Assembly (NCBI GenBank): GCA_015064635.1
Contig: SVRV01000007.1
Location: 20,602 to 84,601, forward strand
Source of the DNA: Oscillospiraceae bacterium
Lineage (GTDB): Bacteria > Bacillota > Clostridia > Oscillospirales > SIG627
Reading direction: 5' to 3'
DNA length: 64,000 nt
Position numbers and translations under genes: made by a program. Shown here piece by piece: positions 1-64,000 of the stretch (position 1 is its first letter; each line of letters begins with the position of its first letter). Below the pieces are notes generated by a model. The model did not search any database. It saw only the letters and a program-made list of their open reading frames with translations, and was not told the origin of the DNA.

Positions 1-2582
1 GTCTTATATTCACGAGACGCCTTGCTGTAATACTTGATCTGAACACCTTCAAGTGCGGGGATTGCTATTGACCAGTCGCCGTCATAACTCTTAGCAACAA
101 CAAGCGCTGTACCGCCAACCTCTGCAACCTTTTCGGGAGGCATAATACTTGTCTTTGTAGCAACAACTGTAAAGAGAAGCTTTACGTATTCGGGAGCACT
201 GTCTGTAAGAACACCGTCTGTGCCATACTTCTTATTATCACTTACTGTAATAATATAATCATATACACCCGAATCATCGAAAACGATGCCCTGAGTCTTA
301 TCAACAGCCGTACCGTCTGCCTTTGAAACGGTATATTCAAATTCATTACCGTCTCTTATAGCAACAAGGTCGGCAAAATCAAAGGTGTAATCGCCGGTTG
401 TATCAAGGTCAATGGTAAGAGTTTGCACTTTTCCATCAATAATGTCAAATGCTGTGGCAAGTCCTATACCTTCTGCCAATTGGGTGTAGCTGAGCTCGGG
501 ACGAACGTTGCTGTAGGATGTAACTGCAAATTCGGGAACTGCAAGTGAATCTGCGTGAGTTCCGTTAGAATTGTCATAGGTATAAATTCTTGTTGTTGTG
601 CCCATTGTGGTAAGAGATGCAACGCTGTAAGGAATCTCTGTCTTGTTTGTTCTGTTGTCATTGATTGTGGGAACACTTACAGTATTACCCTGCTCCTGAG
701 GCATATATGCTATACCGAGACAGAACCAATCCTTATTTGAGCCTCCGTCAAGGGACATATTGTGCTTGTAATCAGCCTTTGCAAGTACGGCTGTTACAAC
801 AGAACTTGCATCGCTGGGAACGTACTGCTTGTAATCAGAGCATACCCATGCATACTGATTAAATTCTCCGTCAATGGTAATGGGAGTTGATTCTCCGGTT
901 TCCTCAGCCATTACAAGAACGCTGAATCCCATGAGAGTCTTGGAGGTGTCGTGAACTGTTGCCTGAGTAGGCTTTGTAATGATGTTGGTGTCTCTGAAGG
1001 TTACTTCCTTTGCCGAACCTATCTGTACGGTTGCTACAGCTCCGCCCACAAAGGTGGAATTGTCAAAAAGGAACTTACCGGTTCTTGCATACATTGCAAT
1101 ACGTCCGCCCGATATCTTGGAATTGAGTATCTGACAGTCACCGTCGGCAAGCACTGCACAGCAGATATTGTAGTACCAGTCCTTTGAGCCTGACACGTCG
1201 GCCTGCACGTTACCGTATGCCGTTGAAAGAAGCTGATACTGGTACATACCTGCAAAGGAGAAGTTGGGACAAACTATTTGCACGTTGTCAAGAGTTCCGT
1301 TGTTCATTTCAATGAATCCCGCAACCCAATTTGATTTGCAAATATCATTAGGCCATGTAACAGTAAAGCCGTTACCGTAGATAGCATATCCGTTTGATAC
1401 GCTGATAGCAGAGCCTGCTGTTGTATCGTTAAGAAGTACAACGTTGTTTGAGGTTGCGTTTATAATGCCTGTGGTGTTGACGGCATTTACTACCTCAAGA
1501 TAAAGCTCTGTGGGGATATTCTCGCCCTCGTTTACGGTCACCTTTACTGTACCCGTACCGGAGAACTTAAGGCTGCCGTTTGTCCAATCGGAGGTGTTTG
1601 CCGTAAACGTACCTGTTGCACTTCCTTCAATGCCTTCAACCGTTACATTTACCTTTGCACTGTCGATAACACCCTCGCCGGATGCCGCAAAGAGTGAGCT
1701 CATTGCAACATTGTTGGAGTTACCTATGCGGTAGAGGAACTTATCTGTTTCGGTGAACTTGTTGTTGAACTTATCAGCGGCTTTAACTTCAACTTCCGCT
1801 GTTGTTGCAAGGTTGTTGCCTTCCTTGATTGTAACAGCAGCACTTCCGACATTTTCGAAGGTTACTGTGCTCTGTGTCCAGTCCTCGGTATTTGCCGCAT
1901 ATGTAACATTCTCGCTTACGGTTACTGTTACAAGAGAGCTGTCAATTTCAACGCCCTCTGCAGCATTGAAAAGCTGACCGAGTGCTACAGTATCTCCCGA
2001 ATAAGCCTCAGTAAGGGTACCGAGCTCAAACTTTTCAATCTGTCTGAAAAGTCCCGAGGAGGGGTCTCTTTCTTTTATTGCTTCGTCTGTAATCTCAATT
2101 GTCTTACCGTGGATGGTATCGCCCGCTTTATTAATTGCGTAAGGTGTTACAGTAATTTTAACGTCTGTACCTACCCAATTTGTTGCGGTAAACAACATTT
2201 CATCTCCGAAAAGATATGCACCGCCAAGCTGGTCGGGAGTATATGTTGTAGCGGTACCGTTTGAATTGGTTACCTTCATTGAAGAATAAACTGTTGTTTT
2301 ACTGCGAACCTGTGTAGCCGGCTCTTTTGAACCGCTTATAGATGAAACCGTTATTGACAAACCTACTTCCTCGTACTTCAGGCTGTCAATTGCAGCGTAA
2401 ACATGAACAGGGAAATAGGATACTCCATCCTGAACCTTCTCATCCAAGTTGTACACTACAAGCATTTTCTGCATTATTTCTGTGGAATTTATTTCCTCTG
2501 CCATAGCAGAAAAAGACATTCCAAGCAATACCATAAGTACAGAAAGAGCAATAGTCAAAAATCTTGTAATTCTTTTAGTCAT
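1..2582 (-). CDS. Large secreted surface protein, 3' end cut by the window edge (signal peptide, ~135-aa shared N-terminal module, Ig-like segments, parallel beta-helix-like region)
   Basis: Absent from the supplied ORF track because it has no stop inside the window. Manual minus-strand translation from ATG 2582..2580 (GGAG RBS upstream) gives MTKRITRFLTIALSVLMVLLGMSFSAMAEE... and stays open for ~860 codons to position 1. It has a hydrophobic signal peptide. Later segments such as NNVVLLNDTTAGSAISVSNGYAIYGNGFTV and ILNSKISGGRIAMYARTGKFLFDNSTFVGG look like beta-helix turns. Confidence 0.8.
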   Translation of the reverse strand, partial: MTKRITRFLTIALSVLMVLLGMSFSAMAEEINSTEIMQKMLVVYNLDEKVQDGVSYFPVHVYAAIDSLKYEEVGLSITVSSISGSKEPATQVRSKTTVYSSMKVTNSNGTATTYTPDQLGGAYLFGDEMLFTATNWVGTDVKITVTPYAINKAGDTIHGKTIEITDEAIKERDPSSGLFRQIEKFELGTLTEAYSGDTVALGQLFNAAEGVEIDSSLVTVTVSENVTYAANTEDWTQSTVTFENVGSAAVTIKEGNNLATTAEVEVKAADKFNNKFTETDKFLYRIGNSNNVAMSSLFAASGEGVIDSAKVNVTVEGIEGSATGTFTANTSDWTNGSLKFSGTGTVKVTVNEGENIPTELYLEVVNAVNTTGIINATSNNVVLLNDTTAGSAISVSNGYAIYGNGFTVTWPNDICKSNWVAGFIEMNNGTLDNVQIVCPNFSFAGMYQYQLLSTAYGNVQADVSGSKDWYYNICCAVLADGDCQILNSKISGGRIAMYARTGKFLFDNSTFVGGAVATVQIGSAKEVTFRDTNIITKPTQATVHDTSKTLMGFSVLVMAEETGESTPITIDGEFNQYAWVCSDYKQYVPSDASSVVTAVLAKADYKHNMSLDGGSNKDWFCLGIAYMPQEQGNTVSVPTINDNRTNKTEIPYSVASLTTMGTTTRIYTYDNSNGTHADSLAVPEFAVTSYSNVRPELSYTQLAEGIGLATAFDIIDGKVQTLTIDLDTTGDYTFDFADLVAIRDGNEFEYTVSKADGTAVDKTQGIVFDDSGVYDYIITVSDNKKYGTDGVLTDSAPEYVKLLFTVVATKTSIMPPEKVAEVGGTALVVAKSYDGDWSIAIPALEGVQIKYYSKASREYK

Positions 2583-3288
2583 GCTTTTTATCTCCTGTTT
2601 TCTTTATTATTTTCTCATATGCAACCTCAGCCGATTCAACGTCCTTGTTGCATCTTATAACGTAAAACCTTGTTGTTGCCATAATCTTGCCTATCAGCTC
2701 AACGCTTTTTATCAAAGCCGCAGGGGCTGACGGCTTATAGGTTTGTGACAAAAGTTTTCTGAATGTGTCGCCCTTGAATTCTTCGCACTCGTTGGTTTCC
2801 GAGCGTTCAATAAAGCAGATTGCAGACAGCCGTGTTTTGGAATTGGTCTGCAAATTTTCCTTACCTGCCCAAGGGGTACCGTATGCAAAAATTCCCTCCT
2901 CGGTCACTCTAACAAGAGGCTTATCACCGTTTACAACGGTCATTTTATCTCCGAGGTGCTTTTTCCAATTCATCATATGGGTGGTCTTTCCCACACCGCT
3001 TTTTGCAAGAAAAGCAATCCCCTCGCCTTCAACGTCGATAACTACGCCGTGCATAAGTATTCCGTCACGGTAAGGGAGCCACTCGGCTATTTTACGATAA
3101 ACAGCCAGGCTTTCAAGATACCCTTTATTGGTTATCTTTTCACTTTCCTCTTTTTGAATTTCCTCATCGGTTACGCTCACCGTTATGTCCGCAGTCCTCG
3201 TGCTTACATAATCGGCACACATTCTTTCCAGGTATTCATATTTGTTGTCAATTTGAATACCAAATTCGGCAAGCTCTACATTTATCAT
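2575..3288 (-). CDS. HPr-kinase-like P-loop protein (cytoplasmic, function unknown)
   Basis: I place the start at MINVELAEFG (ATG 3288..3286), 1 nt after the SLH gene stop. The longer 266-aa track version overlaps that gene. It has a Walker-A-like AKSGVGKTTH followed by VVNGDKPLV and YGTPWAGK, the pattern of the HprK C-terminal / HprK-related kinase fold. There is no signal peptide. Its stop overlaps the start of the downstream gene by 8 nt. Confidence 0.6.
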   Translation of the reverse strand: MINVELAEFGIQIDNKYEYLERMCADYVSTRTADITVSVTDEEIQKEESEKITNKGYLESLAVYRKIAEWLPYRDGILMHGVVIDVEGEGIAFLAKSGVGKTTHMMNWKKHLGDKMTVVNGDKPLVRVTEEGIFAYGTPWAGKENLQTNSKTRLSAICFIERSETNECEEFKGDTFRKLLSQTYKPSAPAALIKSVELIGKIMATTRFYVIRCNKDVESAEVAYEKIIKKTGDKKHD

Positions 3289-3289
3289 G

Positions 3290-4186
3290 TTACTTTGCCT
3301 TGTATTCAATAAAACGCTTGAGAATTGTCGCCATTTCGGCTCTTGTAAGTGTATCCTGGGGTGCAAGTGTGTCAACGGTCTTGCCGTTTATAAGCTTATT
3401 TGCAACCGCCCATTTCATTGCACTCAATGCCCAGGATGATACCTTATCCGCATCCTCATAGCTTGTTATTTCAAAGGAAACGTCATTCAGGCTGATTTCG
3501 TTATTGTAATTATAGAGCATAACAGCCATTTGCTCTCTTGTTATTTCTCTGTCGGGAGCAAACTTGTTGTCACCAACACCGCCGACAACCTTATTCTCAA
3601 AGCCCCATGCCGCCGCCTTGGCGTACCAAGCATCTGCCGCCACGTCAACAAAAGGAGTTCCGACAGCTTCTGGCTCTTTTTCAAGTCTGTAAATTATTGT
3701 TATTGCCATTCCTCTTGTAACCGAAGCATCGGGAGCAAATTCGGTGTCCGAGGTGCCCATCATTATCTTGTTGTTGTAAGCATAAACAACATTGTCATAA
3801 AACCAATCACCCGGCTTTACGTCAGCAAACTCGGGAGCCTTTGTTTCCTCAGGCTGAGTTGTAGGTTCTGACGGTTTGGGAGTGGGTTTAGGGTTGGGTT
3901 TGGGATTCGGCTTGGGTGTAGGTGTTTCCGTATCAGTATCCGCATCGGGAGTTGTATCCGTATCGGGGATTGTGTCCATGTCGGGATTTGTGTCCGTGTC
4001 GGGATTTGTGTCCGTGTCGGGATTTGTGTCCGTGTCGGGATTTGTGTCTGGTTTTGGATTTGCGGGAACACCGTCAAATATGATACTTGAATCTATCTCT
4101 CCCGAATCCTCCGCTGTTAAATCTGCAAAAGCAACAGTGTTTAAGAGTAGCGAAATAATAGAAACAATTATAAGTGCTTTTTTCAT
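3290..4186 (-). CDS. S-layer homology (SLH) domain cell-wall anchor protein with acidic/proline-rich repeat stalk
   Basis: The real start is MKKALIIVSIISLLLNTVAFA (ATG 4186..4184, GGAGG RBS). The 349-aa track ORF reads through the upstream hairpin. Order of parts: signal peptide, ~25-aa N-terminal segment, (DTNPDT)n and (PKPN)n linkers, then three SLH-like repeats (FADVKPGDWFYDNVVYAY.., FVDVAADAWYAKAAAWG.., YEDADKVSSWALSAMKWA..). Confidence 0.85.
   Translation of the reverse strand: MKKALIIVSIISLLLNTVAFADLTAEDSGEIDSSIIFDGVPANPKPDTNPDTDTNPDTDTNPDTDTNPDMDTIPDTDTTPDADTDTETPTPKPNPKPNPKPTPKPSEPTTQPEETKAPEFADVKPGDWFYDNVVYAYNNKIMMGTSDTEFAPDASVTRGMAITIIYRLEKEPEAVGTPFVDVAADAWYAKAAAWGFENKVVGGVGDNKFAPDREITREQMAVMLYNYNNEISLNDVSFEITSYEDADKVSSWALSAMKWAVANKLINGKTVDTLAPQDTLTRAEMATILKRFIEYKAK
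3945..4052. repeat. 18-bp in-frame tandem repeat (~6 copies, TCGGGATTTGTGTCCGTG on + strand) encoding (PDTDTN)n
   Basis: Three perfect adjacent copies at 3981..4034 are flanked by degenerate copies. The repeat lies inside the SLH gene linker. Confidence 0.9.
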
Positions 4187-4204
4187 TTTTCCTCCAAAGT
4201 ATAA

Positions 4205-4233
4205 ACGGCAGGCAGTTGTAAACCGCCTGCCGT
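4205..4233 (-). terminator. Hairpin (9-bp GC-rich stem) between the 45-aa ORF and the SLH gene; possible attenuator or partial terminator
   Basis: ACGGCAGGC..11 nt..GCCTGCCGT. In the minus sense it is followed by TTTATACTTT, which is only moderately T-rich. Confidence 0.45.
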
Positions 4234-4271
4234 CAACTAACAAATTGTTATTTACGCAAGGAAAACTGTAA

Positions 4272-4409
4272 TTATCTGAGGCTCCAGATTGAGGAATCGC
4301 CGTTTCCGCCAACGGTACCTTCTTCGCCACCGTCTTCAAGACTGGTCTTGATTATGTCTTCCTCTGAAAACTCAATTATTTCAAGTTCGGGTGAAATGTA
4401 CTCTTTCAT
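4272..4409 (-). CDS. Small acidic peptide, 45 aa (MKEYISPELEIIEFSEEDIIKTSLEDGGEEGTVGGNGDSSIWSLR)
   Basis: Below the 60-aa cutoff of the ORF track. ATG 4409..4407 has a GGAGG (extended AAGGAGG) Shine-Dalgarno core 8 nt upstream, and the start lies 13 nt after the stop of the 862-aa gene. TAA stop at 4274..4272 is followed by a hairpin. No signal peptide; strongly acidic. Confidence 0.6.
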   Translation of the reverse strand: MKEYISPELEIIEFSEEDIIKTSLEDGGEEGTVGGNGDSSIWSLR

Positions 4410-4422
4410 TATTTTTTCCTCC

Positions 4423-7011
4423 TTAGTCTCTGAAAAGGGCTGAGCCCGACATCTTATTTTTGATTATTTTATCGGTCATGGTTGTTTCCTTACCGAGAAT
4501 TTCATTGCCTTCAAGGTCAACCGCATAAGGTGTTATAATAATCTTTGCATTAGCGTTTGTATACACATCGGCATTAAGAAGGATTTCACATCCGAATACA
4601 TACTCACCGCCAAGCTGTTCGGCTGTATAAACCGTTTCAGCTGTTTCTGCCGCATTTGTAACCTTCATGCTGCTATATACTGTGGTTGTGCTGAGCTTCT
4701 GTGTCTGCTCAAGGTAATTGCCGTCCATATCAATAACAGTTACCTTGAAGCCTACCTCGCTGTACTTGAGAGTATCAACAGCCGCACAAACAGTAAGTCT
4801 GTTATAGCCTTCCTTAGCTGCCATGTTGTTGACAACAAGGAGCTTCTGCATAATTTCTACCTTTTCGGCAGGAGTATAATCAAAATCATTTTCCTCGCTG
4901 ACAGACCAATCGGTTCCGTTCTCAACATACTCACCGTTTACAAGCTCTGTTTCAAAAAGCTTAAGGTTAAGTCCGAGAGTTGCACCCTCCTCAGCGATTT
5001 CAAAGGATTCCGCACCGAAGGGATTGAAGGATTCATCGGCAGCAAGTGCTTCAAGAACTGCCTGCTTTGCTTCTTCGTTGAATGAAGGATTGTTCAAAAG
5101 GAACTCTTCATCGTTATCGCACATTACTCTGTAAATTGCACGGAGAACATCCTCGGAAAGAACTACAGCAACGCCGTCGAAGGACTGAACCATGAGAACC
5201 GCGTCAAGATAGTTGCAGGTCCATAAGGGGTTAATCTGTTCAAGCAAATCCATAACTCTTACGGATTCACCCGCCTTGATGTTCACGATACCCATGGGGA
5301 TAGTACCGTATGAACCGTAGTTACCGAGAAGAATCGCCGATACATCCTTATCGGATGAAACAAGGAAGTCGGGGTTGTAGTATGCATAAGGAGCATTGAG
5401 AGCTGACTCATAATCCTCAACAGTCTTGAAATTCATACCGTATACAGATGCTTCGGGGTTGTTGAGGTTGTTGTAGATAGCTTCTATAAGGTCGCCCTTA
5501 TACTCAGGGTTTGAATCGGCAAAGAAGGCATCAAGTGCCGCCTTGTCCAGTGAAGAAGATTCATAGAGAGGAACTGTGGGATAGGATATGAAGTTTGTCT
5601 CCTCACCGATGTCAAACTTCTCGCCTGTCTTTACAGGCTTACCGTCTCCGTCAAGAGTTGTCTCATAAAGGTCAACGCCCAATGTAAGACCGGTTGCTTC
5701 CTCTACCTTTTCAAAGGATTCTGCACCAAGGGGATTTGCAGATGAAAGAAGGAGATTGAATACTGCTTCCTCATCATATTCGCCCTCGCCCGCAACCTTA
5801 TGGTATGCACGGAGAACATCCTCTGTAACGGGGATTGCAACACACTTAAATTCTTTAACAAGAAGAACTATGTCGGCGTATGTGAAATTAGCCCATGCCT
5901 TGTATGCGGGAATGGTTGCCGCTGTCTCCATTACGTTTACGGGAACTCCCGCCTTCATGCTGACTATACCTGCGGGGATAGTACCGTATGAACCGTAGTT
6001 GCCTACAAGAAGTACGCAAACATCTGTTTCGGATACTATTTCAAAATCTACTATGTAGTTTGCATAGGGAGCGTTGATTGCGGTCTCGTAATCCTCTGTT
6101 GCAGTATATACCATGCCGAATGCCGCATTCTCGGGATTTTCAAGTGCATCGTAAACAGCATCCACTACATCTCCGCCGTACTGCGCGTTGCCTGCATCAA
6201 AGAAAGCTTCAAGCTCTTCCTTTGTCATTTCGCGTGAATCGTACACGGGAACTTCGGGATAGTAAACGAACTCTTCCTTTTCAACTACCTCATACTTTAC
6301 TTCTGTTCTTTCGAACTTGCCCTCCGAAACCTCAACGGATTCGTAAACATCAAGTCCTACGCTGAGGGGAGCTGAACCCTCTACCTTTTCAAATGACTCC
6401 GCACCGAGAGGATTAGCCATGTCAAGAAGCTCAGCAAGAACTGCCTCTTCATTGTACTCACCCTCGCCCGCAACCGCGTGATATGCACGGAGAACATCCT
6501 CTGTAACGGGGATTGCAACACATCTGAATTCGCCTACAAGGAGAACTATATCCGCATATGTGAATCTTGCCCAAGCCGCACAGCCGGGAAGCTTTGAAGC
6601 GGTCTCCATTACATTTACAGGCTCATTCGCCTTAAGGTTTACAATTCCCACGGGGATAGTACCGTATGAACCGTAGTTGCCTACAAGGAGAACTGCCGCA
6701 TCCGACTTTGAAACAATTTCAAAATCTACTATGTAGTTTGCATAAGGCTTGGTTATTGCTGTCTCATAATCTTCAACAGCTGTATAAACCATACCAAAGG
6801 CTTCGTCCTTGGTTTCAAGTGCATCGTAAAGGTCGCCTATGAGGTCGCCCTTATACTCAACATTACCATCGTCAAAAAATGCTTCAAGCTCTGCCGCTGT
6901 CATTTCGCGTGCTTCATAGGGAGGTGTCAATTCTTCAGCAAACGCCGAAAGAGAGAACACAACAACCGCCATCATAACAGCAAGCAATGTGAATTTGATC
7001 TTTCTGCTCAT
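4423..7011 (-). CDS. Secreted 862-aa protein: signal peptide, three ~225-aa tandem repeats of an unrecognised domain, and a C-terminal ~135-aa module
   Basis: Signal peptide MSRKIKFTLLAVMMAVVVFSLSAFA. Repeats cover about aa 29-251, 252-477 and 478-715, each carrying ELEAFFD.GN, DYETAI..PYANYIVDFEIVS, GNYGSYGTIP.GIV and EDVLRAYH motifs. The C-terminal module resembles the N-terminus of the 1..2582 protein. Confidence 0.85.
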   Translation of the reverse strand: MSRKIKFTLLAVMMAVVVFSLSAFAEELTPPYEAREMTAAELEAFFDDGNVEYKGDLIGDLYDALETKDEAFGMVYTAVEDYETAITKPYANYIVDFEIVSKSDAAVLLVGNYGSYGTIPVGIVNLKANEPVNVMETASKLPGCAAWARFTYADIVLLVGEFRCVAIPVTEDVLRAYHAVAGEGEYNEEAVLAELLDMANPLGAESFEKVEGSAPLSVGLDVYESVEVSEGKFERTEVKYEVVEKEEFVYYPEVPVYDSREMTKEELEAFFDAGNAQYGGDVVDAVYDALENPENAAFGMVYTATEDYETAINAPYANYIVDFEIVSETDVCVLLVGNYGSYGTIPAGIVSMKAGVPVNVMETAATIPAYKAWANFTYADIVLLVKEFKCVAIPVTEDVLRAYHKVAGEGEYDEEAVFNLLLSSANPLGAESFEKVEEATGLTLGVDLYETTLDGDGKPVKTGEKFDIGEETNFISYPTVPLYESSSLDKAALDAFFADSNPEYKGDLIEAIYNNLNNPEASVYGMNFKTVEDYESALNAPYAYYNPDFLVSSDKDVSAILLGNYGSYGTIPMGIVNIKAGESVRVMDLLEQINPLWTCNYLDAVLMVQSFDGVAVVLSEDVLRAIYRVMCDNDEEFLLNNPSFNEEAKQAVLEALAADESFNPFGAESFEIAEEGATLGLNLKLFETELVNGEYVENGTDWSVSEENDFDYTPAEKVEIMQKLLVVNNMAAKEGYNRLTVCAAVDTLKYSEVGFKVTVIDMDGNYLEQTQKLSTTTVYSSMKVTNAAETAETVYTAEQLGGEYVFGCEILLNADVYTNANAKIIITPYAVDLEGNEILGKETTMTDKIIKNKMSGSALFRD

Positions 7012-7108
7012 CTTTTTCCTCTTTTCTTATAAAGTTATAAATTTTATTGGTTACGTTTTGAATAGTGTGCACGGGCACACTGCAAGCGACCATACACTCG
7101 CATGATAT

Positions 7109-7137
7109 GTTATATCACAATTTAAATAAAAAGTCAA
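7109..7137 (-). promoter_or_regulatory. Sigma-A type promoter for the surface-protein operon (TTGACT-17-TATAAC, with TGn extended -10)
   Basis: Minus-strand reading: TTGACTttttatttaaattgTGaTATAAC. It lies about 100 nt upstream of the 7011 start. The 5' UTR holds a 7-bp hairpin at 7064..7081. Confidence 0.5.
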
Positions 7138-7186
7138 CAAAAATGATATAAATATGTAATATATTTTGCTTTTTTTGTCAAAACCA

Positions 7187-7241
7187 CAAAAACGCAAAAA
7201 GCAAAGTTACCCTTTTTGTGAATTCTCACAAAAAGGGTAAC
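7187..7241 (-). terminator. Rho-independent terminator after the TIM-barrel gene
   Basis: Perfect stem GTTACCCTTTTTGTGA / TCACAAAAAGGGTAAC, followed in the minus sense by a T-rich tract. Confidence 0.8.
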
Positions 7242-7247
7242 GAGGGT

Positions 7248-8081
7248 TTACTGACCGAGAGTTTTAAGGTATTCGCGGCTCATTTTTACAGCTTCGAGAG
7301 CGGGGCGGTCAAGCGACTGGTCCTGCTCAACGATTATGTATTCTGTCGATGCCTTATCACATGCCTCGAGTATTGCGGGCATATTCTGTCTGCCCTGACC
7401 GAGGGGAAGGAACTTGAACTCATTTTCTTCTCTGGACTTCGGCTTTATCTCGTTGCCGTTTTCGTCAATAAGAGCATAGTTAGGTCCTGCACCAAGCTCC
7501 TTGCAGTCAAAGTCCTTGAGATGAACAATTGTGTTTCTGTCTGCATACTTATTTATATACTCTACGGGGTCATAGCCTGCGTAGTGTACCCAGCAGGTAT
7601 CAAGCTCGGGATTGATAAGTGTGCTGTCAAGCTCTGAATAGAGCTTGTCGAGAATTATTTCGCCGTCAATCTTCTGAAATTCAAAATCGTGGTTGTGGTA
7701 GAGAAGCTTGATTCCCGCATCCGCAAGAAGCTTTCCTACAACCTTAATATCGGCTACAAGCTTTTCAAAGCCGTCCTTTGTTGTTATCTTTTCGGGTGCC
7801 ATCCAGGGAATAGCGCAATATTCGGCACCTATTGTCTTGAGAAACTTTATATTTTCCTCGGGAGCGGTGAGGAACACATCATGTGTCTGGTGAACAGAGC
7901 GACACTTGAGTCCGTGCTTGTCAAGGAGTGCCTTTATCTCCTCTGCACTCTTTCCGAAATAGCCTGCAAACTCAACGTAGTCATAGCCCATTGCCTTAAC
8001 TGCGCCGAGTGTTGAGTCCATATCACGCTCCATATCCTGGCGTACTGAATAAAGCTGTAATCCTACCTTGAAATTCTTCAT
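7248..8081 (-). CDS. Sugar phosphate isomerase/epimerase (xylose isomerase-like TIM barrel)
   Basis: 277 aa. The N-terminus KVGLQLYSVRQDM...GYDYVEFAGYFG is typical of this family. AGGAG RBS. Confidence 0.7.
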   Translation of the reverse strand: MKNFKVGLQLYSVRQDMERDMDSTLGAVKAMGYDYVEFAGYFGKSAEEIKALLDKHGLKCRSVHQTHDVFLTAPEENIKFLKTIGAEYCAIPWMAPEKITTKDGFEKLVADIKVVGKLLADAGIKLLYHNHDFEFQKIDGEIILDKLYSELDSTLINPELDTCWVHYAGYDPVEYINKYADRNTIVHLKDFDCKELGAGPNYALIDENGNEIKPKSREENEFKFLPLGQGRQNMPAILEACDKASTEYIIVEQDQSLDRPALEAVKMSREYLKTLGQ

Positions 8082-8099
8082 AATAATACTCCTTTCAGT

Positions 8100-9086
8100 T
8101 TATAACGTTGCGGCTACAACCGCCTTAATTGTATGCATTCTGTTTTCTGCCTCGTCAAATACGATGCTCTGCTCACTTTCGAACACAGCGTTTGTTACCT
8201 CAAGCTCGGTGAGTCCGAACTTTTCATGAACCGCTCTTGCCACTGCGGTGTTCAGGTCATGATAAGCGGGAAGACAATGCATGAACACTGTTTCGGGCTT
8301 TGCCATGGACATGAGCTTTTCGTTTACCTGGTAAGGAAGAAGTGCTGTTATTCTCTCCTTCCACACCTCATCGGGCTCGCCCATTGATACCCAAACATCG
8401 GTATAGATAGCATCGGCATCGGCAACCGCCTCGGCGGGATTTTCGGTGTATTTTATAATCGCACCGCTCTTTGCTGCAAGCTTTTCGGCGGCATCCTGAA
8501 GCTCTTTTGATGGGAAATATTCTTTTGGTGCACACACTGTGAAGTTAACGCCCATAATGGCCGAGCCGATAAGCAGTGAGTTACCCATATTGAATCTGGC
8601 ATCTCCCATATAGACGAGATTTATTCCCTTGAGCTTTCCGAAATGCTCACGGATTGTGAGGAAATCGGCGAGAATCTGTGTGGGGTGGAATTCGTTTGTA
8701 AGTCCGTTCCACACGGGGACACCTGCGTATTTTGCCAGGTCCTCAACTATCTCCTGACCGAATCCTCTGTACTCGATACCGTCAAACATTCTGCCAAGCA
8801 CTCTTGCGGTATCGGCAATGCTCTCCTTTTTGCCAATCTGTGAGCCTGTGGGGTCAAGATATGTAACGCCCGCACCAAGGTCACGGCAAGCAACCTCGAA
8901 GGCACATCTTGTTCTTGTACTTGTCTTTTCAAATATAAGGGCAATGTTCTTGCCCTCGCAAAGTCTGTGAGGGATACCCTTCTTCTTTTCGTCCTTAAGC
9001 TTTGATGCAAGGTCAAGAAGGTATTCCATCTCCTCCGCTGTATAATCAAGAAGCTTCAGAAAGCTTCTTCCCTTAAGTGAAATCAT
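8100..9086 (-). CDS. argF: Ornithine carbamoyltransferase
   Basis: 328 aa with [17 protein letters not shown] and HCLP motifs. Confidence 0.92.
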
Positions 9087-9272
9087 TGTATATCTCCTTT
9101 AAGTTATTATAACAGGGCTTTGCCCTGTACCCACTTAAAACCTTTTTATAAAAAGGTTTTAAGAATTCCAAAAATTTTAATGATGTTTATTCTTTAGCTT
9201 TGTTACCTTATTCTATGGAAGAAAACCGAAGGTTTTCAACCACAATTATTCATTATTCATTATTCATTATTC
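9087..9272. repeat. Intergenic mosaic hairpin element, locus A (argD/argF spacer)
   Basis: Hairpins at 9113..9127 (CAGGGCtttGCCCTG), 9135..9162 (28-nt palindrome) and 9221..9237 (GAAAACCgaaGGTTTTC), plus (ATTATTC)x4 at 9245..9272. The units recur at loci B, C, D and E. Confidence 0.85.
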
Positions 9273-10426
9273 ATTGCTTCAAGCAATACCTCTACCGCAG
9301 CCTTCAGCTCGTCCCATGTGATATTGAGGGGAGGAAGAAGTCTTACCTTATTTTTAGCCTTTATTGCAATAACGCCCTTTTCACGGCAAGCGGAAAGTAC
9401 CTCGGCAACGTCCTTTTCGCACTCGATGCCTATCATAAGACCCGCACCGCTGACACTCTTGACACCGTCGGCTCCGTTGAAGGAATCGAAGATGTATTTG
9501 CTCTTTTCTCTGACCTCGGCAAGAAGTGTGTCGTCAATTCTCGAAACAATGGAAAGTGCGCCTGCACAAGCCACGGGATTACCTCCGAAGGTTGAACCGT
9601 GGTCCCCGGGCTTCAGTGTATCCTTCACCTTTTCGCCAAGCATTGCAAGTCCAAGGGGAAGTCCTCCGCCAATGCCCTTTGCGGTGGTAACAATATCGGG
9701 TGTAATTCCGTAATTCATATAGTTATAAAGCGCTCCGCAACGTCCGTTACCCGTCTGCACCTCGTCAACAATAAGAAGGATATCTTCCTTTTTGCCTATC
9801 TCTGCAATGGCTTCAACAAAATCCTTTTCAAGAGGAAGAACTCCGCCCTCACCTTGGACGGTTTCAAACATAATAGCGGCAACCTTATTTTCCGAAACAA
9901 GACGCTTTACGTCATCAATATTATTCGCCTCGGCATAAACAAAGCCTTCTGTCAAGGGGAGGAAATCCTTATGGAAGGTATCCTGACCCGTTGCGGCAAG
10001 CATTGAAATGGTTCTGCCGTGGAAGCTGTTTTTGAGTGTTATTACCGTATTGTATTCCGCACCTTTTTTTTCTGCGGCATACTTTCTTGCCACCTTTACG
10101 GCGGTCTCGTTTGCCTCGGCACCCGAATTGGAGAAGAACACCTTCTTCATGCCCGTTCTCTTACAAAGTGTCTCCGCAAGCTTTGCGCAAGGCTCTGAAT
10201 AGAAGAGATTGGAGGTATGATGAATCTTACCGAGCTGTTCTGTTACAGCCTTTATCCACTCGTCATCGGCAACTCCGAAAACATTAACTGCAATACCTGT
10301 GCCAAGGTCTGTATATTCTTTTCCGTTTTCGTCAACTACCTTTGCGCCCTTTCCCGAAACAAGTGTTACGGGGAATCGTCCGTAGGTATTTGCGACATAT
10401 TCTTTATCAAGCTCTTGTATACTCAT
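9260..10426 (-). CDS. argD: Acetylornithine aminotransferase
   Basis: 388 aa class-III aminotransferase (DIVTTAKGIGGGLP lysine context). ATGA overlap with the argB stop. Confidence 0.9.
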   Translation of the reverse strand: MSIQELDKEYVANTYGRFPVTLVSGKGAKVVDENGKEYTDLGTGIAVNVFGVADDEWIKAVTEQLGKIHHTSNLFYSEPCAKLAETLCKRTGMKKVFFSNSGAEANETAVKVARKYAAEKKGAEYNTVITLKNSFHGRTISMLAATGQDTFHKDFLPLTEGFVYAEANNIDDVKRLVSENKVAAIMFETVQGEGGVLPLEKDFVEAIAEIGKKEDILLIVDEVQTGNGRCGALYNYMNYGITPDIVTTAKGIGGGLPLGLAMLGEKVKDTLKPGDHGSTFGGNPVACAGALSIVSRIDDTLLAEVREKSKYIFDSFNGADGVKSVSGAGLMIGIECEKDVAEVLSACREKGVIAIKAKNKVRLLPPLNITWDELKAAVEVLLEAMNNE

Positions 10427-11298
10427 TTGTTCGCCCTCTTTTCAACCACCATTGTACCTGCGCCCTCATCGGTCAGCGTTTCGATAAGTATTGAGTGAGG
10501 AATTCTTCCGTCCATTATGAATACCTTCTTAACGCCACGCTTTATCGCTTCGATACAGCATTCAACCTTGGGTATCATACCGCCCGATATAATACCGTCG
10601 TCAAAGAGCTTCTTTGCATCCTCAAGGTCAATTTCGGAAATAAGTGAGGATGGGTCATCCTTGTCCCGAAGTATTCCTGCGATATCGGTCATTGCAATAA
10701 GGCTCTCCGCCTCCATTGCACCTGCGATATATGATGCGGCGGTATCCGCATTGATGTTGTACACATTGCCATCCTTATCACATCCCACAGTTGAAACAAC
10801 GGGGATATATCCCTTTTCGAGAAGGTCAATGATGGGCTGTACATTTACATTTGTGATTCTGCCAACATATCCGAGTCTTTCATCCTTCATTTCGGCTTCA
10901 ATCATGCGTCCGTCAAGTCCGGATATACCCATTGCCTTACCGCCCTTGGATTCAAGGAGGTTTACAAGTCCTTTATTTATTTTGCCCGCAAGCACCATAA
11001 GTGCTATTTCGGCGGTTTCCTTATCCGTGACTCTGAGTCCGTCAACAAATTTGGTTTCCTTGCCGACACGGTTGAGCATATCTGTAATTTCGGGTCCTCC
11101 GCCGTGCACAAGCACGACCTTGACACCGATAAGGTGCATGAGCACAATGTCCTCCATGACATTCTGCTTGAGCTCCTCGTTTATCATGGCGTTTCCGCCG
11201 TATTTCACAACGAGTATCTTTCCGTTGTAATTCTGTATGTAAGGAAGCGCTTGGGTAAGTATTTCCGCACGCTGTGCATTTGTAACATTTAATGACAT
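10423..11298 (-). CDS. argB: Acetylglutamate kinase
   Basis: Start at MSLNVTNAQR (ATG 11298..11296, AAGGAGA RBS). AAK-family motifs VVKYGGNAM and LVHGGGPE. The longer track start falls inside the repeat element. Confidence 0.9.
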   Translation of the reverse strand: MSLNVTNAQRAEILTQALPYIQNYNGKILVVKYGGNAMINEELKQNVMEDIVLMHLIGVKVVLVHGGGPEITDMLNRVGKETKFVDGLRVTDKETAEIALMVLAGKINKGLVNLLESKGGKAMGISGLDGRMIEAEMKDERLGYVGRITNVNVQPIIDLLEKGYIPVVSTVGCDKDGNVYNINADTAASYIAGAMEAESLIAMTDIAGILRDKDDPSSLISEIDLEDAKKLFDDGIISGGMIPKVECCIEAIKRGVKKVFIMDGRIPHSILIETLTDEGAGTMVVEKRANK

Positions 11299-11516
11299 AA
11301 ATTCTCCTTTTAACCGGGGGGGCTTTGCCCTTGAACCCACTAAGAAACTATTTAATGTGTTTTTTATTATAATTCTTTGCTACCCTATCCTACGGAAGAT
11401 TTGCTGAAAGCAAATCAACCATAACGTTTGCGAAGCAAACATTTCACGTGACTTCAGTCACATTTCACCCATCCGAAGGATGGATTTCACTGACATAATG
11501 GCTCCGCCATTATGTC
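11299..11516. repeat. Intergenic mosaic hairpin element, locus B (argJ/argB spacer), including a hairpin/ATTTCAC array
   Basis: Hairpins at 11398..11416, 11426..11440, 11448..11461, 11469..11483 and 11492..11516. ATTTCAC linkers (GTGAAAT in gene sense) sit at 11441, 11462 and 11484. The last hairpin overlaps the argJ stop codon. Confidence 0.9.
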
Positions 11517-12727
11517 CTGTAATCTCCGTTAATCTTTACGTAGTCATAAGTCAGGTCACAGCCCCATGCAACAGCATTTCCGTCACCCGAGTTGAGAGAT
11601 ATAAGTATTTCGATTTCCTTTTCTGTAAGCACCTTCTTGGCAATTTCCTCCGAAAAGTCGATTCCTGCACCGTTCTCGCATACCGCAACCTCGCCTGCCG
11701 CAGAGCGGAACTTTACATCCACCTTTGTAACGTCAACATCTGCACCGCTGTAACCGATAGCGCAAAGCACTCTGCCCCAGTTTGCATCGGCACCGAACAT
11801 TGCCGCCTTGGTAAGAGATGAACAGATAACGCTCTTTGCCACGACCTTGGCTGTCGCCTCGTCCTTTGCTCCGTCAACCTTGCATTCAAGAAGCTTTGTT
11901 GCGCCCTCTCCGTCTCCCGCTATCATTCGGCAAAGGTAAACTGTTACCGAGTTGAGTGCCTTCATAAAGGCATCAAAATCCTCGCCCTCGGCATCAATGA
12001 GCTTGTTGCCCGCCATACCGTTAGCCATTACGGTTACCATGTCATTTGTGGAGGTATCTCCGTCAACACTTACCATATTGAAGGTGTTTGCGATATCGCT
12101 CTTCAATGCCTTTGACAGCATTTCGGGTGATATATTACAGTCGGTAGTAATGAACACAAGCATTGTTGCCATGTTGGGATGAATCATACCCGAGCCCTTT
12201 GCTATACCGCCTATTTTACATTCAACGCCGCCGATGTCAAAGGAAAGTGCTATTTCCTTTTTAACTGTGTCTGTTGTCATTATTGCTTCAGCCGCAAGTG
12301 CACTGTTGTCGCCAAGTCCCGCAACAAGCTCTGCCATGCCGTTTTTAACGGGTGTTACGTCAAGTCTCTGACCGATAACACCGGTGGATGCAACAACCAC
12401 ATCGGTTGCGTCAATTCCAAGCTCTGCCGCTGTTATTTCACACATTTTTGTTGCAATTTCAATGCCGTCAGCGTTGCAGGTGTTTGCGTTTCCGCTGTTA
12501 CAAACTGCCGCTCTTGCATATCCGTTTGCAATATTCTGCTTTGTGACGGTGATGGGGGCACCCTTTACAAGGTTTGTAGTATATACTGCCGCAGTGGCAG
12601 CAGGAGTCTCACTCACTATAAGGGCAAGGTCTCTCTTCGTCTTACCTGCTCTGATTCCGCAATGTATTCCGTTTGCTTTAAATCCCTTTGCGGCACAAAC
12701 GCCGCCCTGTACAGACTTAATATTCAT
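11510..12727 (-). CDS. argJ: Bifunctional glutamate N-acetyltransferase / amino-acid acetyltransferase
   Basis: 405 aa ArgJ family with the self-cleavage region HPNMATMLVFITTD. Confidence 0.92.
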   Translation of the reverse strand: MNIKSVQGGVCAAKGFKANGIHCGIRAGKTKRDLALIVSETPAATAAVYTTNLVKGAPITVTKQNIANGYARAAVCNSGNANTCNADGIEIATKMCEITAAELGIDATDVVVASTGVIGQRLDVTPVKNGMAELVAGLGDNSALAAEAIMTTDTVKKEIALSFDIGGVECKIGGIAKGSGMIHPNMATMLVFITTDCNISPEMLSKALKSDIANTFNMVSVDGDTSTNDMVTVMANGMAGNKLIDAEGEDFDAFMKALNSVTVYLCRMIAGDGEGATKLLECKVDGAKDEATAKVVAKSVICSSLTKAAMFGADANWGRVLCAIGYSGADVDVTKVDVKFRSAAGEVAVCENGAGIDFSEEIAKKVLTEKEIEILISLNSGDGNAVAWGCDLTYDYVKINGDYRT

Positions 12728-12916
12728 ATATATCTCCTTAAAGTTTAGTTATCTTACGGTGTTATTTTTGGGTGAAAACCGAAACAATGCACAGTGCTCA
12801 GTGCACAATGCACAATTAAGGAAGATTTTGCGAAAGCAAAATCAGCCAAAATTATTCGTGATTCATTATTCATTATTCACTATTCATTATTCATTGCATA
12901 ACGCACAGCGTTATGC
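12728..12916. repeat. Intergenic mosaic hairpin element, locus C (argC/argJ spacer)
   Basis: A 5' UTR cassette at 12728..12783 is shared with the GH43 gene. Hairpin at 12824..12843. (ATTATTC)-type heptamers x6 at 12851..12892. Hairpin GCATAACGCacaGCGTTATGC at 12896..12916 abuts the argC stop. Confidence 0.9.
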
Positions 12917-13843
12917 CTATATCTCAAGTCCTGTTTCGGCGGGGAGTCCCATTGCAAGATTGAGACATTCTATTGCCGCACCCGATGCACCCTTACCAAG
13001 GTTGTCATACTGTGCAATAAGGAGAATTCTCTCCTCGTTGCCTGCAACGGACACGGTCATGGAATCCTTGAATCCCATAGAAAGTCCCGACACAAATCCG
13101 TCGGCTGACGCTTCGTCAATATACTTTACAAGGGGTGTGTTGTATTTATCCTTATATATCTTCTTTATATCCTCGGCGCTTCCATTAATCTGTGAAGCAA
13201 AAAGAGGTACTGTCACCGTCATACCGCTGTAAAAGTCGCTTACAACAGGCGTGAATATTGGGAATTCATCAATCCCCGTAATAGCCTTCATTTCTTTGAG
13301 ATGCTTGTGAGTCTGGGTGAGGCCGTACTGACGGGGGGCTGAAAGAAGTGTGTCTCTCTCCTCTGCCTCATACTCTGCTATCATCTTCTTACCGCCTCCG
13401 CTGTAGCCTGTAATGGAATGACAGAAGAGATTTAAGTCGGATGGAATGATTCCCGCCTTGACAAGAGGATATACAAGAGCAATAAATCCGCCTGCGTGAC
13501 AGCCGGGCACCGCAATTCTCTTGGAATTCTTGATTCTTTCCTCAAAGCTTTCGTCAAGCTCGGGGAATCCGTATGCAAATTCGGGATTGGTTCTGTGTGC
13601 CGTTGATGTGTCTATAATAACGGTACTAGGGTTATTAACCATTGCAACCGCCTCAATTGCCGCCGCATCGGGCAAGCAGAGGAAGGTCACGTCACTTTTG
13701 TTTATTATTTCGGCACGTGCCTCGGGGTCCTTACGCTTTTCCTCGGTAAGAGTGATTATTTCAAACTCACGTCTCTTTCCAAGTCGCTCGTGAATACGAA
13801 GGCCTGTCGTTCCCGCACTGCCGTCAATGAATATTTTTTTCAT
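12917..13843 (-). CDS. argC: N-acetyl-gamma-glutamyl-phosphate reductase (short type)
   Basis: Start at MKKIFIDGSAGTTGLRI (ATG 13843..13841). The 372-aa track ORF runs on into AT-rich promoter DNA. Contains the AVPGCHAGG active-site Cys region. Confidence 0.88.
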   Translation of the reverse strand: MKKIFIDGSAGTTGLRIHERLGKRREFEIITLTEEKRKDPEARAEIINKSDVTFLCLPDAAAIEAVAMVNNPSTVIIDTSTAHRTNPEFAYGFPELDESFEERIKNSKRIAVPGCHAGGFIALVYPLVKAGIIPSDLNLFCHSITGYSGGGKKMIAEYEAEERDTLLSAPRQYGLTQTHKHLKEMKAITGIDEFPIFTPVVSDFYSGMTVTVPLFASQINGSAEDIKKIYKDKYNTPLVKYIDEASADGFVSGLSMGFKDSMTVSVAGNEERILLIAQYDNLGKGASGAAIECLNLAMGLPAETGLEI

Positions 13844-13888
13844 AAAATTCGCCTCTCGTTTGATAATTATACAGTATAATAACATACT

Positions 13889-13904
13889 TTGCATAAATAT
13901 GCAA
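13889..13904. promoter_or_regulatory. Candidate ArgR (ARG-box-like) operator
   Basis: TTGCATAAATATGCAA is palindromic at 14 of 16 positions. It lies ~45 nt upstream of argC among duplicated TATAAT-containing segments. Weaker related half-sites (TGTACAGAAATACAA, TTCAAAAATATTCAAA) lie just upstream. Confidence 0.4.
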
Positions 13905-14026
13905 TAGTTTTTGAATATTTTTGAAAAATTTGTATTTCTGTACAAAAGATATACAAACAAAATTCCTATTATAGTATAATAACACTCTTTTTGGCATTTT
14001 TCAAGGGGTAAAAGGCAAAAAAATCT

Positions 14027-14065
14027 CTCACACAACCTATAAATTGCGTGAGAGAAATTCTTTTA
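14027..14065 (-). terminator. Rho-independent terminator after the DUF4838 gene
   Basis: TCTCTCAC..16 nt..GTGAGAGA, followed in the minus sense by TTTTTTT. Confidence 0.6.
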
Positions 14066-14067
14066 TT

Positions 14068-15999
14068 CTATCCGAACAGATGCCAGAAGCATACATGCAT
14101 CATATATTGGTCGTACCAAAGCTCTATCTCGGGTTCATATTTGCCAAAGTCAGCTTTAAGGTCAAGGAACAATTGGTGTGCCTCATCGTTTCTGCCCTCT
14201 GCCTTTTCAATAGTTGCGTGAAGTATCATTATGCAATATTCGAGATAATATGCAAGAAGCTTATATGCAACCGACTGCGCTCTGTAAGGTACAGCTCGGT
14301 GCTCATTTACAAAGGGTTTGAATTCCTCAATCATGGCTATTGCCTTCTTGAAGCCTTCCGCAAGGGAGGGGGCATAATACGCTCCCTTTGTATTATCGTC
14401 CGACAGCTTTCCGTTGAAGTATCTGAAGTCGGCAAGCTTTCCGAGTTTTTCGAAGAAATCCAGTACAGTTTCAAAGTCTTTACCGTATGCGTGACTGAAG
14501 TAGTCCTTCTTCAAGGCTTCAAAATCAACCGAGGTATCAAAGAGAGTTGAAGCGTATACATAATACGAAAATCCGTTGGGGAAATAGCTTCTCTGTGAGC
14601 CGTCCTCCACAATGCCGTCACATCCGTTGGACTTATATCCCTTTACATCCTCATATATTATTCTCGCGGCATCAATGACACCCAAATCTCTGTACTGTGC
14701 CTTCCAGTAGTGGTACTCATATACAAAGCTCTTTACGTCACAATGCTTCATCCAGTTATTTCCGTGAACGATATACTCATTCACGTTTGTGGGAAGCTTG
14801 TTTTTGTTTCTCACATATTGGATAGGTGTAATACTGGTAAGGTCAAGGTTTGCTTTGACGGAATCGGTATAGCTTCTCGTTATGGCTGCAACAAGAAGTG
14901 AGAAGCGGTCAGGGTTGTTGAGCTTCACCTTTTCGGGCGCCCACATGGTATCAACGTAGCAGATAAATACGATTCTTGTTTTGAGTCCTCTTTTCGTGAG
15001 CTCCGAGTCAATATCGTTCATCAGCATCATATACCAATCGGAGGGTATCATTTTCCGACACTCCTCACACTCGCAATGATTGTTTGAGCCATCGGCAAGC
15101 CAGACGTGGAGATAATCCACGTTTGTCGCCTGTTCGGCATAGTCGGCAATATAACGTGCCACTATACCTCTTGCCTCCGCATTTGACATACAGAAATTGG
15201 TATTGATCGGAACTCCTCCGAAAAGCTCTCGCTTTCCGTTCATTTCCGCAACATATGGCTTTACTTCCGCGGGAATTTGCGCTTCTTCTCCGTCCTTCAT
15301 AATCCATCCTTCGGTTGTGTCAATATCAAAGGGCTGCATTGTCCAGCTGTGTCCCATATCGTGGAACTGAAGACCTCTCTTCGACATCTCCGCTTCACAC
15401 TGACGCTTCCACTGAAGTATGGTTTCGTTTGTTACAGGCTCGGGCTCACGGGCAGGGTTTTCCTTATGCGTGTAATAAACATTGTAATAGTGCTTTGGAA
15501 TGTCAAACTCTATCATAAAGATATTCATTCCAACCTTGGGAGTGAAATCGATGGCATCCATCATAAGATGCTGAGCCTCTGCTCCCTCGTTGCACTGCCC
15601 TCTGTAACGACAGTCCGCCATTTTGTGATAGCTTACAGCCTCTATATCCTTCATGGGGATAAATTCGCCGTCAATGCCGGGGAAAAGCCAACGGCAACCG
15701 TTTATTGTAAGATATCTGTAAACCGCAAGGAGTACACTTCTGGGGTTACTTCCCGCAATTATACCGCCCTTTTCATCGCAGTCTATGTGAATTATATCGT
15801 CAAGGTACAAGTCCTCTGCCTCGGAGGTGTCAAGACCGAAATCAGACATGATACCGAGTCTGAAGCCATCTGTTGCATCAGGGGCGTAATTTATATCAAT
15901 TTCGCCACAACGGGGCATCATCATACGGAGATACTTCTTCAGCTCCTCCGCCGCAAAATCCACTGTATGATTTGAAGTTATTTTATTTATGAAGTACAT
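14068..15999 (-). CDS. DUF4838-like protein (putative glycoside-hydrolase-related)
   Basis: 643 aa with no signal peptide. The N-terminus (DFAAEELKKYLRMM..., GSNPRSVLLAVYRYL..GCRW) resembles DUF4838 family members as I recall them. Has an HCECEECRK Cys cluster. Confidence 0.5.
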   Translation of the reverse strand: MYFINKITSNHTVDFAAEELKKYLRMMMPRCGEIDINYAPDATDGFRLGIMSDFGLDTSEAEDLYLDDIIHIDCDEKGGIIAGSNPRSVLLAVYRYLTINGCRWLFPGIDGEFIPMKDIEAVSYHKMADCRYRGQCNEGAEAQHLMMDAIDFTPKVGMNIFMIEFDIPKHYYNVYYTHKENPAREPEPVTNETILQWKRQCEAEMSKRGLQFHDMGHSWTMQPFDIDTTEGWIMKDGEEAQIPAEVKPYVAEMNGKRELFGGVPINTNFCMSNAEARGIVARYIADYAEQATNVDYLHVWLADGSNNHCECEECRKMIPSDWYMMLMNDIDSELTKRGLKTRIVFICYVDTMWAPEKVKLNNPDRFSLLVAAITRSYTDSVKANLDLTSITPIQYVRNKNKLPTNVNEYIVHGNNWMKHCDVKSFVYEYHYWKAQYRDLGVIDAARIIYEDVKGYKSNGCDGIVEDGSQRSYFPNGFSYYVYASTLFDTSVDFEALKKDYFSHAYGKDFETVLDFFEKLGKLADFRYFNGKLSDDNTKGAYYAPSLAEGFKKAIAMIEEFKPFVNEHRAVPYRAQSVAYKLLAYYLEYCIMILHATIEKAEGRNDEAHQLFLDLKADFGKYEPEIELWYDQYMMHVCFWHLFG

Positions 16000-16153
16000 G
16001 AATAACTATCCTCCCGAGTATAGCCAAAGGCTGAAAAACCTTTTTGCTTTTTATTAATTTTATATCAGATTCTCATTCAGTGTCAATGGAGAATGGATAA
16101 AATGTTGTTGGAATATAAATAAAGTATAAAAGCATTTTGCTCAAAAAACATCT

Positions 16154-16182
16154 TTACAAAATCAAGCTTGTATGTTAGAATA
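16154..16182 (+). promoter_or_regulatory. Sigma-A type promoter (TTTACA-17-TAGAAT with TGn)
   Basis: TTTACAaaatcaagcttgtaTGtTAGAAT, 27 nt upstream of the lipoprotein start. Confidence 0.5.
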
Positions 16183-16208
16183 CTAAAAAATGAAAGGAAT
16201 AAAAAGCA

Positions 16209-16604
16209 ATGAAAAAAATAGCTATATTACTTACACTTTTGCTCTCTCTTTCCCTTGCATCCTGCTCGGACGAAAAGGAAGAAGCAAAGAGCGAGCCCGA
16301 AACAAAGATTGAAACCCCTGCAGAATCCGAAGAAAAGACCGAAGAAGAAAAGCCTGCCGAAGAAGAGGCAACAGAGCTCCCCGAGCTCCCTTGGGCAGAC
16401 GGTCCCGTTGAAACACCTATGATTCCTCCCACATTCACAGAGGATGATACAGCGGAAGCCACACCCGAGGAAACCCCTGCCGAAGCTCCGGTTGAGACGC
16501 CCGAGGACACTCCCGTTGAAGGTCCCGAACTCGATGAAAAAGAGCTTCCCATTCTTGAAATCGTACCCGAAGAAAACGAAACACCAGCCATTCCCATCAA
16601 TTAA
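16209..16604 (+). CDS. Lipoprotein with an acidic Glu/Pro/Thr-rich low-complexity body
   Basis: Signal peptide plus lipobox (LSLASC). The rest is E/P/T-rich. Confidence 0.7.
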   Translation: MKKIAILLTLLLSLSLASCSDEKEEAKSEPETKIETPAESEEKTEEEKPAEEEATELPELPWADGPVETPMIPPTFTEDDTAEATPEETPAEAPVETPEDTPVEGPELDEKELPILEIVPEENETPAIPIN

Positions 16605-16615
16605 AGGAGCATATT

Positions 16616-17947
16616 ATGACAGACCTTATATTCAGCTTTGACACCGAGGATTACGTCAACCCAAAGGGTGCCGACGGAATACTGAGAGCCTCGAAAATGA
16701 TTCGTGAAGCCGGCTTTATGCCTTGTCACAACGTTGTTGCATGGCTTGCCGAGGCGCTTGTTAAATGGGGTAGACAGGACGTAATAGACGAACTGAAAAA
16801 ATGTGAGATAACAACACACTCTCTCAAGCACTCATACCATCCCACAATAAATGAATACACAGATATTGAGGACTTTGACGAGGCTATGAGGCTATTCCGC
16901 AAGGAGGAGGACGAGGCACTCAAAATAACACAGAGCATCATCGGGAACGAACGCTTCACAGCCGCTTGCCCTCCGGGGGATTCGGTATCCTACGTTGCAC
17001 AGTACGGATATGCGGATATGGGCTTTGAGATATACGACGGCGGACTCACCCGTGACGAGGTAAGAGGAAGACCCGTATCATTCTGCAATATTCAAAATCT
17101 GATGTACAAATATGCCATAGACCCATTTGTATACTTTACGAAGGAGCAGGTTGACGAGGTTATTGAAAACCTTGCCAAAGCAGATGTATCAATCATATAC
17201 CATCATCCCCAGAAGAACACCGTCACTACCTTCTGTGACCTTCAGAACTTCCATAAGGGAAAGAACAACGACGGTGAGTGGATACTCAGCGACCTTGTAC
17301 CCGAGGAAAATGTAAAGCGCTTTGAGGAAAACCTTGCCTATTTCCTTGAAAAGGTAAAGAATGACCGTCGCTTTAACCCCATGACATATTCGCAGATTGC
17401 GGACAAATATCGCTCATACAGAGTTATAAAGCCTCAGGACATTCCCGAAATAAAGAAGTGGATTGACGAGGAATTCTTCCCTCTCACACGTCCCGATTCC
17501 CTTTGTATTTCCGATATTCTCCTCGCTTGCCGTGACTTCCTTCTCGGCAAGAGTGAGCACGTTTGCGAAAAGGTGTACGGATTCCTTGACGTGCCATACG
17601 CCATTCCCCACCCTGTAAAGGTAACAGCCACAGAAATGAAGGAGTCAGCCGTACAAATTCCCGACGGCAAATTCTTGCCCACCGAGATAACAGTAGGCAG
17701 TAAAAAACTCGGACCTGCCGACTGGCTGAGAGCGGCACTTATTATCCTTTCGGGTAAAAATGAGGCAACTGTTGTGCCCGACAAGTGGCAGATAGACCTG
17801 AATGAATTCCCACAGCTCAGAGATCTGTGTTTCACCGGCTCATGGGTACACGCAGACGACTTCCCCGACAAATATGTTTCGGATAGGAGCAGACTTCAGA
17901 GCTGGACTATAAGACTCCCGAAGGGAACAGAGAGAAAAATATATTAA
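16616..17947 (+). CDS. Hypothetical protein, possibly polysaccharide-deacetylase-like fold
   Basis: 443 aa with an AAAGGAG RBS. The N-terminal LIFSFDTEDY motif is reminiscent of the deacetylase / GH57-type (beta/alpha) barrel superfamily. This is a weak assignment. Confidence 0.3.
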   Translation: MTDLIFSFDTEDYVNPKGADGILRASKMIREAGFMPCHNVVAWLAEALVKWGRQDVIDELKKCEITTHSLKHSYHPTINEYTDIEDFDEAMRLFRKEEDEALKITQSIIGNERFTAACPPGDSVSYVAQYGYADMGFEIYDGGLTRDEVRGRPVSFCNIQNLMYKYAIDPFVYFTKEQVDEVIENLAKADVSIIYHHPQKNTVTTFCDLQNFHKGKNNDGEWILSDLVPEENVKRFEENLAYFLEKVKNDRRFNPMTYSQIADKYRSYRVIKPQDIPEIKKWIDEEFFPLTRPDSLCISDILLACRDFLLGKSEHVCEKVYGFLDVPYAIPHPVKVTATEMKESAVQIPDGKFLPTEITVGSKKLGPADWLRAALIILSGKNEATVVPDKWQIDLNEFPQLRDLCFTGSWVHADDFPDKYVSDRSRLQSWTIRLPKGTERKIY

Positions 17948-17956
17948 TAAATAATT

Positions 17957-17994
17957 GGAGAAGGGTGCTTTTGAAGTCAAAAGCACCCTTCTCC
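17957..17994. terminator. Perfect 16-bp stem hairpin between convergent genes
   Basis: GGAGAAGGGTGCTTTTgaagtcAAAAGCACCCTTCTCC. Neither side has a strong T tract, so it may be a terminator or an RNA stabiliser. Confidence 0.5.
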
Positions 17995-18047
17995 AAACCT
18001 CATCCCGAAAAACAATGTTTGAAATTTTATTATTAATTAATATCCTT

Positions 18048-18126
18048 AATTTTAAAGTTTTTGGAATTCTTAAACCTTTTTTCAAAAAGGTTTAAGCGGT
18101 TCCAAGGCAGAGCCTTGGCAGGGGTT
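18048..18126. repeat. Intergenic mosaic hairpin element, locus D
   Basis: About 75 nt align to the reverse complement of locus A (9111..9180), with compensatory changes in both hairpins. Confidence 0.8.
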
Positions 18127-18146
18127 GAGACAGAGTCCCAATATAA

Positions 18147-18869
18147 TCACTCAAGTATATTGGATGTAATATAGTCAACGCCCATTTCCGCAAGTCTTTC
18201 GCCGAATGCGGGGTCGTCAACCGTCCACACGTTTACTTCGAGTCCCTCTGCGTGGAATTTATCCACCCATTCCTTTGTCATACAGCCTGCCGCATCGTCG
18301 ATATCAAAGCGGTACTCCTTGCACATTTCGAAAATGCTGTCGGTAAGCTCGGCGGCAAGGAACTGAATCTTGTTATCGGTAAGCTTACGTAGTATCTTAC
18401 AGTTATCCGCATAGAAGGAAATGAATATCATGCCGTCAAGATAATCCTGCTCCTTTATCTCCTCCACCATACGGGCAAGCTGCTCCTCGGTGAAGGGGGT
18501 TTTTATTTCAAGAACACATTTTTTGTCATACTTCTTGCAGACATGAACGTATTCCGCAAGTGAAGGAATACGGATATCCTGTCTTATTTCACTGCCGTCA
18601 CGGTCGGGCAAAACGGTTGCCTGAAGCTCTGAAAGTGTTGACTCTTCAATAACGAATTTATACTTTCCGTTTGATACTCTCTCGGGTGTGCCGTCGTGAT
18701 GGAGAGCAAATTTTCCGTCCTTTGTTACTCTCACGTCGGTTTCAACGCCGTAGTAGCTGCGCTGACCTGCTGCAAGAAATGCGGGTACAGTGTTTTCACG
18801 CTCAAGACCGCTGACACCTCTGTGTGCCACCATTTTTACGTTACCCTTGTTAAATTTTCTTGTGTCCAT
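18147..18869 (-). CDS. Glycerophosphodiester phosphodiesterase
   Basis: 240 aa with GDPD motifs HRG..ENT (MVAHRGVSGLERENTVPAF) and ETDVRVTKDG. GGAGG RBS. Confidence 0.85.
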   Translation of the reverse strand: MDTRKFNKGNVKMVAHRGVSGLERENTVPAFLAAGQRSYYGVETDVRVTKDGKFALHHDGTPERVSNGKYKFVIEESTLSELQATVLPDRDGSEIRQDIRIPSLAEYVHVCKKYDKKCVLEIKTPFTEEQLARMVEEIKEQDYLDGMIFISFYADNCKILRKLTDNKIQFLAAELTDSIFEMCKEYRFDIDDAAGCMTKEWVDKFHAEGLEVNVWTVDDPAFGERLAEMGVDYITSNILE

Positions 18870-18884
18870 GATTACCTCCGATTT

Positions 18885-19568
18885 TTATTCTTTTATTTGA
18901 TTTGTCTTAAGTCTTCGCCAGTTGTAAAAGCCGTAAAGGTCATTGAATAAAAACATTATAAAGCATACTATCATCGGAATATAGGAAATATTTTCAATGC
19001 TCGCCAGCACCCACAGTACAATGAGTACAATATCGTTCAGTGAATAACCGATAGCATACCACGGACTTCTCAAAAAGGTGAGATAGGATGCCGCAATACT
19101 TGTAGTAACAGAAAGAGTGCTGAAGCCGATGTTTTTGGTGTTAAGTGCCGAAAGTATGAAGTAAAAGGCAACTGTCGCTACCACAGTCAAAAATGCTCCA
19201 AATATCCATTGCTTTTTGGTAACAGAGCTGACCTCTACGGTTTTCGAGCCTTTATAAGGATGTCTAACCCAAGATATTACCGCCATCAATGCCGCAGGTG
19301 CCGACATGCCGAGATAGGTAATCATCTCACCGTAATAACCAAAGAAAAAAGAAACTATTCCGTAAAATACCGAAAATACAAGACAAAGCGCTTGACCTAT
19401 AACGTAACCCTTTGCCACAAATATCAAGGCTGTAACTCCCGTGATCGAGGACAATGCAGTCATAAAGTCCCCTGCACCCGAGAGGATATATGAAAGAGCA
19501 ACAACTGTTACCGAGGACAGCCACAGTCCGAATTCAAATTTTGTTAAGTCACGAAAGGGATTATGCAT
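18885..19568 (-). CDS. pnuC: Nicotinamide riboside (PnuC family) transporter
   Basis: 227-aa multi-TM protein with PnuC-like sequence (VAKGYVIGQ..., WVRHPYKG...). GGAGG RBS. Confidence 0.7.
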   Translation of the reverse strand: MHNPFRDLTKFEFGLWLSSVTVVALSYILSGAGDFMTALSSITGVTALIFVAKGYVIGQALCLVFSVFYGIVSFFFGYYGEMITYLGMSAPAALMAVISWVRHPYKGSKTVEVSSVTKKQWIFGAFLTVVATVAFYFILSALNTKNIGFSTLSVTTSIAASYLTFLRSPWYAIGYSLNDIVLIVLWVLASIENISYIPMIVCFIMFLFNDLYGFYNWRRLKTNQIKE

Positions 19569-19743
19569 TTATACCTCCAATAAAAAAACATCCGTTACAC
19601 ACATCTTCTAAGACCTAACGATGCGTAAACGAATGCTAAATTCGAAGTGAGTCGAAACCATGGCGGTTTTAAATAGGAATTTTCTCGGCGTCAAAGGTTA
19701 GATTCTCTTCGGCTTTCATTCACTACCCGGTGGCAGTGAAGTT
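19569..19743 (-). promoter_or_regulatory. ~170-nt structured leader upstream of pnuC with a terminator-like hairpin and T7 run (19582..19623)
   Basis: Leader hairpins include TTCACTGCCaccgGGTAGTGAA. CATCGTTA..TAACGGATG is followed by TTTTTTT just before the RBS. No known riboswitch core was recognised. Confidence 0.3.
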
Positions 19744-19772
19744 ATTTTATCACAGGCATTCGTTTTTGTCAA
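19744..19772 (-). promoter_or_regulatory. Sigma-A promoter TTGACA-17-TAAAAT
   Basis: Minus-strand reading TTGACAaaaacgaatgcctgtgaTAAAAT, immediately after the EamA gene stop. Confidence 0.6.
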
Positions 19773-19778
19773 TATGTT

Positions 19779-20192
19779 TTAAAGCACCATTACAAGCGTT
19801 CCCGCACCGATGAGAATACAGCCTATAAGGGATTTATACGTAAATGTCTCATGTAAGAATACAAAAGCAAGAACCAATGTGAAAACAACACTCAGCTTAT
19901 CGATGGGGACAACCTTTGATGCCTCACCCGTTTGCAAGGCTTTGTAGTAAAACAACCACGAAGCACCGGTTGCAAGTCCCGAAAGAATAAGAAACAGCCA
20001 GCTTTTACGGCTTATTTCAAATATTCCGCCTTGCTTGTTTGTCAAAAATACCATTCCCCACGCCATAAGTACCACAACAACGGTACGGATTGCTGTGGCA
20101 AGATTGGAGTTCACCCCATCAATACCGATTTTGGCAAGTATCGAAGTGAGTGCGGCAAATACAGCCGAAAGCAATGCAAATATAAACCACAT
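19779..20192 (-). CDS. EamA-like (DMT superfamily) small transporter
   Basis: 137 aa with 4 predicted TM segments and an EamA-domain style sequence. Confidence 0.7.
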   Translation of the reverse strand: MWFIFALLSAVFAALTSILAKIGIDGVNSNLATAIRTVVVVLMAWGMVFLTNKQGGIFEISRKSWLFLILSGLATGASWLFYYKALQTGEASKVVPIDKLSVVFTLVLAFVFLHETFTYKSLIGCILIGAGTLVMVL

Positions 20193-20214
20193 TTTAACGT
20201 CCTCTTTTTTGTCT

Positions 20215-21363
20215 TTATAGCTCGAGGCAGGAGTAAAGCACGTTTCTCATTTCATACTGCCATCTCAGCTCCCAGCCATGCATTTCCTGGAAATAGGTCA
20301 TTGACAGCTTGTTCTTTGTGTCAACGAGAGAGAAGCCTCCTGCCGCACCATCCCATCCGAATTCACCGATGGGAGAAATTGAGCCGCTTTTTATTTTGTC
20401 AATATGTGAGCGCACACCAAGTCCGTAGCCGTAGCCCGCACGGTTCAAGTCCATGACCTGACGCTCACTTGAATGGTTCATTCCCATAAGCTCCACGGTA
20501 GAGGGAGAAAGAAGTCGGTATCCGTTTGCCGCCACACCGCCGTTTGCAAGTGCATCAAGGAATATTTTATAATCGTCAACTCTCGACACGATTCCCGCAC
20601 CGCCGCATTCATACTCCTCGGTAAGCATGAAGCGGCATTCAAGAGGCTGCTTTTCAACCTTACCCTCGGGGCTGCGAAGATATCTGGAGGTAAGACGGGA
20701 GCGCTGTTCCTCATTCTTCGGAAGTCCGAAGAAGGTCTCTTTCATTCCGAGAGGCTCAAAAATATTCTTTTTCATATACTCCCCAAAGCTCTGTCCCGAC
20801 CACACCTCAATAAGTGCACCAAGCACATCGTGAGAAAGGCTGTAACGGAAGCGTGTGCCCGGCTCAAAGCCAAGGGGCATATCAGCCATTGCAGAAACCA
20901 GCTCACGGGTGGTCTTTTTGCCATCGCGAAGGGCATTTAGTATTGCGGGGTCTCCTAAATTATAGCTCATGCCCGAGGACATTGTGAAAAGGTGTCGTAT
21001 GAGGATTGGAGCTTTGGCATATCCGCTTTTCCCGCATTCAACATTATATTCGTCATTGTAGGGCGGAAGCACCTCGAGCTTCATTTTTTCAAATTCGGGA
21101 AGGTATCTTGAAAGGGGGTCATGCATCGCATATCTGCCCTTTTCAAGAAGCTGAAGAGCCGCTGTAACCGTCAGCATTTTCGACATTGAGAAAATGATAT
21201 AAAGGTCATCGGTCTTGAGAAGCCTTTTTTCCTCCTTGTCGGCGTAGCCTGTGCAATATCTGAATAATTCCTCGTGCTCACGAAAAACCGAGCAGTCAAC
21301 ACCAGGCACACCGTACTCGTTTACCATTCTGTCAAGATATTTTTCAAGTCTTGTGAAGTTCAT
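20215..21363 (-). CDS. Serine hydrolase (beta-lactamase / penicillin-binding family)
   Basis: 382 aa with an SxxK motif (FSMSKMLT). GGAGG RBS. Confidence 0.8.
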   Translation of the reverse strand: MNFTRLEKYLDRMVNEYGVPGVDCSVFREHEELFRYCTGYADKEEKRLLKTDDLYIIFSMSKMLTVTAALQLLEKGRYAMHDPLSRYLPEFEKMKLEVLPPYNDEYNVECGKSGYAKAPILIRHLFTMSSGMSYNLGDPAILNALRDGKKTTRELVSAMADMPLGFEPGTRFRYSLSHDVLGALIEVWSGQSFGEYMKKNIFEPLGMKETFFGLPKNEEQRSRLTSRYLRSPEGKVEKQPLECRFMLTEEYECGGAGIVSRVDDYKIFLDALANGGVAANGYRLLSPSTVELMGMNHSSERQVMDLNRAGYGYGLGVRSHIDKIKSGSISPIGEFGWDGAAGGFSLVDTKNKLSMTYFQEMHGWELRWQYEMRNVLYSCLEL

Positions 21364-21646
21364 TTTAAGCCTCCGAATATTTTATGCCACCATTGTAGCA
21401 CCGCTTTTTGAAAAAGTAAAGAGAAAATTCCAAAAAAGGACTTTCACTTTCTGATTTTCTTGCTAATTCTCCGGAACAAATGCCGCAAACAGCTTTTCTC
21501 TCTTTGCGATAACATACTCATCGGTACGGTGTCCGTTTTCAATACTCCCTCTCCCTTATGCGAGCTTTGCAATATGGATTCAAATAAAAAGTAATGTAAT
21601 ATTTTGTGTATTTATAACAAAAAGAAAGACTCTCTGAACTTTTTTC

Positions 21647-21675
21647 TTGACAAACAAAAATCGCCGTGATACTAT
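21647..21675 (+). promoter_or_regulatory. Sigma-A promoter TTGACA-17-TACTAT with TGn extended -10
   Basis: TTGACAaacaaaaatcgccgTGaTACTAT. The -10 overlaps the first palindromic operator. Confidence 0.55.
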
Positions 21676-21718
21676 AACGTTATAGGGGTTCTTTTCTCGT
21701 TTTACTATAACGTTATAG
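21671..21718. promoter_or_regulatory. Two identical 15-bp copies of ACTATAACGTTATAG (14-bp perfect palindrome CTATAACGTTATAG), 33 bp centre to centre
   Basis: Exact copies at 21671..21685 and 21704..21718, between the promoter and the 21763 start. Confidence 0.6.
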
Positions 21719-21762
21719 CGAAGTGGGAAATCAAATCCAAAAAATAATAAGGAGAAAAGATT

Positions 21763-24700
21763 ATGAAACGCAATTTCAAACTTTTCACAGCATTGGCGAT
21801 TCTGCTTCTCGTATTCTCATCAATGAGCGTACTTGCAAGTCTTGAAAAGCCATCCAAACCCGACGTAATTGTGGCGTCGGAGGAAGCCGACAGCGGGTTT
21901 TACACCTACTTTCCGGACATTGTAAATATTCCGGCTGAGGCTTGCGAAAATCAACCTAACGGAAAACTGCTGCTGGTTTATTACAGAGCACAGCAGCACG
22001 GTTCAAAAAACGATGCTCAATCCCTGGTCAGCTCGCTTGAAATGGTAGAGAGCACCGATGACGGCAAGACCTGGGAAAGCAAGGGCGCCATTGTTGACCA
22101 GGCAAAGCTTCAAGCATGGGGCATATCCTCCCCCGAAAAGCCTGTTGAGGCACATGACCCCAATCTTGACATTCTTCCCGATAATACAATAGTATTCACC
22201 TTCTGGACCTCCACTGCAAACAATGCGTCCGACATCAACACATACATAATGGACAGCCGAGACGGCGGAGAAACCTGGAGTGACCCCATAAAGATTCCTT
22301 GCTCACACCTTACCTATGGTGCATGCAAGCACGGAGACTCGGCAATTTTCCCCGACTCATCAAATCAGATACTCATCCCCCTTTACGGGCGTGCTGACGG
22401 CTCCGAAAGCGGTATGGATACCGATGTTGTGCTTGTACTTGCCACAAAAACCGCGAACGGTTGGAGCTTTGATAACGAATATGTATTTCTTGAATCGGAT
22501 GTATCCAACGGTATTACCTACAATGAAGTATCTCTTGTTGCGGTAAGCTCAAATACAATATATGCGCTTTCCCGAGAGCCCGGTCATCTTTTTAAGTCAA
22601 CCGACAAGGGTATTACCTGGACACAAATTGCCGACGATAACAGCAAAAACACCCAGCAACCCCGTACAGTTCTTCTCCCCGACGGCAGTATTTTCTTTGT
22701 TTGGTCGGTTCATGGCAATAACGGACGTCCCGTCTATGGAAAGCTCTTCCGCCCCGAATACGGATGGGACAACATCCCCCCAAGGATGATATATATTTCT
22801 CCAAGAAATAACAGTGATATTGCAGACCCTGCTCCCGTTTTTACAAATGACGGTAAGCTTTTCGTCGCATACTATGACTCGCAGGAGAGATATATCGGCG
22901 GCACCTTCACCGAGCTCTCCGATTGGGAAGTGCCCGAAATAGATATGAACTTTGAAAGCCGTACTATTCTTCATACCGAGGATACCGAAAGCGGTACTGT
23001 CGGCAAGGCATTCAACAGCTCATATTTCTATAAAGTGGGAACCGGTGCTACTGCAGGCATCAATGTTGCCGAAATTGACGGGAATAAAGTAATTGACTTC
23101 TACGACCTTTCCTCCGCAGGCTACCCCAGACTTATGTCAAACGCTACGATTACAGGCAACTACACGGTCACCTTTGATGCGTACTTTACGACATTTGAAT
23201 CCGCATATATGAACTTCACATCAGCCGAGGGCGGTCCAACCTTTCAGATAGACGGCTCTACCGTAAAGGTTGGCTACCAAGGAGTAATTAAGACAACCAA
23301 GGATTTGGCACTTCAGACAGAAACCTGGTATAAAATGAAGTTTTCAAGAATCGGAAACTCCGTTTTCGCAAAGGTATGGACGGGTGAAGAGCCTACAGAG
23401 TGGACTCTTAAGTATACTCTCCCTGCAGATGTTGTTGAAAACCAAATGAGATTCTCCTATTATTCCGGAGCATCCAACTCCCATTTTTACGTTGATAACA
23501 TAGCTATAACACGAGCTATGGAAATACAGGTCAAGGATACCCTTGAGGTAATGGACGGCACTACCGATACACTTACCTACGAGATTTTCCCTGCCCCCAT
23601 CGAGGATATAACCGTTACCTTTACAAGTAGTGACACATCTGTGGCAACGGTAACCTCCGCAGGCATAATCACTCCTCACAAAGCAGGAGAGACCACTATA
23701 ACCCTTTCGGGTGCAGGTATGACAGCCGAATGTAAGGTAACAGTCGTTGAACAAAAGCTTGAAGCCTCAAACAAGGGTGAGCAGATTGTTTTCTGGGAGG
23801 AAAACCTGGAGGACAACGAGCTTGGCACCTTTACCACAAATGACTTCTCACAGTATATCACCGCAGACAGAGCGGCGGCTACGGTAGTGGAAGAAAACGG
23901 CAACAAAATACTTCGTATAAACGCCGAGCTTGTGACGGGCGTATTCCACTACGTCAGCCTTTTCGGATATAAGAGCATTGCAGACGATTATACCCTCACA
24001 GCAGATTTCCGTTTCAATTCAAAGACCGTCAATGTGCCCGACGGCGGACAGACAATTATGTTCGGCGTTCAGCATGCGACAGGTAACTACCTTATGAACG
24101 TAAAAACCGATAAGGTTACCTTCTCCGACAATTCGGGTAAGGTTCAATGCGAGCTTGCCAAGGAGCATACACCGGGTATATGGTACACCGCACGAATTTC
24201 AAGAGCAGGAAACGTTATTTACGGACGCACCTGGGTAAAGGGTGACCCCGAGCCTAACACCTGGGATGTTTTGTATACAGGCATTGACATCGGTAAGGCA
24301 GGTACTATGAGAGTTACCTATCAGAGTGCAAGCACCGGATATTATGGAGGAAGCCAATCGGCAGATTTCGATAACATTTATGCTTCCCGCCGAGCAGAAG
24401 TATCAATCAACGATACATACATTTCCGGCAGAGCGGGTGAATCGGTACTTCTCAAGGGCGTTGTTACCCCCGACGTCCTTTCAAAGACTCCCGCAATTAC
24501 CGCAGGCTGGTACAGTGATAACGAAGACATTGCGACAGTCACAGCTACGGGCAGAGTTACATTCGTTGCCCCCGGCACAACCAAGGTAAATTATAAGGTA
24601 GGTCTTAAGACTGTTAAGTCCTGTACGGTAGAGGTTTCCAAGGGCTACAAGCCCTACATCAACAAAGCGGCAACAACCGGTAAGGTCGGTATGTCCGAAA

Positions 24701-26280
24701 CTATGTTCGTAGTCCACGTTCCCGCAATCGAAGGCAGCTCATCCGTAAACTGGAACAGCGGCGACTCTACCGTTGCAACCATTGACCAAAACGGTAAGTT
24801 GACATATATCAAGGAGGGCATCACCTACATTACAGCAACAACAGACTACGGAACGGCAATATGTGCTGTTCAGGTAATCGCAGACGAGGTGGGCACACGT
24901 GTTGTATCCGTGGAGCCTAAATCCGTAAGAGCAACAGTCGGCGGTAAGAGTGTGAAGCTTTCAGCTGCAATTACTCCCGCAGATGACACCGCCACAATAA
25001 GCTGGTCATCTGCCGACACATCAATCGTAGCAGTTGACCCCTACGGCAATCTTACCTTTAACGGCGAGGGTATTACCTACATCACAGCAACCACAATATA
25101 CGGATATGCAATCTGCCCCGTTGTTGTAGAAAGTCTCCCCGAGATATCAATCGAGGGAAATACACTTATCATTGAAAATTACATTTCGGGAGTAACCTAT
25201 GCTTACACCGATACGCCCAATGCCTTGGACAGCTGGACAACCTTCACAACACAAAGAGTTTCACTTCCCAAGGCTAACACGCTCTACTATGTAAAGGTTG
25301 CGGCAACCGAAGGAAATGCCGAAAGTGTCACGGTTGAAGCTCCCGAAAAGACCGACGGTATCACCTTCAAGGGTGCAAGTCTCGTGCTTGACGGTTCAAT
25401 CGGCATGAAGCTTTATTTTGATATTGACACAGAGGTCACCGACCTTGAAAACACCCGTCTTACCTATACCGCAATAGGTGAAGGCAGCTCGGGAGATACC
25501 ACCTTTGAAATCGGAGAGGACGGCAGAACAGCAACTGTTATGCTCTACACTCCCGCAAAGAATATGCCCACCACATATTGGGAAACCTCCCTTGTTTGGG
25601 CAGATAAAAACGGCAACACCACAGATATGGGCTCTCTTGCGGAAAACTTGGGCATTTACAGCTATATTACCTCTCTCAAAAATCTTGCAGCCACGGGAAA
25701 CAAGGATGCTTTGGCGGCACTTGATACAGTAGAAGCTATGGAAACCTACTGTCTCTACGCCGAAAGCTTCTTCCTCTCGGATACTGCTCTTGAGAATGTT
25801 ACGGCGGATGTTACGGAAGATGCTCCTGCTTCAAAGAGCGGTGCAATTGACGGAATAAACCACTATCAGACCTCACTCATTCTTGAAGAAAAGACATCTA
25901 TCCGCCATTATTTTAAAGTGACCGACGAGACGGTGCCGGGCACACTCGAGATAAGCACCGACGGAGGCACATTAGAGTATGACAAGGAGATAAAAAACAA
26001 CGGTGACGTGTCATACATCACGGTTGATATTGCGGATATTCCCGCACAAGACCTTGGCACACAGTACACTCTCACCCTCAAATCGGGTGACAGCACTGCC
26101 ACAGTTACCTATTCCGCAACAAATTACATGGCAAAGACCTCAAATGGCGAGAGCAAGCTTGCAAACCTTTCAAAAACACTGTTCAACTACTTTGAGGAAG
26201 CAAAGGCATATAAAGAATATCTTGACCACCGTGATGACATTGAATCGGACAGTGACGAAACAAATCCCGATCAGTGGTAA
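21763..26280 (+). CDS. Secreted 1505-aa BNR/Asp-box (sialidase-like beta-propeller) protein with lectin-like and multiple Big_2 Ig-like domains
   Basis: Signal peptide. Three SxDxGxTW Asp-boxes (STDDGKTW, SRDGGETW, STDKGITW). Two jelly-roll-like segments ending ..KVWTGEEPTEW / ..RTWVKGDPEPNTW. At least five Big_2-like units (e.g. FTSSDTSVATVTSAGIITPHKAGETTITL). Confidence 0.75.
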   Translation: MKRNFKLFTALAILLLVFSSMSVLASLEKPSKPDVIVASEEADSGFYTYFPDIVNIPAEACENQPNGKLLLVYYRAQQHGSKNDAQSLVSSLEMVESTDDGKTWESKGAIVDQAKLQAWGISSPEKPVEAHDPNLDILPDNTIVFTFWTSTANNASDINTYIMDSRDGGETWSDPIKIPCSHLTYGACKHGDSAIFPDSSNQILIPLYGRADGSESGMDTDVVLVLATKTANGWSFDNEYVFLESDVSNGITYNEVSLVAVSSNTIYALSREPGHLFKSTDKGITWTQIADDNSKNTQQPRTVLLPDGSIFFVWSVHGNNGRPVYGKLFRPEYGWDNIPPRMIYISPRNNSDIADPAPVFTNDGKLFVAYYDSQERYIGGTFTELSDWEVPEIDMNFESRTILHTEDTESGTVGKAFNSSYFYKVGTGATAGINVAEIDGNKVIDFYDLSSAGYPRLMSNATITGNYTVTFDAYFTTFESAYMNFTSAEGGPTFQIDGSTVKVGYQGVIKTTKDLALQTETWYKMKFSRIGNSVFAKVWTGEEPTEWTLKYTLPADVVENQMRFSYYSGASNSHFYVDNIAITRAMEIQVKDTLEVMDGTTDTLTYEIFPAPIEDITVTFTSSDTSVATVTSAGIITPHKAGETTITLSGAGMTAECKVTVVEQKLEASNKGEQIVFWEENLEDNELGTFTTNDFSQYITADRAAATVVEENGNKILRINAELVTGVFHYVSLFGYKSIADDYTLTADFRFNSKTVNVPDGGQTIMFGVQHATGNYLMNVKTDKVTFSDNSGKVQCELAKEHTPGIWYTARISRAGNVIYGRTWVKGDPEPNTWDVLYTGIDIGKAGTMRVTYQSASTGYYGGSQSADFDNIYASRRAEVSINDTYISGRAGESVLLKGVVTPDVLSKTPAITAGWYSDNEDIATVTATGRVTFVAPGTTKVNYKVGLKTVKSCTVEVSKGYKPYINKAATTGKVGMSETMFVVHVPAIEGSSSVNWNSGDSTVATIDQNGKLTYIKEGITYITATTDYGTAICAVQVIADEVGTRVVSVEPKSVRATVGGKSVKLSAAITPADDTATISWSSADTSIVAVDPYGNLTFNGEGITYITATTIYGYAICPVVVESLPEISIEGNTLIIENYISGVTYAYTDTPNALDSWTTFTTQRVSLPKANTLYYVKVAATEGNAESVTVEAPEKTDGITFKGASLVLDGSIGMKLYFDIDTEVTDLENTRLTYTAIGEGSSGDTTFEIGEDGRTATVMLYTPAKNMPTTYWETSLVWADKNGNTTDMGSLAENLGIYSYITSLKNLAATGNKDALAALDTVEAMETYCLYAESFFLSDTALENVTADVTEDAPASKSGAIDGINHYQTSLILEEKTSIRHYFKVTDETVPGTLEISTDGGTLEYDKEIKNNGDVSYITVDIADIPAQDLGTQYTLTLKSGDSTATVTYSATNYMAKTSNGESKLANLSKTLFNYFEEAKAYKEYLDHRDDIESDSDETNPDQW

Positions 26281-26339
26281 CCGATAAAAAATATGAAAAG
26301 TCCGAACCGTTTAAATACGGATATTCCTTAATGTGAATA

Positions 26340-26380
26340 AGGGCTGTTTAAAAACCCGAACAGAGTTTTTAAGCAGCCCT
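26340..26380. terminator. Bidirectional terminator hairpin between convergent genes
   Basis: 16-bp stem AGGGCTGTTTAAAAAC / GTTTTTAAGCAGCCCT with 1 mismatch. A T-rich tract follows on the + strand. Confidence 0.75.
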
Positions 26381-26386
26381 GAATTT

Positions 26387-27046
26387 TTATCTTTTTCTTT
26401 TTTTGTAGTCCTCGTCAATCGCATGGCTCCAGCTTCTGTCAATGCACTTTCCGGTACGCATACTTCCAACAGCATCCGAAACCGACTTGTACAACACTCT
26501 CGTGCCTTTGCTGTCGGCATTGTAATTCACCGCTCTGTCCTTTGAAATTCCGTATCTTGCCGCTGTTTCAACAGCATCAATGTTTGCACCGATAAATAGG
26601 AATTCCCAGCCGTGCTCCTCTTTTTGTCTTTCAATCATAGCCTTGACCTTGTTGCTTGTGTACTTGTGGCTTGAATTTTCCATACCGTCAGTGGTAATGA
26701 CGAAAACAGTGTGCTCCGGTACATCCTCACGCCTTATATACTTGTGAACGTTGCCAATGTGGTGAATCGCACCGCCGATTGCGTCAATGAGCGCCGTACA
26801 GCCTCTCACCGTATACTCCTTGTCGGTCATGGGACTAATCTCCGAAAGCTTTACTCTGTCGTGGAGCACCTCGGAAACATCGTCAAAGAGCACCGTGGAA
26901 ATATAACATTCACCGTCCTCCTTCTTTTGCTTTTCAATCATGGAATTGAAGCCTCCGATGGTGTCATCCTCAAGTCCGCTCATAGAACCGCTCCTGTCAA
27001 TAATGAATACAAGCTCTGTAATACCGTTTTTAACCTTTTCAACCAT
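26387..27046 (-). CDS. von Willebrand factor A (vWA) domain protein
   Basis: Start at MVEKVKNG (ATG 27046..27044, GGAGG RBS 8 nt upstream). MIDAS motif DRSGSMSG. Confidence 0.8.
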   Translation of the reverse strand: MVEKVKNGITELVFIIDRSGSMSGLEDDTIGGFNSMIEKQKKEDGECYISTVLFDDVSEVLHDRVKLSEISPMTDKEYTVRGCTALIDAIGGAIHHIGNVHKYIRREDVPEHTVFVITTDGMENSSHKYTSNKVKAMIERQKEEHGWEFLFIGANIDAVETAARYGISKDRAVNYNADSKGTRVLYKSVSDAVGSMRTGKCIDRSWSHAIDEDYKKRKR

Positions 27047-27149
27047 TTTTATTACCTCCAAAAAATTAATGTGACTGTTTGGTTTTCTTTACCTTACAGC
27101 CACATTATATTTCATTATCCCGTTTTAAAGGTCGCTCATCGGGAGACAT

Positions 27150-28193
27150 TTATACTCCCAAAAGGCTCTGGTCAAATTTATACAAAACCTCATTTACATC
27201 AAACACGCTCTCATACTCTCCCGAGGTGATAAAGTACTCGATTATCACATCAAAAAGAGAGCTGTGAGAAAGGGACATTCCCACCGTATTCAAAAGGTGA
27301 TTTGTTTCCTCTATATTCAGTCTGAGTCCGATTGCAAAGGATACCGCCGTTATTTTACTCGGTCTGTAATCCTTGTTGCACTTGATTTTTGAAAAGGTCT
27401 TTTTATCCACGTTTGATCTCTTGTAGCACTCTACATCGGTAACACCTTTTTTGTCAATGTAGTAGAAAAGAGTGTCGGCAAAACCCTTGTCCATGTTACG
27501 AATCATTTCATCAAGGGTAGTGCCTTCCTTTGCTGCGGAGGCAACGGCTCTCGGCTTTCGCCCCAAAGCCTTGAAAATGCTTTTCTTCCCTTTAGGCGCT
27601 TCAGGAGCGATAGATGCCATAAAAACAGGCTCTTCGGTGATTGGACAGCTGCGTTCGAAATTGCTTTCCTCTACATAGTGGTCGTCAATATAAGAGGATA
27701 CATCCGAATAGACCTTTTGACTTATCTCGTAGGCTTCCTTATCAAATACCACGAGAAGTACATCCATTTCATTATCAAAAAGGAAATCGCTTATTACCTT
27801 GGTTGCAATTTTCAGCACTCTGTCCTTGGGAAAGCCGTAAGTACCCGATGCAATTAGCGGAAATGCCACGCTTTCACACTTGTATTCAAGGGCAAGGTGT
27901 AAGGACGATTTATAGCAGGACACGAGCAATTCCTCGGGATTTACCTCTTTATGCCAATCGGGTCCCGCCGTATGAATCACATACTTGCAGGGTAAATCGA
28001 AGGCAGGTGTTATCCTGGCGCCTCCAACCTCGCATCCACCAAGCTTTTTGCAATGTTCCAAAAGTGCCTCACCCGCCGCCCGATGTATGGCAAGGTCAGC
28101 ACCTCCACCCGGCATCATTTTTTCGTTTGTGGGATTGACAATGGCGTCACATTCTATTTTCGTTATATCCTGTCTTATAATTTTAAGGGGCAT
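27150..28193 (-). CDS. Macro domain (ADP-ribose binding/hydrolase) protein fused to a C-terminal HTH-like domain
   Basis: The N-terminal 170 aa carry macro motifs (IVNPTNEKMMPGGGADLAIHRAAG, VIHTAGPDW). The C-terminal ~110 aa look like an XRE-type HTH (TFSKIKC..PSKITAVSFAIGLRLNIEETNHLL). Confidence 0.75.
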   Translation of the reverse strand: MPLKIIRQDITKIECDAIVNPTNEKMMPGGGADLAIHRAAGEALLEHCKKLGGCEVGGARITPAFDLPCKYVIHTAGPDWHKEVNPEELLVSCYKSSLHLALEYKCESVAFPLIASGTYGFPKDRVLKIATKVISDFLFDNEMDVLLVVFDKEAYEISQKVYSDVSSYIDDHYVEESNFERSCPITEEPVFMASIAPEAPKGKKSIFKALGRKPRAVASAAKEGTTLDEMIRNMDKGFADTLFYYIDKKGVTDVECYKRSNVDKKTFSKIKCNKDYRPSKITAVSFAIGLRLNIEETNHLLNTVGMSLSHSSLFDVIIEYFITSGEYESVFDVNEVLYKFDQSLLGV

Positions 28194-28202
28194 AATATCA
28201 CC

Positions 28203-29384
28203 TTACTTCAAATCGTTTTCGTGAAGGACAACTCCGTTTTCCACAAGCTTTTTCTGTAAAGCACTCACATCAAGAGATGCAAAATCGTCGGTCATTGCCG
28301 CCGCTACTCCCGCCGCCTCGCCTGTCACGGCACAGCAGGGAATCACTCGCATGATATCCCACATAACATCGCCCACCGAGGTGATGCGTCCCGCACATAT
28401 AAGATTTTTAACCTTTTTGCTATAAAGAGTCCTAAAGGGAACTTCGTAGACCGGCCCTCTCTTGCGCCAATTTGAAACCATGCCCACGGAATCCTCGAAA
28501 TACTTATGCTCCTCTTCAATCTCAAGGGTGTATTCACCCGCAATACGCCTTGTCATTCTCAGCTGGGGAATGGTGGCAATAGTGACGGGAACGGTGGTCT
28601 CATCCGTTTCACGCTTCTTTATAATATCTTTTAAAAGATGCTCGTGAGATTCACACATCATCCTTGATATTTCCTCACCGTCAAGACCGGTGTAACGGTT
28701 TGGTGAGATAAGCGGTATTTCTTCTGTTCCGAGCAAGTCGGCATAGCCGAGCATCTTCAGATCAAAGCCCGATTTATTAAGGAAATAGTACCACGCCGCA
28801 AGGACGTTCTTTGGCTTGAACGTTTCAGTGGGAGCATTTGCAAACTTCGCTATGTCCGCATCCCCCGTTGCATCAACCACAGATGTAACCTTATACGCCT
28901 GTCTGCCCGACTTGTTTTCGCAAATAATGTGGTCTATCTTATCCCCGTTCATGTTGACACCGACGGCGTAGGTACCGTAGAGAATGTCCACACCCTCGGA
29001 CAAAAGAAGCTTTTCGGCAAGTATGGCAAAAAGCTGTGCATTGTACTGCACCTCGAAACGTTTGTCATTTTCTGTCCTTGTACCAACGCCGTCAAGCCAG
29101 TTTTCGGGGTATCTCGCCTCAGCACCCATTGATATGGATAGGCGGAACAATTCCTCGGCAATGCCGAAGGATACCTGCTTACCGAATCCGTCACAAAGTG
29201 GCAGATAAATGGTTACAAGTCCCGCTGTACCAAGTCCGCCAAGCATAAAGGTCCTTTCAAAAAGCACAGTTTTCTTACCCCTGCGAGCAGAAGCCAGCGC
29301 CGCCGAAATGCCTGCAAAGCCGCCTCCGCAGACAGCAACATCATATTCACCCGCTACCCTTGTTTCGATGATCTCTTTTATCAT
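28203..29384 (-). CDS. FAD-dependent oxidoreductase
   Basis: 393 aa with an N-terminal dinucleotide-binding motif (DVAVCGGGFAGISAALASA). ATGA overlap with the HAD gene stop. Confidence 0.75.
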   Translation of the reverse strand: MIKEIIETRVAGEYDVAVCGGGFAGISAALASARRGKKTVLFERTFMLGGLGTAGLVTIYLPLCDGFGKQVSFGIAEELFRLSISMGAEARYPENWLDGVGTRTENDKRFEVQYNAQLFAILAEKLLLSEGVDILYGTYAVGVNMNGDKIDHIICENKSGRQAYKVTSVVDATGDADIAKFANAPTETFKPKNVLAAWYYFLNKSGFDLKMLGYADLLGTEEIPLISPNRYTGLDGEEISRMMCESHEHLLKDIIKKRETDETTVPVTIATIPQLRMTRRIAGEYTLEIEEEHKYFEDSVGMVSNWRKRGPVYEVPFRTLYSKKVKNLICAGRITSVGDVMWDIMRVIPCCAVTGEAAGVAAAMTDDFASLDVSALQKKLVENGVVLHENDLK

Positions 29385-30049
29385 AAAAGCACCTCCGCCG
29401 CTTTCTTCAGCGTTTCTCCATCATTTATGTATATATCCGAAGCACTCTTTGCCCTATCCTGCCCAAAATTGTATCTGTCATATATTCCAACAGTGCGAAA
29501 GCCCGCCCTTGAAGCTGTCTCAAGAGCCACAGCCGAGTCCTCGAAAACCCAGGTGGTATCAAGGTCTGTGCCAAGATACTCAAGAGCCTTCAAAAATACG
29601 TCGGGATGCTCCTTGCCACGACCAACGTCAGCGCAGGAAATAAGCTCCGGGAAATATCCGTCTATACCGCAATGCACCATTGCAAGCTTCACAAGGTCGG
29701 GTGCTGTCGCCGATGCAATGCACATTTTTACCCCATTTTTCCGAAGACCTTCAAGGAACTCCGAAACGCCGCTCTTCAGTTTTACATCCGTTTTATAAAA
29801 ATTCGCCATAAAATCCGTCACATAACGCCACAAAGCCTCGCCGCTTTCGTCAATGCCGTAGTTTTTGTGAATGAGAGCCATGGCATCAATGAGAGTCATC
29901 GTCCTCACAGCCCTGTCATCCTCCCGAGACGGACGGAAACCGCTCTTTCCGAGAAAATGCACACCCAGATTTTCCCACAGCACATCCCATATCATAAGTG
30001 AATCCACCAACGTGCCGTCCATATCAAATATCGCGCCCGTAATTTTCAT
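29381..30049 (-). CDS. HAD-IA family hydrolase (beta-phosphoglucomutase-like)
   Basis: Start at MKITGAIFDMDGTLVDS (ATG 30049..30047). DxDxT motif I. Confidence 0.8.
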   Translation of the reverse strand: MKITGAIFDMDGTLVDSLMIWDVLWENLGVHFLGKSGFRPSREDDRAVRTMTLIDAMALIHKNYGIDESGEALWRYVTDFMANFYKTDVKLKSGVSEFLEGLRKNGVKMCIASATAPDLVKLAMVHCGIDGYFPELISCADVGRGKEHPDVFLKALEYLGTDLDTTWVFEDSAVALETASRAGFRTVGIYDRYNFGQDRAKSASDIYINDGETLKKAAEVLL

Positions 30050-30104
30050 TATGTCCTCCGAAAAATCATACTGTAAACAATATAACACATAAAAGCGCAA
30101 AAAT

Positions 30105-30147
30105 CAAGAAAAAAGCTGCTTTGAATTGTTTATTCAAGGCAGCTTTT
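30105..30147 (-). terminator. Rho-independent terminator after the yitT-like gene
   Basis: 15-bp stem AAAAGCTGCTTTGAA / TTCAAGGCAGCTTTT (one G-T pair), with a T tract in the minus sense. Confidence 0.75.
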
Positions 30148-30152
30148 TGAAT

Positions 30153-31004
30153 TTATCTGTAAACAAAGAAACCGTTTCCGACTATCTGTTGAGATTCGGA
30201 ATATATTATAAAGACAGATGGGTCGAAGTTTTCAATTTTTCGCTGGAATTCGGGAATTTCCGAATTTTTCAAGGCACAGATGAGCACCTGTCTGTCCTCA
30301 CCGGTATATGCTCCCGTGGCGTTGATAAGAGTCACGCCTCTCGGAGAGGTGGAAACCAGCATTGAGGACAGCTCCTCCCCTTTGGACGTTATAACAAAGG
30401 CAAGCTTTGAAATGTTCATTTTGGATATGAGATAGTCCACTGCAAAGGTAGAAATTGCAAGTGCCAAAATTCCGTAGAGTGCAAGGTCGATTTGTCTGAA
30501 GGTGACAAGAGATATAACGATTATAACACCGTCAACTATCATAAGCAGCCTTCCCACAGCAATAGAAGGGTTGAAGCGCTGTATTATACGTGCAACTATA
30601 TCCGTACCGCCTGTTGAAGCACCTGCAAGGAAAGCAATTCCTATTCCCACGCCGTAAAGCACCGAGCCGAATACCGTGGCAAGTATGGGGTCGAAGGTTA
30701 ATGGAGGGAAATATGACAGAAGCTGTACAAACAGTGATATGCCTGCCGCCCCCACAATCGTCTTGAAAACAAACCCACGTCCGAGAATGATAAGAGCAAG
30801 CAAAAGCAACACTCCGTTCAAGAGACCGTAGGTAAGACCCGGTGCAACGCCTATGGCGTGAAATCCCACTGTGGCAAGACCCGAAACACCGCCGCTTACA
30901 ATTTTTGCAGGTATGTAAAAAAGAGATACTCCCATGGCTGTTATAAACGAGCCGAGCACCGTCAAAAACAGAGACTTTAATTTAAACATCTTTAGTTTTT
31001 TCAT
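30153..31004 (-). CDS. YitT family membrane protein (DUF2179)
   Basis: 283-aa multi-TM protein with the GGVSG motif and a C-terminal DUF2179-like domain. Confidence 0.8.
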   Translation of the reverse strand: MKKLKMFKLKSLFLTVLGSFITAMGVSLFYIPAKIVSGGVSGLATVGFHAIGVAPGLTYGLLNGVLLLLALIILGRGFVFKTIVGAAGISLFVQLLSYFPPLTFDPILATVFGSVLYGVGIGIAFLAGASTGGTDIVARIIQRFNPSIAVGRLLMIVDGVIIVISLVTFRQIDLALYGILALAISTFAVDYLISKMNISKLAFVITSKGEELSSMLVSTSPRGVTLINATGAYTGEDRQVLICALKNSEIPEFQRKIENFDPSVFIIYSESQQIVGNGFFVYR

Positions 31005-31284
31005 TTTCTTTTCCTTATTTTATTTTTTACTATTGTACAACTTTATCGCCGAATAATCAATGGCTGTTTTCGACTTTGTACCGAAAAATATTTCTATTTT
31101 CGGCGTTTTTCCAAAAATATTTCGTTTTATCGTTTTGGGTGCTTTTTTTACGCGTATTTGTGCTTTTTCACAAGTGTTTTTTTGATTTTTTTAAAATATT
31201 TCCATTTTTGAGAGTATATAATTATGTAAAATTTGTTAAATTTGCTAAAATTTGTTAAAAACTACACAAAATTCATATGAAAGT

Positions 31285-31313
31285 GTGTTAAAAATTGTAT
31301 TATGTGCTATAAT
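31285..31313 (+). promoter_or_regulatory. Extended -10 promoter (TGcTATAAT) for the glycogen operon
   Basis: TGCTATAAT at 31305..31313, 45 nt upstream of glgB. The -35 is weak. Confidence 0.5.
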
Positions 31314-31358
31314 ATTTACAATGGAGTAATTGTATTATTTTAAGAAAGGCAAACAGAC

Positions 31359-33251
31359 ATGAGTGAAAACCTTGCGACTTATTATTTTCATCAGGGAACA
31401 ACTACACACGCCTTTGATTATATGGGGGTACACCGTGAAAATGACGGCAAATACACCTTCCGAGTGTGGGCTCCCAATGCAGACTATGTTTCTGTTGTAG
31501 GTGATTTTAACTCATGGGACCCAGGTGCACTTCCCTTGGTACGCATAACAGATGCGGGAATATGGGAAGGCGTGAGCGAGAGCGCAAAGGAGGGCAATTG
31601 CTATAAATACTTCATCAGAAATGGCTCAAAGGAAGTATTCAAGGCTGACCCTTACGGAACTCTCTGTCAGCTTCCGCCCGAAACGGCAAGTGTCATTTTT
31701 GACATTTCCTCATTCACCTGGAGTGATGCCTCATTTTTAAAGTACAGAAAAAAGAAATATACAAGAGAGACGGCTCTTTCCTCTCCCTTGAACATTTACG
31801 AGGTGCATCCCGCCTCTTGGAAGAAGCACCCAGACGGCTCACATCTAACCTACCGTGAGCTTGCCGAGGATTTATCGGTGTATGTGAAGCAAATGGGGTA
31901 TACTCACGTTGAGCTGATGCCCGTTGCGGAGCATCCCTTTGACGGCTCTTGGGGATATCAGGTCTGCGGATACTACGCACCAACATCAAGATTCGGAACA
32001 CCTCTTGACTTTATGGCTTTTGTGGATAAAATGCACGAAGCGGGAATAGGTGTAATTTTAGACTGGGTACCCGCACATTTCCCAAAGGACGCCCACGGAC
32101 TCTATGAGTTCGACGGTCAGCCTCTTTACGAATATCAGGGCAAGGACAGAATCGAGCACGAGGGATGGGGCACGAGACGTTTTGACGTAGGACGTGAGGA
32201 AGTGCAAAGCTTTCTCGTTTCAAACGCTTACTACTGGATTGAAAAATATCACATTGACGGACTTCGTGTGGATGCGGTTGCATCAATGCTCTATCTCGAC
32301 TATGACAAACGTCCCGGTGAATGGGTGCCAAATGTCTACGGAACGAATAAATGTCTTGAGGCTGTGGCGTTCTTTCAAAAGCTCAACGGCTGTCTTGCAA
32401 AGGACCACCCCGACGTTATGACAATAGCCGAGGAATCCACAGCGTTTGCCAACGTTACGGGATTTGAAAATGACGGTCTGGGATTCACCTTCAAATGGAA
32501 TATGGGATGGATGAACGATACCCTCTCATATGCGGAGGAGGACCCTCTCTTCCGAAAGTATCATCACAACAAGATAAATTTTTCTCTCTCCTATGCATTT
32601 TCGGAGAAATACCTTCTGCCAATATCTCACGACGAGGTGGTGCACGGTAAGAAATCTCTTCTCGACCGAATGCCGGGAGAATACGAAAATAAATTTGCGG
32701 GAACACGTGCCTTTCTCGCCTACATGATGGCACATCCCGGAAAGAAGCTCCTGTTTATGGGATGCGAGATAGGACAGTTCACCGAATGGAACTACAAGGA
32801 CAGCGTGGAGTGGTTCTTGACCGATTATGAAAAGCATGCCTGCCTTCAGGAATATACTTCCGTGCTCAATTCCTTCTATCTTGAAAACCCCGCCCTTTGG
32901 GAAAACGATACCTCATGGGATGGCTTTCAGTGGATAGATGCGGACAATGCAGATCAAAGCATTGCCTCATGGCGAAGAATAGACAAAAAAGGACGTGAGC
33001 TTGCTGTTATAATAAACTTCACCCCTGTGGACTACCCCGATTTTCTCCTTGCCGTGCCCGACGGTACCTGGATTGAGGTGTTGAACAGTGACGAGGTACG
33101 CTTCGGAGGAGGCGGCAGAACGAATGAAGGCGTTTTGAAAACCGAGCCCTGTATGCTCAGCGGATATTCGAGAGCGATACGTATAAAGCTCCCCCCTCTT
33201 TCGGCTGTAATATTCAAATGTACAAGAAAAAAAGCAAACAAAAAACTGTAA
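31359..33251 (+). CDS. glgB: 1,4-alpha-glucan branching enzyme
   Basis: 630 aa GH13 branching enzyme (VILDWVPAHF, GLRVDAVASM). Confidence 0.92.
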   Translation: MSENLATYYFHQGTTTHAFDYMGVHRENDGKYTFRVWAPNADYVSVVGDFNSWDPGALPLVRITDAGIWEGVSESAKEGNCYKYFIRNGSKEVFKADPYGTLCQLPPETASVIFDISSFTWSDASFLKYRKKKYTRETALSSPLNIYEVHPASWKKHPDGSHLTYRELAEDLSVYVKQMGYTHVELMPVAEHPFDGSWGYQVCGYYAPTSRFGTPLDFMAFVDKMHEAGIGVILDWVPAHFPKDAHGLYEFDGQPLYEYQGKDRIEHEGWGTRRFDVGREEVQSFLVSNAYYWIEKYHIDGLRVDAVASMLYLDYDKRPGEWVPNVYGTNKCLEAVAFFQKLNGCLAKDHPDVMTIAEESTAFANVTGFENDGLGFTFKWNMGWMNDTLSYAEEDPLFRKYHHNKINFSLSYAFSEKYLLPISHDEVVHGKKSLLDRMPGEYENKFAGTRAFLAYMMAHPGKKLLFMGCEIGQFTEWNYKDSVEWFLTDYEKHACLQEYTSVLNSFYLENPALWENDTSWDGFQWIDADNADQSIASWRRIDKKGRELAVIINFTPVDYPDFLLAVPDGTWIEVLNSDEVRFGGGGRTNEGVLKTEPCMLSGYSRAIRIKLPPLSAVIFKCTRKKANKKL

Positions 33252-33285
33252 TTGCCAAAAATAACATACTACGGAGGAAAGCATC

Positions 33286-34479
33286 ATGTTCAAGAAAAAA
33301 GAGTGTGTGGTAATGCTCCTTGCGGGCGGTCAGGGAAGCCGTCTGTATGCATTGACCAAGAAAACGGCAAAACCCTCGGTTTCCTACGGAGGAAAATACA
33401 GAATTATAGATTTCCCCCTTTCAAACTGTACAAATTCGGGTCTTGACACAGTGGGCGTACTCACACAGTACCAACCACTTTATCTCAACGACTATGTGGG
33501 CAACGGACTTCCCTGGGACCTTGACCGAACCTTTGGAGGTGTGAAAATTCTTCCTCCCTATCAGGGACAGAACGGCTCCGACTGGTACAAGGGTACGGCA
33601 AATGCCATATGGCAGAATATGGAATTTATAAATCAGTATGACCCCGACCTTGTGCTCATTCTTTCGGGCGACCATATCTACAAGATGGATTACGCCAAGA
33701 TGATTGACTTCCACAAGAAGCATAACGCAGACTGTACCATTGCGGTAATAGACGTGCCCATTGAGGAGGCAAGCCGTTTCGGTATCATGTCTGTAAACGA
33801 AGACGGCTCAATATACAAGTTTTCCGAAAAGCCGAAGAATCCCGACAGCACAAAGGCGTCAATGGGAATCTACGTATTCAACAAGAAAAAGCTGGAGGAA
33901 TATCTGAGAGCCGACAGCATCGACCCCGACAGCTCAAATGACTTTGGAAAGAACATAATTCCCACAATGCTGGGTGCAAAGGAGAAGATGTTTGCGTATC
34001 CCTTTGAAGGATATTGGAAGGACGTGGGAACAATAAATTCTCTTTGGGAAGCAAATATGGACCTGCTTGGAGAAAAACCCGAGCTTGTGCTTGACGATGA
34101 GACCTGGAGAATATATTCCCGTCAGTATGCCTCGGCACCTCAATTTATCGGAAAGGGTGCAACTGTTGTCAACGCCACAATGACAGCGGGCTGTGAGATA
34201 TACGGCAAGGTTGAAAACAGTGTCCTGGGTCAAAACGTTAAGGTTGAAGCGGGAGCAAACGTCCAAAACAGCGTAATAATGGACAATGTTACAATAAAAG
34301 CAGGTGCAAACGTTATTTATTCCATTCTTGACGCAGGCGTAACGGTAGGTTGCGGCGCAAGTGTGGGTAAGGACGGCTCACCCGATAAAATAACTGTAAT
34401 AGGAGCAGATATCACTCTTCCCGACGGCGCAAGCGTTGAAGCGGGAAGCATGGTATCCGAAGAAGGAGGGGAAGACTAA
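33286..34479 (+). CDS. glgC: Glucose-1-phosphate adenylyltransferase
   Basis: 397 aa with LAGGQGSRL, followed by a left-handed beta-helix C-terminus. Confidence 0.92.
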
Positions 34480-35612
34480 TGACTGCTGCAGGACTTATAT
34501 TTTCTAATATTCACGACGGGTGCATCCCCGAAATGACACGGTTCCGTACCATGGCAAGTATTCCCTTCGGATGCCGCTACCGTTTGGTTGACTTTGCTCT
34601 TTCAAACATGGTAAACTCAAACATTACCAACATCGGAATTATAACTCACTACAATTATCAGTCCCTTCTTGACCATATAGGCACGGGAAAGGACTGGGAC
34701 CTGGCACGTCGCTCGGGCGGTATCAAAATACTTCCTCCCTATGTGACAGCTTATGAAAATCACGTGGCAAACCGCCTTTACGAAAGCAGACTTGAGGCAA
34801 TAATCAATGCAAAGAACTTTGTAAAGCGCTGTAATGCGGATTATGTGGTGCTCTCCGATTGCGATGTCATACTTAACATCGACTTGGGAGATGTAATTGA
34901 AGACCATATAAATTCGGGTGCCTATATCACAATAGTCACAAAGAAGGTAAACACTGCGGAAAGACATTTTGACTCCAATGTAAAGGTTGTAAGCGTGGGC
35001 GAAAACAATGCTCTTACCGATATCGTAAGCTACAAGCCGAAAAAGGGCACTGTTGAAATCAGCACAAACATTATGGTAATATCAAGAGATGACCTTGAAG
35101 CCATTATTGACGATTCCGTTTCCCACGGATATACCGACTTTACCAAGGATGTGCTCAAGCGTAATATGAAGAAAAAGCTTATCCGTGCATACAAATATGA
35201 CGGATGGTATGCATATATATCTTCTCTTGTAAGCTATTTCGATGTATCTATGAGACTCCTTAGTGAAGAGGCAAGAGACGGACTTTTCGGCGACCGCAAC
35301 CGCAGAATATACACAAAGCTCCGTAATTCCGCACCCACCAAGTATTCAAGCGATGCAAAGGTTACAAACTCCCTTATTGCAGACGGATGCATAATTGAAG
35401 GTACGGTTGAAAACTCCATTCTGTTCAGAGGAGTTCACGTCGGTAAGGGTACGGTGATACGCAACAGCGTACTTCTTCAGGACACATATGTGGGAAACAA
35501 CGCAAGTGTAAACTGTACAATAACAGATAAGAACGTAATGATAAGAGATGCCAGAAATCTCTCGGGACACGACACTATGCCCTTCTTTATCTCAAAGGGC
35601 ACAATGGTATAG
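34479..35612 (+). CDS. glgD: Glucose-1-phosphate adenylyltransferase, GlgD subunit
   Basis: 377-aa GlgC paralog lacking the GGxGxR motif. Its start overlaps the glgC stop. Confidence 0.85.
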   Translation: MTAAGLIFSNIHDGCIPEMTRFRTMASIPFGCRYRLVDFALSNMVNSNITNIGIITHYNYQSLLDHIGTGKDWDLARRSGGIKILPPYVTAYENHVANRLYESRLEAIINAKNFVKRCNADYVVLSDCDVILNIDLGDVIEDHINSGAYITIVTKKVNTAERHFDSNVKVVSVGENNALTDIVSYKPKKGTVEISTNIMVISRDDLEAIIDDSVSHGYTDFTKDVLKRNMKKKLIRAYKYDGWYAYISSLVSYFDVSMRLLSEEARDGLFGDRNRRIYTKLRNSAPTKYSSDAKVTNSLIADGCIIEGTVENSILFRGVHVGKGTVIRNSVLLQDTYVGNNASVNCTITDKNVMIRDARNLSGHDTMPFFISKGTMV

Positions 35613-35628
35613 TGAGAAAGGAAAATAA

Positions 35629-37062
35629 ATGAAAAAAATACTGTTTGTAGGTGCTGAAGCCATGCCCTTTGCGGCAACGGGAGGTCTCGGAGACGTACTT
35701 GGTTCACTTCCTTCGGCACTTGCCGCCCAGCCCGAAACGGATATACGTGTTGTAATGCCCCTGTATTCCGCCGTCAAGGAGGAATGGCGCCGTGAAATGT
35801 GTGAGGAGGCAATATTTACCGTACCGCTATCCTGGCGACGTCAGTATTGCGGAATATACAGCCTGAAAAAGGACAACGTAATTTACTACTTCATAGACAA
35901 CGAATATTACTTCAAGCGCGACTCTCTGTACGGATCATACGACGACGGAGAAAGATTTGCCTTTTTCTGTATGGCGGTTATGGAGACAATGGCGGCGGTA
36001 AACTTCTTCCCCGACATACTCCACGCCCATGACTGGCAGGCGGCGCTCAGCGTAATATATCTCAATCATATTTATAAGAAAAACCCGGAATATCAGGGTA
36101 TAAAGACGGTTTATACCATTCACAATATAGAGTATCAGGGAAAATACGATTTTTCGATTTTGGGAGATGTATTTGCCCTTACGGAAAACGAGCACGCCCT
36201 CATGGAGCATGACGGATGTATAAATCTCATGAAGGCTGCAATCGAGGATGCCGACGTTGTAACAACCGTCAGCCCGAAATATGCCGAGGAAATACAAACT
36301 CCCGAATACGCCCACGGCTTGCATGCAAGTCTCAAAAACAACGCTCACAAGCTCATGGGTATACTCAACGGTATTGACTATAATTACTATGACCCCAAGA
36401 GTGATTCCGCCATATGTGCAAACTTCTCATCGGCTAACACCGAGGGCAAGGCACTCTGCAAGTCGGCACTTCAGCGTGAGGTGGGACTTGACGAAAGAGC
36501 CGACGTGCCACTTGTTTCAATAATTTCAAGACTTGCATCTCACAAAGGACTTGACATAATCGAGGGTTGCATATATGATATAGTAATGCGCCACGATATA
36601 CAGCTTGTGATACTTGGTAAGGGTGAGGAAAGATACGAGCAGTTCTTCTGCTACCTTCAGGAAAGATTCCCTCACAAGGTAAAGGCTCTCATAACCTATG
36701 ACAGAGACCTTTCAAAGAGAATATATGCCGCAACGGATATATTCCTCATGCCGTCAAAAAGTGAGCCCTGCGGTCTGTCACAGATGATAGCCTCCCGCTA
36801 TGGTGCGATCCCCGTGGTAAGAGAAACCGGAGGACTTTATGACTCTATCAAGCCCTTCTGGATGAAGGGAAACAAGATGTACGGAAACGGCTTCACCTTT
36901 GCAGGCTACAATGCAGGCGAGCTGAAGGAGCGCACAGAGGCAGCACTGGAGCTTTATCATAGCGAAGAGCTTCGCCGTAAGCTCGTATACAAGATAATGA
37001 GAACCGATTTTTCATGGAAATCATCGGCAAAAAGCTATATGGAGATGTACAGTGCTCTCTGA
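35629..37062 (+). CDS. glgA: Glycogen synthase
   Basis: 477 aa with N-terminal EAMPFAATGGLGDV. Confidence 0.92.
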   Translation: MKKILFVGAEAMPFAATGGLGDVLGSLPSALAAQPETDIRVVMPLYSAVKEEWRREMCEEAIFTVPLSWRRQYCGIYSLKKDNVIYYFIDNEYYFKRDSLYGSYDDGERFAFFCMAVMETMAAVNFFPDILHAHDWQAALSVIYLNHIYKKNPEYQGIKTVYTIHNIEYQGKYDFSILGDVFALTENEHALMEHDGCINLMKAAIEDADVVTTVSPKYAEEIQTPEYAHGLHASLKNNAHKLMGILNGIDYNYYDPKSDSAICANFSSANTEGKALCKSALQREVGLDERADVPLVSIISRLASHKGLDIIEGCIYDIVMRHDIQLVILGKGEERYEQFFCYLQERFPHKVKALITYDRDLSKRIYAATDIFLMPSKSEPCGLSQMIASRYGAIPVVRETGGLYDSIKPFWMKGNKMYGNGFTFAGYNAGELKERTEAALELYHSEELRRKLVYKIMRTDFSWKSSAKSYMEMYSAL

Positions 37063-37089
37063 AGACAAAACAATCGAAAGGACCCGACA

Positions 37090-39519
37090 ATGAACTATTC
37101 ACCGGACAAAAATGAAGTAAAGGCATTACTGGAAACGGTTTTGCTCCGTCACTTTGGCTGTACTGCCGAGGAGGCATCACGTGACCAGATGTACAAAGCG
37201 GCGGCTATAACCGTTAAAAATATATTGAGCGACAAGCGTTCAAAATACAAGAAAAAAGTAAACGAAGCAGGAGCAAAGAGAGTGTACTATATGTGCATGG
37301 AGTTCCTTGTTGGCAGAAGCCTCAAGACGAATCTTTGCAACCTTGGACTTGATAAGGCATATTCCGAAGCTCTGGAGTCACTTGGCTTCAAGCTGGATGA
37401 GCTCTATGAATGTGAACCCGATGCAGGACTCGGAAACGGAGGTCTTGGAAGACTTGCCGCTTGCTTTATGGATTCTCTTTCAAGTCTCGACTATCCTGCT
37501 ACCGGCTTTTCAATCTGCTATGAATACGGACTTTTCCGCCAGATGATAGTTGACGGAATGCAGGTTGAGCTCCCCGACGTATGGTTACCCGGCGGTGAGG
37601 TATGGCTGGTACCCCGTACAGACCGTGTTTACAAGGTAAAATTCGGCGGTAAGATAACCGAAAACTGGAAGGACGGACACTGCGAAATACTTTACGAAAA
37701 CGCAGAGGAAATAGAGGCTGTTCCCTACGATATGATGATATCGGGTGCCGACTCCTCGGCTGTAAGCCAGCTCAGACTCTGGAAGGCAAGAGATATTCAG
37801 AACTTCAATATGGGACTCTTCACTCAGGGACAGTATACAAGAGCTCTTGAGGAAAGCACCAATGCGGAAATTATCTCAAAGGTACTCTACCCCTCCGACA
37901 ACCACACAGAAGGTAAGCTGCTCAGACTTTCCCAGCAGTACTTCCTTGTTTCCGCCTCGGTACAGAGCATCATCCGTGACCATATGGCGGTATATAAGAC
38001 CCTTGACAATCTCGCCGACAAGGTGGCAATTCACATCAACGACACCCACCCCGCACTTTGTATTCCCGAGCTCATGCGTATCCTGATAGATGACTATTTC
38101 TATTCATGGGACAGAGCGTGGGACATTGTTACAAAGACTGTTTCCTATACAAATCACACTGTTATGCCTGAGGCTCTTGAGACCTGGAACGAAGATTTGT
38201 TTGCTCTCAAGCTTCCTCGCATACACTCGATTCTCAAAGAAATAAACGAGCGCTTCTGCCGTGAGGCGTGGGAAGCCTTCCCCGGTAACTGGGACAGAAT
38301 CTCAAAGATGAGTATTATCGCAAATTCCCAGATAAGAATGGCAAACCTTTCTGTAATTGCATCTCACTCCATAAACGGCGTTTCAAAGCTTCATTCGTCA
38401 ATTCTGAAGGACTCTACCTTCAAGGACTTTTACAGAATGTATCCCGAGCGCTTTGACAATGTTACAAACGGAATCGCACACCGCAGATGGCTTTGCTACT
38501 CAAATCCCAAGCTTGCATCCCTCATTGAGGATTGCATCGGTACAGATTACCGTCACGAGCCGGAAAAACTCGCAGAGCTTAAAAACTTCGCCGATGACAA
38601 TGCAGTTCTTGACAAATTACGTGCCATAAAGCATGAAAACAAAATCGCCTTTGCGGATATCATCTACAAGAAGACCGGTAAAAAGCTCAATACCCACTCG
38701 GTGTTTGACGTTCAGATAAAGAGACTTCACGAATACAAGAGACAGCTTCTCAACGCCCTAAATATCATAGGACTTTATCTCGACCTTAAAGAGAATCCTG
38801 ACCTTGATATGCAGCCTCAGACATTTATCTTCGGTGCAAAGGCGGCTCCGGGCTATGATATGGCAAAGAGAATCATCAAGCTCCTTTGTTGTCTCGGACG
38901 TGACATTAACGAGAATCCCAATGCAAAAATAAGAGAAAAGCTTGCGGTTGTATTCCTTGAGGATTACAACGTAAGTATGGCGGAAGCACTTGTGCCCTCG
39001 GCTGAAATAAGTGAGCAGATTTCTCTTGCGGGTAAGGAAGCCAGCGGTACCGGCTGTATGAAGCTTATGATAAACGGTGCACTGACCATCGGAACACTTG
39101 ACGGTGCAAATGTAGAAATGCAGGCGGCGGCAGGTAAGGAGAATATGTTCATATTCGGTCTCACTGCCTCCGAGGTTGAAGACCTTTGGCTCAGAGGCTA
39201 CAATTCCGCAAACTACTACACCACAAATCCCAGACTTGCAAAGATTATAAATGCACTTTCACAAGGCTTTGCAGGTGAATCCTTTGCGGATATCGCATCC
39301 TACCTTCTCAATGCACACGGAATTGCTGACCCGTATATGTGTCTTGCAGACTTTGAATCATACTACACCACACACAAGACTATGATAGAAGCCTACCGTG
39401 ACAGAGAGAATTGGAGCCGTATGTCTCTTATCAACATTGGTGCGGCAGGATATTTTGCCTCCGACCGCAGTATAGAGGAATACGCAGAAAGATTCTGGAA
39501 TTTGAAAAAAGTTAAATAA
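37090..39519 (+). CDS. glgP: Glycogen / alpha-glucan phosphorylase
   Basis: 809 aa GT35 enzyme with the PLP-site region EASGTGCMK. Confidence 0.92.
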   Translation: MNYSPDKNEVKALLETVLLRHFGCTAEEASRDQMYKAAAITVKNILSDKRSKYKKKVNEAGAKRVYYMCMEFLVGRSLKTNLCNLGLDKAYSEALESLGFKLDELYECEPDAGLGNGGLGRLAACFMDSLSSLDYPATGFSICYEYGLFRQMIVDGMQVELPDVWLPGGEVWLVPRTDRVYKVKFGGKITENWKDGHCEILYENAEEIEAVPYDMMISGADSSAVSQLRLWKARDIQNFNMGLFTQGQYTRALEESTNAEIISKVLYPSDNHTEGKLLRLSQQYFLVSASVQSIIRDHMAVYKTLDNLADKVAIHINDTHPALCIPELMRILIDDYFYSWDRAWDIVTKTVSYTNHTVMPEALETWNEDLFALKLPRIHSILKEINERFCREAWEAFPGNWDRISKMSIIANSQIRMANLSVIASHSINGVSKLHSSILKDSTFKDFYRMYPERFDNVTNGIAHRRWLCYSNPKLASLIEDCIGTDYRHEPEKLAELKNFADDNAVLDKLRAIKHENKIAFADIIYKKTGKKLNTHSVFDVQIKRLHEYKRQLLNALNIIGLYLDLKENPDLDMQPQTFIFGAKAAPGYDMAKRIIKLLCCLGRDINENPNAKIREKLAVVFLEDYNVSMAEALVPSAEISEQISLAGKEASGTGCMKLMINGALTIGTLDGANVEMQAAAGKENMFIFGLTASEVEDLWLRGYNSANYYTTNPRLAKIINALSQGFAGESFADIASYLLNAHGIADPYMCLADFESYYTTHKTMIEAYRDRENWSRMSLINIGAAGYFASDRSIEEYAERFWNLKKVK

Positions 39520-39524
39520 CGGAG

Positions 39525-41381
39525 ATGAGGGGTTGTAAAAATATTTTTACAACCCCTGATTTGAATATGCTGATAAAAAATCATACAAACGTTGAAAATA
39601 TAAAAGACATAACCCTGACCCGCAAAGTTAAGGGGCAAAAAACACGTTTGGGCGCATTCCCCGAGGGCACCTGCGTCACCCTGTCACTCACTCTGCCCCG
39701 AAGCATCGGAGCATCGGGTGCGGTGCTTCGCATAAACCGTGACGGTGAGGAAAGCCGTGACATACCTTTTTCATACATATCCCTTGAAGGAAAGGCTGAT
39801 TTGTATGAAACCGAAATTCGTGGCGACGGCTTATATTTTTTTGAAATATTACTTTTGAGAGGATACGAAACTCTCTTTTTGTCAAGCGTGAATAACCTTG
39901 ATTTTGAGGTGACCGAGCATTCCGAAAGCTTATTTCATATTCTCTTTTACAAGAAGGACTTTGACACCCCCGACTGGTCGAAGGGCGGTGTTATGTATCA
40001 TATTTTCGTTGACCGTTTCTGCCGTGGCAAGGGAGACGTAACCCTTCACGGAAGGCTTAACGAGGACTGGGAAAACGGAATTCCGCAATTTGCCGATAAG
40101 GTGGGCGCCCCTCTTTCAAACGACATTTTCTTCGGCGGAAATTTGTGGGGAGTTATAGAAAAGCTTGATTATCTTCTCACGCTGGGCGTGACAATAATTT
40201 ATCTCTCCCCGATTTTCAAATCGGTTTCAAACCACCGTTATGACACGGGCGACTATGAGCAAATTGATTCCATGCTCGGCGGGGACACCGCATTTGGTGC
40301 CCTTATTGAAGAAGCGCACAAGCATGGGATAAAGGTTATTCTTGACGGTGTGTTCAACCACACGGGGGACGACAGCAAGTACTTCAACAAAAGAGGAAGC
40401 TACGATACCGTCGGTGCCTACAATTCTCTCCGGTCGGAATATGCGGAATGGTTTAACTTCGAGGACTTCCCCGACACCTACGAGGCGTGGTGGGGAATTG
40501 AAATAATGCCCCGTCTCAAGCACAAAAACGAAGCCTGCCGACACTATTTTACGGGCAAGGACGGAATTGTGGAGAGATGGCTTAAAAAGGGTGCCGACGG
40601 CTGGAGGCTGGATGTTGCGGACGAGTTGAGCGATGAGTTTCTGGATGAGCTGAACAACAGAGCAAAAGGCGTGAACCAAGCCTTCATAATAGGTGAGGTA
40701 TGGGAAAACGGAGTCACAAAGACAGCCTACGGAAAAAGAAGAAAATATTTTCACGGACACGAGCTTGACAGCGTAATGAATTATCCTTTAAAAAACGCAA
40801 TTCTGTCGTTTCTTACCAATGGTGACAGCGAGAGCTTTTACAACACGGTGACCGAGCTTTATTCCTCCTATCCGAAGCCCGTCCTTGATTCCCTTATGAA
40901 TATAATATCAACTCACGATACCGAAAGAATGTTGACACTGCTTGGTGACCCCACCGCAGGAGAAGGAAAAAGCAACAAGGAGCTGTCCACTCTCCGTCTC
41001 GCTCCCGAAAAACGCCGTGAGGCAAAGAAGCTTTTCAAGCTTGCATCGGTTATTCAATACACTGTTTTCGGCTTCCCCTCTCTTTATTACGGAGACGAGG
41101 CGGGACTTGAGGGTTATCACGACCCCTTCTGCCGTCTGCCCTACCCTTGGGGCAAGGAGGACCATGAGCTTCTGCGCCACTATAAAAAGCTGGGTGCCTT
41201 GAGAAAGAAATACACCTGTCTCAAGAACGGTGATTTTGAATTCATTTTATGCGAAAAAAGTGTTGTTGCATACCGCAGAAAAAACAAAAAAGACTCTCTC
41301 ACCGTTTATATAAATGCCGGAGATAAAAAAGTTAACCTTTCAGGCGTGGAAATTGATGCAAAATCCTATAAGATTATTTAA
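39525..41381 (+). CDS. GH13 alpha-amylase family enzyme (neopullulanase / cyclomaltodextrinase-like)
   Basis: GH13 regions DGVFNH, GWRLDVADE, EVWE and STHD. The start is uncertain: ATG 39525 lies inside a perfect hairpin, and the alternative is ATG 39567 (MLIKNHT...). Confidence 0.8.
   Translation: MRGCKNIFTTPDLNMLIKNHTNVENIKDITLTRKVKGQKTRLGAFPEGTCVTLSLTLPRSIGASGAVLRINRDGEESRDIPFSYISLEGKADLYETEIRGDGLYFFEILLLRGYETLFLSSVNNLDFEVTEHSESLFHILFYKKDFDTPDWSKGGVMYHIFVDRFCRGKGDVTLHGRLNEDWENGIPQFADKVGAPLSNDIFFGGNLWGVIEKLDYLLTLGVTIIYLSPIFKSVSNHRYDTGDYEQIDSMLGGDTAFGALIEEAHKHGIKVILDGVFNHTGDDSKYFNKRGSYDTVGAYNSLRSEYAEWFNFEDFPDTYEAWWGIEIMPRLKHKNEACRHYFTGKDGIVERWLKKGADGWRLDVADELSDEFLDELNNRAKGVNQAFIIGEVWENGVTKTAYGKRRKYFHGHELDSVMNYPLKNAILSFLTNGDSESFYNTVTELYSSYPKPVLDSLMNIISTHDTERMLTLLGDPTAGEGKSNKELSTLRLAPEKRREAKKLFKLASVIQYTVFGFPSLYYGDEAGLEGYHDPFCRLPYPWGKEDHELLRHYKKLGALRKKYTCLKNGDFEFILCEKSVVAYRRKNKKDSLTVYINAGDKKVNLSGVEIDAKSYKII
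39528..39557. other. Perfect 30-nt palindrome (14-bp arms) between glgP and the GH13 gene
   Basis: AGGGGTTGTAAAAAtaTTTTTACAACCCCT with no T tract after it. Confidence 0.85.
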
Positions 41382-41388
41382 AAAACAC

Positions 41389-41417
41389 TTTACAAATCAC
41401 GTTTTTTGGTTTACAAT
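41389..41417 (+). promoter_or_regulatory. Sigma-A promoter TTTACA-17-TACAAT upstream of pyrH
   Basis: TTTACAaatcacgttttttggtTACAAT, 40 nt before the pyrH start. Confidence 0.55.
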
Positions 41418-41456
41418 ATAGAGTAGAATTGCAAGAAGTGTGAGGTAAAGAAAAGG

Positions 41457-42206
41457 ATGGCAAAATATAAAAGAGTTTTGATTAAACTGTCGGGTGAAGC
41501 TGTATACGGAAGCGACATCGCAGAATACAACTCCGACGGTAAAGTAAAGAGTGTACCCGTCATAGACAGAGCAAAGCTTGACCGCATATGTTGTGAGCTC
41601 AAAAAGGTTCACGATATGGGTGTTGAGATAGGAATAGTATTCGGTGGCGGTAACATTTGGAGAGGCGGCAGACTCGGGGAAGGCTTTAACAGAACGAGAG
41701 CCGACCATATGGGAATGCTGGCAACTGTTATAAATTCAATAGCTCTTTCGGAAACCTTGGAAAATCTCGGTGTGGAAACAAGAGTAATGTCCTCTGTTGA
41801 GATGCCACAGTTTGCCGAGACCTACATACCCGTTAAGGCTGTCAGCCACTTGGAGAAGGGCAAGGTCGTAATATTTGCAGGCGGAACAGGTATTTCACAT
41901 ATGACGACGGATACCACCTCCGTTCTCAGAGGTGCCGAAATCGAAGCCGACGTTGTAATGCTGGCAAAGAACATCGACGCCATATACACGGCAGACCCCA
42001 GACTTGACCCCACAGCGGTGAGAATTCCAAGACTTGATTACAGCGAATTCCTCGCAAAGGGACTTAAAGCAATCGACGCCACTGCGGCGGCATATGCAAT
42101 GGAAAACAATCTTCCTCTGCTTCTCTTCGGACTTGACGATCCGGAAAATATCGTTACCGCAATTTGCGGCGGCGAAACAGGCACAATTGTAGAAAAAACA
42201 AACTGA
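41457..42206 (+). CDS. pyrH: UMP kinase
   Basis: 249 aa with KRVLIKLSGE. Confidence 0.92.
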   Translation: MAKYKRVLIKLSGEAVYGSDIAEYNSDGKVKSVPVIDRAKLDRICCELKKVHDMGVEIGIVFGGGNIWRGGRLGEGFNRTRADHMGMLATVINSIALSETLENLGVETRVMSSVEMPQFAETYIPVKAVSHLEKGKVVIFAGGTGISHMTTDTTSVLRGAEIEADVVMLAKNIDAIYTADPRLDPTAVRIPRLDYSEFLAKGLKAIDATAAAYAMENNLPLLLFGLDDPENIVTAICGGETGTIVEKTN

Positions 42207-42225
42207 TTTTGAAAGGAATAAAAAC

Positions 42226-42780
42226 ATGAAAGCAAATCTTAAAGACTTTGAAGCAAAGATGCAGAAATCCTGCGCAGCTTTGGAAACAGAACTCAAATCC
42301 ATCAGAGTAGGACGTGCAAGCGCCGCTGTTCTCGACAAGATAACAGTTGACTATTACGGCTCGGCTACTCCCATCAACCAGATAGCAGCTATCTCCACCA
42401 CTGATGCAAGAACACTTGTTATCACACCTTGGGATGCATCCACAGTTAAGGAAATAGAGAAGGCAATTCTCGCTTCCGACCTGGGTATCAATCCCCAGAA
42501 CGACGGTAAGGTTATCCGTCTCACCTTCCCCTCTCTCACAGAAGAGCGCAGAAAGGAAGTTTCAAAGCAGGTAGCAAAATGCGGAGAGGATTCAAAGGTT
42601 GCTGTTCGTAACATTCGCCGTGAAGCAAATGACTTCCTCAAGAACGAAAAGAAGGCAGGCACTCTTACAGAGGATGATGTAAAGTCAGGAGAAAAGGACG
42701 CTCAGGACCTTACCGACAAGTATATCAAGAATATAGATGCACTTGTTGCTGCCAAGACTAAGGAAGTAATGGAAATCTAA
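42226..42780 (+). CDS. frr: Ribosome recycling factor
   Basis: 184 aa typical RRF. Confidence 0.92.
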   Translation: MKANLKDFEAKMQKSCAALETELKSIRVGRASAAVLDKITVDYYGSATPINQIAAISTTDARTLVITPWDASTVKEIEKAILASDLGINPQNDGKVIRLTFPSLTEERRKEVSKQVAKCGEDSKVAVRNIRREANDFLKNEKKAGTLTEDDVKSGEKDAQDLTDKYIKNIDALVAAKTKEVMEI

Positions 42781-43508
42781 TGGGACTTTTCTCATTAAAA
42801 AAGAAAAAGACAGAAAGCGGCGGCACAAAACCGCCGCTTCGTCATATAGCTTTCATTATGGACGGTAACGGCAGATGGGCAAAAAAGCGAGGACTTCCCC
42901 GTGAAATGGGACACAAGGCAGGTGCCGAAGCATTTCGCCGTATAGTTGAATGCTGTATCGACCGTGATATTGAGCTTGTTACCGTATATGCCTTCTCCAC
43001 AGAAAACTGGAAGCGTCCCCAGAGTGAGGTTGACGGCATAATGAAGCTTTTTGTGGAATATCTCCACGACGGACTGGAAAATCCAAGGCAAAAGAATTCA
43101 AAAATCCGCTTTCTCGGAGATAACTCACGCTTTTCCCCCGAAATCCGTGAGCTTATGGAAAGAATAGTGGAAAAATCAAGTCACTACCCCCACGCTCTGA
43201 ATATCGCAATAAACTACGGAGGACGTGACGATATAGTATACGCCGTGAACTCTCTTATTGCCGAGGGCAAAACAGAAATAACCGAGGAGGACATTTCCTC
43301 ACATCTCTACACCTCCGGTCAGCCCGACCCCGACCTCATTGTCAGAACGGGCGGAGAATGGAGACTTTCAAATTTTCTCACATGGCAGTCAACCTATTCC
43401 GAGCTTTTCTTCACAAACACTCTTTGGCCCGATATGTCGGATAAGGACGTTGATGAAGCACTTGAATTTTTCACTTCGAGGCAGAGAAGATTCGGGCAGG
43501 TAAAATAA
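42780..43508 (+). CDS. uppS: Isoprenyl transferase (undecaprenyl diphosphate synthase)
   Basis: HIAFIMDGNGRWA motif. Confidence 0.9.
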   Translation: MGLFSLKKKKTESGGTKPPLRHIAFIMDGNGRWAKKRGLPREMGHKAGAEAFRRIVECCIDRDIELVTVYAFSTENWKRPQSEVDGIMKLFVEYLHDGLENPRQKNSKIRFLGDNSRFSPEIRELMERIVEKSSHYPHALNIAINYGGRDDIVYAVNSLIAEGKTEITEEDISSHLYTSGQPDPDLIVRTGGEWRLSNFLTWQSTYSELFFTNTLWPDMSDKDVDEALEFFTSRQRRFGQVK

Positions 43509-43527
43509 TGATTTTTAAGGTGAAAAA

Positions 43528-44343
43528 ATGAAAACACGTATTATCACAGCCATTGTGGCATTACTTATATTTATCCCCGTTGTGATTTTCGCAAACACAA
43601 CACTTTTTACCGTAGCAAGCTTTGATTTGAAAATCATAAATGTAGCCATGGCGATTTTGTCTCTTGTGGGCGTGTATGAGGCCATCAAGTGCATCGACTC
43701 ACACAAAAAGCCTTATATGTGGATTGCATTTGCCGTGGCGGCACTGCTTCCCCTTTTCACAGGCACAAATCTCAATTTTTATATGCCCGTTTTTGTGGGA
43801 CTTCTTTTCATCCTGCTTTTTGCGGGTGTAATCGGAAACAAAAACATTACATGCGACAAGGTTCTTCTTTCCTTCGCACTGACCTTTTATGTAACAGCGG
43901 CATTTGGCTCAATGATAGTCATATATAACACCGAAGACTTACTCTTCCCCCTGATTTTCGTAGGTGCTTGGGTAACCGATACCTTTGCATATTTCTCGGG
44001 ATATTTCCTTGGGAAGCACAAGCTCATTCCCTCCGTCAGCCCCAAGAAAACAGTTGAAGGAGCCATCGGCGGCTCACTTGCAACAACTGTAACCTTCGGC
44101 GTATACGGATGGTTCAGAACGGGAGACGTAAAACTCACTCTCATTCTCACAGCAGTAGGACTTGTGACAAGTGTTGTTTCCCAGTTCGGCGACCTTGCGG
44201 CATCTCTCATCAAGCGTCAGTGGGGTATCAAGGACTACGGAAACCTCTTCCCCGGACACGGCGGTGTTCTTGACCGATTTGACAGCATTTTGGCTGTTTC
44301 GGCGTTCCTTTATATAATAACACTGTTTGTAACCTTTAACTGA
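43528..44343 (+). CDS. cdsA: Phosphatidate cytidylyltransferase
   Basis: Multi-TM protein with C-terminal GHGGVLDRFDS. Confidence 0.9.
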   Translation: MKTRIITAIVALLIFIPVVIFANTTLFTVASFDLKIINVAMAILSLVGVYEAIKCIDSHKKPYMWIAFAVAALLPLFTGTNLNFYMPVFVGLLFILLFAGVIGNKNITCDKVLLSFALTFYVTAAFGSMIVIYNTEDLLFPLIFVGAWVTDTFAYFSGYFLGKHKLIPSVSPKKTVEGAIGGSLATTVTFGVYGWFRTGDVKLTLILTAVGLVTSVVSQFGDLAASLIKRQWGIKDYGNLFPGHGGVLDRFDSILAVSAFLYIITLFVTFN

Positions 44344-44356
44344 TCAGGGGAAAATT

Positions 44357-45517
44357 ATGAAAAAACTCGCCCTTCTCGGCTCTACGGGTTCCATAGGAAC
44401 ACAAACCGTAGAGGTAGCACGGGAAAAAAATATAAATATAACTGCTCTTGCGGCATATTCAAACATAAAGCTTCTGGAGGACCAGATTCGTGAGTTTTCA
44501 CCCCGCCTTGTTGCGGTTGTGAACGAAGAAGCGGGCAAGGAGCTTCGTATAAAAGTCTCGGACACCGACACGAAGGTGCTCATAGGCGAGGATGCGGTAA
44601 CAACCGTTGCCGAGGAATCGGATGCAGACATTCTCCTCAACTCCCTTATGGGGCGTTGCGGTATCAGACCGACAGTTGCAGCCATTCGCTCGGGCAAGAA
44701 TATTGCAATGGCAAACAAAGAGCCTCTTGTGGCGGCAGGTGACATCATTCTCGACGAGGTGAAGCGTGCGGGAGTACGCCTTTTACCCGTTGACAGTGAG
44801 CATTCGGCAATATTCCAATGCCTTGACAGCGAGCATAACTCAAAAAAATTTATAAAAAGACTCATCATCACAGCCTCGGGCGGCCCTTTCTTCGGAAGGA
44901 CAAGAGCAGAGCTTGAAAAGGTGACTCTTGCAGATGCCTTGAAGCATCCCACCTGGTCAATGGGGGCAAAAATAACCGTTGACTCGGCATCTCTTATGAA
45001 TAAGGGACTTGAGGTTATTGAGGCTGTACGCCTTTTCGGTGTACCTGCCGAAAAGATAGACGTCACCGTACACCGTCAGAGTATTGTGCATTCTATGGTG
45101 GAGTTTGTGGACTCCTCGATACTTGCTCAAATGGGCAACCCAAACATGAAGCATTGCATAGCATTTGCTCTCACCTATCCCGAAAGGCAGTCCTCTCTTT
45201 GTACTCCCCTTGACTTTACAAAAGCCTTTTCACTGACCTTTGACACTCCCGATGAGGACACCTTCACTCTTCTGCCCCTTGCAAGACGTGCTGTCACAAT
45301 GGGCGGAAATGCACCTGCTGTTATGAACAGTGCAAACGAAGAAGCCGTATCTCTTTTCTTAAAAGAAAAAATACGCTTCACCGATATATTCACTCTTGTG
45401 GAGGAAGCTGTAAACACCCTTCCTCATCAAAGTACCGTGACTCTTGACTCCCTCGAGGAGGATGACGTGCTCGCAAGAGAATTTGTGAATAGAACTGCGA
45501 AAAGCATCATACACTAA
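44357..45517 (+). CDS. dxr: 1-deoxy-D-xylulose 5-phosphate reductoisomerase
   Basis: LLGSTGSIGTQT N-terminus. Confidence 0.92.
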   Translation: MKKLALLGSTGSIGTQTVEVAREKNINITALAAYSNIKLLEDQIREFSPRLVAVVNEEAGKELRIKVSDTDTKVLIGEDAVTTVAEESDADILLNSLMGRCGIRPTVAAIRSGKNIAMANKEPLVAAGDIILDEVKRAGVRLLPVDSEHSAIFQCLDSEHNSKKFIKRLIITASGGPFFGRTRAELEKVTLADALKHPTWSMGAKITVDSASLMNKGLEVIEAVRLFGVPAEKIDVTVHRQSIVHSMVEFVDSSILAQMGNPNMKHCIAFALTYPERQSSLCTPLDFTKAFSLTFDTPDEDTFTLLPLARRAVTMGGNAPAVMNSANEEAVSLFLKEKIRFTDIFTLVEEAVNTLPHQSTVTLDSLEEDDVLAREFVNRTAKSIIH

Positions 45518-45544
45518 CTTGAAACACTGTCTCGGAGGAAATCA

Positions 45545-46570
45545 ATGATTGTAATTAAAATACTGGTCGCTTTACTGTTTTTTGGATTCATGATACTTTC
45601 TCACGAATTCGGTCACTATATCACCGCCCGCATTTTCAAGGTGGGTATAAATGAATTTGCCATAGGTATGGGACCGAAGCTTTTATCCAAAACAAGTAAA
45701 AAAACAGGCATCGTTTACTCACTGCGTGCCATTCCCATTGGAGGATTTGTAAGCCTTGTGGGAGAGGACGAGGAAAATGACAGAGAAGACTCCCTTAACA
45801 AAAAAGCATGGTGGAAAAGATTTATCATACTCGGTGCAGGCTCATTTATGAATATCCTCACTGCGGTAGTTGCAATGTTCATTCTTCTCTCACTGTCGCC
45901 CTATTATCCCAGCACCACCCTTGCCGAGGTGGAAAGCTCTGTCCTTGCGGAGTACGGTGCTGCGGAGTATGACAAGATAGTGGAAATTGACGGCGAAAAA
46001 ATGAGCGTTTTTCAGGATGTATCCTACAAAATAGCCTCCGACGGTGCCGAGCCTCTTGACATAACCGTTGAGCGTGACGGCAAGGAAATCGTCCTTGAGG
46101 ACGTGCAATTCAAAACCGAGGAGGTAGAGGGAATTCTGTGCGGCGTTATAGACTTTAAGGTCTACGCCAAGGAAAAAACCTTTGGCACTCTCGTAAAAGA
46201 AGCCTTTATGCAATCCTTTTCAACGATAAAGATAATATATTCCTCTATTGCCGACCTTTTTACGGGCAAATACGGACTTGAAGCTGTTTCGGGACCTGTC
46301 GGTACGGTCAATGTAATTGCCGAAAGTGTGAGTCTCGGATTTGAAAGCATACTTTACCTTTTCGTATTTATAAGCATGAACCTTGGAATCTTCAATCTTT
46401 TGCCCATCCCTGCCCTTGACGGCGGAAGACTTATATTTGTAATAATCGAGGCTATCCGAGGAAAGCCCATAAAGCCCGAGCACGAGGGAATCGTTCACGC
46501 AGTGGGAATGATAATACTCCTTGCCTTTATGGCTGTTGTAGTAGTAAGTGATATAATAAAACTCATATAG
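45545..46570 (+). CDS. rseP: RIP metalloprotease RseP (M50)
   Basis: HEFGH zinc motif, PDZ-like middle region, multi-TM. Confidence 0.88.
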   Translation: MIVIKILVALLFFGFMILSHEFGHYITARIFKVGINEFAIGMGPKLLSKTSKKTGIVYSLRAIPIGGFVSLVGEDEENDREDSLNKKAWWKRFIILGAGSFMNILTAVVAMFILLSLSPYYPSTTLAEVESSVLAEYGAAEYDKIVEIDGEKMSVFQDVSYKIASDGAEPLDITVERDGKEIVLEDVQFKTEEVEGILCGVIDFKVYAKEKTFGTLVKEAFMQSFSTIKIIYSSIADLFTGKYGLEAVSGPVGTVNVIAESVSLGFESILYLFVFISMNLGIFNLLPIPALDGGRLIFVIIEAIRGKPIKPEHEGIVHAVGMIILLAFMAVVVVSDIIKLI

Positions 46571-46579
46571 GAGCGTCCT

Positions 46580-47656
46580 ATGAGACAAATAAAGAGAAAA
46601 ATAGTTGCAGGACCCGTGGAAATAGGCGGAAATTCCCCCATTTCCGTACAGTCAATGATAACCGCCGACCCTCACGACAGAGAGGCGTGTGTCGGACAGA
46701 TAATGAGACTTGCCGAGGCAGGCTGTGATATCGTGCGCTTTACGCTGCCCGACCTTGAGTCGGCAGAGCATATCCCATATTACAAAGCATCTCTTAAAAA
46801 CAAAAAGACGGCTCTTGTAGCAGATATACATTTTGACTACCGCATAGCACTTTGTGCGGCAGAAAAAGGAATTGACAAAATACGCATCAACCCCGGAAAC
46901 ATCGGAGACGAAGAAAAGGTTGCCGCAGTTGTAAATGCCTGCAAAGAAAGACGTATTCCCATAAGAATAGGCGTAAACAGCGGCTCACTTGAAAAGGGGC
47001 TTCTGGAAAAATACGGTGCTCCCACCGCAGACGCTTTGGTTGAATCGGCTTTGAAGGAGATTGAAGTTTTTGAAAGACTTGACTTCCGAGATTTTGCAAT
47101 ATCCGTAAAATCCTCCGACGTTGCCACTATGATTGATGCTTACAGAAAGCTTTCGGAGAAGACAGAGTGCCCCCTGCACCTTGGTGTAACCGAGGCTGGA
47201 ACGCTCAAAAAGAGCCTTATAAAATCATCGGTTGGAATAGGAACACTTCTTTCCGAGGGAATAGGCGATACGATACGTGTGTCAATTACCGACGATGTAC
47301 TGGAAGAAGTTATAGCAGGACGTGAAATTTTATCATCTCTCGGACTTTGGGAGCGAGGCTCATTTGACCTTACCTCCTGTCCCACCTGCGGAAGAACGAA
47401 AATTAATCTTGTGGAAATCGCCAAAAAGGTGGAAGCCGCACTTGAAAAGATACCTCCCATAGAAAACCGTAAGATACGAGTTGCGGTTATGGGTTGCGTT
47501 GTAAACGGGCCCGGTGAGGCAAGAGAAGCGGACATCGGCATTGCAGGCGGTATCGGTGAAGCCTTACTCTTTAAAAAGGGCGAGCCGATTTGTAAGCTTC
47601 CCGAGGACAAAATTGTTGAAGTATTGATTGAAGAAATAGAAAAAATGAGGAATTGA
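46580..47656 (+). CDS. ispG: 4-hydroxy-3-methylbut-2-en-1-yl diphosphate synthase
   Basis: 358 aa GcpE family with the C-terminal Cys cluster CPTCGR. Confidence 0.92.
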   Translation: MRQIKRKIVAGPVEIGGNSPISVQSMITADPHDREACVGQIMRLAEAGCDIVRFTLPDLESAEHIPYYKASLKNKKTALVADIHFDYRIALCAAEKGIDKIRINPGNIGDEEKVAAVVNACKERRIPIRIGVNSGSLEKGLLEKYGAPTADALVESALKEIEVFERLDFRDFAISVKSSDVATMIDAYRKLSEKTECPLHLGVTEAGTLKKSLIKSSVGIGTLLSEGIGDTIRVSITDDVLEEVIAGREILSSLGLWERGSFDLTSCPTCGRTKINLVEIAKKVEAALEKIPPIENRKIRVAVMGCVVNGPGEAREADIGIAGGIGEALLFKKGEPICKLPEDKIVEVLIEEIEKMRN

Positions 47657-50600
47657 AATTGGAAATAGAAAAAAACAGTATATCCCTTGCCGAAAAGCTT
47701 TCCAAATATCAACCCGAGGGAATAAAAAAAGCCCTTCTTGAGGGAATATATTCCTATAAATGCGGTGTAAACAAGGAAAAGAGGACTATCGTAATACATA
47801 TTTCCTCGGACAAGCTTTTTCAAAAAAGCCTTCTCTATGAAATAGAAAACGAAATCAAGGCGGCGTATGATCTGACCGCCTGCTTTCTGTTGCCCCATTA
47901 CGAGAGTAAGCTTTTTTCGGAAGGATATTACTCCGAGCTCATCACCGAGCTGAAGCGAAATACCGCCTTTGCCAACGGCTTTTTTGACGGAGGCAAGATG
48001 GTGCTTGAGGGAAACACTCTCACCTTTATGCTTGACGGAGGGCTTGGAAAGTTACCCCAGGATGCGGAATGTGCGAGAATTATCTCGGACATTATCAAAA
48101 GTGAATTTGACCTTGCTCTGGATGTGTCGATAAATGATGCATCTCCTTTCGACATGGATGCATATATTGCCCAGTCCCAGCGTTCAATGCCCATGCCCAC
48201 TGCTCCCGAAAAGAAGGAGGAGGTAACACGTGAGGCTGTCTATTCACTCATGGAGGCATCCCCTGTGGAGGAATCCGAGGAGTCGGAGGAAAAATCGGAA
48301 GGCGGAGTCCAAAGCTTCCGCTCAGGCTTCATGGAGTTCGACCTCACCGAAAAAAGCGTTATCTATGGTAAGGACAGGAAGAAGGAAACTCCTCTTTGCG
48401 CAATAAAGAATGTATTCGGCGCAGAGCAAAAAAAGCTCATTGCCGTTTGCGGAAAGGTATTCTTTGCCGACAGCAGGGAAACACGCTCGGGAGATAAAAC
48501 TATTGCCACTGTACAGATAACCGACGAGGAATCATCGGTATCCATAAAATTCTTTTGCTCCACCGAGGCTTGGTCCGAGGCAAAAGGCTCTCTCAAGCCG
48601 GGAAATGTTTTGCAGGTAATCGGTCAGGCAGACTTTGATAAATTTGATAACGAAATAGTTTTAAAGCCTGTAACCGTCTATAAAATCTCAAGTAAAAAGA
48701 GAAAAGACGATGCACCCGAAAAGAGAGTTGAGCTTCACATTCACTCACAGCTTTCGGCAATGGATGCGGTAATCGCACCTGCTGATATTGTAAGCACCGC
48801 CCACGCCTGGGGACACCGTGCCGTAGCAATCACAGACCACGGAAACGTACAAGGCTTCCCCGATGCAATGCTTGCGGCGGAAAAGCTTGGTATGAAGGTC
48901 ATCTACGGACTTGAAGCGTATTTCGTTGACGATACCGCCCGTGCAGTATACGGCGAATCAAACGCAAGCTTCGAAAAAGATACGTTCATTATATTTGATA
49001 TAGAAACCACAGGTCTTTCGGCACTCACCTGCGGTATTACCGAAATTGGTGCCGTAAAATATCAAAGCGGAAAAATACTTGACCGCTTCAACACCTTTGT
49101 AAACCCCGATATGCCCATTCCTCAGAATATAGTTGAACTCACCGGCATAACCGACGATATGGTAAAGGATGCCCCCGACACCGAAACGGCAGTCAAGAGC
49201 TTCCTTGATTTCTGTGAGGGCAATATTCTGGTAGCACACAATGCAAACTTTGATATGAGCTTTATCAAGAAGGCTTCCGAGGATTATTCCCTTGATTGCC
49301 AAAATCCTTACCTTGATACTCTTGCTCTCTCTCGTCACATCAACACAGACCTGAAAAAGCACAAGCTTGATACCCTTCAGGAATACTACGGTCTTGAATC
49401 CTTCAATCATCACAGAGCATGTGACGATGCGGAAATGCTGGCAAAAATATTTGAGTGCATGTGTCAAAAGCTCAAAAAAGAGGGTATTGCAAACATTTCG
49501 GATATGATACTGTCAATGTCCGAAAAGACCGACCCCAAAAAGCTACGTCCCTATCATATGATAATACTCGTAAAGAATCAGATGGGTATGATGAATCTTT
49601 ACCGTCTTGTTTCCGAGTCTTATCTCACATATTTCAACCGTTTGCCCCGAATTCCCAAAACACTCCTCGAGCGCTTCCGTGACGGACTTATAATAGGCTC
49701 GGCGTGTGAGGCGGGTGAGCTTTATCAGGCAGTGCTTGCAGGTAAGGGAATGGGCGATTTGCTGAAGATTGCATCCTTCTACGATTACCTTGAAATTCAA
49801 CCTCTTTGCAACAATGCTTTCATGATTGAGAACGGGACAGTTCCCGACGAGAATAAGCTCATTGAAATAAACAAATCCATAATTGAGCTTGGCAAAAAGG
49901 CGAAAAAGCCAGTTGTTGCCACCTGTGATGCTCATTTCCTCAATAAGCAGGACGAAATCTTCCGCCGAATACTTGTATCGGCAAAGTTCTCGGATGCAGA
50001 CCGCCCCAATCCTCTTTATTTCAGAAACACAGAGGAAATGCTTGCCGAATTTTCCTATCTTGACGAAAAGACGGCGCATGAAGTTGTTATCACTAACACA
50101 AATCTCATCGCCGATATGGTGGATGACGAAATACGCCCAATTCCCAAGGGCACCTTTACACCCAATCTTGAAGGCGCTGAAGAAGACCTTCAAAATATGT
50201 GCTGGACAAAGGCAAAGAGCATCTACGGAGACCCTCTTCCCGACATAGTTTACAAGCGTCTTGACAAGGAGCTGACCTCCATTATCAAGAACGGCTACGC
50301 CGTGCTTTACATCATTGCTCAAAAGCTTGTTAATTACAGTGAAAGCCAGGGTTATCTTGTAGGCTCACGTGGCTCGGTTGGCTCATCCTTCGTTGCTTCA
50401 ATGGCGAGTATATCCGAGGTTAACCCTCTGCCTCCCCACTACTACTGTCCCGAATGTAAATACAGCGAATTCATAACCGACGGCTCGGTTGGCTCGGGCT
50501 TTGACCTTCCCGACAAGACCTGTCCAAAGTGCGGTGCTGCTCTCAAGGGTGACGGACACGACATCCCCTTTGAAACCTTCCTCGGCTTCTACGGAGATAA

Positions 50601-52029
50601 ATCCCCCGATATTGACCTTAACTTCTCGGGTGAGGTTCAAGGCAAGGTACATAAATACACAGAAGAGCTCTTCGGAAGTGAAAACGTATTCCGTGCGGGA
50701 ACCCTTGGCACACTTGCCGAGAAAACCGCATACGGATTTGTTTTAAAATATCTTGAGGGCAAGAATATTTCCATGCCAAAGGCGGAAATGAATCGCCTTG
50801 CCAACGGTTGCGTTGGTGTAAAGCGTACCACAGGACAGCATCCCGGCGGTATCATAGTTGTACCACGTGAAAACAGTGTATACGAATTCACTCCCGTACA
50901 GCATCCCGCCGATGACCCGAATTCCAGCACTATCACAACGCACTTTGCTTTCTCCTATCTTCACGATACAATTCTTAAGCTTGATGAGCTCGGACACGAT
51001 ATTCCAACCAAATACAAAATGATTGAAAAGTACTCGAACACCAACATTATGGAGGTCCCCATGAACGACCCCAAGGTTTACGAGCTTTTCAGATCAACCG
51101 AGCCCCTCGGAGTCACTCCGGAAGACATCGGCTGTCCCCTTGGAACGCTGGGACTTCCCGAGCTTTCCACAGACTTTGTTCAGCAGGTTCTTGTCGAAGC
51201 CAAGCCCAAAAACTTTGCAGACCTTTTGCAGGTTTCGGGACTCACCCACGGTACAGACGTGTGGCTGGGTAATGCGCAAGACCTTATCAACGAGGGAATA
51301 TGCGACATTTCAAAGGTTATCGGAACCCGTGACGGTATCATGCTTGACCTTATAAACTACGGACTTGAAAACAAGCTTTCCTTTGACATAATGGAAAAGG
51401 TTCGTAAGGGTAAGGGACTTACTCCCGAGCACGAGGCGGCAATGAGGGAAAAGAACGTACCCGACTGGTACATTGCATCCTGTAAGAAGATAAAATACAT
51501 GTTCCCGAAAGCTCACGCTGCCGCTTACGTAATGAGTGCCATTCGTATCGGCTGGTATAAGATTTATATGCCCGTATCCTTCTATGCAGGCTTCTTTACA
51601 GCGGCACCCGGCGGATTTGATGCGGGAATTGTCCTTGGAGGACGTGCAAATGTTGTGCGTTTCATTGCCGATGTAAAGGCGAATAAGCACGAGGCAAGCC
51701 AAAAGGACCTCTCGCTCATTCCAACTCTTCAGCTTGCAAACGAATGTATGTGCAGAGGTATACCCTTCCTGCCCATTGACCTTAAAAAATCCCATTCACA
51801 TCACTTCATACCCGAAGGAAACGCAATACGCCTTCCCTTCTCAACACTTGGCGGTGTGGGTGATGCCGCAGCCGACAGTATATACGAAGCAATGAACACC
51901 GGTGAACCGATTCTCTCCGTTGAGGACCTGCGCACACGCTCGGGAATATCCAAGGCGGTAATTGATACACTGCGTGAATTCGGTGTACTTGGAGACCTGC
52001 CCGAGACAAATCAGATAACAATGTTTTAG
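47653..52029 (+). CDS. polC: DNA polymerase III PolC-type
   Basis: 1458 aa with an exonuclease domain (FIIFDIETTGL) and PHP/polymerase domains. TTG start; TTG at 47659 is an alternative with better RBS spacing. Confidence 0.92.
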   Translation: MKLEIEKNSISLAEKLSKYQPEGIKKALLEGIYSYKCGVNKEKRTIVIHISSDKLFQKSLLYEIENEIKAAYDLTACFLLPHYESKLFSEGYYSELITELKRNTAFANGFFDGGKMVLEGNTLTFMLDGGLGKLPQDAECARIISDIIKSEFDLALDVSINDASPFDMDAYIAQSQRSMPMPTAPEKKEEVTREAVYSLMEASPVEESEESEEKSEGGVQSFRSGFMEFDLTEKSVIYGKDRKKETPLCAIKNVFGAEQKKLIAVCGKVFFADSRETRSGDKTIATVQITDEESSVSIKFFCSTEAWSEAKGSLKPGNVLQVIGQADFDKFDNEIVLKPVTVYKISSKKRKDDAPEKRVELHIHSQLSAMDAVIAPADIVSTAHAWGHRAVAITDHGNVQGFPDAMLAAEKLGMKVIYGLEAYFVDDTARAVYGESNASFEKDTFIIFDIETTGLSALTCGITEIGAVKYQSGKILDRFNTFVNPDMPIPQNIVELTGITDDMVKDAPDTETAVKSFLDFCEGNILVAHNANFDMSFIKKASEDYSLDCQNPYLDTLALSRHINTDLKKHKLDTLQEYYGLESFNHHRACDDAEMLAKIFECMCQKLKKEGIANISDMILSMSEKTDPKKLRPYHMIILVKNQMGMMNLYRLVSESYLTYFNRLPRIPKTLLERFRDGLIIGSACEAGELYQAVLAGKGMGDLLKIASFYDYLEIQPLCNNAFMIENGTVPDENKLIEINKSIIELGKKAKKPVVATCDAHFLNKQDEIFRRILVSAKFSDADRPNPLYFRNTEEMLAEFSYLDEKTAHEVVITNTNLIADMVDDEIRPIPKGTFTPNLEGAEEDLQNMCWTKAKSIYGDPLPDIVYKRLDKELTSIIKNGYAVLYIIAQKLVNYSESQGYLVGSRGSVGSSFVASMASISEVNPLPPHYYCPECKYSEFITDGSVGSGFDLPDKTCPKCGAALKGDGHDIPFETFLGFYGDKSPDIDLNFSGEVQGKVHKYTEELFGSENVFRAGTLGTLAEKTAYGFVLKYLEGKNISMPKAEMNRLANGCVGVKRTTGQHPGGIIVVPRENSVYEFTPVQHPADDPNSSTITTHFAFSYLHDTILKLDELGHDIPTKYKMIEKYSNTNIMEVPMNDPKVYELFRSTEPLGVTPEDIGCPLGTLGLPELSTDFVQQVLVEAKPKNFADLLQVSGLTHGTDVWLGNAQDLINEGICDISKVIGTRDGIMLDLINYGLENKLSFDIMEKVRKGKGLTPEHEAAMREKNVPDWYIASCKKIKYMFPKAHAAAYVMSAIRIGWYKIYMPVSFYAGFFTAAPGGFDAGIVLGGRANVVRFIADVKANKHEASQKDLSLIPTLQLANECMCRGIPFLPIDLKKSHSHHFIPEGNAIRLPFSTLGGVGDAAADSIYEAMNTGEPILSVEDLRTRSGISKAVIDTLREFGVLGDLPETNQITMF

Positions 52030-52563
52030 CATAACGCTGTGCGTTATGCAGTGAAATGTTTTGACGTTGTCAAAACGTGAAATTCACCTTCGGTGAGTGA
52101 AATGTGACTGAAGTCACATGAAATGTTTGCTTCGCAAACGTTAAGGTTGATTTTCTTCGAAAATCTTCGATTGATTATAGCGGACCGTCGAGGACGCCGG
52201 TCCCTACAAATGTATTTGTTGCAAAAGTGGGTAAAGAGACGAAAGTGAGTCGAGCAGAAAGCAAAGTATTGCGAAAAAAGACGAAAAAATTTCAAAAGGT
52301 GGGAGTTTTGGAGGGAAAATCGCGGAGTGCGAAGGCGTCGGCGTACTTATGTACGCCAGTCCGAGCAACACGCGAAGAAAATGAAATTTTCACTGATGGA
52401 GAAAACCTTTGGTTTTCAACAAAAGAAGAAATGCTTTGGGGAGCGATTTGTTCGCACTACAAAAGCGTGGGAGTGAACACAGCCGAAAATAAACAACTAT
52501 TTCATTTTCGGTTTTCACCCAAAAATCATCACCGTACGATAACTAAACTTAAAGGAGACATAC
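52029..52563. repeat. Intergenic mosaic hairpin element, locus E (largest; polC/GH43 spacer)
   Basis: A hairpin/GTGAAAT array at 52029..52165 starts on the last base of the polC stop codon. Further hairpins at 52183..52204 and 52348..52365 and around 52399..52421 and 52482..52511. The terminal 5' UTR/RBS cassette (52507..52563) is ~90% identical to the one in front of argJ. Confidence 0.9.
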
Positions 52564-53421
52564 ATGGAAATATTGCAGGGCGCTGACCCTTTCATCCTTC
52601 TTCATGACGGAAAATACTACTGTTACCCCACATCCGACTCACATAACGGATACATCGTTTACGAATCCGACGACCTGATAAACTGGACAGACCGAGGATA
52701 CTGTCTCGTAAAGGATGATGTTATGGGTAATGACAACTTTTGGGCGCCGGAGGTAACCTATTATAACGGAAGGTTCTATATGGTATATACCGCCAATCTT
52801 CACCTTGGGATAGCGGTCGCCGACAGTCCTTTAGGTCCCTTCAAGCAGACAGAGAAAAAATGGTTGAGTGAGGACAGAGCTATTGACGGAAGCTTTTTCA
52901 TCGACGATGACGGAAGCGTCTACCTTTACTATGTGGGATATAACAATCCGGGCGGTCCCATATGTGTAAACCGCCTGTCAAAGGATCTGCTTTCCTTTGA
53001 CAGTGAGCAAAAGGTGCTCATCCGTCCCACTCAAGAATGGGAGCTTGTGACCGCCTACGAATATGAGGGTCAAACCCTTTGCGTAACCGAAGGACCTTTT
53101 ATGCTGAAGCACAAAGGGAAGTATTATCTCTCCTACTCCGCAAATGACTATCAGAGTCCGTCCTATGCCATAGGATACGCTGTTTCCGACTCTCCCATGG
53201 GTGATTTTATGAAGTATGAAAATAATCCGATTCTTATAGGAAGCGGTGAGATTCAAGGCACAGGTCACCATTCCTTTACTACAACAAAGGATAAAAAAGA
53301 GCTGATATGTGTTTTTCATGCACATAACAGCAAAACCGAAATTCATCCGAGAATGACACACATCCTACCCGCAAGGTTTGTAACCGAAAACGGCGAGGAT
53401 GTGCTGAAGATATCAAATTAA
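52564..53421 (+). CDS. GH43 family glycoside hydrolase
   Basis: 285 aa with ADPFILLHDGKYY, FWAPEVTYYNGRFYMVY and EGPFMLKHKGKYYLSYS. Confidence 0.85.
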   Translation: MEILQGADPFILLHDGKYYCYPTSDSHNGYIVYESDDLINWTDRGYCLVKDDVMGNDNFWAPEVTYYNGRFYMVYTANLHLGIAVADSPLGPFKQTEKKWLSEDRAIDGSFFIDDDGSVYLYYVGYNNPGGPICVNRLSKDLLSFDSEQKVLIRPTQEWELVTAYEYEGQTLCVTEGPFMLKHKGKYYLSYSANDYQSPSYAIGYAVSDSPMGDFMKYENNPILIGSGEIQGTGHHSFTTTKDKKELICVFHAHNSKTEIHPRMTHILPARFVTENGEDVLKISN

Positions 53422-53455
53422 ATTAATGCCGAGGATAAATCTCCTCGGCATTAAT
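53422..53455. terminator. Bidirectional terminator between GH43 and ispE
   Basis: 13-bp perfect stem ATTAATGCCGAGG / CCTCGGCATTAAT. Confidence 0.75.
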
Positions 53456-53456
53456 T

Positions 53457-54284
53457 CTATGTTATAAGCTTATAAACTTTTCCGCATTGTTCAGCCTTCT
53501 CCTTATCGTCAAAGAAAGCCACAAGTGTAGGTCCCGCACCCGACATAACAACACCGAGAGCACCGCCCGAAATAAGTCTTTCTCTCTCCTCTTTAACCTC
53601 GGGAGAGGAAGCGAAAACAACACTTTCAAAATCATTGAAAACCGAGCCTGCCAGAGCCTTAATGTCGCCGGCTTTCAAGGCATTTATTACAGCTTCGTGG
53701 TTGTGGCTATCAAGTGTACTCCCGAAGGCATCAAAATCTGAATACACCTTTCCCGTGGACAGCTTTTCGCCCACCTTTGATATAACAAGCCACAAGCCGT
53801 CAAGGGAAGCACATTCGAGTTCTGTAATTTCATCACCTATGCCTCGGCACATACGAGACTTTTTGTTGAAGCAAAAGGCAACGTCCGCACCGAGAGAAAC
53901 CGCAAGCTTCTGTCTCACATCCGCATGAAGCTCACCGAAGAGCAGCTCGAGGCATTCAATGGTTGCGGCGGCATCCGCCGAGCCTCCACCCATGCCCGAT
54001 GCTGTCGGAATATTGTTTTCAAGGTGTATATCAACACCCTCACCGCTGATTCCTTTGGCATCAAAATACAGTTTCGCCGCCTTTGCACAAAGGCTGTCCT
54101 CCTGCGGAATAGTTTTATCGGTAGAGGAAAAACGGATACATCCAATGTCGTTTCTCGATAAGGTGACCTTATCTGCAAGAGTTGCTCTTGCCATGATGCT
54201 GGTGAGGTCATGGTAGCCGTCGGGACGCTTTTTGCCTATTTCCAAGGTGAGATTTATCTTGGCATACGCATATTTCTCTATCAT
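53457..54284 (-). CDS. ispE: 4-diphosphocytidyl-2-C-methyl-D-erythritol kinase
   Basis: 275 aa GHMP kinase (AKINLTLEI, PTASGMGGGSADAAA). Confidence 0.9.
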   Translation of the reverse strand: MIEKYAYAKINLTLEIGKKRPDGYHDLTSIMARATLADKVTLSRNDIGCIRFSSTDKTIPQEDSLCAKAAKLYFDAKGISGEGVDIHLENNIPTASGMGGGSADAAATIECLELLFGELHADVRQKLAVSLGADVAFCFNKKSRMCRGIGDEITELECASLDGLWLVISKVGEKLSTGKVYSDFDAFGSTLDSHNHEAVINALKAGDIKALAGSVFNDFESVVFASSPEVKEERERLISGGALGVVMSGAGPTLVAFFDDKEKAEQCGKVYKLIT

Positions 54285-55048
54285 TCTTTTTTAGCCTTCT
54301 GCCCTATCTTATTTTCTGTTCTGTCCTTGAGACGTCTGATGTTGGAGCGGTGCATAACAATTACTATTACCGCAATGAGCACCGATATAACTGTGGAAAT
54401 AAAGCCTTGCGACTGGTCGAAGGCGTGAAGCAGCATAGGATAAAAGAACGCCGCTATAATAGAGCCCAGAGATATGTATTTTGAAGCACAAACGATTGAA
54501 ACAAACACAATTACAAGTATTGCAAAAACAACGGGATTGAGGCAGAGAATAGATATTGCCGCAACAGCAACGCCCTTACCGCCCTTGAATTTGTAGTAAA
54601 TGGGGAAAATGTGTCCGAGAATAGCAAAGAGTGCAGCAATATATGCTCCGCCCTCGCCCATTATAAGCATCGAACCGATAACCGCCACAACAGCCTTAAG
54701 ACCGTCGCAAATAAAGGTTATGATACCCCATTTTTTGCCGTATGTACGTGCCATATTGGTGGCACCTGCGTTACCGCTTCCGTATTTTCTCACGTCATCA
54801 TGATGGAATACCTTGGAAAGAATAACTGCGGAGTTAAGGCTTCCGATAAGATATGCCGCCACAGCACAAAGAAGTAATGCAACACCTGCAATCCAACCGC
54901 TGTCGGTTTCAAGAAGCTTTAACAGACACTGGTCATAATTGTATTCGTAATTCAAGACCTTTCCGTCAATACTGCTCACAATTTTTTCACCATATGGTAA
55001 ATTGTACTTGTTATAGAGATGTAAAAACAGATAACCGAATTTCATCAT
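54281..55048 (-). CDS. plsY: Glycerol-3-phosphate acyltransferase PlsY, apparently with a ~45-aa N-terminal extension
   Basis: The core YLIGSLNSAVILSK...GSGNAGATN is typical PlsY. The only in-frame ATG is the one overlapping the der stop (ATGA), so the N-terminal boundary is uncertain. Confidence 0.8.
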   Translation of the reverse strand: MMKFGYLFLHLYNKYNLPYGEKIVSSIDGKVLNYEYNYDQCLLKLLETDSGWIAGVALLLCAVAAYLIGSLNSAVILSKVFHHDDVRKYGSGNAGATNMARTYGKKWGIITFICDGLKAVVAVIGSMLIMGEGGAYIAALFAILGHIFPIYYKFKGGKGVAVAAISILCLNPVVFAILVIVFVSIVCASKYISLGSIIAAFFYPMLLHAFDQSQGFISTVISVLIAVIVIVMHRSNIRRLKDRTENKIGQKAKKE

Positions 55049-56373
55049 TTGTCATCACCTTTTTCTCTTATAATCAATCTTATGGGAGTGCCTTTAAATC
55101 CGAATGTATTTCTCAGGCAGTTTTCGATATATCTTTGATAGGAAAAGTGGAAAAGCTCAGCCTTGTTACAGAAAATAACAAACGTGGGAGGCTTTACACC
55201 TATCTGTGTCATATAGTATATTTTCAAAAACTTGCCCTTATCCGAGGGTGGCTGTACACGTGAGGTTGCTTCAGCCAGAACATCGTTGAGCATACCCGTG
55301 GATATACGGAGATTTGACTGTAAATTTACATAGTTTATGTGCTCAAAAAGTGTGTCCACTCTTTGACCTGTCTTTGCGGAAATAAATACAAGAGGAGCGT
55401 AGGTCATGTAAGAAAGCGCCTTGTACACCTCTTCGGTAAATTTCTTTGTGGTGCTGTTATCTTTGTCTATGGTGTCCCACTTGTTGACACAGATAACACT
55501 TGCCTTTCCTGCCTCGTGTGCAAGACCTGCAATTCTTTCGTCCTGGGCGGTAACACCCTCGTTTGCATCGACCATAATAAGGCAAACGTCACTCCGCTCA
55601 AGGGCAAGATTTGCTCTCAAAACACTGTATTTTTCAATTGAATCCTCAATTTTGGAATTACGTCTGATGCCTGCGGTGTCGATAAGGTTGTACTTTCCGT
55701 GCTCATTTTCAACAAATGAGTCAATGGCATCTCTTGTGGTACCTGCCACATCCGAAACAATTACTCTCTCCTCACCCAGAATCTTGTTGACAAGCGAGCT
55801 CTTACCCGCATTGGGCTTACCTATAACCGCAACCTTTATTGTGTCACTGTCCTCTTCCTCGGCTTCCTCGTCGGGGAAATAAGACACAACCTCGTCAAGT
55901 ATATCACCCGTTCCCGTTCCGTGAATGGAGGAAACTGCAATTGGATCATTTTCAAAACCAAGCTCATAGAACTCATAAAATTCCATAGGCGGTGCGCCCA
56001 CGCTGTCACATTTGTTGACAGCAAGCACTACCGGCTTGTTTGAACGCATAAGCATCTTTGCAATATCACGGTCTGCAGCTGTAACACCGGTTGTAACGTC
56101 TACCAGCATTATTATTACGTCTGCCGAGTCAATGGCTATCTGTGCCTGAGTAACAATGTGCTTGAGTATGACGTCATCCGTTTTAGGCTCGATACCGCCG
56201 GTATCAATAAGCGTCATTTTTTTAGAGCACCATTCGGTCTCATAGTATATTCTGTCTCTTGTAACGCCGGGAGTGTCCTGAACAATGGAAATACGTTCAC
56301 CCACTATCTTATTGAAGAAGGTGCTTTTTCCAACGTTAGGTCTTCCCACAATGGCAACTACGGGTTTGGACAT
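55045..56373 (-). CDS. der: Ribosome biogenesis GTPase Der (EngA)
   Basis: Two GTPase domains (GRPNVGKST and GKPNAGKSS). Confidence 0.92.
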   Translation of the reverse strand: MSKPVVAIVGRPNVGKSTFFNKIVGERISIVQDTPGVTRDRIYYETEWCSKKMTLIDTGGIEPKTDDVILKHIVTQAQIAIDSADVIIMLVDVTTGVTAADRDIAKMLMRSNKPVVLAVNKCDSVGAPPMEFYEFYELGFENDPIAVSSIHGTGTGDILDEVVSYFPDEEAEEEDSDTIKVAVIGKPNAGKSSLVNKILGEERVIVSDVAGTTRDAIDSFVENEHGKYNLIDTAGIRRNSKIEDSIEKYSVLRANLALERSDVCLIMVDANEGVTAQDERIAGLAHEAGKASVICVNKWDTIDKDNSTTKKFTEEVYKALSYMTYAPLVFISAKTGQRVDTLFEHINYVNLQSNLRISTGMLNDVLAEATSRVQPPSDKGKFLKIYYMTQIGVKPPTFVIFCNKAELFHFSYQRYIENCLRNTFGFKGTPIRLIIREKGDDK

Positions 56374-56395
56374 TGTCTGCCCCCCTTTTCTTTTC

Positions 56396-57688
56396 TTAAT
56401 CTATTATACCGTGTAAAAGGTCTTCGGCACCGTCGGTGGGAATAACCTTGACACCCAAAGCATTTTCCATTTCCTCAAGCGTCACGTCATCAAGGAATCT
56501 GTCTCCCTCATGGCGCAGTGCATTTCTCGGAATGAGAAGAGTCTCTCCAAGTGTCTTTCCCTTTAGCTGTGCTATGATGTCACCTCCGGTAAGAAGTCCC
56601 GAAACTGTCACGTTTTCACCGTAAAAATCGTTTCTTACCGCATATACATCACATTTTATATTATACCATATTTTTTTGATTTTTTCAACCTGCTTTACGA
56701 TAGTTTCATATGCCGCCATACCCGTTGCAATGCTGACGTGACGTGGCGTGCCTCCGTCTATACAATCATCCTTGCAAAAATCAAGTTCAAAATCCAAGTC
56801 GTCTGTGAATGAAGCTATCATTCCGACCCCGTTTTCAAGCTGCGGGTAACCCTCATAAAACTCTGTGGAAGGTATGGGACGTCCCGCCTTCAGATAAAAT
56901 TCATCCGATGCAAAGACAAGTCTGGTTCCGTGCTTTTCGAGGAAAGCCTCTCCAAGGCGCTCTACCGTTTCCACAACCTTTATGCAGTCGTCCTTGGAAA
57001 AGGGCTCAAGAGGATAAAGTCCCCTGCGGTATTTTGTAAGTCCCACCGGCACAACCGACACACTTTTAAGGCTGGGAACAAGAGCTTCAAGGTCTCGAAG
57101 ACTGCGTTCAAGCTCGTCACCGTCATTCACGCCCTTGCAAAGTACTATCTGCGCATTCAAATCTATGCCGCCGTCGGCAAGAATGTGCATTTGCTCAAGT
57201 ATTCTGCCCGCAAAGCGATTACCCAGCATTTTCTGTCTCAACTCGGGATTTGTCGCCTGGACGGAAACGTTAACGGGTGAAATGTGCATCTTTATAAGTC
57301 TTTCAAGCTCGGAATCGGGCACGTTGGTAAGTGTGACATAATTTCCGAACAAAAAGGCAAGTCTCGTGTCATCGTCCTTAAAGTAAATACTCTCTCTCAT
57401 GCCGTGAGGATTCTGGTCAATGAAGCAGAAAATGCACTTATTGCGGCAGGACTCCTGCTTATCCATAAGGTAGGTTTCAAACTCAAGTCCTATATCGTCG
57501 TATTCGTCTTTTTTTATTGTTACGTCCCTTGTGTCAAGAGAAACTGTAACCGTCTTTTCGCAAATGTAAAAACGGTAATCCAATATATCACGAATGGTAT
57601 GACCGTTTACGGCAACAAGCTTTTCTCCTGCCTTGATACCCTTTTTATCGGCGTATGATCCGGGCACTACGTTCTTTATTTCTATCAT
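56396..57688 (-). CDS. DUF512 radical-SAM-like protein with N-terminal PDZ
   Basis: 430 aa with CRNKCIFC (Cx3Cx2C). This family commonly sits upstream of der in Clostridia. Confidence 0.75.
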   Translation of the reverse strand: MIEIKNVVPGSYADKKGIKAGEKLVAVNGHTIRDILDYRFYICEKTVTVSLDTRDVTIKKDEYDDIGLEFETYLMDKQESCRNKCIFCFIDQNPHGMRESIYFKDDDTRLAFLFGNYVTLTNVPDSELERLIKMHISPVNVSVQATNPELRQKMLGNRFAGRILEQMHILADGGIDLNAQIVLCKGVNDGDELERSLRDLEALVPSLKSVSVVPVGLTKYRRGLYPLEPFSKDDCIKVVETVERLGEAFLEKHGTRLVFASDEFYLKAGRPIPSTEFYEGYPQLENGVGMIASFTDDLDFELDFCKDDCIDGGTPRHVSIATGMAAYETIVKQVEKIKKIWYNIKCDVYAVRNDFYGENVTVSGLLTGGDIIAQLKGKTLGETLLIPRNALRHEGDRFLDDVTLEEMENALGVKVIPTDGAEDLLHGIID

Positions 57689-57717
57689 AAAACACCTATA
57701 TAATGAGAATAAACAGT

Positions 57718-57750
57718 AAAAAATATGCCATACCGCCTGCGGTATGGCAT
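57718..57750 (-). terminator. Rho-independent terminator after rpmF
   Basis: 10-bp stem ATGCCATACC / GGTATGGCAT with a T tract in the minus sense. Confidence 0.75.
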
Positions 57751-57764
57751 GATTTTCGTTCCTA

Positions 57765-57944
57765 TCAGTTCTGCTTTATGACTTCCTCGCCATTGTAAGA
57801 ACCGCACTTTGAACAAACTCTGTGAGGAAGGTTGTACTCTCCACACTTAGGGCACGCTGAAAGTCCGGGAACCTTAAGCTTCCAAACGCTTGAACGTCTC
57901 TTATTCTGTCTCTGACTTGATACTTTTCTCTTCGGTACTGCCAT
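57765..57944 (-). CDS. rpmF: 50S ribosomal protein L32
   Basis: [17 protein letters not shown] start (ATG 57944). CxxC..CxxC zinc ribbon. Confidence 0.92.
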
Positions 57945-57993
57945 CTTACTTGACACCTCCTCATTCTATATATTAGATATAGTTATTACTTTT

Positions 57994-58509
57994 TTATTCC
58001 TCGTCGAAGAAATGCTCAAGAATACTCCAACGGGGGTCCTTCTCTACCCTCACACAGCCGCAGTCACCGAGGTTCAGATCGGCACCGCACTTGTTACAGA
58101 GACCCTTACAGTCCTCATCGCATATGTGGGAAATCGGAAGATTTAAAATTATGTTCTCCCTAACAAGCTCGCCAAGATTCATGAGCCCGTTTTCGGGAAT
58201 GAGATACTCGTCATTGTCCATATTCTCAAGACTTTCCGCAATTGGATACTTGATATCAAGCTCCATTTTTTCGGACAGCGGCTTGAGACATCTTGCACAG
58301 ACTGTATCGTAATTTACGGTCAGCTTTGCCGAGAGTTCAATATATCCCGACATATTTACTGCTTTGCCTTCGATTCGGGGGGATTGAAGAAAGGTTACGT
58401 CCTGCTCGTCCTCAATTGAAACAGACGAGTCAATAACAATCTCTCTTACATCGCCTCGGAGCAAACCCGAAACATCCAGCATTAAGGAATTGTTAACTGA
58501 TTGTTCCAT
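57994..58509 (-). CDS. yceD: YceD / DUF177 family protein
   Basis: Acidic protein with paired Cys motifs, directly upstream of rpmF. ATG 58509 is preferred over TTG 58512. Confidence 0.8.
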   Translation of the reverse strand: MEQSVNNSLMLDVSGLLRGDVREIVIDSSVSIEDEQDVTFLQSPRIEGKAVNMSGYIELSAKLTVNYDTVCARCLKPLSEKMELDIKYPIAESLENMDNDEYLIPENGLMNLGELVRENIILNLPISHICDEDCKGLCNKCGADLNLGDCGCVRVEKDPRWSILEHFFDEE

Positions 58510-58552
58510 CAAAACCTCTTTCGCAGGTATTCAGCGAAAAACCGCAATGTAT

Positions 58553-58581
58553 ATTATACACACGGCTTTTCTTTTTGTCAA
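58553..58581 (-). promoter_or_regulatory. Consensus sigma-A promoter TTGACA-17-TATAAT for yceD-rpmF
   Basis: Minus-strand reading TTGACAaaaagaaaagccgtgtgTATAAT. Confidence 0.7.
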
Positions 58582-58617
58582 TATTTATTTTGATTTTTTA
58601 TTGATTTTTTACAAAAA

Positions 58618-60372
58618 TTATTGATTTTTCTTCTTGTTAGCTTCAATTTCAGCCTGCTTACGCTTGTTCTCTTCTTCGATAAGAATCTTGTTTGACTCTT
58701 CGTAATCGTCGAGATCTGCTTCTGTAAAGATTGTGTATCCGTAGCCTGACACCTCAAGGTCATCAAGTCTGTCGGATGCAAGGTAAGCATTTACGTTGAA
58801 GTGAAGAGGAGCAATGGGACAAAGGTCAACAAGCTTCTTTTCAGCATCGTGGAGAAGCTTAATTCTCTTCTCTACATCCATTGTCTTGAAGATATTGTCG
58901 ATAAGCTTGTTGTAATCCGCATCGTCAAGTCCTGTTACGTGTGTAGCTGTTCTTACATCGCTGTTGATGTCGATAGCCTCACCGCTGTACTCCTTAGCGA
59001 AGGGAGCAAGGAATGAGAATGCATCGGGAGTAAGTCCCTGATAGTCGATACCGATAACATCGAAGTTACCTGTATAAAGCTTGTTGGTATAGTTTCTTCC
59101 GCCGCCTGATGAAAGCTTAACCTTGAAGCCGAGAGATTCCCAAACTTCCTTGGTGTACTTTGCAATTTCAACGTCTGCTGTATCACGGAGTGTATAAATC
59201 TCAATGGTATAATCGGAAGCCTTGATTCCCGACTTTGCAATGAGGTCCTTTGCCTTCTTAACATCGGCACTTGTCTTGACAAGGTCGCCGCCCTCTTCTC
59301 TGAAGGAATCGTCTGTATCCTCATCATGTACGCCGTAGGTTACAATACCTGTTGCAGGCTTAACACCCTTACCGGAAATGCTTGCAATCTTGTTTCTGTC
59401 AAGAGAAATACTGAGTGCCTGTCTTACCTGCTTGTTATCAAAGGGAGCCTTTGTTGTGTTGAAGAAGTAGGAATATACAGACATAAGGTCTGTTACCTCC
59501 ATATCGTCCTCGTTCTTCGCATAGGTTTCCTTTGTAAAGTTACTGATATAGTAAATGTCACCCTTGTTGAACTTTTCCATCTGCTCTTCTGCAGAAATAG
59601 TAAAGTCCTGCTGAAGCTTCCAGGGGCTTACTATTTCGTATACAGCGGAATCGCTTTCCTTCTGACGTCTGTATACGGGGTTTCTCTGGAAGGTTACGCT
59701 TTCACCCATGATAAAGTTCTTGAGTGTAAAGGGACCGTTTGCTGCAAAGTGGTCAAGAGATGCCGACCATGTGTCCTCACGTCCGTAAACGTTATCCTCA
59801 CGCTGTGCAACAAGTGCGGGGCTGGATACGTTTTCAAGGAAAAGGTCAAGGTCAAAGGGACCTTCAAACTCAACCTTGAGAAGTGTGTCACTCTCGGCGT
59901 ATACACCAAGGTCATCGGCTGTAACGTCACCTGCTTTGTATGCCTTTGCATTCTTTATTCCGTAAAGGAGACAAGCAGCAGGGCTTGAGGTGGTGGGAGA
60001 GAGAATTCTTCTCCAAGCATATACAAAGTCATCTGCCTGTACATACTTTTCGTCATCCCATGATGTTTCGTCTTCGAGCTCGAAGTAAAGCCAGTACTCA
60101 CCTCTTGCTTCGTCGATGTCGGTATACCATTCCTTGGCAATACCTTCCTGAACATCTCCGTCCTCATCTAAAACGGTAAGACCTTCATAAAGAAGACCTG
60201 TGTTCATAACAAGTTCTGAATCGTAGATCATAGGAACAGGGTCATATGCTTTCATTTCCTTTGAAATGGCAACGGGCATAATGGCACCCTTGTCCTCGGG
60301 GTCGACAGCACATCCCGAAAGAGTAGCTGCCAGCATCAGACATACGAGAATGAGTGATACTAATTTCTTCAT
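58618..60372 (-). CDS. ABC transporter substrate-binding lipoprotein (family 5, peptide/nickel type)
   Basis: 584 aa with lipobox LSGCAV and SBP_bac_5-like length and motifs. Has a Lys/Glu-rich C-terminal tail. No permease or ATPase genes are adjacent. Confidence 0.75.
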   Translation of the reverse strand: MKKLVSLILVCLMLAATLSGCAVDPEDKGAIMPVAISKEMKAYDPVPMIYDSELVMNTGLLYEGLTVLDEDGDVQEGIAKEWYTDIDEARGEYWLYFELEDETSWDDEKYVQADDFVYAWRRILSPTTSSPAACLLYGIKNAKAYKAGDVTADDLGVYAESDTLLKVEFEGPFDLDLFLENVSSPALVAQREDNVYGREDTWSASLDHFAANGPFTLKNFIMGESVTFQRNPVYRRQKESDSAVYEIVSPWKLQQDFTISAEEQMEKFNKGDIYYISNFTKETYAKNEDDMEVTDLMSVYSYFFNTTKAPFDNKQVRQALSISLDRNKIASISGKGVKPATGIVTYGVHDEDTDDSFREEGGDLVKTSADVKKAKDLIAKSGIKASDYTIEIYTLRDTADVEIAKYTKEVWESLGFKVKLSSGGGRNYTNKLYTGNFDVIGIDYQGLTPDAFSFLAPFAKEYSGEAIDINSDVRTATHVTGLDDADYNKLIDNIFKTMDVEKRIKLLHDAEKKLVDLCPIAPLHFNVNAYLASDRLDDLEVSGYGYTIFTEADLDDYEESNKILIEEENKRKQAEIEANKKKNQ

Positions 60373-60450
60373 AATTTTCCTCCTGAAAAGATAGTGTTAC
60401 TCGGGAGTATAAACATATACGCCCACTTCTCACGCAATAATTCACAATGT

Positions 60451-60479
60451 ATTGTATCATAAACCCCTTTTTTTTGCAA
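60451..60479 (-). promoter_or_regulatory. Sigma-A promoter TTGCAA-17-TACAAT (TGn) for the SBP gene
   Basis: Minus-strand reading TTGCAAaaaaaaggggtttaTGaTACAAT. Confidence 0.5.
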
Positions 60480-60682
60480 GATAATTTTTAAGTTTTTCTT
60501 AATTGCACAATACTTTTTTTCATTTTTGCACACTTTCACCAAACATACTCGCCGCAAAAAAGGAAAAGTATTAATTTTCGGTTAACAAAAGAAGACTTTT
60601 TTCTGTCAAATGTGCACAATGCGGAATATTATGTAAAGAACCCAAAGCGGTGTTCAATACTTTTCCCGAAAGGAGTAAATCT

Positions 60683-61246
60683 ATGGATTCTGCAACTCTT
60701 TTGCCAATCCTTCTGGCTCTTGGCCTTATTATAATTCCCGAGCTCTCGGGCAAGAATTCCTCCTGTGCCTGCAACACGTCCGGCTCCTGCAACACCGTGC
60801 GTCCTCAAAACAGCGGATGCAACTGCAATACCTGCCCCGACAACACACCCTGCGGTTGTGAAAACGGAGGCTCCGCCATCGTAACACGCTGCAGTGACGG
60901 AAACGTGGACCTTTGCGGAGTACGCTTCAAAAACTCGCCCGAAGAATTCTGCCCTTGCAGACTTCAGGAGCTTCAGGACCTTGCCGACAACGGATATGAA
61001 GCATGGAGACTCGACCCCGTTGCGGTTGCGGCAAGATTTATGCAAAACTGCTTCATCGACGAATGCTTCAGAGGCTACCCCTCTTATCTTGCGGGCAAAT
61101 GCCGCACCTGCGACAAGACCTACGTGGTTCTCGGCGTAGGCTGTGCGGGTAAGATGATATTTGAGCTTTGTCAGCCCGTGAAGCAGGGTGAATGCGGTAT
61201 ATGGATAGTTACAAGGTACGGAAGATACAACAATTGCAACTGCTGA
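60683..61246 (+). CDS. Membrane-anchored cysteine-rich protein of unknown function
   Basis: Start at MDSATLLPILLALGLII (ATG 60683, AAAGGAG RBS). One N-terminal TM segment. 22 Cys in 187 aa, including the CACNTSGSCNT...CNCNTCPDNTPCGC cluster and a C-terminal NNCNC. Confidence 0.65.
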   Translation: MDSATLLPILLALGLIIIPELSGKNSSCACNTSGSCNTVRPQNSGCNCNTCPDNTPCGCENGGSAIVTRCSDGNVDLCGVRFKNSPEEFCPCRLQELQDLADNGYEAWRLDPVAVAARFMQNCFIDECFRGYPSYLAGKCRTCDKTYVVLGVGCAGKMIFELCQPVKQGECGIWIVTRYGRYNNCNC

Positions 61247-61302
61247 CAGTATTCCGCTGACTCATACTTTTGCCTGTATTAAAAGCCGCCGAGCCTTATA
61301 CT

Positions 61303-61341
61303 CCGCCAAGAGTGTAATGCCTTGGCGGCTTTCGTTTTTTT
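61303..61341 (+). terminator. Rho-independent terminator
   Basis: CCGCCAAGagtgtaatgCTTGGCGG followed by CTTTCGTTTTTTT. Confidence 0.8.
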
Positions 61342-61458
61342 GCCTAAAAAAACAGCCTGTTATCACCATTTTATGTTGACTTTTCAAGGTTAATATGTTA
61401 TTATATAATGTAATGTTTTACAAATTTCGGAATATTTTTGGAATACGGTTTTAAAAAA

Positions 61459-61983
61459 ATGATAATATTAGGAATAGACCCGGGTATTGCCACCGTCGGA
61501 TGGGGCGTGGTCAGTCTTGAAAAGGGCTGCTTCAGGTACATAGACTGCGGCACCGTCAATACATCTGCCGGCACAAGAGTCGAGAGACGTCTTTTTCTCG
61601 TTCACAGTGCTATCAAGGATATTATAACACGCTATACTCCCGATGAGATATCCATAGAGGAGCTGTTTTTCAATAGCAACCAGAAGACAGCAATTAACGT
61701 GGCTCAATCTCGAGGCGTTATACTTCTTGCGGCAGAGGAAAGCCGTGTACCTGTTTTTGAGTACACTCCCTTACAGGTAAAGCTTGCAATGGTAGGCTAC
61801 GGCAGAGCGGAAAAGAAGCAGGTAATGGAAATGACCCGCATGTTTTTAAGACTGGACAAAATGCCAAAGCCCGACGATGCGGCGGACGCACTTGCTCTCG
61901 CCATCTGTCACGGGCACTCCAGAAGCAGTAAAATGCGTGACCTTAACACCATAAAATATTCCAAGAAGACAGGCGGAAACTGA
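61459..61983 (+). CDS. ruvC: Crossover junction endodeoxyribonuclease RuvC
   Basis: MIILGIDPGIATVGWG start at ATG 61459. Confidence 0.9.
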   Translation: MIILGIDPGIATVGWGVVSLEKGCFRYIDCGTVNTSAGTRVERRLFLVHSAIKDIITRYTPDEISIEELFFNSNQKTAINVAQSRGVILLAAEESRVPVFEYTPLQVKLAMVGYGRAEKKQVMEMTRMFLRLDKMPKPDDAADALALAICHGHSRSSKMRDLNTIKYSKKTGGN

Positions 61984-61984
61984 T

Positions 61985-62587
61985 ATGTACTACTATATTT
62001 CCGGCAAGCTCGTCCATGTTGGACGCGGAACTTGTGTTGTGGACAATAACGGAATAGGCTATGAGCTGAGTGTCAGCGACAAAACCGCAGGCAAGCTCCA
62101 GGGCTCTGACGGAGATGTCCGTCTTTATACTTACTTTCACGTCAAGGAAGATGCTCATGAGCTTTACGGCTTTTCGAGCATTGATGAAAAAAGGATATTC
62201 GAAATGCTTATTGCCATATCGGGCGTAGGACCGAAGGCGGCAATGGCTATACTGTCGGCTCTCACGCCAAATGACTTTACTCTTGCAGTAATGTCGGAGG
62301 ATGCAAAGGCTATATCTGCGGCGCAGGGAATCGGCACAAGGACAGCACAGAAGATAATTCTGGAGCTTCGTGACAAGCTTTCAAGGGAGGATTTCACTTC
62401 GGCTCCCTCTTCAAAGGCACCGTCCGTTCCTCAAAAGACAAGTGCTGTGCAGGATGCGCTTATGTCTCTTGAGGCACTTGGCTACACCAGAAGCGAGGCA
62501 ATGCGTGCCATGAGCGTTGAAGGAAGCGAAAATATGTCTGTTGAGGAGCTTATCAGAGCGGCACTCAAGAGACTTACCAAACAGTAA
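61985..62587 (+). CDS. ruvA: Holliday junction DNA helicase RuvA
   Basis: 200 aa with HhH motifs (ISGVGPKAA, GIGTRTAQKI). Confidence 0.9.
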   Translation: MYYYISGKLVHVGRGTCVVDNNGIGYELSVSDKTAGKLQGSDGDVRLYTYFHVKEDAHELYGFSSIDEKRIFEMLIAISGVGPKAAMAILSALTPNDFTLAVMSEDAKAISAAQGIGTRTAQKIILELRDKLSREDFTSAPSSKAPSVPQKTSAVQDALMSLEALGYTRSEAMRAMSVEGSENMSVEELIRAALKRLTKQ

Positions 62588-62599
62588 CGGGGGCAGAAA

Positions 62600-63679
62600 A
62601 TGAGAAACGATTACAACTTTGATGCTGAGGATAACAGTCTTGACGATTACAGACTCATATCCACAGCGGAAATCGAAGAAGACAGCACACTGGGCGAAAA
62701 CTCTCTGCGTCCCGAAACACTTGAAGAATACATAGGGCAGGAAAAAGCCAAGGAAAGTCTCAGAATCTCCATCGAAGCGGCAAAGCTTCGTGAGGAAGCT
62801 CTTGACCACATATTGCTCTATGGCCCTCCCGGACTCGGAAAAACAACACTTTCGGCGATAATTGCCAACGAAATGGGTGTTAATCTCAGAATCACCTCAG
62901 GTCCTGCCATTGAAAAGCAGGGGGACCTTGCCGCACTCCTTTCAAACCTCGGACGCGGTGACGTTCTCTTTATCGACGAAATACACAGACTGAGCCGTAA
63001 TATTGAGGAAATACTTTACCCCGCAATGGAGGACTATGCCCTTGACATAATTATCGGCACAGGTCCTGCCGCAAGAAGCATACGAATACCCCTTGAACAC
63101 TTTACACTCATAGGTGCCACCACAAGAGCGGGACAGCTCTCGGCACCGCTCAGAGACCGTTTCGGCGTAATACACCGTCTTGAACTCTATACAGACGAGG
63201 AGCTTTGCAAAATAGTTGAGCGAAGCGCAGGAATACTCGGAATAGAAACTACCCATGACGGTGCTTTGGAAATTGCAAGAAGAAGCAGAGGCACTCCGAG
63301 AATCGCAAACCGTCTTTTAAAACGTGTGCGTGACTGGGCACAGGTTAAAGGAGAAGGAATAATCGATAGGGCAACTGCCGACGCCTCCTTGAATATGCTT
63401 GAAATAGATGCTCTGGGGCTTGACAACACAGACAGAAGAATGCTTCTGTCCATAATCAAAAACTTTAGCGGTGGCCCTGTGGGACTTGAGACACTTGCGG
63501 CGGTCATCGGCGAAGAATCCGTTACTATCGAAGACGTGTATGAGCCCTATCTTATGCAAATAGGCTTCCTTGCCCGCACACCGAGAGGAAGGTGCGTGAC
63601 AAAGGCGGCATATGACCATCTTGGTTGCTCTTACACGGATAATGGAGCAAGCTCGCAGGTGTCAATTGATGATGCCTGA
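62600..63679 (+). CDS. ruvB: Holliday junction DNA helicase RuvB
   Basis: 359 aa with GPPGLGKTT Walker A. Confidence 0.92.
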
Positions 63680-63699
63680 GCCTTCAGGAAAGGACAAGA

Positions 63700-64000
63700 A
63701 TGGCAAAAACAAAAAAACAAAAGCTTAAGATCACGCCGCTGGGCGGCATCGGCGAGGTTGGAAAGAATCTTACCGTGGTGGAATACGGTGATGACATTAT
63801 CATCATCGACTGCGGTCTCGGATTCCCCGACGATGATATGCTGGGTATCGACCTGGTTATCCCCGACGTAACATACCTTGAAAAAAACGTTGAAAAAATA
63901 CGTGCAATCTTTTTAACACACGGTCACGAGGACCATATAGGTGCTATCCCATATCTCCTCAAAAGCATAAACGTACCCATATACGCAACACAGCTCACTT
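63700..64000 (+). CDS. rnj: Ribonuclease J (5' part, truncated by window end)
   Basis: [23 protein letters not shown]...[13 protein letters not shown], a metallo-beta-lactamase motif. Not in the ORF track because it has no stop in the window. Confidence 0.85.

Follow-up and report, generated by a model that had tools for sequence, protein, structure and literature searches.

REP and BIME sequences are multicopy intergenic palindromes, most of them 3' of genes, that are transcribed together with these, form mosaics of both orientations, and can protect the upstream mRNA. The BOX element of Streptococcus pneumoniae, boxA-boxB(n)-boxC, is characterized by fixed end modules and variable internal units and folds as RNA. 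In the attC sites of integrons, structure is kept over sequence; they are located directly after the stop codon of the upstream gene or overlap it, and the folded strand is antisense to the gene. The intervening sequences of 23S rRNA that carry a PF05635 open reading frame are flanked by stems.

The Gut-1 motif consists of three neighbouring short hairpins linked by GUGAAAU and comes from bacteria of gut metagenomes (Weinberg et al. 2010, Genome Biol 11:R31, PMC2864571). It was described as "human gut only", with no stated function or gene context, and was grouped with noncoding RNAs not affiliated with mRNAs (PMC2864571); the Rfam type label of the family (RF01706) is "Gene; sRNA". Gut-1 has been in Rfam since 2010 without a function, a gene context or a cultivated host, and a literature search returned nothing on it besides the 2010 paper. 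The PF05635 family is said to resemble Avd (PMC10053308), and a literature search on its function gave nothing besides this likeness.

Architecture of the Array after polC

The window analysed here is the whole 64,000-nucleotide stretch of contig SVRV01000007.1 from an Oscillospiraceae bacterium. Its polC open reading frame (47653-52029, plus strand) ends with the stop codon TAG (52027-52029), whose final G opens the head hairpin of an array on the same strand. PHP, RNase_T, DNA_pol3_alpha, finger and HHH_6 domains were found in polC on contig L001, which belongs to the same strain, is identical in sequence to the window and therefore adds no comparison; identical contigs recur among animal-gut samples.

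The head hairpin GCATAACGC-tgt-GCGTTATGC (52029-52049) was found both by the perfect-hairpin scan and by RNA folding. The core array (52051-52139) is made of four linker-plus-hairpin units: a GTGAAAT linker (52051-57), preceded by a single "a", with the hairpin GTTTTGAC-gtt-GTCAAAAC (52058-76), GTGAAAT (52077-83) with TCACC-ttc-GGTGA (52084-96), GTGAAAT (52097-103) with GTGAC-tgaa-GTCAC (52104-17), and the variant ATGAAAT (52118-24) with GTTTGC-ttc-GCAAAC (52125-39). The tail (52140-52169), which is common to all four copies present in the window, comprises the degenerate linker GTTAAGG-tt (52140-48), the last hairpin GATTTTC-ttc-GAAAATC (52149-65) and TTCG. Further downstream, a module that includes a Shine-Dalgarno sequence, TTTCGGTTTTCACCCAAAAAT..GATAACTAAACTTAAAGGAGA (52505-52563, plus strand), lies immediately 5' of the GH43 start codon and is about 90% identical to the last ~60 nt before argJ (12785-12728, minus strand). 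A GTAG-type hairpin that occurs just once in the window, at 52180-52207, does not belong to the array.

An earlier note on this DNA described six perfect hairpins with heptamer linkers in an array starting from the polC stop codon, and the sequence at 52029-52165 reads exactly so; a small correction concerns the last hairpin, whose stem is 7 bp and whose loop is 3 nt. The heptamer, called invariant in the note, is exact three times, ATGAAAT once and the degenerate GTTAAGG once, and is therefore conserved rather than invariant. An interpretation of the loops as cUUCGg tetraloops was rejected because the register is wrong and perfect palindromes leave room only for 3-nt loops with C:G closure.

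The scan for perfect stems of at least 5 bp with loops of 3-5 nt revealed in the window one cluster of six hairpins, the polC array, and one of five at 11398-11516; since block shuffles of the window, taken as the null, yield just 0.15 clusters of at least three hairpins per window, the hairpin array is not due to chance. As RNA, the polC array folds with -52.1 kcal/mol (z = -5.1; 0 of 200 shuffles as stable), and all six hairpins are present in the minimum-energy and centroid structures. The heptamer GTGAAAT occurs 21 times in the window versus 12.6 expected, and the excess is traced to two triplets, at 52051-52103 (plus strand) and 11441-11490 (minus strand).

Identity and Distribution of the Repeat

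Judged by its sequence and by model match, the array after polC belongs to the Gut-1 hairpin-array repeat (Rfam RF01706), of which it is a "solo" copy. The region 52049-52129 (plus strand) scores 66.5 bits against the Gut-1 model in a local search and 59.6 bits in a whole-window search, the Rfam gathering threshold being 50 bits, and this match overturns the earlier statement that the array belongs to no element class known to its author. A second match in the window (52.2 bits; 11416-11492, minus strand) lies after argJ, and the score is above the threshold at 16 of 18 sampled related loci. Both the model alignment and the sequence show three hairpins in succession with GUGAAAU between them. 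Stems are also kept under sequence variation: arrays across genomes contain 256 distinct linker-to-linker spacers that fold into hairpins having 5 or more Watson-Crick pairs and no more than one mismatch, and the tail stems of the window copies carry paired changes.

Arrays were found in ruminant, horse, chicken and human gut genomes, some Akkermansia and Bacteroidaceae included. The true arrays derive from animal and human gut metagenome-assembled genomes, a host range that exceeds the published one. In mixed metagenomes, 11 of 120 matches to a tail-specific pattern were true arrays; in viral contigs 4 of 120 pattern matches were, and because these arrays are few and all next to tRNA genes, they do not indicate a phage link. 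A CRISPR was rejected in view of the 7-nt repeat, the palindromic spacers and the best CRISPR-repeat model, which reaches 21 bits versus a threshold of 37.

Copies in the Arginine Operon

Three other copies, all on the minus strand, are located within the argCJBD operon. The second full copy, between argJ and argB (11394-11516), corresponds to the second Gut-1 match and contains five perfect hairpins: a head hairpin whose 5' arm takes in argJ's own ACATAA, three linker-hairpin units, and the tail. The third copy, between argC and argJ (12820-12916), is composed of a head hairpin, five to six tandem heptamers, a tail hairpin and TTCC; the heptamers are ATGAATA or GTGAATA without intervening hairpins, and the head hairpin, placed after the argC stop codon (12916-12896), is identical to that of polC. 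The fourth copy, after argD (9217-9274), has neither a head nor hairpin units and is reduced to (ATGAATA)x4, which overlaps the final argD codons plus the stop, the tail hairpin GAAAACC-ttc-GGTTTTC and TTCC.

All four copies begin at or just within a stop codon in sense orientation, and the two full copies point opposite ways within 40 kb, each 3' of its own gene. The tail stems of the window copies differ by paired changes that preserve pairing (GATTTGC/GCAAATC, GATTTTGC/GCAAAATC, GAAAACC/GGTTTTC), and homology among the copies stops after AAATCTTC(C/G).

Recent Insertion and Turnover

The arg junctions were compared with those of four relatives whose ArgJ is 78-87% identical. The argC-argJ junction measures 189 nt in the window versus -1 to 19 nt in the relatives, and the argJ-argB junction 212 nt versus 10-43 nt in the four; after argD, 173 nt precede the next gene in the window, which in relatives starts 3-10 nt later. 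The heptamers rewrite the C-terminus of ArgD, which is ..AMNNE* in the window versus ..AMKI* or ..VMKG* in relatives. In a relative whose PolC C-terminus is 95% identical, the polC-GH43 spacer is 217 nt long and the tail is present, while the head and the array are absent. Since the arrays are missing from the equivalent junctions of close relatives, the window copies represent recent insertions into operon spacers.

At the junctions compared, the element behaves as a lineage-specific insertion landing at a stop codon or a few codons inside it. The alignment of the copies further shows units that have been gained, lost and swapped, and hairpins that stay near-perfect palindromes with differing sequence. 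Near-identical arrays stand behind three different genes in L085, L086 and L100, and many array copies sit at contig ends in the sampled genomes.

The earlier note had also indicated terminal inverted repeats and target-site duplications as signs of a simple MITE, which would have spoken against an RNA function. The element has no terminal inverted repeats, its 5' end (G)CATAACGC and 3' end ..AAATCTTCC not being inverted copies, and no target-site duplication was found across three filled versus empty junctions in relatives, two of which have microhomology only (CATAA or ATGAA). A simple MITE is thus rejected and this objection falls away.

Orientation and Transcription

In gut genomes, the upstream gene of single arrays is on the same strand in 26 cases versus 8, and among arrays with a gene ending within 120 nt the sense orientation prevails in 18 of 20 (18 versus 2); the upstream stop codon of single arrays in other genomes lies 17-67 nt before the first linker. 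These counts bear out the view that the array runs in the same sense as the upstream gene, with a non-random orientation. GC and AT skew in the window track gene strand alone and give no replication signal that would speak for an explanation based on the replication strand; the orientation of the window copies fits the direction of transcription better than that of replication.

The sense frames through the element close after 0, 7 and 16 codons and the antisense frames after 9, 32 and 41. No promoter-like sites were found on either strand of the polC array and the argJ-argB spacer, and the terminator scan gave two weak matches at the polC array versus 1.2 expected and none at argJ-argB; in the sense direction the hairpins precede GUGAAAU, not a U-tract. 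As read from frames and scans, the sense-oriented element closes all three frames with stop codons and contains neither a U-tract terminator nor a promoter. Because the copies lie inside an operon and argJ-argB, the spacer scanned, lacks promoter-like and terminator-like sites, a sense transcript across the arg copies is very likely.

Proposed Explanation

On balance, the array is probably a dispersed, modular and proliferating intergenic repeat of gut Clostridia that is transcribed through and forms REP/BOX-like RNA hairpins, and is not specific to polC. A full copy comprises a stop-rich head hairpin, a variable number of units made of an RTGAAAT heptamer and a short GC-cored hairpin, a tail (GTKAWGG plus hairpin) and sometimes a distal module with the Shine-Dalgarno of the next gene. 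RNA polymerase would read through the array as the 3' region of polC, the other copies being part of the arg operon mRNA, and the RNA would fold into a row of independent stem-loops lengthened by A-U and U.G pairs of the linker ends; by RNA energies, the GTGAAAT strand has the more stable fold of the two strands in 85 of 86 arrays, the mean difference being 4.9 kcal/mol. Persistence would mainly be that of a tolerated, self-propagating repeat, whose sense orientation may survive because the upstream frame is closed fast and transcription is not terminated. Any benefit would be generic, of the REP/BOX kind, such as a barrier to 3'-to-5' exonucleases or a cistron spacer, and none would be specific to polC. 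The RNA-level function in the sense of the upstream gene that was first suggested for the array thus agrees with the structure, the non-random orientation and the likely sense transcript, while a role tied to the locus is doubtful given the absence of arrays in relatives.

The reading of the earlier note amounts to an adaptive cis-acting RNA device: the hairpin row would be retained because it keeps 3' exonucleases off the upstream cistron, or because it flags sites of RNA processing and so leads to differential expression of the neighbours. The sense bias (18 versus 2) with anchoring at stop codons, the intra-operon location without a terminator, the very stable fold, the paired changes that keep the stems and the analogy with E. 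coli REP elements are consistent with it; however, arrays are missing at the equivalent junctions of relatives with 78-95% identical proteins, hairpin-less copies hold equivalent positions, and the wobble and loop asymmetry described below points to the other strand, so that we consider this device unlikely.

Asymmetry between the Strands

On the GTGAAAT strand the loops of the units are mostly TTC, TGC, TTGC, TTAC and TAC, with C:G closure in 199 of 221; on the opposite strand they read as GNA and GNNA, C:G closed, which are classic very stable loops. Internal stem mismatches on the GTGAAAT strand are A.C in 16 cases versus G.T in 4, so that wobble pairs fall on the opposite strand; this asymmetry holds for the strict linker-to-linker count only (20 events; one-sided binomial p ~0.006) and is blurred to 18 versus 15 by a looser hairpin caller. 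One conserved hairpin shows a tandem G.A mismatch solely on the ATTTCAC-strand reading. Loop motifs and stem mismatches therefore do not favour sense-strand RNA, the functional form assumed in the earlier note, and suggest instead that the opposite strand is the strand kept foldable, at odds with the sense-RNA picture.

Mirrored arrays are immediately followed by a multicopy gene for an Avd-like four-helix bundle (PF05635 / TIGR02436), and the mirrored array folds as one long imperfect stem. In 17 of 17 loci for which the available upstream sequence was long enough, a PF05635 gene is located 54-56 nt downstream of an ATTTCAC array, and the gene is also present in 13 loci retrieved by the linker pattern alone. 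Within the 64-kb window no PF05635/Avd-like gene was found, and no reverse transcriptase families recur among the open reading frames near arrays.

The relevant structure might accordingly be sought on the ATTTCAC strand, as ssDNA hairpins with d(cGNAg)-type loops for copying or moving the repeat, possibly with the Avd-like protein, or as antisense RNA that blocks back-transcription. The loops with their C:G closure, the wobble pairs, the tandem G.A mismatch and the spacing of the PF05635 genes in both sets of loci all point in this direction, as do the AUUUCAC that comes after each hairpin on this strand, with one such site called terminator-like by the scan, and the arrangement of arrays as mirror images or, between convergent genes, as tail-to-tail pairs, by which this strand faces incoming transcripts. 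In contrast, the linker-end U.G pair exists on the GTGAAAT strand only, the strand that RNA energies favour; the variant linkers GTGATAT, ATGATG and ATGAATA have no U-run, the opposite orientation of the two full window copies, each 3' of a gene, fits transcription direction better, the PF05635 gene is absent from the window and the mismatch sample is small. Taken together, these points leave this reading doubtful.

We also assign a low probability to a broader possibility, that Gut-1 arrays belong, as partners lacking the gene, to a family of selfish elements not described before, with the polC array as the footprint of a new mobilisation mechanism. Complete copies would consist of a terminator, a mirrored GTGAAAT/ATTTCAC array, a promoter and the PF05635/TIGR02436 gene, and would settle by tRNA genes. 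The PF05635 protein would recognise the heptamer-plus-hairpin units as folded ssDNA or RNA of the ATTTCAC strand, with cGNAg-type loops, and would assist in copying the units to stop codons and terminators in a way that involves neither inverted ends nor target duplications.

A small RNA gene standing by itself would agree with the Rfam label and the non-mRNA listing of the 2010 paper (PMC2864571), but it is very improbable given that neither strand has a promoter-like site, there is no terminator, the array begins on a stop codon, three copies lie inside argCJBD, and the unit number varies, with some copies hairpin-free. An intrinsic-terminator array or attenuator for polC, to which the GC-cored hairpins right behind the gene and the two weak scan matches could be ascribed, is scarcely credible, as the sense hairpins precede GUGAAAU with no U-tract and the element also occurs between argC, argJ and argB, where stopping would sever essential downstream genes.

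Implications

The new facts on Gut-1 are the recent insertions that dock at stop codons, even in a compact arginine operon, the hairpin-less and the mirrored, tRNA-adjacent forms, and the physical tie of the fullest array form to a multicopy Avd-like gene. If the Avd-like link is causal, it would account for a repeat that is very abundant in gut Clostridia together with the large "four helix bundle protein" family of unknown role, as well as for the breaking of many gut metagenome assemblies at arrays. If the arrays are mere tolerated filler, they would still be useful as markers of turnover at the strain level, and would warn against labelling each covarying hairpin motif as an sRNA.

Comparison with Known Systems

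The PF05635 gene beside mirrored arrays and the long imperfect stem recall the 23S rRNA intervening sequences and Avd, which is an accessory protein of diversity-generating retroelements; in contrast to these, Gut-1 elements are not inside rRNA and the window copies have no PF05635 gene within 64 kb. The antisense folded strand of attC parallels the strand puzzle of the Gut-1 arrays. However, attC is a single imperfect hairpin of 55-140 nt with RYYYAAC/GTTRRRY core sites in integrase-linked cassettes, none of which is present here, where the flanks are housekeeping genes; by inspection attC was rejected, since GTTAAGG and GTTATGG are not GTTRRRY and the hairpins are many, small and perfect instead of one long one.

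Like REP/BIME, Gut-1 arrays are multicopy intergenic palindromic units. REP is a single conserved imperfect palindrome with a GTAG tag and a RAYT transposase, whereas here the hairpins vary and the 7-nt linker is constant; the array hairpins are all different and have no GTAG, so that the array is not a REP/BIME member, and no RAYT (Y1 transposase) family recurs among the open reading frames near arrays. With BOX the arrays share a modular intergenic organisation with fixed ends and a variable number of internal units; the BOX modules are conserved in sequence, are 45-59 nt long and, unlike Gut-1 arrays, have neither a heptamer linker nor anchoring at stop codons.

Gut-1 itself was published as a motif of three hairpins without gene context, while the element of the window has five to six hairpins plus head and tail, has its first base in a stop codon and was inserted recently, within operons; hairpin-less and mirrored forms of it also occur.

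The polC Hairpin Array

The hairpin array downstream of polC (52029–52165, plus strand) is real and highly non-random, and a re-reading of the sequence confirmed it letter for letter. The polC ORF (47653–52029), whose PolC-type domains were found on the same-strain contig L001, identical to the window, ends with a TAG at 52027–52029; hairpin 1 begins on the last G of this stop codon and is followed by five further perfect hairpins, the last being GATTTTC-ttc-GAAAATC, the joints being three GTGAAAT, one ATGAAAT, and one GTTAAGG-tt. A perfect-hairpin scan of the window gave a run of six at this site and a run of five at 11398–11516, against 0.15 runs of at least three hairpins per window in shuffled sequence. 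Folded as RNA, the plus strand reaches −52.1 kcal/mol (z = −5.1), and both its minimum-energy and its centroid structure include all six hairpins; the minus strand reaches −43.3 kcal/mol (z = −6.3).

The array is a member of a known Rfam family of unknown function, Gut-1 (RF01706). The model matches 52049–52129 with 66.5 bits (59.6 bits in the whole-window search) and, on the minus strand, 11416–11492 with 52.2 bits, at a threshold of 50; the statement of the earlier note that the array matches no known element class was thus wrong.

Gut-1 Copies and Their Insertion

A full Gut-1 copy consists of a head hairpin, units formed by an RTGAAAT heptamer linker and a short hairpin, and a tail hairpin. 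Four copies, all docked on stop codons, are present in the window: the polC copy (52029–52169, plus strand) and three on the minus strand in the argCJBD operon, whose gene identities are backed by Pfam. The full copy between argJ and argB (11394–11516, in the sense of the genes) comprises head hairpin, three units, and tail; it has two hairpins in common with the polC copy, base for base, and its tail stem shows a paired change, GATTTGC/GCAAATC versus GATTTTC/GAAAATC at polC. The 5' arm of its head hairpin takes in the argJ TAA stop, the native ACATAA of argJ forming part of that arm. Between argC and argJ (12820–12916), a head hairpin identical to that of polC directly follows the argC TAG and precedes five to six tandem heptamers without hairpins (ATGAATA or GTGAATA) and a tail, beyond which lies a second heptamer run (ATTGTGC or ACTGTGC). 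At the 3' end of argD (9217–9274), (ATGAATA)x4 overlaps the last argD codons, with a tail hairpin after it.

A module of some 60 nt occurs twice, at 52505–52563 (plus) and 12728–12785 (minus), with about 90% identity between the two; each ends in a Shine-Dalgarno sequence just before a start codon, that of the GH43 gene and that of argJ. Entire intergenic spacers in this window are thus mosaics assembled from repeat modules, and the Gut-1 family seems to bring ribosome-binding sites along.

Other features lie nearby. A REP-like hairpin with a GTAG tag (GTAGGGACCGGCGTCCTCGACGGTCCGC; 52180–52207, minus strand), about 10 nt downstream of the TTCG of the tail, occurs only once in the window, and similar GTAGGGG-type hairpins adjoin arrays in two other loci (L009 and L022). 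The roughly 300 nt of purine-rich sequence that separate the polC array from the GH43 gene (52210–52500, plus strand) gave no match in Rfam or Pfam and are missing from the close relative L373; the 119-residue ORF at 52227–52586 has no Pfam family. A repeated hairpin pair is found at 9112–9163 and 18069–18118 (CTTAAAACCTTTTTATAAAAAGGTTTTAAG with ACAGGGCTTTGCCCTGT, and CTTAAACCTTTTTTCAAAAAGGTTTAAG with CCAAGGCAGAGCCTTGG), and an AGTGGGT..GGGCAAAGCCC motif is common to the spacers before argB and after argD.

The window copies are insertions. In four relatives with ArgJ 78–87% identical to that of the window, the argC–argJ junction measures −1 to 19 nt (189 nt in the window), argJ–argB 10 to 43 nt (212 nt), and argD to the next gene 3 to 10 nt (173 nt). 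ArgJ keeps its C-terminus (YVKINGDYRT*), while ArgD ends in ..AMNNE* instead of ..AMKI* or ..VMKG*, so that the heptamers replaced its last codons and supplied the stop. Terminal inverted repeats and target-site duplications, which according to the earlier note would make the elements simple MITEs, were both absent at the junctions compared between filled sites and relatives, the sole feature being microhomology (CATAA, ATGAA). In L373, whose PolC C-terminus is 95% identical, the polC–GH43 spacer (960–1176, 217 nt) has a tail hairpin that includes a T.G pair, along with a heptamer run of another sequence, (AATTCTC)n, but lacks the head and the hairpin array. At polC, the array is a modular repeat that inserted recently rather than a polC-specific signal, and arrays turn over between close strains.

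Distribution and Orientation

A pattern scan with one genome per species gave at least 120 loci, with true hairpin arrays in 67 of 120 among the matches listed. These arrays belong nearly all to Clostridia, Eubacteriales, Oscillospiraceae, Ruminococcaceae, Acutalibacteraceae, or Christensenellaceae genomes, with a few from Akkermansia and Bacteroidaceae; the genomes derive from gut metagenomes of ruminants, horses, chickens, and humans. The Rfam threshold was passed by 16 of 18 sampled loci. The repeat is multicopy and recently active, since contig ends hold many copies and near-identical arrays follow three different genes (L085, L086, L100).

Orientation, which the earlier note proposed to check for randomness, is non-random across other genomes: for single arrays, the gene upstream shares their strand in 26 cases versus 8 (18 versus 2 within 120 nt), and the stop codon is usually inside, or just before, their AT-rich head hairpin. 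Between convergent genes two arrays stand tail to tail, one per gene. In a mirrored architecture, an ATTTCAC array comes after a GTGAAAT array and the two fold as one long imperfect stem; this form is found just past the terminators of a wide variety of tRNA genes. GTGAAAT arrays are also accompanied by arrays built on a different linker (ATGATG, GTGATAT/ATATCAC) at L014 3500–3850 and in the Weinberg 2010 alignment; the most constant part of the linker is TGA.

Proposed Function and Alternatives

No promoter-like sites or U-tract terminators were found at the polC and argJ–argB copies, and the arg copies lie in an operon whose downstream genes need expression, so that sense transcripts very likely run through the arrays. 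Sense reading frames close after 0, 7, and 16 codons and antisense frames after 9, 32, and 41. At the RNA level, every stem gains an A-U and a U.G pair from the linker ends, which makes the GTGAAAT strand more stable than its opposite in 85 of 86 arrays. On balance, the likelier account, which fits these results and the turnover between close relatives, is that the array is a tolerated, proliferating intergenic repeat and that its RNA hairpins would act at most as a generic REP/BOX-like 3'-end cap or a spacer between cistrons.

It is improbable, although kept alive by loops and mismatches, that the opposite (ATTTCAC) strand is the one that must fold, as single-stranded DNA or antisense RNA. 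Over the arrays of GTDB loci L009–L128, unit loops on the GTGAAAT strand follow a T-N(-N)-C pattern, mostly as TTC, TGC, TTGC, TTAC, and TAC, C:G-closed in 199 of 221, and on the ATTTCAC strand they become GNA and GNNA closed by C:G, well-known extra-stable loops, especially in DNA. Internal mismatches on the GTGAAAT strand are more often A.C than G.T (14 versus 3 in the first set; 16 versus 4 under strict counting, p about 0.006 with only 20 events), so that wobble pairs fall on the ATTTCAC strand, the opposite of the asymmetry predicted by usual mutation biases; moreover, a tandem G.A mismatch in one conserved hairpin shows up on this strand alone. Gene orientation and the linker U.G pairs, in contrast, favour the GTGAAAT strand. 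As for the RNA function in the sense of the upstream gene put forward in the earlier note, the sense orientation holds, whereas a selected, locus-specific RNA device is doubtful and less likely than a tolerated repeat.

Association with PF05635 Genes

ORF clustering over 80 array-bearing loci identified, as the most recurrent family near arrays, a protein of about 116–120 residues assigned to PF05635 (23S rRNA intervening-sequence protein) and TIGR02436 (four helix bundle protein). Its gene is present in 13 loci fetched solely by the linker pattern, in 7 of which the start codon is 15–59 nt past the final ATTTCAC of a mirrored array, next to varying tRNA genes (Arg-CCG, Gly-GCC, Gln-CTG, Leu-TAA, Arg-ACG); the gene follows a mirrored array in L015, L034, L049, L060, L064, L066, L078, L158, and L376–L392. 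Elsewhere (four loci in one count; L029, L090, L117, L118, and L012) it is flanked instead by hairpin-less tandem heptamers (KAGAAAT, GTGAAGA, or ATTTCAC in alternation with ATTGCTC or ATCTCAC) or, in Akkermansia, by hairpin arrays whose linkers differ (GGTGATATC, GGTTATATC), so that the association extends to heptamer arrays of any kind.

Thousands of proteins are 87–98% identical to the PF05635 protein, mostly on contigs shorter than 2 kb. For two of these proteins, each of the 17 loci that have 260 nt or more of upstream sequence carries three GTGAAAT and four ATTTCAC upstream of the gene, with the ATG 54–56 nt after the last ATTTCAC; one of the two occurs in at least four different gene contexts, and the array–gene unit is bounded by near-identical terminator hairpins. 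The 64-kb window contains no PF05635 gene. Arrays might be gene-less partners of selfish elements whose PF05635 protein acts on them, a reading that these associations suggest and that we consider unlikely.

Comparison with Known Systems

The polC array is noteworthy for its docking on a stop codon, for the puzzle of the two strands, and for the connection with an Avd-like gene. The PF05635 family has been likened to the DGR accessory protein Avd (PMC10053308). Gut-1 was first described from 43 sequences as a likely noncoding RNA, "human gut only", its function and gene context not being given (Weinberg et al. 2010, PMC2864571), and nothing on Gut-1 was found in later literature. The published model spans only three of the six hairpins of the polC array.
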